From Eledone cirrhosa (taxonomy: Eukaryota), in NCBI GenBank assembly GCA_964016885.1, contig OZ024742.1, positions 268,894,001 through 268,958,000 on the forward strand: 64,000 nt of DNA, in the 5' to 3' direction. Position numbers and translations under genes: made by a program. The notes under the pieces were generated by a model, which saw only the letters and a list, made by a program, of their open reading frames with translations, was not told the origin of the DNA and ran no database searches. Positions 1 through 64,000 of the stretch are shown here, piece by piece. The first letter of the stretch is position 1. Each line of letters starts with the position of its first letter.

Positions 1-229
1 TAGCTGAAAGGTAAGAATCAAGTGGAATAATGTTTTGCGACATTGTCAAATGTACAACCGTACAAAAGCAAGCTATATATCCATTGAAATATAGGTAGAC
101 CAAATAATTTGGTGGGGTTGTATATCAGAGAATTGTTTTCCTTGTGATTCACGTCTAGCCTACAAAGTGAAGTTAGATGATTGTAGTCGGTTTTGTATCA
201 ATAAAAAATAAAAGCATACGGAAGAATGA

Positions 230-407
230 ACACTTTCGAATTAAGTGATAATCACGTTGATATTCCTATCGGAGCAACATGTGCCGAAAAATCTACGCGT
301 CGAGTTTTTATATATGTGTCAAGTTTTATGAAAATCGGATGAATGGTGTAGCCTGCAAGTTCGGGACACCAAAAAAACAAACAACGCCCAACTTCACTTT
401 ATATATA
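230..407 (+). mobile_element. possible 3' end of a Helitron-like (Lep1/HINE-type) non-autonomous element
   Basis: Motif tgtgtcaagttttatgaaaatcggatgaatgg...caaacaac...ctttatatata resembles the 3' modules of the element at 45152-46974; boundaries uncertain. Confidence 0.3.
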
Positions 408-1295
408 ATTCTCGCTAATTTATATTTGTATTAATCTCCAGGGTCTAGCTATTGACCAGTTAATTTTCTTGATTTTTTTAGTTAATTCTACTGACTGATT
501 AATTTTACAAACCATTCTGTTTAGAGCTTAGTTCGTTTTGTGATATTTTGCAATTTTGCAATAACACACATACTGAATTCATCAGCCAAAACTAAGGGTT
601 GCCCCCGTTATCAAGCCCCACGAGAGTTTTTATAACGGTCAGTCCTTGGCTTGGCACTGAACTAAAAGCCTGTTGAAAAAGTGACATCCTTGTTCGATCA
701 TCATACGAAAAGCTTAACATTATTTGTCTAAGCAGACAGTACTTGATTTAGGAGTTGCAGAAACCCAATACTGGATATTACCAACCTTTCAGGGATCCGG
801 GTATAATTTTCAATCATATTTTATTTGTTTGACCCGAATTACTTGGTCGTTTCTATGGCTGTGCCGATAATGGTTTAACCATCATCACAGTGTGTTTGGC
901 CTTTTAACTTATGTTGTTGCTCTAGTTCACTAACTTCTATGGAGCGCTTGCCACACATCTCGGAAGTTGTTTTTCGCTAATTTCCAATAGCCGAAATACG
1001 ATTCTCGCTAATTTATATATATATATATATAACCTCTCTATTGACTATTATGACCCTCTAAATCTGATATAGGACGCATAGTTAAGCACATTGGCAATAC
1101 CGGAGAGACAATCAACTGGTTTACTAATTTAGAAAATAAACCCACTTATAATTTCATGAAATTTGACATAGATGACTATTATTCATTAATTCCTCATTTC
1201 CTTCTCACTAAGACCCTCATATTCAAGACGCGCAATTCCAAATTAACTAGAAATGAAGTCAATATAATTTTACCTGCTAGACGTTCGATCATAAT

Positions 1296-1482
1296 TGTTT
1301 CTAATTTTGGCACAAGGCCAGCAATTACACATTACATTACTGGTACTTTATTTTAGCGGCCTCGTAAGGATGACAGGCAAATTTAACTTCGGCGGGATTT
1401 GAACTCAGATCATAAAGGGACGTAACTCTATGCTTCAAAGCATGGTGTCCGACTCTCTACCGATACTGTCAATCAACCGCCC
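1296..1482 (-). mobile_element. tRNA-derived SINE (main family in window) with 12-bp TSD
   Basis: Minus strand has A-box-like TGACAGTATCGG and B-box-like GAGTTCAAATCCC; ttcgatcataat is duplicated at 1284-1295 and 1483-1494; five more copies in the window. Confidence 0.88.
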
Positions 1483-3375
1483 TTCGATCATAATGTTTGA
1501 CAATGAGTACTGTATATGTAAGGATAGACAAAATGACTTTAATATAACTATGGGGTTTGAGTGACTCGGGCTCAAGTTACAGAACTTGTAGGTACTTATT
1601 TCATTGACATGTTACTTCTAGAATTCCCTTTACTTCAACGAAGGAATGTATAGAGATGAAGCGCTCCAACTCGATAACAACTTCAACAGTCAACAACTAG
1701 ACAAAAGGAAAGCTGTTAAACCCTTCTTTCAACGCATGGTCCTTCAAATATCTTTTGACCATAAGCATAAACGCATCAACTTTTTAGATGTAACTTTCGA
1801 CCTTAACTCCGGCATATATGAACCCTTCCATTAATCTAATGTTAACTCAAACTATGTTAATCGTAACTATCCTAGGACTAACACTAGCTCCATAGTAAAA
1901 AAAAGTATCCCTTAAGATCTCCAGATTGTCTGTCTCCTAATGCTCTTTCAATACACACGTGGGTTACTATAATGCTGCTCTACTGAAGCCCGGTTATGAT
2001 GAACCACTAACATTTCTTCCGGATACGCCACGCGGGGAAGGTCCAAACACCCAATAGGACAACATCACAAGCATGCCACACAAAATGTTCAAATTTAAAT
2101 ACTGACGATTCAAGGCCCCACGGCGGGGAGAGAAATAATAATACTGCAAATAAGAAAGCACCAAGGAAGTCCTGCACAATATCATTCCTATAGTAAAAGG
2201 ATCTGGTAACAACTAAGCTATCCTATTTCTGCTTGAAACTTATAGACGAACATTTTACCCCAACTCAAAAATTCTACAGAATACTAAATAGAGACATAGT
2301 CGGACTATCCTATTCCACTACAGCTAATCTAGGCAATTTCATCATAAAATTGAATACCAAACACCTCCGCAGATAGGGAAATAGAAGTAGCCAACGGAAA
2401 ACCTGAACAACATCCGCAACCTCAGACACTAAGCAGACTGTCACCCTCAAATAGTAACGTCTCTTCCACTTTACGGACATATCCGAAGCAACAACAAAAT
2501 ATCCGGAATAGCACATCCAGCACTGGCACCATGGAGGTAACCACAAACTATACACGGACAAACTGCAAGTGAATAAATCATAGCAATTGGTAAATGCTTA
2601 TACAAAAATATTATTTATCAATTTGTGGTGAAATCTAAACTGGGGATATATAAATATGTGGGTTCGAATTTGAATATTTTCAAGAAAACATTGTATGTGC
2701 ACAAACACATTTAAAAACGCCAGTTTAGCTACATCTATGGCCCTGGCTAAATAAATCTGGGATCTGAAACGCGCTAATATTCAACATACACTACAATGGT
2801 CCGTGCTAAAATTCGCCCGTCCATACCGGAATGAAAGATGCCCCTGTGAAATATATTTAAGGGAAGTTTTTGAAATAGTGACCGGAAAGGACCTTCTAAT
2901 TCCCCGGCACGATAGGATATTTAATTGCAAACACAAGGTTCTAAAAACCTTCGCTAAATATAAGTGAACTAGAACGAGATACGATCCCTAATACCTAGGT
3001 CTTACTATATATTATTTGCTACATTTCCTGTGGTATTTGAACTTTTCACACCCAATGGATTCAGTAATATTCAAAACAGACCCATTTTCTTAATTCCTTT
3101 CCTCCTTACCCATTCTCGCCTACCTTATCGTTCTCTACCCCCAGATATGGTGGACATCAAAACCTTCCCCTATAACGATGGTCAAATAATAATTGTTCCC
3201 CATAACAGCACACTGATTGATAGTGTGACACTATTTACACCCACAGCTGCTCCGCTCTTCTATGACACAAACTTATTGTATTTCATATTTTAAACTTTTT
3301 ACACTTCCTTTAAACAAAACTCTCATTTCTGAATTTTACCACGTAGTGAACAGTTGAATTCCACTACTATAGACG

Positions 3376-3471
3376 TTCTGATGAAGTGTAATAAATAATT
3401 AAGTATTGCATATAATTGAACAATAAGTCAGCATATGTAGAGAATTTAATATCGACAAAGAAACATGTCAA
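3376..3471 (+). ncRNA. degenerate hammerhead-like motif in PLE 3' region
   Basis: CTGATGA at 3378-3384 and GAAA-CATG-TC at 3460-3469 (palindromic stem III); stem I only 2 bp and ~75-nt stem II region poorly paired. Confidence 0.35.
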
Positions 3472-4100
3472 AGCAAATAAATTAATAATGTCTTCAGGTC
3501 GACGTTTTATTTTTCTTGTTGCAATACTTATATATATACATAAATTAATAAAAACAATGAATAAAAACATAAAACAAGTTCCTAATATTTAAAAAAATCA
3601 TCATTTTACGATCGTCTCTAGGATATATATGTTTGTTGGTATGTATATCATATAGATCTATGTAAACATTTTACAAACTATCGGAGGAAATATACATACC
3701 TTCACATATATAGGCTGTCTTCAGAAATATATATATATATATATATTGGTAAACGGAATAGAAAATGCTGACAAATTGTTCACAGTTGAAAAATGGTTTA
3801 ATTAGGAATAAAAGAGTATTAGTGATTGTATGGGTTAGTATTCAGTTGTGGTTCTAAGTTTTTAAGTTTTTACCGGTTGCGCATTTCTAAATGCTTTTCA
3901 AAAATAATTTTGAGATAGAGTGTCCGTGTTGTTTGCTCTGATCTGATTAGTTTTGGGAATTCTACCTGTTTTTATGTTAAAAAAGTGGCTCCAGCGCTAC
4001 TTAGGTGTTGAACAAATTCTTGTGGTCAAAACAATTTTGATTGGTCGGTAGAGATCATGTGAATGTAAACAATTGATTTTGCGCCAAGACTGTTTTTATG

Positions 4101-4694
4101 TTAAAAAAGTGGCTCCAGTGCTACTTGGTGTTTGCAAAAATTCTTGTGGTCTTGTGGAGAGGTGTTTAGACGGGGTCCGTATTTGTTAATGAAGTAAGAT
4201 TCCTTGCTGATGCGCTGGGTGTGGGTGGCATTATCTTTAAATTTGTAGAGGGGAAAGATTCTGAAGTTGGGATGATTTTGGGCGGCACAGGTATCAATGT
4301 GTTCACTCAGTGGTATTTTCCTGTATTCCCGTATTTTAATTTGGGATCTATGGACAGTCATGCGTTGGCGGAGGCTGTTTTTGGTCTGGCCTATGTATTG
4401 TTCTCGACAACCTGAGCAAGTTAATACATATATTAGATTTTCCGATGCACATGTGAAATTGTGTTTTACTATAAAACGTTGTCCTTCTTTGAAATAGAAT
4501 TCCGAACCCTCTATTAGGTTGATGCAAATGCCACAGTTGGGTCTATCGCATTTTTCTACTGTGGGTTTTGTTGTTGTGGTTGGCAGTACTTTGGCATGTG
4601 TTAGGATGTTTTTCATTGACTTGGATTGTCTTTTGCTCTTTATGATATCGTGTGTTCGTAGGATTTGGTTCATTCTATGGTCCTTTTTCAACAC
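4101..4694 (-). pseudogene. PLE GIY-YIG endonuclease domain with Cys-rich linker
   Basis: KCDRPNCGIC...NLIYVLTCSGCREQYIGQTKNSLRQRMTVH...ESYFI...RLN; separated from RT by frameshifts. Confidence 0.9.
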
Positions 4695-4885
4695 AGGGAT
4701 GTTCTGGAGGATGGTGTCAAAGGCCTCATTGTTGAGGGGGTTGTGTGTGGAGATGTATGGAAGAGCTTTTAGTTTCGGTTGATTTACTTTAGGGTGTCTA
4801 GGGTCCTGGGTACTGAGTTTTAGGGCACGTTGGATTCCATTGTCAATTAGTGATGCAGGGTAGTCCCCGCCTATGAGTGTGTCCT

Positions 4886-6400
4886 TTAGTTCTTGTAGCC
4901 GTAAGTAACAGGTGTTTTTTTATTGGAGACTATAGTACAGATTATCTTGGCTAAGTTGTAGGGAATATTAATTTTAACGTGTCTAGGGTGGCAAGAGTTG
5001 AAAGGGAAATATTGCTTGGAGTCTGTGGGCTTGTAGTATATGTCTGTTTCGATTTTTTTGTTATGGATCTTAATGAGGATGTCGAGGAAGGGGAGTTGTT
5101 GATGTCTGTATTCCATCGTGAAGTTAATATTCGTGTTGAGCCCATTTATAAGGGTGTGAAATTCTTTAAGTTTTTTTATGTTTTCGTGCCAAAGGATGAA
5201 GCACTCATCTAGATATCACTTCCAGTTCCTTTCAATGTGTAAGTGGAGGGTGTTTCCAAATTTGTTTAGGACTTTAGTGTAGAGGGTGATTTCCAGGTAT
5301 CCAATGACTAGGTTGGCATAAGTGGGGGCTGTTTTCGTTCCCATAGCGGTCCCAGATTTCTGCCTGTAGGCTTTGTTATTGAAAACGAAGTAATTGTTCT
5401 CCAAGATAAATTTGAGTCCCTCTATCACGAATTCTTTTTTGATGCGTTGTGGGAGTTCATTGTGGAAATTATCCAGCCAGAATTGGCTAGTTTCTATTCC
5501 TAGGTTGTGGGGATGTTGGAGTATAGGTTGACTACATCGAACGTCACTAGTAGGGTTTATTCAGAAAGTGGCATATTAGGGAGGTGATTGAGCATATCTA
5601 GGTCGTCCCTTATATAGCTTTTGATGTGTTTGAGGAAGGGTTTGAGAAGGGTATCAATGAAGTTGCTAAGGCGGTGGGTTTCGCAAGCGGGGCCTGCTAT
5701 TATAGGTCTTAATTTGAGATCATTGGGTGAGGTGACATTGATGACTATGTCTGTGGCTTCCTTGCATGCCTTACTTATTGATTCGCTTTTATGTACTTTA
5801 GGGATACCGTAGAAAAGGCTGGATTTACTTGTGAAGTCTGTGATGAAGGTGAATTCCTTGTTAGTGAGTCCTTCTTTGTATTGGTTGATTAGAGTTTTTA
5901 GGTTTCTCATCATTTTCTGTTGATTGTAGTGTTCAGCCTTTTCGTAGTATGTTTCGTTTTCCAAAGTGGAGAGCGCTAAGTTGATATAGAATTCTGTCTC
6001 CATTATCAGCCTCTTTAATTGTAATGGTTCTGTCGGTTTTTAATCTATTTAATTCTTTCCATTCTTTCTTGTTGAGGTTTGGCTTGTGTTTTTGTCTGTG
6101 CAAGTGTTGGTAAGGGAAGTTTGTGATGTGTTCACAGAATTCGTCCAGGATTTTATTTTACCTTTTGAAGGGGTGAAATTGCTTCTATTTCTGGCTAATG
6201 ATTCATCCTCATTGTACTGGTCGAATAGTTGTTCACTAAGTCGTAACTTTCTACAGAAGTCTGTGATGTCTTCCTTCATTTCATAGTAGTTAGAACGTAG
6301 TGGGGTCGGTGTGAATTTAAGACCTTTGGAGAGTAAGTTGATAAGGTTAGGTGTTGGTTCTGCACTAGTAAGATTGATAATTTTTATTACTATTGGTTTC
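4886..6400 (-). pseudogene. PLE reverse transcriptase, disrupted
   Basis: FYGIPKVHK, LRPIIAGP, LVTFDVVNLYSN, QKSGTAMGTKTAPTYANL, WK*YLDECF (YxDD degraded), LPFLDILI...IYYKPTDSKQY; stops and frameshifts. Confidence 0.9.
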
Positions 6401-7202
6401 TCCTCCCTGTCTTGTGTTATTTTGTTTGCCTGTATCTGTGTGCTGTGTCTAAAAAATGGTTGGGGTAGAGGGGTTGTCTGCTGATGTTAAGTGGTCTCCT
6501 GTGTTTGTTATATTCCTTGTTTTTATAAAATGTGGTTCGGGTTGGTGGTTGTAGATTGAATGGGGTGTTCCTGTACTGCGAGTATGGGTGTGTGTTTCTA
6601 TGTGCCATGTTGTATTGTGGTGTTCTAAGTGGCCTACGTTGTTGGTTGTATCGTGTGGTGTGGGTTTGTTGTGTATTGTGGAAGCGAGAGTTGAGAAAAT
6701 GGTAATTACCTTGCTGTCCCCTTGAAGCGGGGAAGTTGTTACATCTATCATGGTGGTGGTATCTTTTCCCTATGTTTGACGATGAGGCATCCGCGTAGTA
6801 GTTGAGTGATTTGGTATGGTGTCTCCTTGAAGGGTGAAAGTTGTAAATGTCATTCTGGGGGAGATGATTTCTTGGGTTTTTGTTCCTTCTTATGGTAGCG
6901 AGGTTGGGAAGTCCATCTTCGGTGTGGTGCTTCCTTCTTCGTTTGTTAGAGGCTTGGGGGTTTGAGAAGTTGTTGTGCGGTTCAGTTATGGGTTTTCCTA
7001 TTTTTATGAACGGGTTATTGGAGGTGTAATCCGTTTGAAAAGTCGATTCATAGTGTAGGAACCAAGCGGCACATTTTTCCCAGCGTTGAAGGGATTTCAG
7101 TTCATCTCTGTTGCAGTCCTCTTTCCATAATTTGTAGATCTTCTCTACATTGGGGCCTTCAGTTTTGTTGTTGATTTCCAGGAGGATCTCTTCATCGATG
7201 GT

Positions 7203-7782
7203 TTAGATTTTTTCCTCATTTGTCTGGGCCCTCAGTTTAAGAAGTTCAATTTCTGTCTTCATTTTTTCCAATGCCATTCTTTCCCTAAGGTGTCTTTGAG
7301 GTTCGGGTTCATTTGGAATGAACTTTATTTGTAGTTTACGGGGGATAGTTAGAGGGGTTGAGTTAAGCCATTTTTCATATATCTCTGCTATGTTGTGATT
7401 TTGTATCATCTTCCAGAATGAGAACTTTCTGTCTCTGAGGGATTTGTTCCATTTTGGAATTGTTCGAATTTTCATTTTGTATGAATCAATCTCACATGGT
7501 TCTTCGTTGGTTTTTTCCTGGGTTGGTAGTAGTGAACATAGTTTGGATAGTATCGCAAAGGTTTTGGAGTTTGTCGCCGATTTCGGAGGGTTTGTATCCG
7601 GTGGCGGTTTCCTTATTTGTGGAGTCAAGTTTGTCGACCAGCAAAGATAGGTTGGTGTTGATTTTCTTGAGTTCCTGTAGGATCTCTTCATTTGAGTTGA
7701 TGAGGGTTGTATCCGTTTTTGTTGGCATTTTCTGTATCTCGTGTGAGGATATGATAGTTAAAAGAATAGAGGTGTAACACAC
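7203..7782 (-). pseudogene. N-terminal (coiled-coil-like) part of the PLE ORF, frameshifted
   Basis: Two overlapping minus-strand ORFs directly downstream of the internal pLTR tail and upstream of the RT. Confidence 0.5.
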
Positions 7783-8194
7783 AAGTTATTATATATTGGT
7801 AAACGGAATAGAAAATGCTGACAAATTGTTCACAGTTGAAAAATGGTTTAATTAGGAATAAAAGAGTATTAGTAATTGTATGGGTTAGTATTCAGTTGTG
7901 GTGTTAAGTTTTTAAGTTATTACCGGTTGCGCATTTCAAATGCTTTTCAAAAATAATTTTGAGATAGAGTGTCCGTGTTGTTTGCTCTGACATGATTAGT
8001 TTTGAGAATTCTTGGCGCAAAATCAATTTTTTACATTCACATGATCTCTACCGACCAATCAAAATTGTTTTGACCACAAGAATTTTTGCAACACCAAAGT
8101 AGCGCTGGAGCCACTTTTTTAACCTAAAAACAGGTAGAATTCCCAAAACTAATCAGATCAGAGCAAACAACACGGACACTCTATCTCAAAATTA

Positions 8195-8231
8195 TTTTTG
8201 AAAAGCATTTAGAAATGCGCAACCGGTAAAA
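8195..8231 (+). ncRNA. variant minimal type I hammerhead fold (U3-A8, GCAA)
   Basis: ttt-TTGAAAA-gcattt.ag.aaatgc-GCAA-ccgg-TA-aaa; the same core is on the minus strand at 3868-3904 and 7918-7953. Confidence 0.55.
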
Positions 8232-8392
8232 ACTTAAAAACTTAAAACCACAACTGAATACTAACCCATACAATTACTAATACTCTTTTATTCCTAATTA
8301 AACCATTTTTCAACTGTGAACAATTTGTCAGCATTTTCTATTCCGTTTACCAATATATAATAACTTGTGTGTTACACCTCTATTCTTTTAAC

Positions 8393-8595
<203 letters not shown>

Positions 8596-8660
8596 TCTCC
8601 GTTGATGTCGGGGGATTCCTATCGCTGTGTCTATCACTGTGATAACTTAATATAATAATT

Positions 8661-8863
8661 TGAGATTTAAGCACAAGGCTTACATTTTGGGGAAGGGAAA
8701 ATCGATTAAATCTACCCTGATGCATTACTAGTTCTTTATATGTTCGACTTCGTAAGGATGAAAGGCACAGCTAGCTTCGGCAGGATTTGTACTCAGATCG
8801 TTAAGGGCCGTAACACAATGCCATACGGCATGTTGCCTGACACTGTTCCGACACTGCCAATCC
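8661..8863 (-). mobile_element. tRNA-derived SINE, diverged copy
   Basis: Shares gcacaaggc...cgtaaggatgaaaggca...ggatttgtactcaga...ccgacactgccaat with the other copies. Confidence 0.8.
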
Positions 8864-10997
8864 ATATTTTTTTTGTGATAATTTTGTGGATCATTATAAA
8901 TTTCCGCCTCTCTCGTTATACACATATATCCCAGAAAATACACACTATAATCGTAGAATACTTATTTTGAAATGATACTTCTTTTAAACTTTTGAGTCGC
9001 ACAACATTTAACTGAGTTTCTTCTTTTGTGTATTTGTTTATTTTTCTCGATTGTCTATTTTTTATTTCACTCTCCCTAAAAACAATTCCTAGATTGTATA
9101 ATCAATGTTTAACATCAAAGTATTAGATAAGTAGTTCAATCTCTAACTTTGTTTTGCCATAATTTGTCTGCAGGTGTACTTTCATCTTTGCTCAATATAT
9201 TTTATAAGTTGATGAATTTAAATTCTTGTGTGGCCAAAGATACTCTACTTTTATAGATTTATTTTACTGTAAGCATTGTATTGTGTTTAATGCGTCTGGA
9301 TATTGAATTATGTGCTTCATGTTGATCTATATTTATAATCGTTTAAAAATGTAGGATATTTACAGATTTATAGATATATTTCCTTCACTTCGGCACCTCA
9401 TAGTACAGGTGGTTCCTTCTTCCGTTCGATAAGGTACATTTAGATACATGTTATATCAATATATAGACGGCTAAATATTATTCAGACACGTGCATCTATA
9501 GCGTAATTTTTATGCTGCATCAACATCAACGATTAGACGAAGCTACATTTTGAAATATTGTTATAATCTTATAACTAAATAGTTGCCCGAAGAATCCAAG
9601 CCTCGGTTTGGAGGAAACAATTGTAAGCAAATAAATGTTTTAAACTGAACTTTGATTATTGTAATCTCTATATAATCTTATCAAAATTCTCTTACGAATT
9701 TACCATGCAAATAAATTTACCCACTGGTTTTGGATGATCCATGGTTTTGTGGCAAGTGTTGGAATCCAACTCAGGACCTGATGACAGCTGTCCATAGCCT
9801 CAACGAAGAATTAGCTTTCTCTTTTCAAACATGATGCTGCACTTATACTTTCAATGAATTTGATAATTGAAGAAGTGGCAAGCCTATGAAGGGTCTTTTT
9901 AAAGGTACTACCTCATAAATGAAAAATGTACTATATTTCGGATCTCATGTAAAGTTTATGGTGTATTTAGCTCCAGGTTCTGAATAATAAGCCTCGGATT
10001 TCTGAATGAGGTTTTCTTAGTGCAACATTGATGAGAACGGCAAGAAACAATGATTATTTAGATACTTTCCAACAATTCATCATTTAAACATACCCTCCAA
10101 ATCTCTTTCAAATCACAGTCTTGATATGGAAATAGATTTTACACAAAATGATAATAGACGCAACATATTTCGTATAAAAGGGTTGAAAGTTACAGACAAT
10201 ATAATTTTATCATATGAATGTCTGATAACAGAATAGAATAGTAAATCACATGCTGTATATTTTATTGCAAATCATATTGATAATATGTAAATTAAATTTT
10301 ACTATATATTGAACATAATTGTAACCTCTCGTTTAACTATGTTAAATTCATATCGGTATGTACAGATTATATATTTTAATCGTGTCTGCGTAAATATGGA
10401 TAAAATCTGAGTACATGAACATGCAAATATGTCAAATATAAGAATAATTTCTCTGCTGTATTTAAAAAAAATAATGAATATGTCATATTTATGTTCAAGC
10501 CTATTTAGTGCCTCGTTATTGAATATAATAAATCAAATACTCGCTGGGATACATGTAACTAGTGGCATTATAAAGACTATTAAATGTGATAACAATTACG
10601 ACGTGTCAAATACTATAGTTTTCTTTATAACACTGGTAATATTTTAAGCGTTACTTCATTTCAGAAAATGCCCTGTATCAGCCTTTATATGTTGACCCAT
10701 TGTTAAGAGTCTTTTGTTCATACACTTCCTACAGCGTAGCCTAACCTGCTGCATGTTCTAGTCGAAAGCTTACTCTTTATATATTCGCATGTAATCACAT
10801 TATGTATGTGTTGATTTACTCATAAATCTGCAGATCACTGTGTTTTATCAGGTAGAAGATAGTTTATGTGCCTTTTGTATTTACGTTGTTTTATTGTACC
10901 GGGTTACTTCCTAACAGCTGCTCTTTTGTTAACCATACTACAGTTTTTCATGAAAGAGCTGATGATGTTGTAGAATCCTAGAATTTTCCTTTTCCTA

Positions 10998-11037
<40 letters not shown>

Positions 11038-11042
<5 letters not shown>

Positions 11043-11332
11043 ATACTTTGGGAGGGTCATATTGCCAATAAGAAACACACGCACCAGTTGTTTTCATTTC
11101 AATTTATTATAAATTAAATTTATAAATTTAGGAATTTATAAATGTCCGGTTGGTTGGTTGGTTCCACAACCAGACGATTGTTCATATATTGTCAAAGTTC
11201 TTTCGTCATATATTCTGTGACCTCTTCAGTGACTGGGGATTCTTTTTTTGTTTTTGTGCCAAAGTATAACAATATCGGTTTCAACACACGTTTTCAGATA
11301 AACAATCTTGCTAAAGAAATTCAGAAACGAAA
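11038..11332. mobile_element. PLE pLTR mini-insertion with short inverted end and tail
   Basis: ttgttatactttgg (11038-11051) is inverted at 11259-11272, followed by a tail 11273-11332 homologous to 17210-17270 and 61361-61395; lies between (TA)n tracts. Confidence 0.75.
11191..11233 (-). ncRNA. minimal type I hammerhead ribozyme
   Basis: Minus strand: gtca-CTGAAGA-g-gtca..tgac-GAAA-gaac-TT-tgac; stems I and II 4 bp each. Confidence 0.65.
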
Positions 11333-11358
11333 TATATATATATATATATATATATATT

Positions 11359-12682
11359 TAGTAAAATAACAGATTAAAGTTTAAGCAAAGAATCGCTGCT
11401 TTCACCCTTAATGGGATCTTCTGAAACTAAAAAATCAATCTGTGAACGCAGAAGTAAATATTTCGAAAAACGTTGCAACCGGCGGAAGACTGGAAGACAA
11501 TACTTGGGTTCGTGGAGACGTTCGCTGGCAATGAAGGGATAAAAAGGGAAGATAATACGTCATTATTTGGAGCGGTCAGAACAATTACACGCAAAGACAA
11601 AACCACGTTTATGGTATAAATGAAGTCGTAGACTAATATTATATTTAGGTGGTTCGCGGAGACGTTCCCTGGCAATGAACGAAAAAAAGGAAGATAATAC
11701 GTCATTGTGTGGCGCGCTGAGAACAATTACACGCAAAGACAAACCACGTTTCTGGCATAAAGGTAGTCGTAGACTAAAATTCTATTTAGGAAACCGAATG
11801 ATTCTCGGCTTCAGAGTTAAGAATAATGTAAATAAATTACAGAGGTTATTGAAATATACGTTTATTTAATTATATGTATACACGCACACACACACACATA
11901 TATACATATATTTTTGTTAATATATGTTATGTGTATTTGGTGTATACGTTTGTATGTGTGCGGCTACAGGTGTTGCGCGGGTTTGTGTACGTGTCCGCGA
12001 GTTTTTGAGTACGTGCTTGTGCATGCATATCCATGGCGGGTGTTTTGCGTTTGCATGTGTATGTACGTATATGGATGCGTGCATGTATATATTTAATTAT
12101 TCTTAAGCCGAGAATCATTCGGTTTCCTAAATAGAATTTTAGTCTACCACTTCATTTATACCATAAAAGTGGTTTTGTCTTTCCCTGTAACTGTTCTCAT
12201 CGTTCCATACAATGACGTATTATCTTCCCTTTTTTCCGCGTTCATTGCCAGGGAACGTCTCCACGAACCACCTAAAGTTTTATTTCATCTACTATGATTC
12301 AGACATTGAAGCAATTTCAGATAAAATTCATGGCCATAAATGTGGTTTTGTCTTTGCGTGTAATTGTTCTGACAGATCAAAATAATGATGTATTATCTTC
12401 GCTTTTTTTCCTGTCATTGCCAAGGAACGTCTCCACGAACCAAAGTATCGTCTTCCTGTCTTCCCTCGGTTGCAACGGTTTTTGAAATATTTACTTCTGC
12501 GTTCACAGATTGAGTTTTTTTAGTTTCAGAAGATCCCGTTAAGGGTGAAAGCAGCGATTCTTTGCTTAAACATTAATTTGTTATTTTAATAAATATTTGC
12601 TCTAGGGTTCTTATATATTTGATATATATTTATCCGTATTGAGCCCTCTTAGGATTTTAGTCCTCAAATTTATTATTATTAC
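11359..12682. mobile_element. fold-back element (inverted PLE pLTR-like arms) with internal ~140-bp tandem duplication
   Basis: Arm 11359-~11828 is the reverse complement of ~12095-12590; tail 12590-12682; flanked by (TA)n; HHR-like fold near each outer end. Confidence 0.8.
12523..12571 (+). ncRNA. hammerhead-like fold with CAGAAGA core
   Basis: gttt-CAGAAGA-tccc.gttaa.gggt-GAAA-gca..tgc-TT-aaac; mirror copy on minus strand at 11378-11428. Confidence 0.55.
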
Positions 12683-12751
12683 TATATATATATATATTAA
12701 AATAACATTAAAGTTTAAGCAAAGAATCGCTGCTTTCACCCTTAAGACAGG

Positions 12752-12943
12752 ATTAATTCGTCATAATCGTTTATTGCATGTTATATATTTCTGTTACATG
12801 GTTGCTCATGTGAATTCATCAGATTATTATGCATTCATAGTTGCATTTATGTTACTATGATTGCGTTAGGATCTGATGAAGTCACATGAATAATCATGTA
12901 ACAGAAATATGTATCATGCAATAAACAATTATGATGAATTAAT
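12752..12943. mobile_element. small fold-back with hammerhead cores in both arms
   Basis: Arms ~12752-12840 and ~12853-12943; plus strand at-CTGATGA-a-gtcacatg..catgtaac-a-GAAA-tatgta-TC-at (12871-12917); mirror at 12778-12824. Confidence 0.7.
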
Positions 12944-13857
12944 TCGATCTTTACTACTCTTATTTGATAAATGATTACTCCGTAGCTAATAATCACCAAC
13001 ACCTACGTGGGATAAACTACTGACGTGAAGTGCTTTCGGATTCGTTAGGACCGACCTAGACTCAAGATGTTACATCTAAGATTTACCATCTATTTATAAG
13101 GAACATTCCTCTGCAATATATTTATTCACATGCATTTATAGAAAGAGTAACAGTTATAACGACATAGGGTAAAAATAAAAAAAGACTTCAACATTTCCGA
13201 AAATTTACAATCATATATCAGACACACATAGATGTAAGTGCATCAATTTATTCACACACATAAAACTTCTTTGCATCAAGAGAAACCTCTCTTCAACTAA
13301 CATATTGACGTTTGCTCTATGCTGTAAATAAAAATTTAATTAAAATTTCTTCACCGTCTATTCAGATTTTTTAAGTTAATTCAGTTTTCAAAAATAGCTT
13401 TTTTTTCATTGATTTTGTTTCGCATGGAAATAATTGATCCTATATCCAGAAAAGGTTTCTTCAAATCTAATATATTCAAATTAGTCATGATATTGATAAA
13501 CTATATAATGGAAAGAATAATTAAAATGGCTTGTTTCTTATTTATATATTAATTTATTTCATTCATGTGTTTTGATTTTGATTTCTTGTGATCATACTTT
13601 ATTGATTTTATTTCAAGATGTTTGTATCTTTATGTTATAGAAAGTCTATTATAAATTAGGCAGGCTGGTTGCAATGTTGATTTGAATTCAATGGGTATTG
13701 CTTGCGAAAATGTGTATACGCACACATGTGTTTAATGGTTTCCATACGTATAACAATATAGTAAACGCATAAATACCAAAATGTATGCCTTTATATATAT
13801 ACATCCATTCAGTAATGCAGACACATAGGGATTTATTCACGCTCACATACATAAGTA

Positions 13858-13983
<126 letters not shown>

Positions 13984-14106
13984 GGAGGTGAGTTTTATTG
14001 TAGTACAATAAAGCAATGCAGATATCGGATAAGAAGCACTCTACAATTTGTAGGACTGGAGTATACATAATATAAGATCAAAAGATGGTTAAAGGAGTTC
14101 CATGTA

Positions 14107-14173
14107 TTTTATTATGCGCATTTCAAAAACAAACATCATCATGCAATAATATTTGTGTTTTCATCAGATAAAA
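14107..14173 (-). ncRNA. canonical type I hammerhead ribozyme (mirror copy)
   Basis: Reverse complement of 14384-14450. Confidence 0.85.
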
Positions 14174-14383
14174 CAGGAGAACATGATATGAAGGCTAAAA
14201 AACACCTGTGGACAGTGCAGTTTTAAATCAACATATGAAAAGTGGTTTTCATCCTTTCCACCCCCCTCTCTAAATAAAATATTTTTCCCAATATCACACA
14301 TCAATCTAAAACCACTTTTCATATGTTGATTTAAAACTGCACTGTCCACAGGTGTTTTTTAGCCTTCATATCATGTTCTCCTG

Positions 14384-14450
14384 TTTTATCTGATGAAAAC
14401 ACAAATATTATTGCATGATGATGTTTGTTTTTGAAATGCGCATAATAAAA
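14384..14450 (+). ncRNA. canonical type I hammerhead ribozyme
   Basis: ttttat-CTGATGA-(long stem II)-GAAA-tgcgca-TA-ataaaa; 6-bp stem I and palindromic stem III. Confidence 0.85.
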
Positions 14451-15046
14451 TACATGGAACTCCTTTAACCATCTTTTGATCTTATATTATATATATATAT
14501 ATATATATATCAGTATGTGTTGGGTGTAAATCGAAGTCGTAGATGCAATATACCAGGTGCTAATCGAAACTCTTTGAGGCAGTCAATATATTAACGTCCA
14601 GAGTAAACACAAAAGTTCTGAATGTGTGACACCAAGTAAAGTGACCAGAAGCAGGGGATCTACGTCTACCACATCAGCGAAAGAAACAAGTAGTTTGAAG
14701 AGTCACCTTGAACATCACGTGTCGATTATAATCGTTAGAAATCGATAAAAATAATCAATAGTTTTCTGCGAATTCAGGAAAGAACATGCATGTGCAATTC
14801 ATGTGTGCATACCCACGATGGAATTAGAGTTTCCATCTTAGGCAGGTTTTGCTACCTTGTATCCCGTGTTTCCGTCTTGTGACACAAGCATTTTACCGAT
14901 AGTAGAACATCTAGCTGTGATAGGACGTAATCTTTCTCCAAAGAAGAACAGAAGATGGCCGAACTATTGGAGGTTATTATATATAAATATATGTGTGTGT
15001 GTGTGTGTATGCATACGTACACAAACACACACATACACACACACAG

Positions 15047-15113
<67 letters not shown>

Positions 15114-16480
15114 ATATCGAAAATTAATCATAATATTCAATTCCTTCGTAAACAAACGTTCCGATTAATGCTGCGACCAATCTTCAACCATTTGTTCAAC
15201 AATGGCATCGAGAAAAAATTCAAAATGTTTCTGGGTCATTACCCTTCAGCAGGACTGCATACCTTTCTGCCAATCTATTGAACGGTTGAACATTTATAGC
15301 ATTTTCTTCAGTATACGGCTGAGTAGGCTCATTTGTATACATAGCGAGTTACGGCGGGCCTTGATGAAAATTAAAAATAAAATGAGAATATATATATATA
15401 TATATTCACACACACACAAATATACATATACATATGTACGTATGGGTTATATAGAACATTGATAATAATATTCGATTCCTTTGTAAAAAACGGCCCGATT
15501 AAAACTGGCTAGGGCAGCCGTAACTCACCCAGTATGCAAATGAGGCAAGGGGTTTGCCATGGGGTGGTTATGTGTGTATGTCGAAGGGAAGAATTTAGTA
15601 CATGTGTGAGGTTTCTGTCTGTGTCCCATTGTATTGTAAAGAGAATTCTGTGAAGCTATGGTTTTTTGTGTGTGTATGCAAGTGTGATTGTCCGTGTGTG
15701 TATGTTCTATGTATGTGAGTGTGTACTATCACGTGCCTGTTGAACAAGTGTCTGTGTGTGTGCATACAGGCAGGTGTGTGTAGATATTTTTTTATTAGTG
15801 TAAATGTGTACGCATGTCTGTATATGTCTGTGTATGAGATTATTTTTTGGGGCGGGGGCTTATTCGTATGTTACTGTGTCTGTGTGCTATTACCACGTGT
15901 GTGTATTGTATCACATGAGTGTTGTGGTAGTTCCGTCAGTGGCAGGATTAAATGATGTACATATGGTTGAGTGTGTATGTTCATGTAGTGTATGTTTGTG
16001 TGTGTGTGTATGTGTGTGCATGTGTGTACGTCTGTGTGCTGTAGTCTTCCGGGTATTCCAGGAGAGCAGTAGTCAACTGTGGTACTTCGAGGACAGTAAG
16101 GTTAGATGAGCGCGAAAATGAGAGAAGAAGGAGGTGGATGCGCACGCAGACGGAATTAGCTTGAGAAGGGGAAGAGGTAGTGGGGTGTATGTATTGGTTT
16201 CGTAGCATGTATGCATATATATATATATATCTATATATATATATATATATATATCAGTGTCCGTCTTTGGCGCTGGACTACTGTTCTCATTCTCTTCTGT
16301 TTTCCTATTTCTGCCCTTTGACTATATTTGTATAATTTTCTTAAAGGCATAACTTGTCTCAACCTGTTTTGTTATGTCCCAATGTGCACTGTAATGATAG
16401 GTATCAACGTTAATGCATTAGAACCGCGGTGGTTTCCAAAGATTACCCGAGAAGATCGGAATGTCCTATTTTCCACTTTT

Positions 16481-16815
<335 letters not shown>

Positions 16816-16832
16816 TATATATATATATATAT

Positions 16833-17031
16833 AGGTAAGTTAGTCGGGTTGAATCGGAGGTAACCACAGTAAGTAAGGTACTAAATACATAGCAGAGTAT
16901 AAAAGTGTTAATATCGATGAGATTCTACAGGACTAGAACTCTTTCATTCTTGAGAAATCATCAGAGATCTCTGATGATGTCTCAAGAATAAAACACTTCT
17001 AGTCCTGTAGAATCTCATCTATGTTAAAACT

Positions 17032-17033
<2 letters not shown>
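16833..17033. mobile_element. spacerless fold-back with hammerhead-like cores
   Basis: Palindrome centred at 16967/16968 (arms ~16901-16967 and 16968-17033); CTGATGA at 16971-16977 and its mirror at 16958-16964; GAAA intact only on the minus strand; extra tail 16833-16900. Confidence 0.7.
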
Positions 17034-17067
<34 letters not shown>

Positions 17068-17107
17068 CATATATATATACATATATACATATATATAGAC
17101 ATATATA

Positions 17108-18443
<1,336 letters not shown>

Positions 18444-18523
<80 letters not shown>

Positions 18524-18539
18524 CATATATATATGTATA

Positions 18540-18575
<36 letters not shown>

Positions 18576-18633
18576 ATCATATATATATAAATATATATAT
18601 ATAATCATATGATTATATATATATATATATATA

Positions 18634-18696
<63 letters not shown>
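18444..18696. repeat. interrupted (TA)n tract with ataatc inserts
   Basis: Directly visible. Confidence 0.95.
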
Positions 18697-18701
<5 letters not shown>

Positions 18702-20446
18702 CATATGCGTGAGTATATGCATAGAAGTATATATACACGTATATGCATATATGCGTGTGTAGTTATGTACGTGTATGTAGATGCTTACTTCTCTGTACGC
18801 GAATGCCAATAATTTTGAATGCCGTATTTCTTATACTGCATCGATATAAGTCAACATTGAGATACAGTTTGGTGTTTCGTTTGTCTCTAATTACATAATT
18901 ATTGAATGAAGTTCAAGTTTGCCAGACAAATATGTTTTGTCGTTGTGCGATGTCATTGATTTATGTGTACGGTTCAATCTATTGTTACTAAGCACTAATA
19001 TATACGAAGAGCAGTAAACAAGTTGCGTTTCCCTTACGTCATAACGTACCGAGCTGTTGCCTATATGTCGAAAGCTATGGAGAGATGCCCAAGCAGGAAC
19101 TAATATAAATATACTATATTGTTTGTCTTTACGGGAGATTCTCCACAATAACATTTTACTCATTGCACTTTTGATTTTACTTATGTAAATAAATGCATTT
19201 TTGTGACCCATTGTGATGTGTTTGGAAAAACCAATGTTTATCCCTTATACATATTTTTTCTATGTAATTAATTCAAACATGTTCTTTACTGATTAAGGAA
19301 CAGAACATTGTTTGAATTCCAAGGAGCTACTCTGCACCATAATCTGTTTTCGTACAACACCGTGGTGCTAAATTTACATACCAATAAATTATAGTACATC
19401 AACTCAAGGAGACTTCCTATATATTCAAATTGAGTGAAAACTTGTAATTCACATGCTCCTCCCCTAGCTGACTATAGTTTGAAAATAATAAAAATGGAAC
19501 AATTTGATGGACATACAATTCGACTGATATGCAGCCCATTGCAAACTCTATTTCAATACTATAATGATTTTGCAAAATACCATCGGCTTTCGAAAATATA
19601 TTTTGCAGTCCTTAATTACTGCTCTTCATTTTTCTGTATCCAGCTGAGGCGTGAAATTTGCATTTTCTTTTTTCCGACTATAATATTATGAATCGCCAGC
19701 GAATTACTACTTTCACTTTGACTTAAATTCATTTTCTCTTTCAACATTTTCTTTATTTTCACGTACAAGATTCACCGATTCCGCAAAATGATGGGAAATT
19801 AACAAGAAATAATAATGTTAAAGAGATGAATGGAGGAGTTTTGGAATGAATAGAAAATAAATAACTTCATAAGGTAAATAATAATATTTTTTGCATTCTG
19901 TGAGAGCTATGACAGATTTATCTCATCGAATTGTTTAAGTATTGGCGACTAATTAACCGTTAATTCATAATAAACTGCTCCTAATTTTGTCGAGCTCTAC
20001 CGGGTGGGTTTTTTTGCTGCTATTTCTAGTGACATTATAAGTTTGACAAGTAGTCCTAATATGCTAGGGGATTTTGATAAATAAACGCTACACGTGTTTA
20101 ATTCTACCATGCTGCCCCAGGAAAATGAAAACAATATGTATTATATTTTGATCAGTTTCTCTTAGCATATGAAGAAATAAACTCCCTTAAGAGTATGGCT
20201 GATTTTCAATTATTGGTGTTTCCAATGAGAATTTTTTTCTACTGAAACCATATCAGGAAGATCTATATATAAGAGAGTTTTAAAAAAATACGTATTTTGT
20301 TTGTATTTCCATGATTAGAGTTTTTTTCTCATTTAGTATATAATATTGCTTCTCTGAAATATTTCTCATTCAGATGTTTAAGTATTAGAGACTAATTAAC
20401 CTTTGATTAATATGTTTATACATACACATATATATATATGTATACC

Positions 20447-20468
20447 TTGTGTGTGTGTGTGTGTGGGT

Positions 20469-20548
<80 letters not shown>

Positions 20549-20551
20549 GTG

Positions 20552-20639
<88 letters not shown>
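20447..20639. repeat. (TG)n microsatellite
   Basis: Directly visible. Confidence 0.98.
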
Positions 20640-20641
<2 letters not shown>

Positions 20642-20965
20642 GCAGTGAACTTGCTAAGCGATGTCCTCTGGAGTTATGAAACTCATAGAATATGAAAGAA
20701 ACTCTGATAGAATTAACTGCCATAAATAATAGCTCAGAATATCGAGTAAAATTCCCTTCTCGACGAAAAAGCCTTACCGGTGGCTGCTACTGAAAGTCAA
20801 ACCCACTGTATTTCAGATAACGGCTGACTTTGCTAATTACTGAACTAAATGACCGCTGGACACGTTTTACGCCCATAGGTATATTTTAACCGATTTTCGA
20901 AGCTGCTACGAGTGGCAATCGACTATATTTGTACTTCATTTTTGCACTCGCAATTATTAAATGAA

Positions 20966-21292
20966 TTAGTGGTTAGAGGATTGAGCTTACAATATGGAGG
21001 TTGTAAATTCGTTTCTCAGTCCGGGTGTTGCATTGTGTCTTTGGGCAAGATACTTTTTATTTCATGGTGTTCACTCAGCTGTAGGAATGAATTGCGATGA
21101 CATTGGTGCCAGGCTGTATCGGCCATTGCCTTTCCGTTGGACATCATCGGTGGCGTGGAGTGGGGAAGCTAATATGCATAGGTGACTGCTGATCTTCCAA
21201 AAACAACCTTGGCCAGACTTGTGCCTTGGAAGGAAACATTCTAGCTGCAAATCCCATGGTGATTCGTGACCGAAGGTTTTTTTTACCCTTTA
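20966..21292 (+). mobile_element. tRNA-derived SINE, second family, diverged
   Basis: tRNA-like head tagtggttagag...ggttgtaaattcgtttctc followed by ttgtgtctttgggcaagatactt...cactcagctgta body and a tttaccctttac tail. Confidence 0.65.
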
Positions 21293-22529
21293 CTTATATT
21301 CACAAATATGTATGAGTGTCTACACATTTTATTTTACTTTATCGATTTAAATTTTTTTGGTCGTAAAACTGTGCTTTCAAGCATCATTAGCAGTTTAAAC
21401 AAATGTGAATTGATTCTACCCGTCATTATTATCATAGTGTAATGTTCGGCATTTCACCACATATCCTTCTCCTCTGTTGCATTTACATTTAAATTTACAA
21501 ATATAGAAACATGTGTTATTTGTATGTTTTTTTCTTCTGAAAATCTTTAAGTGAATGACGTGTTTGTTAATATGAAATGAAACATCCTCACGAGTCAGTG
21601 CACGCATTATTTAAATATATTACTGCAAGGAAACATATACAATTATTAAAGTGTATTTTTCATGTGGCTTAACTTCCATGTATAATTAACATACCTAAGA
21701 ACTTTATATAAACAATCCATGTTTATTGCAGTCTATTGTTTATAAATAGGGATATTGCTTTTATTATATATAGGATTCACACCTAATTTAGCTCGATAAA
21801 TCGATTTAGGATTTTGACAAGCTATGTATTCACAAACATATGTTGTAAAGAAAAAAAATAGCACGTCGTAATATTTTGTAAGCCAGATGCAAACGAGGAT
21901 AAAAGACGCAGTATAAATCATTGATATTTCCAATCAGGATTGCACATAGAGCGCTACATGAATATGTTGAATATATATATATATTGTCCTATTCGGAAGT
22001 GTGTACAATTTAATGATGTGTATTAAAATCTGCAGGTCTCTCTGTGCGTTCACGAAGTTGATGTTGTAAAAATCATGTCGTGGATTCGATCCCACTGCGT
22101 GGCATCTTGACAATTTGAGTTTACGAGTCTCGAGTGCAATCAAGATTTTGGAGTGAAATTGAGTAGACGGAAACTGTGGAAACCTGACGGATATGATGGT
22201 ACCTATAATTCAAAATGTTAGTCTTGTCACCCATTCTGTCTCACTGAATCTACCTGAGAAATATGTATCTGTGAAATCATACTGCACTTTCTGGATACAT
22301 CTCGATGAAGATGTAAAGTTGATTGATAACATGCATAATAACCGACGACACAGAAAAGGTTCTATCAGCATTTAGAAGAGAAAATTTGATCTAAAATATG
22401 TGTATCTTGTGGAAACGTATTAAAGAATGATTGATGTACATCTGGCGGTACCGATGGCGAGAGATTCACCTAATAAAATTGAGATAACAGCTTTCTAGTG
22501 AAATTAAATTGCAAATTGTGGAGCATTCC

Positions 22530-22740
22530 ATGAACACGACATGTACCTGTATAGAGATCTTCCGGAAGATTCAACGTGACACATTGTGTGAGGATGCTGG
22601 CCGTTAGAAATGTATGTTCCACGTATTTTTACAAGCTGATTAAAGTGTTCCGCTCAGGGACACATGGTGCCAACGGAAATTGAACATATGACTTCATGAT
22701 TGTTGTTAGCGAAACACACTATCTCCTAAACCGCTGCCTT
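22530..22740 (-). mobile_element. old SINE relic
   Basis: Minus strand has B-box-like tgttcaatttcc followed by gtgtccctgagcggaacacttt, similar to the body at 21039-21060. Confidence 0.4.
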
Positions 22741-23633
22741 CGTATCAATATTTTTGTAAAAATTGTATTCAGAACTTCAATTTTATTACAGATTTTAAAT
22801 AACATGTCTAGATTTAGAATATGTGGTCAAATGACGCCCAAAATCTAAAGCAGAATTAAATTTGAACTCGATTATGTATGTAGTGGTTTCACTCAATGGA
22901 AGCCAATTACCATTTTACATACACTATTCAACAAGAAATAGCATAGATAAGATGCTAAGAAAAAATACCCAACGATCATTCTAAAATAGAAGCTATCATT
23001 CACTGTCCACCAAATTGTAAATGAAATAAGACCTGGAATAATGTAGGTCGAGGTATGCAATGCCTTTTTGAAAATATTGTGGCTGAAATATATATCATCG
23101 TGTGTCCATTAAGCCTAGGCAAAATAACAACTACGAAATAAAAAAAAAAGAGAAAAAGTAGGTGTGCTAAGCACAGTTATTGCACATCGCAACACGGAAT
23201 ACAATATTTCCACCAACGATCGAATAGCTGCTTGGCAATTTATCTATTGTTGGCTTTAACCCGGTTCAGAGTCAAATCATAAATAAATGAATAGCTAAAA
23301 TCATGTGTTTAATTCTGACAACGAAATTGTTTCTAACATTCTAAATATGTAGTTAAATCACTTTGATTGCTTTGACTTGCCCACTTAACATATGGGCTTT
23401 TATTTGTTAGACCAACTATTTTAAATGCAATCCTATAACCAATCTTGTTATTCATTTTCTTGTGAGAGTAAATAAATGTATTTACGTAAGTATAAATATA
23501 TACGAATGTATGTATACATACATGAACAAACATGTGTATAAACACAATCGTAGAAATAGAGATACATGCAGAGGTATATATATATATTAGACAGACACAC
23601 AATCATATAAACACGAATACACATACACACGTG

Positions 23634-23700
<67 letters not shown>

Positions 23701-24135
23701 GTGTATGTATATATGTGAGTAAGACTGAAAGACAGGGAAAGAAGAAGAGGTGGAACATGTGAGCGTGTAATTTATATTCCTGTTCTCTATTTTCATTTTG
23801 TACATTTTGTTCACCTTTCAGAAACAGAAGTCAAGTATTTACACGTATTTTATTCACACAATTTGTTTTGTTGTTGATTTTACATTATTTTTATCATTTA
23901 GTTAGTAGAAGATTTTTATAAAAAATTGTTTTTCGAGAAATATATGCCCCTTTAGGACAGAGGAATATAAATGGATTAGCCTGGGGCCAGTGGTAAACAG
24001 TTAATTTTAACTGATTTTCACTGTCTTTCTTTTGAATAATGTCTTAATATTTGCATTTTCAGGTGAATTATAAGTATACATCCACACATACAGATAAATA
24101 TACCCAATCAAACGCTATATATACATATGTATATT

Positions 24136-24170
<35 letters not shown>

Positions 24171-24205
24171 GGGTGGAGGGATACACATATGCATGCATGT
24201 GTGTA

Positions 24206-24257
<52 letters not shown>

Positions 24258-24829
24258 ATTGCATGTATGGTGGTGTAACGACACTTAGCTGAACTATTCC
24301 CTTTCAGTTATCTGAGTTATTCTCTACCTTACCCACACGAATATACACAACCGCCTATGGGCGCGTCCACAGTCCTACGTATACATGCATTCATACACAC
24401 TTATATACGTATGCCTTCGTGAGTGAACGTGTGTGTCTATGTACGTGTGTGTCAGTGAGTGGATATATATCTATGTATGTCACTCTATGTGCATATATGC
24501 GTAATGTTTTCTTAGTGTGTCTGTCATTATGTTACTGTGTCGAAGTATATATATGTTATTCATCGTGTTAACTTGTATGTGCTTATACTTATATCTGTAT
24601 GTCCGCAAATGTTTTTATTTTTTCTTATCTTATTTAACCTCGTGTGTGTTTGTGCTTCTATCTTAAACTATGTGTGTACTATAGAGGTTTTGTGATGAAG
24701 AATGGCGTTGGGGGTAATTTCGACAACATTCTGTACGAGTCTGTTATTTCCGATAAACCTGACTTGAATTAATAATGAATGTTCAACACAACACAACACA
24801 GAAGCCATTATAGCTCCTGCACAACTAGC

Positions 24830-24854
24830 ACTGCTGCTGTTGCTGATGCTGCTG

Positions 24855-24915
<61 letters not shown>

Positions 24916-24950
24916 AATAATAATAATGATAATAATAGTACTACTACTAT
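24830..24950. repeat. (GCT)n/(ACT)n/(AAT)n compound microsatellite
   Basis: Directly visible. Confidence 0.95.
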
Positions 24951-27845
24951 CACTGCTATATTCTTTTAATAGACGTCAGAGACACAGGTGTATAAGTCAT
25001 ACCATGGTGAAGTGGAGCAATACCATGCATCACATAAAGATATATAATTACAAAGAAAAGGATTTGAGCAAACAAAATATATACTAATCCTCTCTGATGC
25101 CCACGAACCCTGTCCAAATATAAACAGAAATCATGAACCAAAAAATTACACACCACACTAAATGTGACTAAAAGCCACGATGCACTACCAGCAACACACA
25201 CCACAAACTATCATTATCGGCCAAGATATTCTACATCCACACATATCCCCTTCACCATCTAACAACGACAAACCATACAAACAACTATAAAAATCTACCA
25301 TCAACAAAAACGAAGGAATATTAACAACCAGCGACTACAATTAACCTCAATTATTTACCAACCCTCATCTTGCTTCACTAAATGCACACGAAACCATGAC
25401 TTAGCCACACTAAAATGAAATTACCACAGAAATCGACATCAACTAGTTCTCACCACCATTAACCAAAGAAACTATTATTATCTAGCATTAGACGCCACAA
25501 AATATTAACAGCAAATAGAAAATTCACACACCCGTAACCCTCACCAACACCTGCAATAACTATAACTAAATAATACTAACCACCTCGAACAACCACAAAC
25601 CACGGCAACTAATACAAACTGCCAGATATTATCGCATATGCAATGTTCAAGACCATGACAAGGAGCTAGACAGCTTTATTATGGAAATCACAAAGTGATA
25701 TATATATAAGTACTGAATTGCGGCCTTACATTATTGATGCTCCATTAGTTACGCGTGACATCACATTTAATTTTGAATATCGTACTGAAGACCCACATCC
25801 GTTATTAAACTTACATACCCATCATATAAACAATTTGCATTTGCACCAAGTTTTCTATCTAATAAACCAAAATATAATATTAGAGTTTCAAACTAGACTA
25901 CTAGAATAGTTTTCTCAATAACAGTAATACACGAATCGATGATATAAGGCATTGTTGATTGTTTTGAAATCATATTCTTCGACATTCTGTTTCGCATCTC
26001 TTTTCTTATGTGGTTAGAAATATCTGTCTCCGATGTACGATGTTGTTTTGGGGGTTTGGTGGTTAAACATAAGAAAATATATCTTTAACATTTTTTCTAC
26101 TCTTACAAACCATTCAAAAGTTCTGAGCTATTTTTGCATCGTCATGTTTCATGTTATATATTCTCTACATCTTTCACTCTTCTGCAATTTTAATATTATG
26201 ACAGCTGATACAGATTTCAATATTTTTGTGCATGACAGTATTTTATTCACTAAAATTGTTAACTTTGTTGCTTCATCATCACTCACGTGTGTGTTTTCAA
26301 GTCCAAAATGATGATATATGATGCATGCATACACCCTTGTTGCTCGGTTTAAGTAATTATCTGCAGATATACAGTATATTCCCTGTATAAAACAATCTTG
26401 ATCAAATTTTAATATCTCTTGAGATGTCTTCATATATAGCACCTTGCAAAACAGCTGTATAAGCAACATTTCCATTTGCAAGTAATATTTCTTCTCTTAC
26501 TGGTTGAGTATATTCATTTTCGTTCAATCCTTATTCGACTCGGAAAAGATGTTTATAAACGTATCTCATAAATCCATTTTCTCCGTGATGCATCAATAGG
26601 AAAATTATAGATATTTGTTCCATCGCTTTGCTAAATTAGACTATCCACAATAATGTATTAAACATTCATGATTTAGACTGGGAAATCCTATTGGTAATGC
26701 TAATTGAATTCTGAAACTTATTAAAGTCTGAAACATTTAACCTGAATATTCATTCGGTTGGGTTTAAGAGGCGGAATTGATTAATCGATTATCTACTACA
26801 TTTCGAACATACCATACATTTTGTTAATTCAGGAAGTTCATTTAAAAACGTATCTAGATATTGGCTACAATATTACCTAAAGGATTGTAATATAGCCACA
26901 TTATACAGCCCACTACAGTTTGTTCGGTAAGGACCCCTCACACTAGAAAACAATAAGATCCACTAAGTTGACCAGGTAGTGTGTAGGTGTGTACACTGTA
27001 AATCAATGACCCGCATTTGGGTAAAAAATAACGACGGAAACTAACATACTGAAGCCTTGGGATGAATTATAAGTTCTAACCAAAGTCTAACCTAAAGAAC
27101 AGTTTGGCAAAATAATAAACGTGTGTACATGACATCAGATGCTAACCTTACTAATGCTTAGTGTAATGTTGCAGATTTGGAATTTGGAGAACAATCAAAC
27201 AATAACATAGATAACATGTATTTCCAGTGTTTCATTGAAATAGTCTATAATGATAAAAGCTCCCACGATTAACCAAAACCGTTTACACCAGTAACATTCG
27301 TACACAGTTACATTAAGACCACTCCAAGTTAGGTCAGTTAAAACTCTATTACTTAAATTGTGGCAATATGATAAATTAGTAGCCTGAACAACGGTATTAT
27401 ACAAAAACATTTTTGAATTATCAATATTTGGTAAGATTTATAAAAAGTAAGAAAAACGACGGATAAATAATTTAATTTTATACAGAAAGAAATTATTTAA
27501 ATTCAAATTGAATATGATACATTTCAGCTCAAGCAACATAAAATAAGAAAAAGCTATAAAAACGAACTAATATGAATTGTTATTTCTATAGAATTTCATA
27601 GATTGTTATGAATTTTTTTAAAAAAAGAAGGCGAATTTTCAGAAAGATTTAATTTAAAATAAAAACAATCTCTTTCTGGAAACGTTATTTGGTAATTCAT
27701 ATTATATTGTGAAAAGGCAATTGCAGAGAGCATGCTAATAGTTCCCTCAAAGAACACATTAACTGTTGGATAGTGTGCCTTGAGTTTGTATTTTTACCTT
27801 ATCAGTATTATTATATGATAAAACAATATTCAATAATACTAATAA

Positions 27846-28000
27846 TTGTTTCTACTTTTGGCTCAGTGCCAGCAATTATCTCAGTTATTACTGCTACTTG
27901 ATTTTATTGACCCCGTAAGGATGAAAGGCAAAGTGAACGTCGGCGGGATTTGTACTCAGCATGGCGTCCGACCCTCTACCGATACTGCCAATCCACCGCC
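27846..28000 (-). mobile_element. tRNA-derived SINE, internally deleted
   Basis: Homologous to 28056-28242; flanked by (AAT)n. Confidence 0.85.
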
Positions 28001-28055
28001 GTTCAATAATAATAATAATAATAATCCACCGCCATTCAATAATAATAATAATAAT

Positions 28056-28242
28056 TGTTTCTACTTTTGGCACAAGGCCAGCAATTATCCAGTACATTAC
28101 TGGTACTATATTTCTACCGATCCCGTAAGGATGAAAGGCAAAGTTAACCTCGGTGGGATTTGAACTCAGATCATAAAGGGCCGTAACTCTTTGCTGAAAA
28201 GCATGGCGTCCGACCCTCTACCGATACTGCCAATTCACCGCC
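28056..28242 (-). mobile_element. tRNA-derived SINE, full length
   Basis: Minus strand GGCGGTGAATTGGCAGTATCGG (A box)...GAGTTCAAATCCC (B box)...GTAGAAACAATTATT tail; (AAT)n on both sides. Confidence 0.9.
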
Positions 28243-28257
28243 TATAATAATAATAAT

Positions 28258-31200
28258 AATCAATACCTACCGCAGGACTACAAAAATACCTAATAAAAAA
28301 CAAAGGAAAAGTAATACAAATAGCGAAGAAACATGAACAAAACAGAAAAACTGTTCTCAGTCTCCAAAGGAAGGCGGTGGGTCGATCTTCACTATAGACT
28401 CAGCCGATAGCCAGATCCGTTCTACACGCGACAATAGCTGTTTGGCATAACTCAACAGGTCAGTAATGCAGGGATTTTGGACAAGTGCGTGCAGAACGGT
28501 TTCGTCGCTCTGTGCGCATCTCAGACAGATCCGTCTGACAGCACTTCCGTGCCTGTAGAGTTTATCCCGAATCGGCAGTGCCCCACGGTAGTACTACCAA
28601 GCTAGGGGTTTCAGGAAATTGTCCATCGTCCCCGGCTTGAAAGTCCTCCGGAACAGACCGGTCAGTTCGACTTCATCTAGGCCCAAAGCTTCTCCGAGTG
28701 AGACATTGCACTTACCCACCACTAATCCTCTATAGAACTCGAGAGTGGAAGTTCCACTGATCGCATTACCTGCTTGGTAGTGGGCTGTGAGTGCCTGGCA
28801 ATATTCCAGGTGCCAGTCACCCAGTCTTGGATTCTTCTTGCAGGAATGCAGGTCAGTCAAAAAATGAGCTGCGGAAAGGCCCGCCTGATAAACGGTGAGC
28901 ACAACTGTTTACCATTTAGGCAGAATATCTGGAGATGTCGCAGCCTCAGCACATGTCTACGTATCATTAGCCATGGCACGCCCAGCCCTCCGCTTAGAGG
29001 GTGCTGGCAGAAAATGGACCGCCTCATCAACGGGATTTATCCCATCCACAAGAATTCGAAGAGGAGCCGTTCCAACTTGGCGAGACGCGACGGGGGCAAG
29101 GCACGACAGGAGCAAGGCACGACGGTCACGCGGTAGTAGATGAGGGACGCGATATACGCCATCACCACCCCTGCGCGACCTTTCAGTGATAGATTCCTCG
29201 CAGTCTATTTTTAGGTGAAACTAACTACACTGCTCGTTTTTCTTTATCAGCGTCACTACGCCCGCGCTCACAGAACTGATAATACTCATGTTCTGCTGCC
29301 AGATGCAGCAGAACACTTCGAAGAGATCGGAGAACAAGTCTGGCATATTTAAGTAAAGCTCCTAGGGCAGACCATCCAAACCGGTTAATTTCCGCCTCAT
29401 GCAGCCGACAAGAGCATCCTGAATTTCGGCTGAACTAATTGGCCTTTCGCAGAGCTCAGCGTCGGCTGTCGAGAGTTGCGGCAAGCCATCCAGGTAGGGA
29501 CAGAAGTCCGCCACCGTCTCTGGGCCACCACTTCCCCAGAACAACTGGGCAAAATATTGGCGAATGGCCTGACACATCCGCTTGGAATCGTTCAGCTGGT
29601 GTTCGTCTTGGTCCGTCAAAGACTATATTGTGGTTTTATTACTACTCTGTGCCTGTACCACGCGGGCCCATCAAACAGGTTTGGTTCCCTCGTTTAGCAG
29701 AGCACGCGCATTTGCTCTGACAATGCAACCTTCGTGTTTTGCATTGAAGAAATGATCTAATTCCATTCTCGTCGCTAGCACGTCAGTTTTAAAGCCACTA
29801 CAAATAGCCTCGTCTAACGTATCTACCATCTCTCGCTCCTTTCTATTTTTCTCTAACGCTACCTCTTTGCAAAACCCTATCAATAATACTCTAATCTATC
29901 TTTTGAGAGCCACCCACCATCTATTGTTGACGACTTACCCTGTCTACATGTCTTAACTAAATCGTTGTCCCAGTCCCTGTAAGCCTTCTGTGCCGGAAAC
30001 GACATGTTCAATTTCCAGTAATCAGGTCCTAACCTACGCGTTTCATCTAGGTTGATCATACATATCACAAATTTGTGATCTGAATAGGCGACCGTATATA
30101 ATTGGGGAAACTCTATAGTATCCTTATCCACTAATCTAATTAGAAACCTATCTAAGTACGATCTAGATCGCGCTAAACGATTTGTCCAGGGCCACACTGG
30201 CGCATTATGGAAATCCAGTCGGTACCTATCAGACAGTTGCAACGGGCTGATCAGGTACTTAAGTGTTTGGCACCCTACCCCATCTCCGGCTCCTATCGAA
30301 TACACTCACATAGCACCAGCGTGCCTCCAAGATGCCGTTCCAGTGCCTCGCTAACACTAAAGGGCGGGACTTACCCAGAAAGGCTTCCAGGCGGCTAAAG
30401 AAACCGGCCGTCCTTCCCCGGTAGGGGCGTAAATGGCCACCAGTCTAAAGCACCACCTTCACTATTGTCCACGTCCAGGACCACCAACTTACCCTCCGGC
30501 TCCCGAAAGATCGACCATACCTCGTGATACAGGCCTTTCCTAAACAGCATTGCCACGGTACCTCCCATCCCGGCCGACAAACAGATGCGAATATCTGACA
30601 GTCGTCGAAAATAGGGGCTAGTGCGCGCGTGTCGGAAATCCTGGTCTCGATGACGGCAATTACATCCATTTCTAGCGAACTGACGTCGTTGAACAGGTGA
30701 CCCTGATTCCAGGACGATCCCAGGCCTCCGATATTTAAATATTCTACTCTTAATATGGTCATGTTGGTAGGCTAAAGGGTGAGGAAACGTTTACTTACCT
30801 TCCGGGTTCTTGTGAAGATCGGGTGTTTCGACCTCCATAATTGGTGGGGTCTCTTTTGGGAACCCCTTTATGAACTGACTTGAGGTTTTACACTGAGTTT
30901 TCCCACGTCGTTGGAGAAGCTCTTCCTAATTGTTTTATAATTGCTTAGTGCCATTCGCAACAGTAGAAGTATTTATCGCACCTTGAAGGTGGAGGTGTTA
31001 AACACCTCACCCTCATTCTCTATTTCCTTGATTAGTGTTATGAGGTTCAGTAGTTTTCTGTTAAATTTCGTCACTAACACGAAGTTAGGTGTTGTTGTGG
31101 CTGTAAGTTGTTGCTGTGTGTATTTTATTTTAGTTGTTTGTGATAGTGGTTGTGTTGTTGGTGTAGATGGTATTTGTGCTGCTGCGGGTGTTGGTGTTGT

Positions 31201-31397
31201 AGTATGTGTGTTTGTGTTTGGTGTGATTGTGTTTTTTCTTTTGTTTGCTGTTTGTGTTGGTGTGTGAGATTTCTTCTTGCGTTTTATTTTTTTTATTTTT
31301 TGTCTTTTGGTGTTCCGCCTCATCTTCGCTCAGTGATGAAGAGGTTTCTGCCTTTGTGTCAGATATAAGTGGCAGTGCGTGTATGGGCGTGCGTGTT

Positions 31398-31428
<31 letters not shown>

Positions 31429-32931
31429 TTGGGAGGTGGGGAACGGGAGAGCTTCTTTGGAGTGGCCCCAGGGTGGTCTTTGCAGTTGATGTTGGTTCTG
31501 CTAGTCTTGATGCTGCAGATTTTGTTGTTGGTGTTGTTGTTTCGCGATGAGGGCTCGGCGTCGGCAGCAGCGGTGAATTTGAACCCTTGTATTTTTCAAC
31601 AGCTGAGAACAGATGGCTCGCAAGTTTTTTCTTCGCCGCAACCGAAACAGTGCGGCATTTTGCCCTCAGCCATCTCTCATAGAGCCATCCCGTTTTGTAG
31701 GCGGTTCTGCTCTGGTATTTTCTTTATTTCTTCCGGTTTAATCTGGATATACTTCCCCAGATCAACCCCGGACCAGCCCTCTCTTCCGGTCTTGGCTACC
31801 TCTATTGCGACGGCATCTTACCCCTCCACAATCACGCTCCCACGAGCCACCACGTATCTGTTCCATGTGGAATCCTAGGAATGCGGAATATAACCATTCT
31901 TTTTCCAATGTTGGAGGGGTACATAATAACGTTGCTGCTTTTCCATGGGTCAGCGAGTGCTTCAAAGCGAGGGACTCCGACTTAAACAGCACCGGGATAG
32001 TGCCGTATTGGCGACCCCTCGTACTCCTACGTACTCTGTATCCCCTCTGATGCACGTCAGCGCAGGTTCGATGTCTGCTTGGGTAGAGTTTGTGGCCCTT
32101 TTTGTCTCAGCTGAGATGCATCTGAAAACCAGAGTTCTGCTCTCCACCGCTTCTATGGCCTCTGCGCCTACAGTTAAATTGGCCCAGGTTTGCTCCTCTT
32201 TGCTCCTGTTCCATGCCTGGGCCAAATTTGTCTCCTTGTTTGTCAACTCCAAGTTGAAACATGGCCTTTTCGTGGTTGCTGCCGCAGCGAAAGTGTTGTT
32301 GTTGTTGTCGTTGTTCTTGTTGTTGCTGTCATCACTGTTGCAGTTGGTCATGTCTTTGGTGCCGCCGTTTTTCTCGGTGCAGTAGGTATTTCTGCTGTTG
32401 GTGCTGTCGCTATTTATGTTCTGGTTAGTGGTGTTAATTTCGTTTTTCTTTTTCTTGTCATCATTTTTGTTGTCTCTCTTTTGATTTTCGCTGTTACTGC
32501 TGTGGTTGGTGTTATCGTTGTTTTTTTTTTTTTGTTTTTTGTTAAGGTTATTGTTCTCACTATTGGTGTGGTTGCTGTAACTGTTTATTCTGTTTGTGGT
32601 GGTGTTGCTAAATGTATTTGTAGTATAAATCATTGTGTTTACCGCTTCCCTCCTCTCAACATTTAGGTCGCTGTCACACGACAGCAGACTTAAACTTAGG
32701 GGTCATAGCTCAGCCATGCTTTTTTTATTCTAGAATTTTTTTAAAAATACAAAAAAGTTAAAATATTCTGGTCAAAGGGCCCAAATATTACGCAGTAACC
32801 CCTTCAAAGGGCAAAGACGGAAGTCTTACGACCCTCTTCAAAGAATACAATAATTATTATAAATGAAAATAAACAGAAAATGTCCTACGTTTACGGAACT
32901 CCCAAAACACGTCCTCACTGACCGACAGCCA
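28258..32931 (-). mobile_element. Tx1/L1-clade LINE copy B, decayed, RT core deleted
   Basis: ORF1 remnants 30973-32633; APE endonuclease remnants (MTILRVEYLNIGGL, SYLDRF, YSDHK) 29880-30762; jumps from VVTLIKK to RNLSLKGRA near 29200; homologous to 34798-40688. Confidence 0.88.
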
Positions 32932-32934
32932 ATG

Positions 32935-32987
<53 letters not shown>

Positions 32988-34678
32988 CCTGGAGATCTTC
33001 AGGGTGGCAGATAACATCAGACAGTTGCTGGGCAGGAGTATGGGGTCCTGGGAGACAGAGTTGACATCAACTGGAGTATCCTTGGGAAGCGTGAAGATCA
33101 AGAGAGGTATCTTCCAGGGAGATAGCCTGTCCCCTCTGTTGTTTGTCCTTGCCCTGATGCCCTTGACCATTATGCTGCGAAAAGTGAGAGCAGGATACAA
33201 GTTGGGAAGGGGAGAGCTTACCATCAATCACCTCCTCTTCATGGACGATCTTAAGCTCTTCGGGAAAAGTGAGAAGGAGTTGGATGTGCTTGTTGACACT
33301 GTCCGTATTTTCAGCAGTGATATATGTATGCAGTTTGGTATTGGTAAATGTGGAGTCATTGTGATGAGGAGGGGTAGGTTGAGCAGAAGTAACGGGATCC
33401 AGATACCAACAGGTGAGATGATAAAGGAAATTGACTCTGAGGAAGGATAACAAGTATTTGGGCGTTCTGGAGGATGATGGCATAAAGAACAAAAAAATGA
33501 AGGAATTGTTAAGAACTGAATACTTTCGGAGAGTAAGGAGCGTATTGAAGTCACATCTGAACAGCAGAAATGCCATAAGCGCAGTAAATTCCCGAGCTGT
33601 GTCTATTATTAGGTACAGTGCGGGAATTCTGAGATGGAATGTTGCTGAACAAAAAGAAATGGATAGGAAGACTAGGAAGCTATTGACTATCTACAACATG
33701 TTCCACAAGAGGAGTGATGTCGATAGACTCTACCTAAGGAGATCTGAGGGTGGAAGAGGTCTTATCAGCATAGAGGACTGTGTTCAGATGGAGAAAAACA
33801 ACCTATACAAATACGTGACCTATAGTAAGGAGCCAATGCTCAGAGCTGTACTGAAGGAGGGGACAGTAGGCCAGGGGATACCCAAGGAGGAAATAACATC
33901 AAGGAGGAAGAGCAGCCTTAAGGGAAAATCCCTTCATAGTACCTTCTTTGAGAAAACTGAATTTAGAGATCCACAGACATGGAACTGGTTGAGAAGAGGA
34001 GACCTCAAAAAGGCTACAGAAGGAATGCTAATGGCTGCGCAGGAGCAGGCCCTCAAAACGAAGTGGTTGAAGCACCATATCTACAAGGAGGAGGCTAGCC
34101 CACTGTGCAGGATCTGTGGAGAGAGAGAGGAGACTGTGGCTCACATTGTGTCCGAGTGTAAACACCTAGCCCAGACCCACTATAAGGGCTGGAGACACGA
34201 TGTGATGGGCAGGGTGATCCACTGGCACCTGTGCAAAGTAAACAATCTACCACATTCTGAGAAATGGTATGAGCATAGGCCAGAGGCGGTGATGGAGAAC
34301 AGTCAGGTGAAGGTGCTGTGGGATTTTAGGATACAGACGGACAAAAAACTGGAACACAATAGACCTGACCTGGTGGTTGTGGACAAAGAAAAAAGATCGT
34401 GCCTGATTGTGGATGTGGCCTGCCCGTTCGACACGAGAGTGCAAGAGAAGGAGAGGGAGAAAATTAACCGATACCAGGACCTAAAGTGGGAGGTGAAAAG
34501 GATTTGGAACTGCCATGAAGTCAAAGTGATCCCGATTGTCATAGGCGCACTGGGGACTATCTCCAAATGTTTCCAGGGATGGTTAAAGAAAATCGGCCCC
34601 TTCACGCTTTTTGGAACGCTTCAAAAGGCATGCTTGCTTGGAACGGCAAGAACCCTCCGATACGTCCTGAATATCTGA
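32988..34678 (+). pseudogene. RT-CCHC-RLE polyprotein fragment, one frameshift near 33445
   Basis: RGIFQGDSLSPLLF, HLLFMDDLKL, KYLGV, CRICGEREETVAHIVSEC, RPDLVVVDK...IVDVACP...EKINRYQDL. Confidence 0.9.
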
Positions 34679-34752
34679 GGCTGCAGGTAGTGGCTTGATA
34701 TTCAATCCAACGGACTTTCCAGTTAACCAACATCAATGACTGAGATTCAAGG
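32988..34752 (+). mobile_element. 5'-truncated R4/Dong-like non-LTR retrotransposon
   Basis: RT C-terminal half, CCHC knuckle and restriction-like endonuclease; bounded by (TAA)n at 32935-32985 and (AATAAC)/(AAT)n at 34753-34797. Confidence 0.92.
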
Positions 34753-35052
34753 AATAACAATAACAATAACAATAATAATAATAATAATAATAATAATGAT
34801 TTCTTTATTAACCACAAGGGTTTACATAAAGTAGACATTAAGGACAGTGCAGGACAATGCAGGACGGTACAAATGGGCAGTTCTGCGTGTAAAAAAACAA
34901 AAAAAAACAGAGGGTGTAACAGAAAATAACAATGAAAAATTCCCCAATAGGGGGGAGACTTCGGAGGGTCATTTGTGGAGAAAGCCCAGTAAAAAGCCAC
35001 AATGACCCTGACCACCAAGGCAAGTGCCCTCTCCCAGTTTTCCACCTTTAAT

Positions 35053-38000
35053 TTACAGATATATACTCAGAGTAGGCCCATTCACTCGGGCCATTCTTGC
35101 TTCTCTCACCCATCTTTCAACAAAATGCTGGGAAGAGAGCACTTCCCTCTCTAATCTGATTTTCCTTTTCAAATGAAATTTGAAAAAGTCAATCAGAGCA
35201 TCACCGAAGAGGTAAGTGCTCGTCTTCAGCCCTTTCAAGCGTGTCCACCATACTATCTCTTTCGCCATGGCCACCAGACAGATAAAAACTGCCTGCCCTT
35301 CCCTGCTAAAGGAGGAGGGCGGGGAAATCCTCACGATGGACTCAGATGATAGCCGGATCCGTCCTAAACGCGACAGCAGGTGTTCGACATAAACCCACAA
35401 GTCAGCAATTTTCGGACACTGGACGAGTGCGTGCAGGACGGTTTCGTCGCCCTGTGCGCATCTCGGACATGCCCGGCTGACGGCACCTCCATGCCTGTAG
35501 AGTTTATCCCGAACTGGCAAGGCTCCTCGGTAGCACTGCCAGGCCAGAGATTTCTGGAAGTTGTCCATAGGCCCTGGCCCGAAAGTTCTTCCGAAGAGAT
35601 TGGCTAGTTGATTTTCGTCGACGCCTAGAGTTTCCCCAAGTACGTCGTCGCTCTTCCCCTCCACTAATCCTCTATAGAACGCCGAGGTGGAGTTTCCACC
35701 GATCACATTGCCCGATTGGTCGAGGGCTGTGAGCGCCTGAAGACATTCCAGTCTCCAGGCGCTCCTTCTCGGTCTTCGCTTGACCCAGGACTGCAGCTCC
35801 GTCAAGGAAACGAGCTGGGGAAATACGTGTCTCGCAAACGGCGACCACACCTGATCACCGTCGAGGAAGAGGTGGAGATGACGTAGCCTGAGCGCGTGCC
35901 TGTGCATCATCAGCCACGGCATGCCCAGCCCTCCACGTAGCGGGTGTTGACAACAGATGGACCGCCTGACCATCGGAGCGCGTCCCTTCCACAAAAAGCG
36001 AAAGAACAAACGCTCCAGCGCAGTCAGGCGAGGCTTAGGACAAGGTACGACGGTCAGGCGGTAGCAGATGACAGACGCGATGTACGCGTTAGCCACCTCC
36101 GCTCGACCTTTCAGGGATAGCTTCCTCTCCGCCCATTTCTGGGTGAGAGAAGCCACCCTGCTCGTCACCTCGTCCCAGTTTTTGTCCGTCTGGAGGTCCG
36201 GACCGAACCAGACCCCTAGCAATTTAACCGGTCCGTCCGTCCAGCGTCCGACGACGCTGTTGGACGGCATGGACCTGCCTCTCCAGGTGCCGAGCTGCAG
36301 GCCCACTGACGTTTCCTGGTTGATCATTGCTCCTGTCACCGCTTCGTATTCTCTTAGTGTAGTGCCGATCGCCTCGATGTGTTTGGCGTTCGACACCACT
36401 ACGGTGACATCGTCGGCATATGCTGACACGGATCTTCCGCATCCTAGTTCCCGCGGGACTCCCCTCAACGTCTCCAGTTTGTGCAGTAATGGCTCGAGAG
36501 TCAATACGTACAAGAGGGACGAGAGGGGACATCCTTGGCGGACCGAGCGCATGATGTTGAACGGTTCCGACAGGTGACCGTTCACTCTCACCACAGAGCA
36601 GATGTCGCTGTGCATGGCAGCGATCCAGCCTCTGAAGACGGTCCCAAAGCCAGCCGCCCTCAGGACTGCCGCTAGGTAACGATGGTCGACCCTATCGAGA
36701 GCTTTCGACTGATCTAAATTGATCAAGGACCCACCCGTGCCAGGTTCCTTAGCTACCCTCTCTACGATGTATCGCATGAGGTGGAGGTTGTCGTGGATGG
36801 ATCTGTCGGGAATGGCGCATGTCTGCGCCTCTCCCACCAGACCACCTACGACAAGCGCCAACCTCTTTGCTAGCACCTTGGCCAAAATCTTGAACTCTGT
36901 GTTTAGCATAGTTATGGGCCGGAAATTATCTATGTTATCCCCCTTGTTCGGATCCTTTCTCAGCAGTGCCACCGCTCCTCGGCTCACAGAACTGGGAATT
37001 CTCCCGTTCTGTTGCCAGTTGCAGTAGACGTCCGCCAAGAGGCCTCCGAACAAATCTGCGGCAGTCCGTCGAGGTAGACACTAAAGTCCATCCCTCGACC
37101 CGGCCCACCGCTGCCCCCGAACAGCTGAGCGAAGTGTCGCTGAAAAGCTTCACACATTTGCCCGGGATCGAGTAGCATGCGCCCGTCGTGGTCCACCAAA
37201 GACCGGATCGTGGCTTTGTTGCCACGACGCGCCTCCGCCACTCGGGCCCATTGAACGGCTTTCGTCCCCTCGTGTCTGAGAGCACGCACGCTTGCTCTGA
37301 CAACGCAGCCTTCGTGCTTTGCATTGAAGAATTGGTCAAGGGCCAATTTCGCCGCAAGCACGTCGGTCGCAATGCCTTTGCTAAGCGCCTCGTCTAATTT
37401 TCTAACTAGTTCTCCCTCTGCTCTATTTTTCTCTATTGCTAAAGCCTTACTAAACCTAATCGATTCTGTTCTAATCGCTCTTTTCGGAGCAAACCACCAC
37501 TTGTTGTTGACGATAGCCCCCGTCAACGCCCGCTTAACTAGTTCTCTAATCCGGTCTCTGTAGGCCTTGCGCGCTGGTAAGGATGCGTTCAGCTTCCAGT
37601 ATCCGGGTCCTCGTCTATGAAGCCTATCTAAGTCAAGCACACAGATCACGAATTTGTGGTCCGTGTAGCTGACTATCTTGAATTGTGGACAGCCTATGCT
37701 AGACCTATCTATTTCTCTACAAAATACTCTATCTAGATATGATCTGGATGACCCTATGCGATTTGTCCAAGTCCACATTGGCGCATTCGGGAAATCCAAT
37801 CGGTACCTGTCAGACAGTTCAAAACGCCTGAGCAGGTTGGTGAGGCTCTTGCACCCTCCACCCCTATCCGCTAATCCCACACAGTCCCAGCGTGCATCTA
37901 AGATCCCGTTCCAGTCGCCCACTAACACTAAAGAGCGGGACGTTCCAAGAAAGCTCTCCAGACGCCGGAAGAAATCAGGCCGCCCTGCTCCTGTCGGGGC

Positions 38001-38336
38001 ATAGACGGCCACTAGCCTGAAAGCTTGCCCGTCTCCGCTGGTCACGTCCAGCACCACCAGCTTACCCTCTGGGTCCAGGAAGATGGCCCGTATGGCGAGA
38101 TCCAAACCTCTCCGAAAAAGCACAGCAACTCCTCCCCCCGATCCAGGACGGCTGGGAGATGCGTACACATCGTAGCCGCCGAAGATCGGTGCGAAGGCCC
38201 GTGCTTCGGAGATTCTGGTCTCACTGATGGCCACTACATCTATGTTTAGTGACCTGAGGTCGTTGAGCAGGTGACCCTGCTTCCATGACGACCCCAAGCC
38301 GCGCGCATTTATGCTGCCTATTCTGAGTGAGGTCAT
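35053..38336 (-). pseudogene. LINE ORF2: APE endonuclease + RT + CCHC, broken by a deletion at ~37055
   Basis: SINARGL, VAISET, VGDWN, SYLDR, YTDH; FRPITMLN, LDQSKALDRV, RQGCPLS, AYADD; CPRC...H...C. Confidence 0.93.
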
Positions 38337-38371
38337 GTTTAAAATAGAGTGGAAAAGATGGGAAAGACCAC

Positions 38372-40389
38372 TTACCGTACTTTTGGTAGAGGAGGGATGA
38401 TTTTTACATCCCTTTTCACTTGATCGTCTGGTGAAGGGACCGTTGAATCGTCCCTTCGGCTGGTCGTCGGCTCTTCTAAGAGAATGTCTGAATATACTCT
38501 TCGATTGATAGTTCCTCCTAGGTCCCTGAAATCACCAACTGCGTTGGGGAATTTCGTTTTAATGGTTGTGTATTGTTTCTGTGCTATTTTTAGCAGTCTT
38601 ATGTTAGTTGGCGTTTTGATTGGTGCTGGTATGATGTAGTCGTGTTGTGAAATGTCTGTATGTTCAATTATGTAAGTCATTAGTTTCTTGTTGTGTGTAT
38701 TTATTGCCGTGCATTCGTTGTTCTGGGGGTGGGGTGTGGTTCTGCTATTTTCTTGTCGTTGTTGCTGGGTGTGTGTGTTTTGTTGTTGTGTTTGCGATGT
38801 TGGTGCTTGTGGTGGTGGTTTTGAAGGTGTTGTTGGCGGTGGGGTTGTCGCCGGTGGTGATGGTGGTGCTAATGTGGGTGGTGATGGTGTTGGTGGTGTT
38901 GCTGCTGTGGTTCTCTTTGCAGTAGACGTTACCCTTTTCTCATTTCTTTCCTCCCTTTTCAAAGGCGACGATGCGCTGCTTCTGCGTTTGTGCCTTCTTA
39001 CGACCTTTTGCCATCCCTCTCCCACCTCACACTCCATGTCTGATTCTGTGAGGTCGAGGAGGGGTACCAGCTCTACTCTTTCACTTGTTGTTGTTGGTGA
39101 TGTTTGCACTGGAGTCTCTATTGCAGCTGCATTTGGTATTGCTGTTGTTTTTGTTAATATTTCCACTGCTGCTGCTGTTTTTGATTTCCGTGGCGTGGGT
39201 ATGGGTGCCACGGACCTATCGTTCCTGGTTGCCGCTTGTCCTGTTGCTGGTAGCCGTGGAGCCGGTTTCGGAAGGAGGGGGGTTTTCTCCGTTCTCAGGG
39301 TCTTCTCGTTGCAGAAGGCCCTGAGGTGAGTCTTCGACCCACAGCGAAAGCATTTCGGGCGTTTTCCCTCAACACTTATGGGCAGTTGAGTGCCGTTATC
39401 GAAGTCTATCACATCCGGGATAGCTTCGATGCACTCCTGGTTGGTTTGGATTAGCATCTCAATGGAGGTGCCGACCCAATCTTCTCTTACTTTTTTCTGT
39501 ACTTGCAGTACAGTTGTTTTGTCCTCGATTCCGACGAGGACAGACGCGGCAAGCCAAGAAGGGCCATTCCGGGGGGGACGTGGGTCAGTTTGACCCTCAC
39601 AATTTTTTGCCCGCAGTAGGAGGGCACCAACACCATTTCCTCGCTCCTTAGGGTCACTACGGATTGGGCCTTTGCCTCCTGGGGTGTGGCAAAAAGTACG
39701 TCTACGGTGGCATATTTTTTGCCTCGGGTGATGTGCGTTTTCCGCTGCCACACAGACCCCAAGGCTTTTTGTATTTGCGCCTCTGTGGCTCTTTCCACCC
39801 TACGGGATTTTGTACTTACTGTACGGTACGTGACCGTACAGTGCTGTTGGGTTTCGAAACATTTTTCCGCTGCCTTGCAGATTGCTCGGTGTCCATTCTT
39901 TGTCACCATCTTCTTCGCTTCCTCTAATTCCTCATTTGTTATGAGGATTGTTTCCAAGTTTTTCGCAATACCTGCAAATGAGATTGTTTTTTCTTTGCTG
40001 CTGCTGTTGTTGTTGTCGTCAGAGCTGCTGTTACTTTTGTTGTTGCTGCAGGTACTACGACTACTGCCTCCGCCGCTGTTGCTGTGGTTGTTGTTGGTGT
40101 TGCTGCTGCTAATGCTGTTGTTGTTTATGCTGCTGGTGATGCTGTTGCGGCTGCTACTGTTGTTTTCATTGTCACTGTTGCTGTTGTTATTACGGCTGCT
40201 ACTGCTATTATTCCTGACGTCAGACGAATTAACTGGGTTTTTGTATTTCCCGCACACCTGTTTCGTCGCTGTCGTCGTCGTCGTGGAGAAACCTTGCACG
40301 CTTTGCACGAGACTTTTCTTTTCTTTCGTCGCTTGCGAAAGAGAAGGGAGGGAGAGAGACACATTTAAAGAAGGGAGGGAGAGAGACAA
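38372..40389 (-). pseudogene. LINE ORF1 (gag-like, CCHC zinc knuckle), frameshifted near 39600
   Basis: Ser/Asn-rich N-terminus, CFRCGSKTHLRAFC knuckle, Pro/Thr-rich C-terminus; split over ORFs 39487-40389 and 38372-39751. Confidence 0.85.
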
Positions 40390-40716
40390 TCTTCTCTCTG
40401 CTGTAGTGACGATTGAGGAAAAGAAGACGGAATGAGTGGGAGTGACCTATGCAAATTCTTTTTCGTAGCCATGTTGTTTTTTTTTGTTTAAAATAAATAT
40501 TGGGTACAAAACCCCAATAAGCAGTTATTTAACCCCGAAGGGCCAAATAACGGGCAGAAAGACCCCTCTCACGAGGAGGAGGGTGTTTTTGTCTACAAGT
40601 TGGTCTAAGTTTTAAACAATTTACAATTGTTAAAGCGTTCAAAATTTACAGTACCTTACAGAGCCGAGCCTCCGTCAACCATAGCATTCAATAATAATAA
40701 TAATAATAATAATAAT

Positions 40717-41604
40717 ATTTTCTTTATTAACCAGAAGATTTGACTTAAAATATAACATTAAGGAGAGCATAGGGCGGTACAAGACGGTACAAATGAGCAT
40801 GTCTGCTTGTAAAATAAATAATATCAAAGGAAACGACAAAAAAAGGAACAAAGGAATATTCCCCAATGGGGAGGAGGGCTTACGGGGGACACTCGTAGAT
40901 AAATCCCATAAAAAAAAGGCACGACGATCCTGACACCAGGGCAAGTGCCCTCTCCCAGTTATCCACCGCTAATTTACAGGCGCATACTTTGAGCTTGCCC
41001 ATTAATTCGGGCTAAGCCTATATTTCAACAAAATACTGGGAAGAGAGCACTTCCCTCTCTACCCTGATTTTCCTTTTCAAATGAAATTTGAAAAAGTTAA
41101 TCAGGGCATCAACGAAGTGGTAAGTGCTCGTCTTCAGCCCTTTCAAACGCGTCCACCACTCGACCTCTTTTGCCATGGCCACCAAGCAGATAAAACTGCC
41201 TGCCCTTCCTGGCTAAATAAAGACGACGGGTAATGCTCACGATCGACTCAGCTAATAGCCGGATCCGTCCTACACGCGACACCAGGTGTTCGACATAAAT
41301 CCTCAAGTCAGCAATGCTCGGACAATGTACGAGTGCGGGCAGGACGGTTTCGTCGCCCTGCACGCAACTCGGACAGGCCCGGCTGACGGCACTTCCATGC
41401 CTGTAGAGTTTACCCCAAACTGGCAAGTCTCATCGGTAGCACTGCCCAGCTAGGGATTTCTGGATGTTGTACATGGGCCCCAGTCCGAAAGGTCTCCTGA
41501 AGAGATTGGCTAGTTGATTTTCGTCGACACCCAGAGTCCCCACAAGGACCTCGTCGCTCTTTCCCCCTACTAACACTAAATAGAACGCGAAGGTGGAGTT
41601 TGCA
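40717..41604 (-). mobile_element. 5'-truncated Tx1/L1-like copy C (3' end)
   Basis: Aligns with 34800-35697 (KLYRHGSAVSRACPSC); ends AATAAAGAAAAT(ATT)n. Confidence 0.9.
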
Positions 41605-41612
41605 TAATAATA

Positions 41613-42001
41613 ATTCTAATGGTTTCTTTATTGGCAACAAGTGCTAACATGAGGAAAAACATTACAGACTACACAGAACGGTACAGGGCGATGCAAATTA
41701 GGTTTTGGCTGTGTAAATATATTATAACAAGAAGATAGAAATGTGTAGAAGCAAATTTAAAAAAATCAAACGACAAACATTTTCCAATAGGCGGGAAACG
41801 CCCGAGAGTCACTCGTGGCGAAGACCACACAAAATACCACGGCCACCCTGACTACCAAAGCAAGCGCCTTCTCTCAGTTCCCCCATTCCTCAGTCTACAG
41901 GCGCATACCCAAACTCACCACTTTCGCCCACCGTTCAATAAACTCATTGGAAGAGAGCACCTGCCTCTCCAGCCTGATTTTCCTCTTCAAGTGAAATTTG
42001 A
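41613..42001 (-). mobile_element. 5'-truncated Tx1/L1-like copy D (3' end)
   Basis: FKFHLKRKIRLERQVLSS...; 3' UTR homologous to copies A and C; preceded on the minus strand by (TTA)n 42004-42073. Confidence 0.88.
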
Positions 42002-42002
42002 A

Positions 42003-42003
<1 letters not shown>

Positions 42004-42073
<70 letters not shown>
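42004..42073. repeat. (TAA)n microsatellite
   Basis: Directly visible. Confidence 0.98.
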
Positions 42074-42076
<3 letters not shown>

Positions 42077-43008
42077 CAATCTGTTTCGATATCGCTGAAA
42101 CTATAGCACACATACATTTGCAATCCACTCAGTTTGCTTAAAATGAATACAAAACCGTAGTCCATATTATATGGCAACAATTATTCACAGGAATATTCTA
42201 AAAAAATAGGTGTTGCATGCATGGAACAAACCGTACAGGCTATATGCTGCACGTCAGGGATCGATGTCCTTTAAATTAACCGAAATCAACCAACATCATA
42301 TTTTTTGTGTCTCGAATCTATTTGTGGTGGGGGTGGTTGGTCATTGAAGAGTGTTTTCATTACGCTTATCGTAATTCCTTCTTTGTTTTGCTTTGTAAGG
42401 TTTCATAAGGACAGAGCTAAAATGAGAAAATACTATACTTTTTAAGCAAAGAAGTCGTTAGAATTTATAAAGCACTCAAAAGAGATTTCCTTAATACAGA
42501 TAGTACGTATGTATCTAACTCCTTGTGGTTATCCCATGTACACAGTTTCTATTCCTGTCAATTTCCTTCCATCTCTTTCGTTGTATAGGTGTGAAGAATC
42601 ACCTACATAATGCTAAATTGTGATGCATTTATTCAATAATAAATCGTACTATTTATTGAGTCGTTTGGATGATTTTAAATTTGAAAGTGTTGAGATCCAA
42701 GAGTCATAACAATGAGAATTATAATGATAATAACGTTAGAAAATCGAGTAAAATACCTTTAGTAAAAGAAAATAAGTGGCTAGCATCAACATTATCAAAT
42801 CTGATATCAACCAAGAACCGAAATATCTTCTCTCCCTAAGGGTATATTACAGGTTTTCTAACTTTACTATGATTAACACTGTTTGAATATCAACATTTTA
42901 AAATTATATATAGAGAGAGAGAGCGCCGTACGCTAAAACTATCCATAGTACGAAGTATTCACAACCTCTAACTGGATTACCTATAACGATATTTTGATAT
43001 CCCCTATA

Positions 43009-43059
<51 letters not shown>

Positions 43060-43067
43060 CAAATAGT

Positions 43068-43117
<50 letters not shown>

Positions 43118-43134
43118 TATATACAACTATTTGT

Positions 43135-43170
<36 letters not shown>

Positions 43171-43181
43171 CAACTATTTGT

Positions 43182-43256
<75 letters not shown>

Positions 43257-43260
<4 letters not shown>

Positions 43261-43692
43261 GGAAACTATATTTATAAAACCATATTTATTTTATTATATA
43301 TATTTCAAGAGTACCAATACAACATTGGTACGCTTTCATCAGATAAAATACAAACTTTGTTTTATAAATAGAGACATACCCATGAAAATCATACCTTATC
43401 GGTTGGAAATTCACTGGATAGTGGAAATATATTAGGCATTATTCAAACTTATGCGTGAATATGAAAATGAATATGTAAATATAAACCTGCGAAGTGCGGC
43501 CTACCTGCTCAATTAAGATTCGGCGGGTGATGCGGCCGATGCAGGGGTGCCTATGCCCCGCAGCACAGTGGTCTTCAGCGTTGTATATGCCGGGTCTTTC
43601 TGGCGGCGTGTATGATTCGGACGTCGTCGCGTGTTAGATCTATGCTATTCATCGCGAATATGAGTGCCTTGTTCAGAGATAGATGAGTAGTA
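43257..43692 (-). mobile_element. internally deleted PLE fragment (RT piece joined to pLTR end)
   Basis: YYSSIS / [28 protein letters not shown] matches YYSSISDSLLNNALFF...DITTDEINIILTARKT at 48510-48854; HHR at its 3' end; lies between (TA)n tracts. Confidence 0.75.
43287..43350 (-). ncRNA. canonical type I hammerhead ribozyme
   Basis: tattttat-CTGATGA-aagcgtaccaat.gttgt.attggtactctt-GAAA-tatata-TA-ataaaata; 8-bp stem I, ~11-bp stem II, palindromic stem III. Confidence 0.88.
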
Positions 43693-43766
43693 ATATATAT
43701 ATATACATATATATATGTATATATATATATAAGTATATATATATATATACATATATATATGTATAT

Positions 43767-43849
<83 letters not shown>

Positions 43850-43948
43850 TTATATATATATATACATATATACTTATATATATATACATATATATACCTA
43901 TATATATATATATACATTTATATACCTATATATACATATATATATACC

Positions 43949-44010
<62 letters not shown>

Positions 44011-45151
44011 GTAAGATCAAAAAATGGTTAAAAGCGTTCCATGTATTTTATTATGCGCATTTCAAAAACAAATATCATCATGCGATGACATTTGCGTTTT
44101 GTCAGATAAAAAAGGGAGACATGATATGAAGGTTAAAAAACACTTGTTAATAGTGCAGTTTTAAATCAACATATGTAAAGTAGTTTTAGATTGATGTGTG
44201 ATATTGGGAAAAAAAATTGAGGGAGGAGATGAGAGTAAAGAATGGAGGGGAAGAGTATAATAAGGAAGGATGAGATAGGAGGAGAGATGGGTGATAGAGA
44301 GAGAGAGAGATAGCTTTTATAACGGGGAAAAATATATTGTTTTACAGAGAGAGGTTAAAAAACCGTTGGAAGATAATATATAAATTAAAAGAATTTGAAA
44401 ATTAACGAAGAGAAAAATTTAAGAATAAAGTTAAATTAAGGTGTGTATATTGAAGGGTTTAATAATATGTGCGATGAAAAGAAATTGTTAATATCTATTG
44501 AGAATAATATTAAGTTAAGGTTTGAATATTGAAGGGTTTAATAATATGTGTGATGGAAAGAAATTGGGGATATGTATTATTAAAAAAAATAAAAATAAAA
44601 ATAGTAATATAATTAAGGATATATTGTGAAAAGAAGTAGAAGAGTGGATACATTAATAAATAGTTTGTTTACAAATGAGCGCAGAAAAGCAAAGAAGGAG
44701 ATAGTGTTTAAGGAGAAGACCTTAACATCAAAATATGTATGTTTATGAAGTATTTCCTAATGGTAATAATATAATGTAATACAGGAGATTAGTTAGGGTT
44801 TAAGTTTGATTTTATTGGTTGTGATGTGTAATATGTAGCAGTTAGAAGAGCATGAAAGGTAGAAAAAAATAATGAATTGAGGACGAATAATCTAACGTCA
44901 AAAAAAATGTTTATGTTACGAAGGATTTTTCAAAGTATTTAAAAGGGTAATAGTATATTTTATGGCCAGTGATTGGATGGAAGAAGGAAGAGTGGATATA
45001 TTGTGTTAAGTAATAATGAGAATTGAGAAGTATCTAGGAGGAAAAGGTACAGATTAGAGGTTAGAAATTAAAATAAAAAAGGAAAAAAAGGAAGAAAGGG
45101 AAGTGATAAATAGGAGTGATATAGAATTAGTAACTATTATTATATAATGTA

Positions 45152-46974
45152 CTAGCAGTAAAGCCCGGCGTTGCTCGGGTCGCTCAGTAGCTGAGTTAAA
45201 GTTACAATGTTAAGTTTCTTTTTTGGCTTAAAGTCTGTCTGCACGAATGTCTGTCTGCACGCCTAATGAAATTTACAGATACATATATTTTAAATAAACT
45301 TATATAATTTTTGCTTTTTTTTACGAAATATTTGCTTGTTTTACGTAGTCTTTAAATAGACTGGTTTTCAAATAAAAATATTGTTTTAAAAGGCTTTTAA
45401 ATGGAAATGAATCAAAACGGACGCTTAGTGTTCGAACTGATGAATTTTGCAGGTCAAAATTTTGCTGGCTCGACAACTGTTCGTGTATTGTGTTAATGCC
45501 ATTTTAAACGCTGAGAAAGCCAGCGTAATTTTTTTAATTTTTGCACGCAGAAAATGTAAACAGAACGTAAGACGCTGAATGTAAACAGAACAAAGGGAAA
45601 TAACTCGTCACTTTCGCTCAAAAATCGATACATTAGATTCGATTTCGTCACATAGGGTGGGTCAATTTGAAATATTTTTTTCCGATGTCTTCGCTAGGGC
45701 TCACTGTACAAGTATAGCAATTTCGGTGCAATTCCGTCAGAGATTCTAAGAGGAGATGTGTGCCAAAAATCGATAGACAGACAGACAACCACAGCTTTAT
45801 ATATATAGATGACATAATCAAAAACAAGAACTTATTTGAAAATTTATTTGACCGATGGTTCCGCCGGACCTTCATCTATAAGTGTAGCAATTTCACCGAA
45901 ATTTGAACGTACGGTTTAAGAGGAGATGTGTGCCGAAGATTTTAGTAGACAGACAGACAACCTCAGTTTTATATATATACTAGCAGTAAAGCCCGGCGTT
46001 GCTTGGGGTCGCTCAGTAGCTGTGTTAAAGTTACAATGTTAAGTTTCTTTTTTGGCTTAAAAACTGTAGTGTCTACTGTGCAGACTTGCATGTGGTGTTT
46101 TTGATCAATATTCCCTCAAACAACAATATGCCTTATGAAGTTAAGAAAACATAACGATAACCCGAATGTTATAACAAAAGAGGATGCTGGGGATAAAAAC
46201 TGCACTGGTTATTTATTAACAAAGATCGAAAATGTAAACACTGCAACGCAGATAAAAACATTAGCGTAACCAAATTATCAGTTATGTCTGTCTGCACGCC
46301 TATATCACCTCTCTGCACGACTGTATGTCTGCACGCCTATATCACCTCTCTGCACGACTGTCTGTCTGCACGACTGTCTGTCTGCACGCCTATATCACCT
46401 CTCTGCACGACTGTCTGTCTGCACGACTGTCTGTCTGCACGCCTAACGACGAAATATTTGCTTGTTTTACGTAGTCTTTAAATAGACTTGTTTTCAAGTA
46501 AAAATATTGTTTTAAAATGCTTTTAAATGGAAAAACGCTGAGAAAGCCAGCGTAATTTTTTACGTAAGACGCTCAATGTAAACAGAACAAAGGGAAATAA
46601 CTGATAACTTACGCTCAAAAATCGATACATTATATTCGATTTCGTCACATAGGGTGGGTCAATTTGAAATATTTTTTTCCGATGTCTTCGCTAGGGCTCA
46701 ATGTACAAGTATAGCAATTTCGGTGCAATTCCGTGAGAGATTCTAAGAGGAGATGTGTGCCAAATTTCGATAGACAGACAGACAACCACAGTTTTATATA
46801 TATAGATAGATGACATAATCAAAAACAAGAACTTACTTGAAAATTTATTTGACCGATGGTTCCGCCGGACCTTCATCTATAAGTGTAGCAATTTCACCGA
46901 AATTTGAACGTACGGTTTAAGAGGAGATGTGTGCCGAAGATTTTAGTAGACAGACAGACAACCTCAGTTTTATA
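45152..46974 (+). mobile_element. head-to-tail dimer of a Helitron-like non-autonomous element
   Basis: Units start ctagcagtaaagcccggcgttgct(c/t)ggg at 45152 and 45980; each ends with two (agac)n-...tttatatata modules; absent from the homologous right arm at ~50270. Confidence 0.75.
46284..46445 (+). repeat. minisatellite gtctgtctgcacgcctatatcacctctctgcacgact
   Basis: About three full units plus sub-units; only a short version is present in unit 1 (45233-45265). Confidence 0.9.
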
Positions 46975-47101
46975 TATATAATGTATAATAAATAACATTG
47001 AAATAAGGTAGAAAGATGGGTATATTTTTAAAGAAATATATATATATATATATATATGTGGCTTTGAGAAAAAGGATTTTAAATTGGTAAAGTATTAGAT
47101 A

Positions 47102-49190
47102 TTAGCTGTATACTTTATGGTATGTTCTGTGGAATGTATGCAAGCAGAGAGAAAACAAGTCAGTGCATCTATTTATTATAGAATCTAAGTTAGATATAAT
47201 GGTAAATTTCTCACATAAACAGAGATTACATGTCTTGGATAGAGAGGCATTCAAGCATGGAGAAGCAGAATAAACCTTCCTCCAAGAGATGTTATAGTAA
47301 ACATTTTTGATTTCAAGGACCATATGATTTCTGAGAGTGCCGTGTTGGTTCTTTTAAATTGGTATTTAAAAGACGAAATGATGATTATAAAGACGAGCCT
47401 TAAAGGAGGTGGAAGTGGAGCCAAAATAGGTAAAGGAATTGGTATCAGTTATAACTTTACATTCATAGATTAGGTTTTTGTCAAGACAATGGTTGTTGAG
47501 AGGACATTTATTTTTAACAGGGCAATTACAATTGCGATTAGAGAAATTAACAGAGTTATTAACAAGTGACCTAGTGTCATCTATAGAAGGAATTGGATTG
47601 GAGAAGTTATTTTCGATAGGAATAATAGTTTCTTGATTTAGATTGGGATGAAGAACATTTAACGAAGTTGCGTTTGACGTTGTATTTGGGTTTGCAGAAA
47701 TTAGCCTAGAGTTAACAATGACGTCGGGAGTACTATTACTATTATTATGATATTCAGTGTTGGAAGGAAGAGATTTAGTATTTAGTATTGTATTGTTGTG
47801 TTTAGAGATAATGTTGGAGATGTTGGAGGAGGTCGAATAGGAAAATGTTATAGTGTGTTTGTTAAATATTTTACTATCATATGTGAGGGAGGGAAGCATT
47901 TATTTAAGGCACTAAAGAATAATTTAGGAATATTATTATTAATAGAGATGGAGAAAGAAGCATTATACCAGATTATGATTTTGTATCTAGGTCTTTTATT
48001 AAAGTTATTGGAATGATCATGATTAATTATTCTACTGTAAGATCTGCTAGAATTTGTTTCTTTACTATATTTGATTTTATCAGGATAACCGGCTTTAGAA
48101 AGCGCGTTATTATAGTAATTATCGTTAGCATCAAAGATGTTTTTATTAGATGGTAGGTTGGATATTCTTTTTCCAATATTACTAACTATAGCATTCTTAA
48201 TATCAGTGGGGTGGTTAGATTTAAAATTAACATAATTTAGATTCTCAATGTTTTTATGGTCAGAGTAATATAGGCCAGTGTCAAGTTTATGAGATACATC
48301 CAAGAAATTAGCTAGTTTGATGTTGTTATCAAATTCAATTTTTAAGTTATGTTGGTTAAAGAGATTACGTATATTGTTCTTAATTATATTAAGGTTAACT
48401 ATGTTGCAATTTAAGATAGTAAAAAGTCCATCGTCACGATAAATTCCACCGCGAAGTTGAGGAATTTTCCGATTCAAAGAGTTCAAAATAAAGATACCAA
48501 TTCAATCTGTCAATTGGGATGAATCGGATGCTCCCATTGTGATGTCAAAGTGTTAGAGGTATCAGCGCTGGTCCAATATTCATTGTTGAACTGTACGATG
48601 GTTTTACGTGCGGTGAGAATGATGTTAATTTCATCTGTGGTGATGTCTGAATATTTGTAAGCAAAAAATAGAGCATTGTTGAGAAGTGAGTCCGAAATAG
48701 AAGAATAGTAGCTGGCAATATCAAATTGAATATATTTTTGTTTGTTTTTCTTATTCAATTTGTTGAACCAGCCAATCACTTCAGAAGTACCAAACCATAA
48801 ATTTAAGTTCGAAGTAGAGCAATTATAACGAACATGTGGGATAATTCTATCCAAGATGGCTTTGCTAACAACCCCCAGATCTGATTTAGAGGGGGCGATT
48901 AGTCTAACAGGTAGTTCAGTACGAAAGTTATTTTTGTGATCCTCGGAGTTCTTGGGAGGAATGGTTCAGTATTTTGTCCGATGTCAAGTTTTGACATAAT
49001 CTCAGAAGCTTCAAAGTGTATTGATTCTAAATTAGCATGGTTGGTTTTTCGATATTTTTTCCTAAGTTCCTTAAGGATAAGGTTGTTATAGTTATCCTGA
49101 GAAATACCATATAAATTATTTGCTTTGTCGGAGTGGACTAAAACATTTTTTGAGGAATTTAGGTTTAAAATCGTGTTCTTGAGATTTAGG
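47102..49190 (-). pseudogene. PLE RT + GIY-YIG ORF, disrupted
   Basis: IQFDIASYYSSI, GIYRDDGL, NFLDV, SNHP, IIWYN, CNCPVKNKCPLNNHCLDKNLIYECKV...YFGSTSTSFKARLYNH, CNLCLCEK. Confidence 0.9.
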
Positions 49191-50181
49191 TGCTCTTGTC
49201 CTCATTAGAATAATTAATCATGATCATTCCAATAACTTTAATAAAAGACCTAGATACAAAAACATAATATGGTATAATGCTTCTTTCTCCATCTCTATTA
49301 ATAATAATATTCCTAAATTATTCTTTAGTGCCTTAAATAAATGCTTCCCTCCCTCACATATCTATAGTAAAATATTTAACAAACACACTATAACATTTTC
49401 CTATTCGACCTCCTCCAACATCTCCAAAATTATCTCTAAACACAACAATAAAATACTAAATACTAAATCTCTTCCTTCCAACACTGAATATCATAATAAT
49501 AGTAATAGTACTCCCGACGTCATTGTTAACTCTAGGCTAATTTTTGCAAACCCAAATACAACGTCAAACGCAACTTCGTTAAATGTTCTTCATCCCAATC
49601 TAAATCAAGAAACTATTATTCCTATCGTAAATAACTTCTCCAATCCAATTCCTTCTATAGATGACACTAGGTCACTTGTTAATAACTCTGTTAATTTCTC
49701 TAATCGCAATTGTAATTGCCCTGTTAAAAAATAAATGTCCTCTACACAACCATTGTCTTGACAAAAACCTAATCTATGAATGTAAAGTTATAACTGATAC
49801 CAATTCCTTTACCTATTTTGGCTCCACTTCCACCTCCTTTAAAGCTCGTCTTTATAATCATTATTGGTCTTTTAAATACCAACTTAAAAGAACCAACACG
49901 GCACTCTCAGAACTCATATTGTCCTTGAAAGACAAAAATATTAACTATAACATCTCTTGGAGGAATGTTTGTTCTGCTTCTCCATAATTGAATGCCTCTC
50001 TATCAAAGACATGTAATCTCTGTTTATGTGAGAAATTTACCATTATATCTAACTTAGATTCTATAACAAATAGACGCACTGACTTGCTTTCTCTCTGCTT
50101 GCATAAATTCCACTGAACATTCCATAAAGTATACAGCTAATATCTAATACTTTACCAATTTGAAATCCTTTTTCTCAAAGG

Positions 50182-50220
<39 letters not shown>

Positions 50221-51282
50221 CTTTAAACATATACCCATATTTCTACCTTATTTCAATGTTATTTATTATACATTATATAATACTAGTTACTCATTCTATA
50301 TCACTCCTATGTATCACTTCCCTTTCTCCCTTTTTTTCTTTTTTCTTTTAATTTCTAACCTCTGATCTGTACCTCTTCTTCCTAGATACTTCTCAATTCT
50401 CATTATTACTTACCACAATATATCCACTCTTCCTTCTTCCATCCTATCACTGGCCATAAAATTTACTAATACCATTTTAAATACTTTATAAAAAATCCTT
50501 CGGAAACATAAACATTTTTTTTGACGTTAGATTATTCATCCTCAATTCGTTATTTTTTTCTTCCTTTCATGCTCATCTAACTTCTACATATTACACATCA
50601 CAACACATAAAATCAAGCTTAAACCGTAACTAATCTCCTTTATTACATTATATTATTACCATTAGGAAATACTTCATAAACATACATATTTTGATGTAAA
50701 CAAATATTTACATATATTAATGTATCCACTCTTCTACTTCTTTTCACAATATATCCTTAATTACATTACTATTTTTATTTTTATTTTTTGTAATAATACA
50801 TATCAACAATTTCTTTCCATCGCACATATTATTAAACCCTTCAATATTCAAACCTTAACTTAATATTATTCTTAATACATATTAACAATTTCTTTTCATC
50901 GCACATATTATTAAACCCTTCAATATACACACGTTAATTTAACATTATTCTTAAATTTTTCTCTGCGTTAATTTTCAAGTTCTTTCTATTTATATATTAT
51001 CTTCTAACGGTTTTTTAACCTCTCTCTGTAAAACAATCTATTTTTCTCCGTTATAAAAGCTATCTCTCTCTCTCTCTATCACCCATCTCTCCTCATATCT
51101 CATCCTTCCTTATTATACTCTTCCCCCTCCATTCTTTACTCTCATCTCCTCCTCTTTTTCATCCCCCCCCCCCTCAATTTTTTTCCTGAATATCACACAT
51201 CAATCTAAAACTACTTTTCATATGTTGATTTAAAACAGCACTATTCACAAGTGTTTTTTAACCTTCATATCATGTCTCCCTT

Positions 51283-51348
51283 TTTTATCTGACAAAACGC
51301 AAATGTCATCGCATGATGATATTTGTTTTTGAAATGGGCATAATAAAA
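51283..51348 (+). ncRNA. hammerhead fold lacking G8 (probably inactive)
   Basis: ttttat-CTGAC-AAAA...GAAA-tgggca-TA-ataaaa; mirror at 44046-44111 has the same missing G relative to the 14384-14450 homologue. Confidence 0.65.
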
Positions 51349-51471
51349 TACATGCACTCTTTTAACCATATTTTGATCTTATATATTATTTATACTCCAT
51401 TCCTACAAACTGTAGAGTGCTACTTATCCGATATCTGCATAAAACTCACCTCCTACAGATATATATATATA

Positions 51472-53400
51472 TGGGATAACAAGTTATCGTTACAGGTAAT
51501 CCAGTTAGAGGTTGTGAGTACTCTGCGTTGTGCATAGTTTTAACGTACGTCTTTGTTTGACTCAATAAGATGCTTCCATAGTTATGTAGCGAGTTCGCGG
51601 TAATTTCTATGCAGGTTATACTTGGAGTAATAATAGTTTAAGAATGAAGAGTAACATGGTTGGCTGTACAATAAGGCCTTTATTTAAAGTACTGACAATT
51701 GTTTCGTTGATCATGTGAGTCTAGAGTTCGCTAATCGCTTCAGGCTGCGTAATTCCATCTCCAATACATTATTTATCTCTGGCCAACACATGAGAGTACG
51801 TAGGTATGAAAATAATTCACTCAAGGCAAGATGTATATATAAAAATAGCGTGTAATCAAAACAATAACCTCAATAATAAAATAACGCATAATGAAAACAA
51901 TAACATCAATAATAAAACATGTATGTTAAATAGGTAGAGAATTACAGATGTAAAAAGTGAAAAGTAAAATATAAGATAGGGTACGTTAAAAAATAAGAAA
52001 ATGAGAAAATGGAAAATTTAAAGAAATAAATGATTGAGAGCTTGTAAGTACATAGTAGTAGTTTTGAGTAAGTGCTTTTATAAAGATTTGTTGTTGGGTT
52101 TAGTGCTAGCATGAGAAACCAGATTCGAGATGTACATAGTTACGTGTAGAAGGTCCGATAAAAGAAACGACAATAAATTAGAGATTAATTGGTGGATACA
52201 TCTATGATATTTATGGGCTAAGGATGACAGGACATTTGATAAAAGCTTGTTGAAAATGTTTTGCTGATTCTTCTATCTTAATGCGTTTGATGCTGTTTCA
52301 GGGAGAGAGGGTGGAAGAAATGTTCATAGATTTATGATCCAGTGACCAGTTGGTCGCTTTATAGATAATAGCAATGCGATGGTGTGTATTCGATATGTTA
52401 AAATCTAGGTGGTTCAGTACTAATTTTGGGATTGCTGATTCTAATCATGGTGGTTTAAAGTTTGTGAATCTAGTAGCTATTTTATGCCTACAGAAAATAG
52501 ATCTTTCTATTTTACTGTTAAGTAGCATCCCATCGTACCTTAAAATATGTAATAGTTCTAAATTAGAAAGCGCGCAGAGGGACATACCGTTACTGTAGGC
52601 TTTTGCTACCAACATTTTTGACCAGCTAATCTTATATTCTAGGTTTTTGTCATTAATCTCCCATATTTCATTGGCAAGCGTCGTAGAGTTCTCCAGTGCA
52701 CGGTTCTTCATGGAGTGTCTGTGGACGTAACACCTTTTCTTGAACTCCCCAGCCGTTTAACCTATGTTGTGCCAAGTAGAATTGCCTGACTTTACAGTAC
52801 ACAGGTATACCATAATCGAATCCAGGCATCTATTCCATAGGGGGCACTTATCCGGTAACTGGCAATTACAAATTGAGGTTTTATTTTGTGCAGGTTCATC
52901 ATTGCGGTGTTGTAAGTTGTTGTGGGTGGGTTTTATTTAGGCCTATTAATGTTTTGTTGGGATGCGTTCTGATGCGTTTGTGGCTGTGATGTTGTTATGT
53001 GTTTGTGTTTTGAATTTGATGCTATGGTGCGTGTTGGTAGGTTAATTTCTATAGAGATATTTTTGTGGTTGATTTTACGTATGTGCGATTCAATATTGGC
53101 TGCAGTAGAGTAGGAAAGTTTTATAGTTTTTCTATTGAAGATTTTATGGTATGTGTGTAGTGTATGGAAGTGCTTATCTATTAGGTAGAAGGTAGTTTAA
53201 TTTTTATAGAGGAGTTGAATATTGTATTAAACCATAAGTACTTTCAATCTCTGGATCTTCTATAGTTTTGGGGCGCCATTATATTAGTGTTCTGTTCGGT
53301 TATTTTTTGTGCTCGTTGTTTAATTCTATGCTTAGTCCTATGCTTGTTATTTCTATATGAGCGGGTAGTGTTGTTGTCTCTATCTAGACTGTATTCCGGC
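51472..53400 (-). mobile_element. old PLE relic (GIY-YIG remnant plus pLTR)
   Basis: CNCQLPDKCP..RCLDSIMVYLCTV...IG*TAGEFKKRCYVHRHSMKNRALENSTTLANEIWEI...CALSNLE...CRHK; degenerate HHR motif GAAA-caattg-TC at ~51694-51745 (minus). Confidence 0.82.
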
Positions 53401-53518
53401 TTCTAACCTAGACATTTTTAACGAACACGCAAACTATTATAACATAGCTTTACATAAGACTGGACATAAGGAGAAGCTGGAATACATACTATATACATAT
53501 ATATGTGTGTGTGTGTGT

Positions 53519-53561
<43 letters not shown>

Positions 53562-53630
53562 ACAAATAGTTTTATCGCTCTACATGGCCGAATATAAGAA
53601 ATGTAAATCTGATTTTCCGAATAGTAATGA

Positions 53631-53806
53631 TTGTTTCTACATTTGGCACGAGGCCAGGAATTACCCAGTGCATTACTGATACTTTATGTTATCGACCGCG
53701 TAAGGATGAAAGGCAAAGTTGACCTCGGCCGGAATTGAACTGAGACAGTAAATGACCGTAACTCTATGCTGCAAAGCATGGCGTCAGTCCTTCTACCGAT
53801 ACTGCA
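53631..53806 (-). mobile_element. tRNA-derived SINE
   Basis: Homologous to 28056-28242. Confidence 0.85.
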
Positions 53807-54346
53807 ATTAGAAAACAACCTCTTAAGCCGTGTGAGTAGATCAACCTCGTCATTCTATCTCTCGAATAGGGATATAAACAGAAGTGCAGACACTGATGTA
53901 TTCTGGTGATTAGTCTTCATCACTACCGTATAATGTATACCTGTCAACTGTCAGAGCTAGAGAAAGTATATATTTTCTGGTATATACAGTGATTGATCGG
54001 CCTTATTTGCATATTAGCAGACTGCCTCACAGTCAGATCTGCATATTAGCAGACCCAGTTAATATTCAAAAACTAAGATTTACATTTCTTGTATTCAACC
54101 ATGTAGAAAGATCAAATTATTTGTTAGTTATTTGACTATGGCAAAGCCGGCCATTAATCGCCGGTATACATAAAACTAACTGTCCTATCTGCTGGTATGC
54201 ATTTCTAGTTGATCAATGGGTCTCCTAGTATGCAGATCTGACTGATCATGTAGTCTTCTAATATGCAAATCAGGTCGATTAGTCACTGTATATTCCAGAA
54301 CGTATCTAATATTTTCAATAGCTCTGAGAGTTGGCAGGTAAACATT

Positions 54347-54393
54347 ATGGTACTGATGAAGGATATTCACCCAGAAACATTAGTGTCTGCCGT
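54347..54393 (+). ncRNA. type I hammerhead ribozyme
   Basis: atggta-CTGATGA-agg..cca-GAAA-cattagtg-TC-tgccgt; 6-bp stem I with G-U pairs, weak stem II. Confidence 0.7.
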
Positions 54394-54542
54394 TTTCTTT
54401 ATATGCCAACGCAAGAGAAAGAATGACGAGGTTGTTCTACTCACATGACTTAAGAGGCTGTTTGCATAATTGCGAACGAAAAGAATATTATTATTAATAT
54501 TCGAAAAACTCAGATTTGCAATCCTTGTACATACGTGCGTGC

Positions 54543-54544
<2 letters not shown>

Positions 54545-54621
<77 letters not shown>

Positions 54622-54654
54622 TGTGTGTGCGTGTGTGTGCGTGTGTGTGTGCGT

Positions 54655-54704
<50 letters not shown>

Positions 54705-54723
54705 ATGCGTGTGTGTGTGTGTG

Positions 54724-54816
<93 letters not shown>
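54545..54816. repeat. (TG)n microsatellite
   Basis: Directly visible. Confidence 0.98.
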
Positions 54817-54817
<1 letters not shown>

Positions 54818-55883
54818 AAATTGCAATAAGAATTGCAGATTTTTAAAACTATAATCCATATTACAAGTTGTTCCCATATCCATAGTTTGGATGGGACCAC
54901 CCATCTCATACCTAAAAAGTGTCGATTAAGAGTCGGGATCCGATTGCATGATCAAGCCCGAGCTGAACGATATGGAAACAAATTGTAACATGGAATAAAG
55001 TTTACAAGAATTGCAATTATTATTGTCAATTGATATACACTCTACAAAGTACACTTGCCTTAAACCTGGAGCACAACCGAACGAAAGACGGACACAGTAA
55101 CAGCATCGCGTGTTTCATTCATGTATTTGTTTATATTTATTTCACACACAAGCCACAACCCTTAATCCTTATGTGTAGCATAAAGAAACCTTTAAGTATA
55201 TAGATAGTTTACACCAACACCTCACCCTTAACCTAGGTGTAATTTACTATCTTAATTTTTTTGTTTATCTTATTTCCTTTTATTCCTCTTTGACAAACCT
55301 CTGACCCACAGAACACCACACTCTTTCATCTCCCATCACGTATAACCCGTAACCACCTCCACACCTACAACCATCACCCTCGCCTCACCACATATGCGCC
55401 ATAATACTTATGAAACTGCCAAAACACCACAACCCTGCGAACCACACCAACCATCGCTCCCCGCCATCACCTCTTCAGTATGATCATTTCCCCAACATAC
55501 CACACATACCAAAACATTCCTTATAGCAAAACAACCAATCAGAACGGACTAAAGTTGACCACCATAAATTAATGTGAATCGATATAAACCTTTATAAGCC
55601 CTACAGGTTCAATCTGTCATTACCAGAACAGAAGTCCGACGAACTTTTTATTCCAGAATTGGGATAGATCGATATAGATCGAATCTTCAGCTGATCAATA
55701 GCGAGACGTGCGTCACTACTCAATAAACGTAATGAAGTAATAATAAATCGTCCTTTTATTATGATAATAATTACACTCTGCTTTGTTCTACTCCTGTTTA
55801 CCAACTCGAAACTACGCATTGAGTGCTCACTCGGGTGAACCTACAGTAACTGAACTTTACATTTTCTATATACACAAACACAC

Positions 55884-55885
<2 letters not shown>

Positions 55886-55979
<94 letters not shown>

Positions 55980-56062
55980 ATGTGTGTGTGTGTGTATGTG
56001 TGTGTGCGTGCGTATATAGATATGCGTGTGTGTATATAATTATATATATATAGAGAGAGAGA
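55886..56062. repeat. (TG)n/(TA)n/(GA)n microsatellite
   Basis: Directly visible. Confidence 0.95.
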
Positions 56063-56289
56063 GTAAGTAATTTTCAATACGAGATTTGTTACAGTAAATT
56101 GTGCTTAAAGTTACATCCATTATTTTAAAAGGTATAAATTCCTGACTACGACTTTTTTATATATAAACGTTACGTTACTACAATTATATAGAGAATGTTC
56201 TTGTTGGGGTAGAAATATTATTTATATGCTTTATATACTTCATGTTTCTTTCACTTCAAAATGTTAGCACATCTTCACCCAACAATCTG

Positions 56290-59200
56290 CATCTAGTGAG
56301 ATGTACATATTAGATTAGATGTTGTCTCCCTGTTTCTTCTACAACAACTACAACAGTAAGGGATCGGGCCCATCCACAGCCCCGATGGACAGAATGGAGA
56401 GGGCGTTTCCCCGAAGGACGCCGAGGGAGACGCGGGGTCACACCTACGGCTGGCCAGCTCAGCGCCTATGGTGGTGAGTAAGGAGGTAGCCAGAAGTTTC
56501 CACTGCCAGGGGTACGGTCGCAAAACTGTCGAAGAGCGACCCGTATTTTAGGAGTTTGGCCCCCTCAGCCCGACGTGCAGCAGAACATGTGTCGTTCGCA
56601 GACTACACCAGGTTGAGGCTGCAGAAAGTGGCATCCCAGACGAGGGGTTTTCCAAGGCGGAACGGGAAGATGGTCATACCATCTGGTCTTTTTCCGCCTC
56701 CTCGATCCAGCCCCACCGGCTCGAGCTGGGAAGGGAAGCCTGCAGCGTCCCAGCCATGCTTAATGACCTCGTTGAGGGTAGCATGGCGTGGAATGCAGTC
56801 GGATCTCTGGCGACATGAAAGCGAGTGGAAGCCGAAAGAGTCCACGGTGGAACCGCAGCGACATTGGTGTGGCTGGCAGATCCGGAGGCCGAGACTCAGG
56901 GAAACGCCGATGCACAGGCTATGGTTGTCTAGCTGCGTGCCAATGGAGAAGGAGGGCAGAGCATGGAGCCAGGCACAACTGTGGAGTTTGGAGGCAGCAC
57001 GAAAACAAGCAAGGCGGTGCTGGTCTAGCTGGCGTGTGATCCTGTCTGACGCCAGGCCGCACTGGATGGCATCCCAAGTGCGTTGGGGGGACTTGACGTC
57101 AACAGGGAGAGAAGGAGGAGGGACGCTAAGTGGGCTAAGTCCCAGCCTGTCACACGTTTCATAGGCGGCCTCAGGTTCTCTGAACACAGAGGATTCTGTT
57201 ATGTTGTGAAGAACCCTGCTGACGAGGACGCGGCATGAGGTTACCGACGAAAGATACGCCGGCAAAGCTAGTTAGATCGGGGACCGGAGGCCAAGGCCGC
57301 CATACTTGACAGGTAAAGTGGCCTGTTGTCACCCTATGTCCTCAAATATGACGTTGCATATCTCCTCGGCTGCTGCTCGGGTACAAGTATCGAGGTCAGC
57401 GAGGAGAGATGTCTGGCTGTAGAACGCAGCGCCGCGGAGTGTATGGAGGAGCTTCGGCATGGCGAAGCAGTTCCTCGGCAGAAAGATAGCTGGGTGGACG
57501 TCAATCTAGCCCAATCGGCTCGTGAGAGTATAGAGCTGTTGAAGCCTGGATTTGATGGTGGAGCGGATGGCCGGCGAGTGGATCGGTGACCCGAGGATGT
57601 GGATATCTTCTTTGGGGGTTACCTGAACCTGGCGGAGAATGGACCGCACGTCCAAGGCGGAGGCTGTAAAGCTCGCAGCATCGAGGCTGACTTCACCACC
57701 TCCGACTTGGTCGAGTTGACCTGTAGGCCAATTCCCGCCAGGGCAGGAACCACCGATTGAAGGTCATGGCAGACCATCCGACGGGCCCACCCAACGTAGC
57801 ATCATCCAGATACCAAATGTTGAGGGGAGGGGACGTGATACTCCGGGCGATGTGGTCAATAAGCAGGGCGAACAGGAGGACTCCCAAAGAGTCGCCCTGT
57901 TAGATCCCAGTAGCCTAGGGTATGACCGTGTCCACAGCAAGGAGCATGATCAGGGCTCCATAAGACAGGTAGGCCAGCGGGTAGGCAGAGGGGGCTCGAA
58001 TGAGGCAGGCCTCGAGCAGATGATCCCGGCGTAAAGCGTTGAAGGCATTCCTCATGTCAAGCTTGACAATGAGGTGCCTAGAGTCCCTGGATGCCGGTTA
58101 CAATGCGCAGCTGTTGAAGGAGTGCTTTGTTGCATGAACGGCCCCCTCACAGTCACCGGAAACGCCGACACGCAGTGGACTAAATTCCTCACCCAGTTCG
58201 TGTGTTACAGACTTGCAGATCACCTTGGCTGCCAGCTTCTGGAAGACATTACCCACAGCAATGGGGCGTATGTCACCCTCTTTCCTCCTAAGAATGGTGA
58301 GGCTGGCCGAAAAAAAGAGGCCTCGGGCGTAAGGGTCCAGGGCGCCATGGATGAGCCTATTGGTGAGCGCGACAATTGCACTCAGAAAGCGGTGGTGAGG
58401 GGAGATATCACCTCTTTGCAGTGGCCTGGTCGGAGACAATCAACACCAGCGCAGCTGATAGCTGGGAAGGACTTGATGGCAGACACGATATCTGCCTCCG
58501 AAGCCACAAGGAGCAAGTGGGGGTCGGGTGGTGGTATGGGTCTGAGATCAGTAGGTGGCTGAGGGTCTTTGAGTCACAGAGAAGCCAGGACCTCCAACTT
58601 CCTCCGAGCCAACAACTCTGACTGCGGCCGAGACATCACCCATGATAAGCTTGGCGTTTACCTTGTCAGATAAACGCTTGGAGCTAACCTCGGGGTGGAT
58701 GATAGGGGGTACCTGAGGCTGGGGTATGTGGCGTCCCTGGACACGCTTGGAATGGGCGCTTGCCCAAAGGACGAGACATTGTCCTTGACGAAGGCTGCTG
58801 TTGACCGGCCGCCTCGGTCAGCGCCAGAGCTGGGGAGGACGAGGGCGAGTGGGGCGAAATAGAAAAGCTGCTCCCAGTCACTGGTTCGATTGGAGACCAG
58901 GGAGCTCTCAATCGAGGAAGCGAGAGTACGGCTACCGATACCCGTTCCGCTCTCGAGACCCTGAGTGGGATCTTCCGGAGCGGCCTGAGCCGAGCGATTT
59001 TGACCAGTGAGGCTTCAGTGTCAGGCAAGCTCGTTGTCCTAGCTGGTGGTGTGCCAGACGACCATGGCTTGGAAGACGTGGGGAAGAGGCAGCTCCAGCA
59101 CCTCCACGCTGGGAGAGCATTGGAAGCTCGACGAGTCAAGCCAACGCAGGTGAGGTGGTGGAAGCAGCCGCATCTCAAACAGTTCCAGCCCCTCTTCCCT

Positions 59201-59430
59201 GTGTTAGTTGTGCTGCAAGTGCTGCAGGTGTCGGCTTGGAGGGATGCGGCATGGTGCGTGGGGCCGGGGCCTGGGGCACCGAGCGGCATCAGGGGTGGAT
59301 GGCTGGCGTGTGTGTGTGGAAGGGAAAGTGCTGGTAAGAGGGCCTCATAGTTCACCCATATATATAGAGGTGTCAGAAAACAAGAGAGAAAAGAAGGTGC
59401 TTCATGGAGCGGGACACACAGGAAGGTAGA
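56290..59430 (-). mobile_element. CRE-clade-like non-LTR retrotransposon, decayed
   Basis: GC-rich island; single long ORF broken into pieces with PHD-like finger, RT, zinc knuckle and RLE; ends approximate. Confidence 0.85.
56520..59355 (-). pseudogene. PHD-RT-RLE polyprotein, frameshifted
   Basis: CSTC...CLRC...HLTC...WRCWSC; IRPIAVGNVFQKLAAK; KLDMRNAFN; QGD; IWYLDDATLGG; CRCG...HSLSC; RH..LN; KRPDGMTIFPF...LVWDAT. Confidence 0.88.
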
Positions 59431-60734
59431 ATATTAGTAAATGAATAAGTGAGTGGATTAATGTACAAAAGGGGGTGGGGAGAAAACAGTGTGTTGTTGC
59501 ACGCACACGTGCGAGCAACTTAGCAGTTTGTCATAGGACCTTGTAGCTGGAGGTGCGTCTCTGATGCTGGGGTTAGCTTCCTCTTGTTAACGGTAGAGTT
59601 GTTATTGTTAATATCACTGTTGTCGTCGTTGCTTTCCTCTTGTTAATGGTGAAGATTGTTGGTGAAATGTCGATGTATACACATGTGTGTTGTTGATGTT
59701 AATGTCACAGTTGTTGTCGTTCTCTTCCTCTTGTTAATGGTGGTGGAGATGAACTGCTACCAGGTCGGGCTCCCAGGCAGTATGCTGAGGCTCGAGTGTC
59801 TTCTTTTACCGAAGATGCAGGGCGACGTTTTATATTAATTCCGGATTACTTTTTTTACTCTTTTAATATTTGATTAATCTTTTACTTGTTTCAGTCCAGA
59901 AATAGCCGTCAAAACGGCTTGAGCTCTGCCGTCGGGGTCATACTTTTTCCTGTATGTATATATATATAACGAAGGAGTTGTGGTAAGGAACCAGTTGGAA
60001 CATAACGCACCAGAGTAATCAATACTTAGGGGAGTAGAGTGAGTAATATGAACATGTATGACCCCGACGGCAGAGCTCAAGCCGTTTCGACTGCTATTTC
60101 TGGACTAAATTAGAATGTTTAGCCTGGAAGATAATTAGCCGAACTTTTCATGGGGGGTACTTCCCTATATGGGAAGATTGTAGTTGTCAAAGGGATTGGT
60201 CAACATTTGTTGTAAACACAATTGAGTTTATCATGGCAGTGGTTGGGAGGTAGGGTGGCTGAACTTGCCTGTAGAACAATGAGGGAGTGGATGGAGCCGG
60301 TCAAGTGTTGAAAGTGAAATCTATACAGCAGATTCTATGGATTCTGTATGAAAGTAGGCCAGAAGAAGTAGACGAAAAGGGGTTCTGGAGAAAATCGAGG
60401 AGGGTCGTTATAGAATAGGTAAATCAAGTGAGATTAGGAGACAATAAAAAAAATATAATATTGGATAGTAAGAAGTGATAATAAACAAACACTGTAGAGT
60501 TTAACACAGCTGCTATATATAGTTGTTGTTGCTTTTTCGGCCCATGCCTTAGCATAGGTTAATAAGTTGAGAATAGAAGACACTAAATACGAGTTAAAAA
60601 TTCGTATTTAGTATCTTCTATTCTCAACTTATTAACCTATTCTATACCATTGGCCGAAAAAGCAACACCAACTAAATATAGCAGCTGTTTTAGACTCTAC
60701 ATTTTTGTTTGTTTTTATCACTTCTTACTATCCA

Positions 60735-60913
60735 GTCGATTGTCAGAATCGGTAAAGGGGCGGACGCCATGCTTTCTAGCATAGTTACGTTCCTTTACGT
60801 TCTGAGTTCAAATCCCGCCGAGGTTAACTTTGCCTTTCATCCTCACGAGGTCGATAAAATAAAGTACCAGTAATATACTGTAATTTGCTGGCCTTGTGCC
60901 AAATGTAGAAACA
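60735..60913 (+). mobile_element. tRNA-derived SINE
   Basis: tgtcagaatcggta...gagttcaaatcccgccgagg...gtagaaaca; absent from the left arm. Confidence 0.88.
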
Positions 60914-61232
60914 ATTATATTTTTTATATCTTTCTTATTTTTTTATTGTCTCCTAATCTGATTTGATTTACCTATTCTATAACGTCCCTCCTCTATTTTC
61001 TCCAGAACCCGTTTTCGGCTACTTCTTCTGGCCTACTTTCATACACAATCCATATAATTTGCTGTATAGATTTCACTTTCAACGCTTGACCGGCTCCACC
61101 TACTCCCTCATTGTTCTACAGGCAAGTTCAGCCACCCCCACCTCCCACTCACTGTCATGATAGAGTTAATTGTGTTTACCACACATTTTGACCAATCCCC
61201 TTGACAACTACAATCTTCCCATATAAGGAAGT

Positions 61233-61327
61233 ACCCCCTGAAAAGTTCGGCTATTTACTTCCAGGCTAAACATTCTAATTTAGTCCAGAAATAGCCGTAG
61301 AAACAGCTTGAGCTCTGCCATCGGGAT
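61233..61327 (+). ncRNA. hammerhead fold with A at position 8
   Basis: acccc-CTGAAAA-..cggctattt...aaatagccg..-GAAA-c(a/g)gc.ttgagctct.gcc(a/g)-TC-ggg; mirror at 60061-60158 has a perfect cggc/gccg stem III. Confidence 0.6.
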
Positions 61328-61360
61328 CATACATTTTCCTATATATATATATATATATAT

Positions 61361-63435
61361 TAGTTTTGCGATATGAAGTCGTGTGTCGAAACAAATATTG
61401 TTATACTTGGGGAGGGTCATAATTGTGTAATAATATTGCCAGAATTAATAACAGAATACACTCACTGTTTGATTGGTTTTCACTTCTGTATCCTTTATAT
61501 CGGTTCATTTAATTTATTCGGTCCTCAATTTTACCATTGACTGACCAACGGTCAAAAATACATATACAATATAGACACAAACACATATATATAGTCTAAC
61601 AAAGATTTTTCGTTGCACATCTGCAACATCTTCAGTGGTGCTATTATGTTTCCTCCCCTTGCATTGTATGCCTACGCCATCTTTATTTAGTATATTTATT
61701 TATTTATTTATTTGTTTATTTGTTGTCTTCTCTGCGCATGCGTTTGCGTGTGTGTATAGTGTTTTGTTTGATGTGTGTTCGTGTTTGGGTGACTGTGTAT
61801 TGGTTATTGTATTCTATCTTAGTTTACTAGTGTGTGTTTATATGTTCTTGTTGTTATTGTGCTTGTGTATGTATTTAATTATTTATTTATTTATATTTCT
61901 CTTAGGTCAGTGTTGTTTGTTTGGGTGTTGTTGTTATTCATTCATTTTTTCTGTTTAGCCTTGGCCTTCTAAGTTCTATTTCGCTGGCCTCTCTGATTTG
62001 CCTATCTGCTGGGTCATTTCTATGTTTAGATATTATTCTAATTTCTATGTTGCCTATATTACCGTCGTGTTGTTGTCTGGCATGTTCGTATAGCACTGAA
62101 CCGATTTTTCTTCCTTTTAGTTACCCCAAGTATTGGTCTATCCTTTCACTTATGCTACGAGCTGTCTCGCCTATGTATGTTGTTGTCATGTTTCTGTAAG
62201 TACCATCTCTACATCTTATGCTGTAGACTACGTTTCTAGTTTTACAGTTTATCCGGGGGTTTACTTTACATATGATACATTTCCTATTGGTACAGTGGGT
62301 TTTCTTAAAAGGGTAGGTTTTGCTGATCAGGGATTTTAAGGTGGTTCCTGGTTTTTCTACCACCTTAATCTTTAAGTGGGTCTTTCTCAGGGCCTTTCGA
62401 CACTGGTTAGCTAATTTCCCTCCAGGGGTAGCGTCCGCAAACATGACACTCTGGTATCTCTGGTTGTCGTACCATGAGGTGGCTTTCCCTATCTTATGTC
62501 TAGTCCTATCTAAGCTATTCATATGATTTTCTCCTGTATAATGGGCAAATTCCTTTCATGTGCAGTTCTATGAGGTCTTATACTTCTCCGTGGCTTCTTA
62601 GAGTATATGAAGAGGTCTATGGAGCTCTCATCAAGGAGATCTTTGAGTCTCCTTTCTCACCATACCCTAAAATGTTTGGCGCCAATGGCTGCTCGCTCAT
62701 TTTGGGTGTAGATCTTCTCGTTGAACTTGAATATGTGTTCCTTTAGGGTAGTTTTGATACTAGCCCCTATTGCATGTGCGACCATTTTTCTTACCTGATC
62801 ATTGTTTTGGGGGTGTCCGTATAGCTTTGGTCCACCCAATCCACCTCCCATGGGAGTATTTTTTGTCACTGAGGTTATGATGTGGGGTGGGGGTCTACCA
62901 ATTATGGGCCTACAGGGGCATAAACGTCTAAGGTCATGGCTGTCTTGGTAGTCAGTGTCGTACGTAAGACTAAGTAGGAGGCCCAGTGTGTCATATAAAC
63001 ACACACTAGTAAACTAAGATAGAATACAATAACCAATACACAGTCACCCAAACACCAACACACATCAAACAAACACTATACACACAGGCAAACGCATGCG
63101 CAGAGAAGACAAAAAATAAACAAACAATAAATAAATAAACAGACTAAATAAAGATGGCGTAGGCATACAATGCAAGAGGAGGAAACATAATAGCACCACT
63201 GTTGATGTTTCAGATGTGCAACGAAAGAACTTTGTTAGACTATATATATATGTGTTTGTGTCTATATTGTATCTATATTTTTGACCGTTGGTCAGTCAAT
63301 GGTAAGATTGAGGACCGAATAAATTAAATGAACCGATATAAAGGATACAGAAGCGAAAACCAACCAAACAGTGAGTGTGTTCTCTTATTAATTCTGGCAA
63401 TACTATTACACAAATATGACCCTCCCCAAGTATAT
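61361..63435 (-). mobile_element. truncated, inverted PLE with ~440-bp inverted pLTR arms
   Basis: Arms ~61400-61835 and ~62995-63435; tail 61361-61395; ORF remnants KEHIFKFNEKIYTQNERAAIG and CTNRKCIICK...VVYSIRC...YIGETARS. Confidence 0.88.
61600..61637 (-). ncRNA. minimal type I hammerhead ribozyme
   Basis: ca-CTGAAGA-t-gttgca.gatg.tgcaac-GAAA-aatc-TT-tg; mutated mirror at 63197-63234. Confidence 0.6.
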
Positions 63436-63849
63436 CTATATCTATATCTCTCTCTCTATATATATATATACATATGTGTGTGCGTGTCTGTGTATACAAT
63501 GATAGATTGTCAGGATTTATGTAATGGGAAAATCTCATATATGAAATTCTTTTTCACTTGATATTTATAATTTGCTCGATACGTTATATCCCACGATTGT
63601 TGCAGGTAGCTTGCGGTATTTTTACTACATTTTTTTCTTCGGTCTGGTCCACCTAAGAGTTGCACATAGCTGTCGCTGCATTTTACACATTTAGCTGGGC
63701 TTTTATTAAATTAGTTGAATTCTTAATGCCGCGTAACTGTAACTTGATTTGTTGCTGTCTGGCAACACGTCCAGTTGTCGCTTGCAGTACGGTAAATGGT
63801 GGTGAATTAGATGTTGGTAATGTTCATGACAATTTATGTGCTTATATGC

Positions 63850-64000
63850 GCGCACACACACACATAAACACATACACACACACATACACACAAACATACA
63901 CCTATGTATGTATGTATGTATGTATGTATGTATGTATGTATGTATGTATTTATGTATATATGTATGTGTGTGTGTGTGTGTGTGTGTATGTGTGTGTGTG
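63850..64000. repeat. (CA)n/(TATG)n/(TG)n microsatellite
   Basis: Directly visible. Confidence 0.95.

Follow-up and report, generated by a model that had tools for sequence, protein, structure and literature searches.

Minimal type I hammerhead ribozymes have been described in Penelope-like elements (PLEs) (Cervera and De la Pena, 2014; PMC4209133), and a motif at positions 8195-8231 of the window, the whole 64,000-nucleotide stretch of Eledone cirrhosa DNA that was analysed, resembles them in its pLTR location, its type I order, its U3-A8 and G10.1-C11.1 pairs, its palindromic helix III, its short stem I and its predicted dimer. It differs from them in having C13 in place of A13, in lacking an unpaired base between 9 and 10.1 (two of the published palindromic-helix-III motifs likewise lack this base), and in a stem I made of three A-U pairs. 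The canonical box is present in every one of the 56 motifs aligned in 2014, but the descriptor used to find them demanded it (PMC4209133). The U3-A8 pair, as the Cercyon variant, and palindromic forms of helix III were published in that work; for PLE hammerheads, U3-A8 is also published with some 1,300 matches in S. mansoni.

Natural variants of the hammerhead core (Perreault et al., 2011; PMC3088659) share with the window motif the covariation of U3 with A8 and the tolerance of rare core changes. The variants given in the text of that source are A6C, insertions (6a, 13a, 2a/2b) and U15.1-A16.1; a substitution at 13, as in the window motif, is not among them, and A13 is listed there as strictly conserved. 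Position-13 substitutions are likewise absent from the 56-motif alignment (PMC4209133) and from the text of the Perreault supplement, figure panels aside, and term searches of PMC11014351, PMC2553840, PMC2837043 and PMC6765202 returned no A13C data. A natural C13 hammerhead family was not found in the literature, where Lünse 2017, on small PLE hammerhead variants, could contain one. The earlier note had named U3-A8 and the second-box change together; both are present, and C13 is the new part, U3-A8 and the palindromic helix III being already published. A deep mutational scan found rescue of the core by the C3G/G8C swap alone, so in that construct U3-A8 would have had low activity (PMC9901934).

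Two further systems bear on how such a motif might act. Poseidon_Ac (Frangieh et al., 2024; PMC11167929) is probably like the family of the window element (family A) in its weak intrinsic activity and in the use of uncut RNA as the main template, and like the window element itself in a tail derived from an internal start of reverse transcription. Unlike family A, it has a canonical C3-G8 core; its hammerhead is dispensable in vitro, and no RNA-seq ends were found at its cut (PMC11167929), whereas in family A genomic fusions mark the predicted cut. Chimeras of U6 snRNA and LINE-1 (Moldovan et al., 2019; PMC6789731) share with the family A fusions the U6 3' end, the T tract and a 5'-truncated retroelement. 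The joins of U6 to L1 are dispersed (PMC6789731), whereas those of family A fall on one base, which is the predicted hammerhead cut. No paper was found on U6 joined at hammerhead cuts.

The host element and the layout of the motif

The host of the motif is a minus-strand Penelope-like element (3740-8012) that carries an inverted arm and has microsatellites on both sides (Table 1). Its last ORF piece contains a GIY-YIG domain (Pfam, E=7.9e-07); no Pfam match to RT was found in the broken ORF pieces of the window element. RT and GIY-YIG occur together in one ORF at a family C locus, L131, to which the window pieces are 43-76% identical, and RT followed by a C-terminal GIY-YIG is the order of canonical C-terminal-EN Penelope-like elements. 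A CX2-5CxxC linker and a CCHH endonuclease motif were read by eye in the 4101-4919 translation, with the definitions of PMC8557442, where the Neptune/Nematis-type layout of Cys linker and CCHH endonuclease is described; on these motifs, the layout of the window element is that of a Neptune/Nematis-type Penelope-like element. The pLTRs, the inverted 5' arm, the 30-40 nt tail and the microsatellite target expected of such an element are all present. Family A is young by the resemblance of its copies, since the 40 best of 809 candidates in the 3.0-Gb genome are all 100% identical over 220-221 nt.

Other parts of the window hold related material. A short fold-back fragment of family A occupies 16672-16800, and its sense arm begins no more than two bases from the predicted cut, with microhomology blurring the junction. 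A second retroelement-like fragment (1054-1474, with a 100-aa ORF at 1054-1356) has a 140-nt repeat in common with 8723-8862, at 76% identity. Long inverted repeats at 14062-14495 and 11429-12519 (188 nt at 99% and 186 nt at 90%) are possibly fold-back ends of other Penelope-like families.

Table 1. Features of the Penelope-like element and of its hammerhead motif, in window positions.
Feature	Positions	Strand	Remarks
3' pLTR	3740..3963	-	ends in (TA)n target
Hammerhead copy, 3' pLTR	3868..3904	-	identical to 8195-8231
Broken ORF (frameshifts, stops): N-terminal region, RT, Cys linker, GIY-YIG	4101..7757	-	
5' pLTR and tail	7754..8012	-	
Hammerhead copy, 5' pLTR	7918..7953	-	loop II shorter by one base; a stem I pair disrupted
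Inverted arm: element 3' end, pLTR, about 40-nt tail	8010..8395	+	ends at microsatellite
5'-end hot spot among genomic copies	8150..8166	+	23/101 copies
Type I minimal hammerhead motif, U3-A8 and C13 variant	8195..8231	+	in inverted pLTR arm
Stem I strands	8195..8197 and 8229..8231	+	
Core box U3-A9	8198..8204	+	U3 (8198) and A8 (8203) instead of C3-G8; A9 = 8204
Stem II, G10.1-C11.1 closing pair	8205..8218	+	folding, ten-row alignment
G12, C13, A14, A15.1	8219..8222	+	G12 = 8219, C13 = 8220 (variant base), A15.1 = 8222; genome counts, 74-copy sample
Six-base palindrome	8222..8227	+	U16.1 = 8227; common to families A, B, C; stem III predicted only between two copies
Predicted cut, A17 (8228)/8229	8228..8229	+	U6 fusions elsewhere begin at equivalent of 8229

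On the sense strand of the pLTR, the motif runs in the order stem I, core box, stem II, second box, stem III, UH and stem I, so that the type I topology with a palindromic stem III reads as the earlier note had it. The minus-strand copies lie on the sense strand of the element ORF, and on reading, all three copies proved to have the same core, as that note had also claimed. Positions 3 and 8 form a Watson-Crick pair (U3-A8 in all ten rows of an alignment of families A, B and C). The invariant second box retains G12, A14 and A15.1, with C13 at the place of A13. The G10.1-C11.1 pair (G-U in three family B/C rows) and the palindromic 15.2-16.2 region are both present. A scan of window 1-20000 with the Rfam models left the motif undetected at E<=10; the earlier note had expected consensus searches to miss it.

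Fixation of C13 and the A13 sister lineage

An exact pattern of the motif has 11,285 matches with C13 in the whole genome and 61 with A13, against none for the reversed-pattern controls, so the motif is not a product of chance. These counts bear out the view that the variant core is fixed in the family; a canonical consensus, which would have spoken against that view, was looked for among the genomic copies and did not occur. The changes had been said to predate the insertion on the ground that three pLTRs share them: the fixation holds through the genome counts, while the argument itself falls, because the three pLTRs of one insertion stem from one RNA and could not alone demonstrate it. Of 74 distinct copies found through an anchor downstream, 84-99.5% identical to the window copy, 73 have C13. 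Among 30 A13 matches that were read, most are point mutants of family A, many of them scattered and several with C13 in the sister arm, and a few are copies of a separate lineage. Columns with a variant common to at least four of the 74 copies number 1 of 37 in the motif (at the loop edge) versus 17 of 119 in the flanks (Fisher one-sided p=0.04). Contigs of sequencing runs X1 and X4 have no substitution above 5% within 8179-8249, though these runs may come from the assembled sample and so are not independent. The conserved stretch reaches upstream of the motif, to 8179, and another constraint may therefore contribute. In a second organism (run X5), a contig on window 8050-8210 matches the family A pLTR up to stem II and ends before base 13.

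A relaxed pattern has 28,688 genomic matches versus 23 for its control, which by subtraction leaves about 17,000 outside family A; among the 100 matches listed, nearly all of those outside family A belong to one A13 lineage, families B and C. In the ten-row alignment, position 13 is the sole core column that differs between family A and B/C, and the palindrome is identical in both lineages. Both-side, compensatory changes between the lineages affect one pair in stem I and one in stem II, the fourth stem II pair being U-A in the window motif and G-C in family C; as the ten rows are related, these changes count as two events and not seven. The bases pair in 90.9% of the cells, versus 19-55% in slid controls. 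The motif is a hammerhead homologue on comparative grounds, namely the same core with A13 in the sister lineage and the compensatory pairs in stems I and II. C13 is likely derived, having arisen in the ancestor of family A, because A13 is canonical and is held by the sister lineage. That C13 is an insertion was ruled out by the one-to-one alignment with families B and C.

Folding, 5' ends and U6 fusions

Stem II had been drawn as six base pairs with a two-nucleotide loop, which cannot close; folding gives five pairs (probabilities 0.99, 0.99, 0.99, 0.96 and 0.72) and a four-nucleotide loop. The duplex of the palindrome between two copies is predicted at -8.3 kcal/mol. Stem I of family A, with its three A-U pairs only, has a predicted probability near zero, and a competing hairpin in the fold sequesters U3-A6; the family C motif folds straight into stems I and II. 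With C13, the three-A-U-pair stem I and this hairpin, family A looks attenuated. In both lineages, a separate hairpin can also be traced over the 5'-end hot spot (window 8156-8185 on the plus strand; L135:965-995), one of its pairs apparently changing from A-U to G-C. The predicted fold of family C includes this hairpin; that of family A does not.

A main peak of 5' ends had at first been expected at the cut and was found instead at 8150-8166. In addition to the copies in this hot spot, the 101 unselected copies comprise 21 with 5' ends spread over 8167-8290, 56 further upstream and one further downstream, and none of the 101 begins at the cut (8226-8232). In families B and C as well, copies frequently begin at the homologous spot upstream; transcription likely starts there. 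A genome-wide pattern for copies of subfamily A1 that lack the palindrome has 83 matches, which by eye are 37 repeat expansions, two deletions and about 42 junctions near the cut. Exact A1 5' ends at the cut, counted where the first retained base follows immediately on a G or T, number 18 (16 unambiguous) versus four true junctions at a matched upstream site (p=0.004 to 0.012); set against the raw control count of nine matches, the excess is not significant (p=0.12). Family C has 133 matches at the cut, about 40 of them exact among the 100 listed, versus 18 in all at the homologous control. The controls chosen first were poorly matched, with many indels and duplications (23 matches at a site six bases upstream, 36 at one downstream, 89 for family C), and the matched ones (nine for A1, 18 for family C) were used instead. 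The excess of 5' ends at the cut is thus modest in both lineages. Most insertions probably do not come from cut RNA: cutting is likely rare and not needed for most of them, because most truncated copies begin about 70 nt upstream of the cut and stem I has only three A-U pairs. In the head-to-head insertions L154, L159 and L163, one arm ends at the upstream hot spot and the other begins at or beside the hammerhead cut, and both points look like natural ends of an RNA.

In two of the A1 junctions, the sequence before the element is the 3' end of U6 snRNA; Rfam recognises it with E=2.5e-08 and 2.5e-04, matches that stay under the gathering score because the pieces are partial. An exact U6 17-mer has 118 genomic matches; among the 100 listed, 23 lie in the gene array and 77 are dispersed. 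These 77 and five more make up the 82 dispersed U6 3' ends of the survey, which left out mismatched U6 ends (most of 175 further matches) and a few exact ones. Joins to family A occur among the 82 at three loci, all at the predicted cut after A17. At L207 and L198, which are 98% identical to the window pLTR, U6 is joined exactly at the equivalent of 8229; at L230, an older and diverged copy (72% to the reference), the join is at the cut within one base. The cut after A8228 expected in the earlier note is thus where the fusions at other loci begin. Of the 82 ends, none is joined to any other point of family A, the upstream hot spot included, and none at other UA sites or A runs; at L239, a U6 end is merely near a family A copy of opposite orientation. 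A targeted search for joins to family A returned the same three loci. In families B/C, U6 is joined exactly at the cut at three loci of the survey and at one more from a targeted search. Per copy, fusions are alike in the two lineages, with three per about 11,300 for C13 versus four per about 17,000 for A13. The joins at the cut show no microhomology in either lineage, and have the make-up of RtcB-type U6 chimeras, that is a U6 3' end, a T tract and a microhomology-free join to a 5'-truncated element. That all three family A joins lie at the cut by chance is very unlikely (estimated below 1e-4), since only about 42 of several thousand A1 copies start at the cut, yet three of three joins do.

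Hammerhead cleavage leaves a 5'-OH end. RtcB ligation of U6 requires a partner with a 5'-OH, and dependence on RtcB was shown for L1 (PMC6789731). Because the fusions need the 5'-OH that hammerhead cleavage makes, they suggest cutting in vivo; end-to-end template jumping may instead have produced the U6 chimeras.

The U6 genes form a tandem array with a spacing of about 1.8 kb (G000:C19:31778862-31840329). Several other repeat families (among L181-L256 and L311) are joined to U6 at nearly fixed points. The largest has about 25 loci (e.g., L181, L188, L246) and the second about eight (L229, L235, L252); a tRNA-like repeat has three to six (L200, L204, L234), and two further repeats have three (L197, L209, L224) and two (L182, L196). 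Fixed join points in these families may mark ribozyme cuts.

Probable cleavage in vivo and its meaning

The preferred explanation, considered quite probable, is that the motif is a hammerhead homologue in a PLE pLTR that has kept C13 through several subfamily expansions and likely retains infrequent self-cleavage after A17, in which two pLTR copies would probably act as a dimer. With its start about 70 nt upstream of the cut, the transcript would hold two copies of the motif, in the 5' and 3' pLTRs, and their palindromes would pair to form a complete stem III, as proposed for PLE hammerheads (PMC4209133). A cut after A17 would leave a 5'-OH end, which an RtcB-type ligase could occasionally join to U6, and the RT of the element would then copy the product into (TA)n; most insertions would arise from uncut RNA. 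The element protein may help the RNA to fold, as reported for Poseidon of Anolis, and by analogy with that element (PAc) such help is a plausible rescue of the C13 core. Both A13 and C13 have an exocyclic amine, and as a guess, C13 could keep the amino-group contact of A13.

On the indirect evidence of the three U6 fusions and of the modest excess of 5' ends at the cut, the predicted C13 hammerhead likely still cuts itself in living cells. The further claim, that a natural hammerhead with both C13 and U3-A8 cleaves itself in vivo at a per-copy rate close to that of the A13 sister lineage, is somewhat favoured. The motif is classed as a variant whose mode of action is likely that of a PLE hammerhead; with A13, a defining base, replaced, it is not filed as a canonical member. 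Substitutions of A13 are said, from work by Ruffner in 1990, to strongly lower the rates of minimal hammerheads. Also counting against self-cleavage by family A are the small number of U6 loci (three, one of them diverged and with a one-base ambiguity), the near-zero probability of stem I together with the hairpin over U3-A6, and the absence of the cut as a 5' end among the 101 unselected copies.

Alternatively, the C13 core could be inactive and the fusions could stem from trans-cleavage of family A RNA, with family B/C supplying an A13 enzyme half and the common palindrome forming stem III. The palindrome permits this, being identical in both lineages, family C is abundant and folds well, and in a double hammerhead the cut strand belongs to the partner copy. 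A mixed stem I, however, would have two pairs only, and two separate RNAs would have to meet, whereas a single family A transcript holds both pLTR copies; the enzyme half of family A, moreover, is free of shared variants across subfamilies. Cleavage in trans is accordingly considered unlikely. An improbable account of the same order is that the motif is a vestige, kept as a promoter, an RNA structure or a protein site, and that the free end comes from a nuclease or from a stop of the RT at the start of the A-rich run. Conservation that extends upstream to 8179, the degraded stem I and the proliferation of hammerhead-less PLEs (PMC8557442) would fit this account, but among the U6 ends read, the two lineages are joined at one and the same position of the core although they diverge downstream of it, and at no other UA site or A run, and an RT stop would leave unexplained why the upstream hot spot, where 5' ends are commoner, has no joins. 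It is very unlikely that rare A13 revertants of family A alone cleave and supplied the fused RNAs: such copies exist, and base 13 is unreadable in the fusions, which lack the upstream half of the motif, but revertants are at most 61 of about 11,350 copies (0.5%), yet the fusion rate per copy of family A is close to that of the A13 lineage.

The C13 motif has consequences for how hammerheads are found and understood. Searches for hammerheads demand the canonical second box, and whole families, here about 11,000 copies, are thereby missed. Family A and its sister lineage share a genome, and their cores differ by one base only; they are a ready-made experiment on the role of A13, and the pair also bears on the rescue of a damaged core by dimer formation or by the element protein. 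The U6 fusions at the cut, as indirect in vivo evidence, bear on the role of hammerheads in Penelope elements. If C13 does cut in vivo, the catalytic core would be looser than any search descriptor allows, and rescue by dimer formation or the element protein would be likely; the points of fusion with U6 would then be a genome-wide fossil map of ribozyme cuts, those of other repeat families included.
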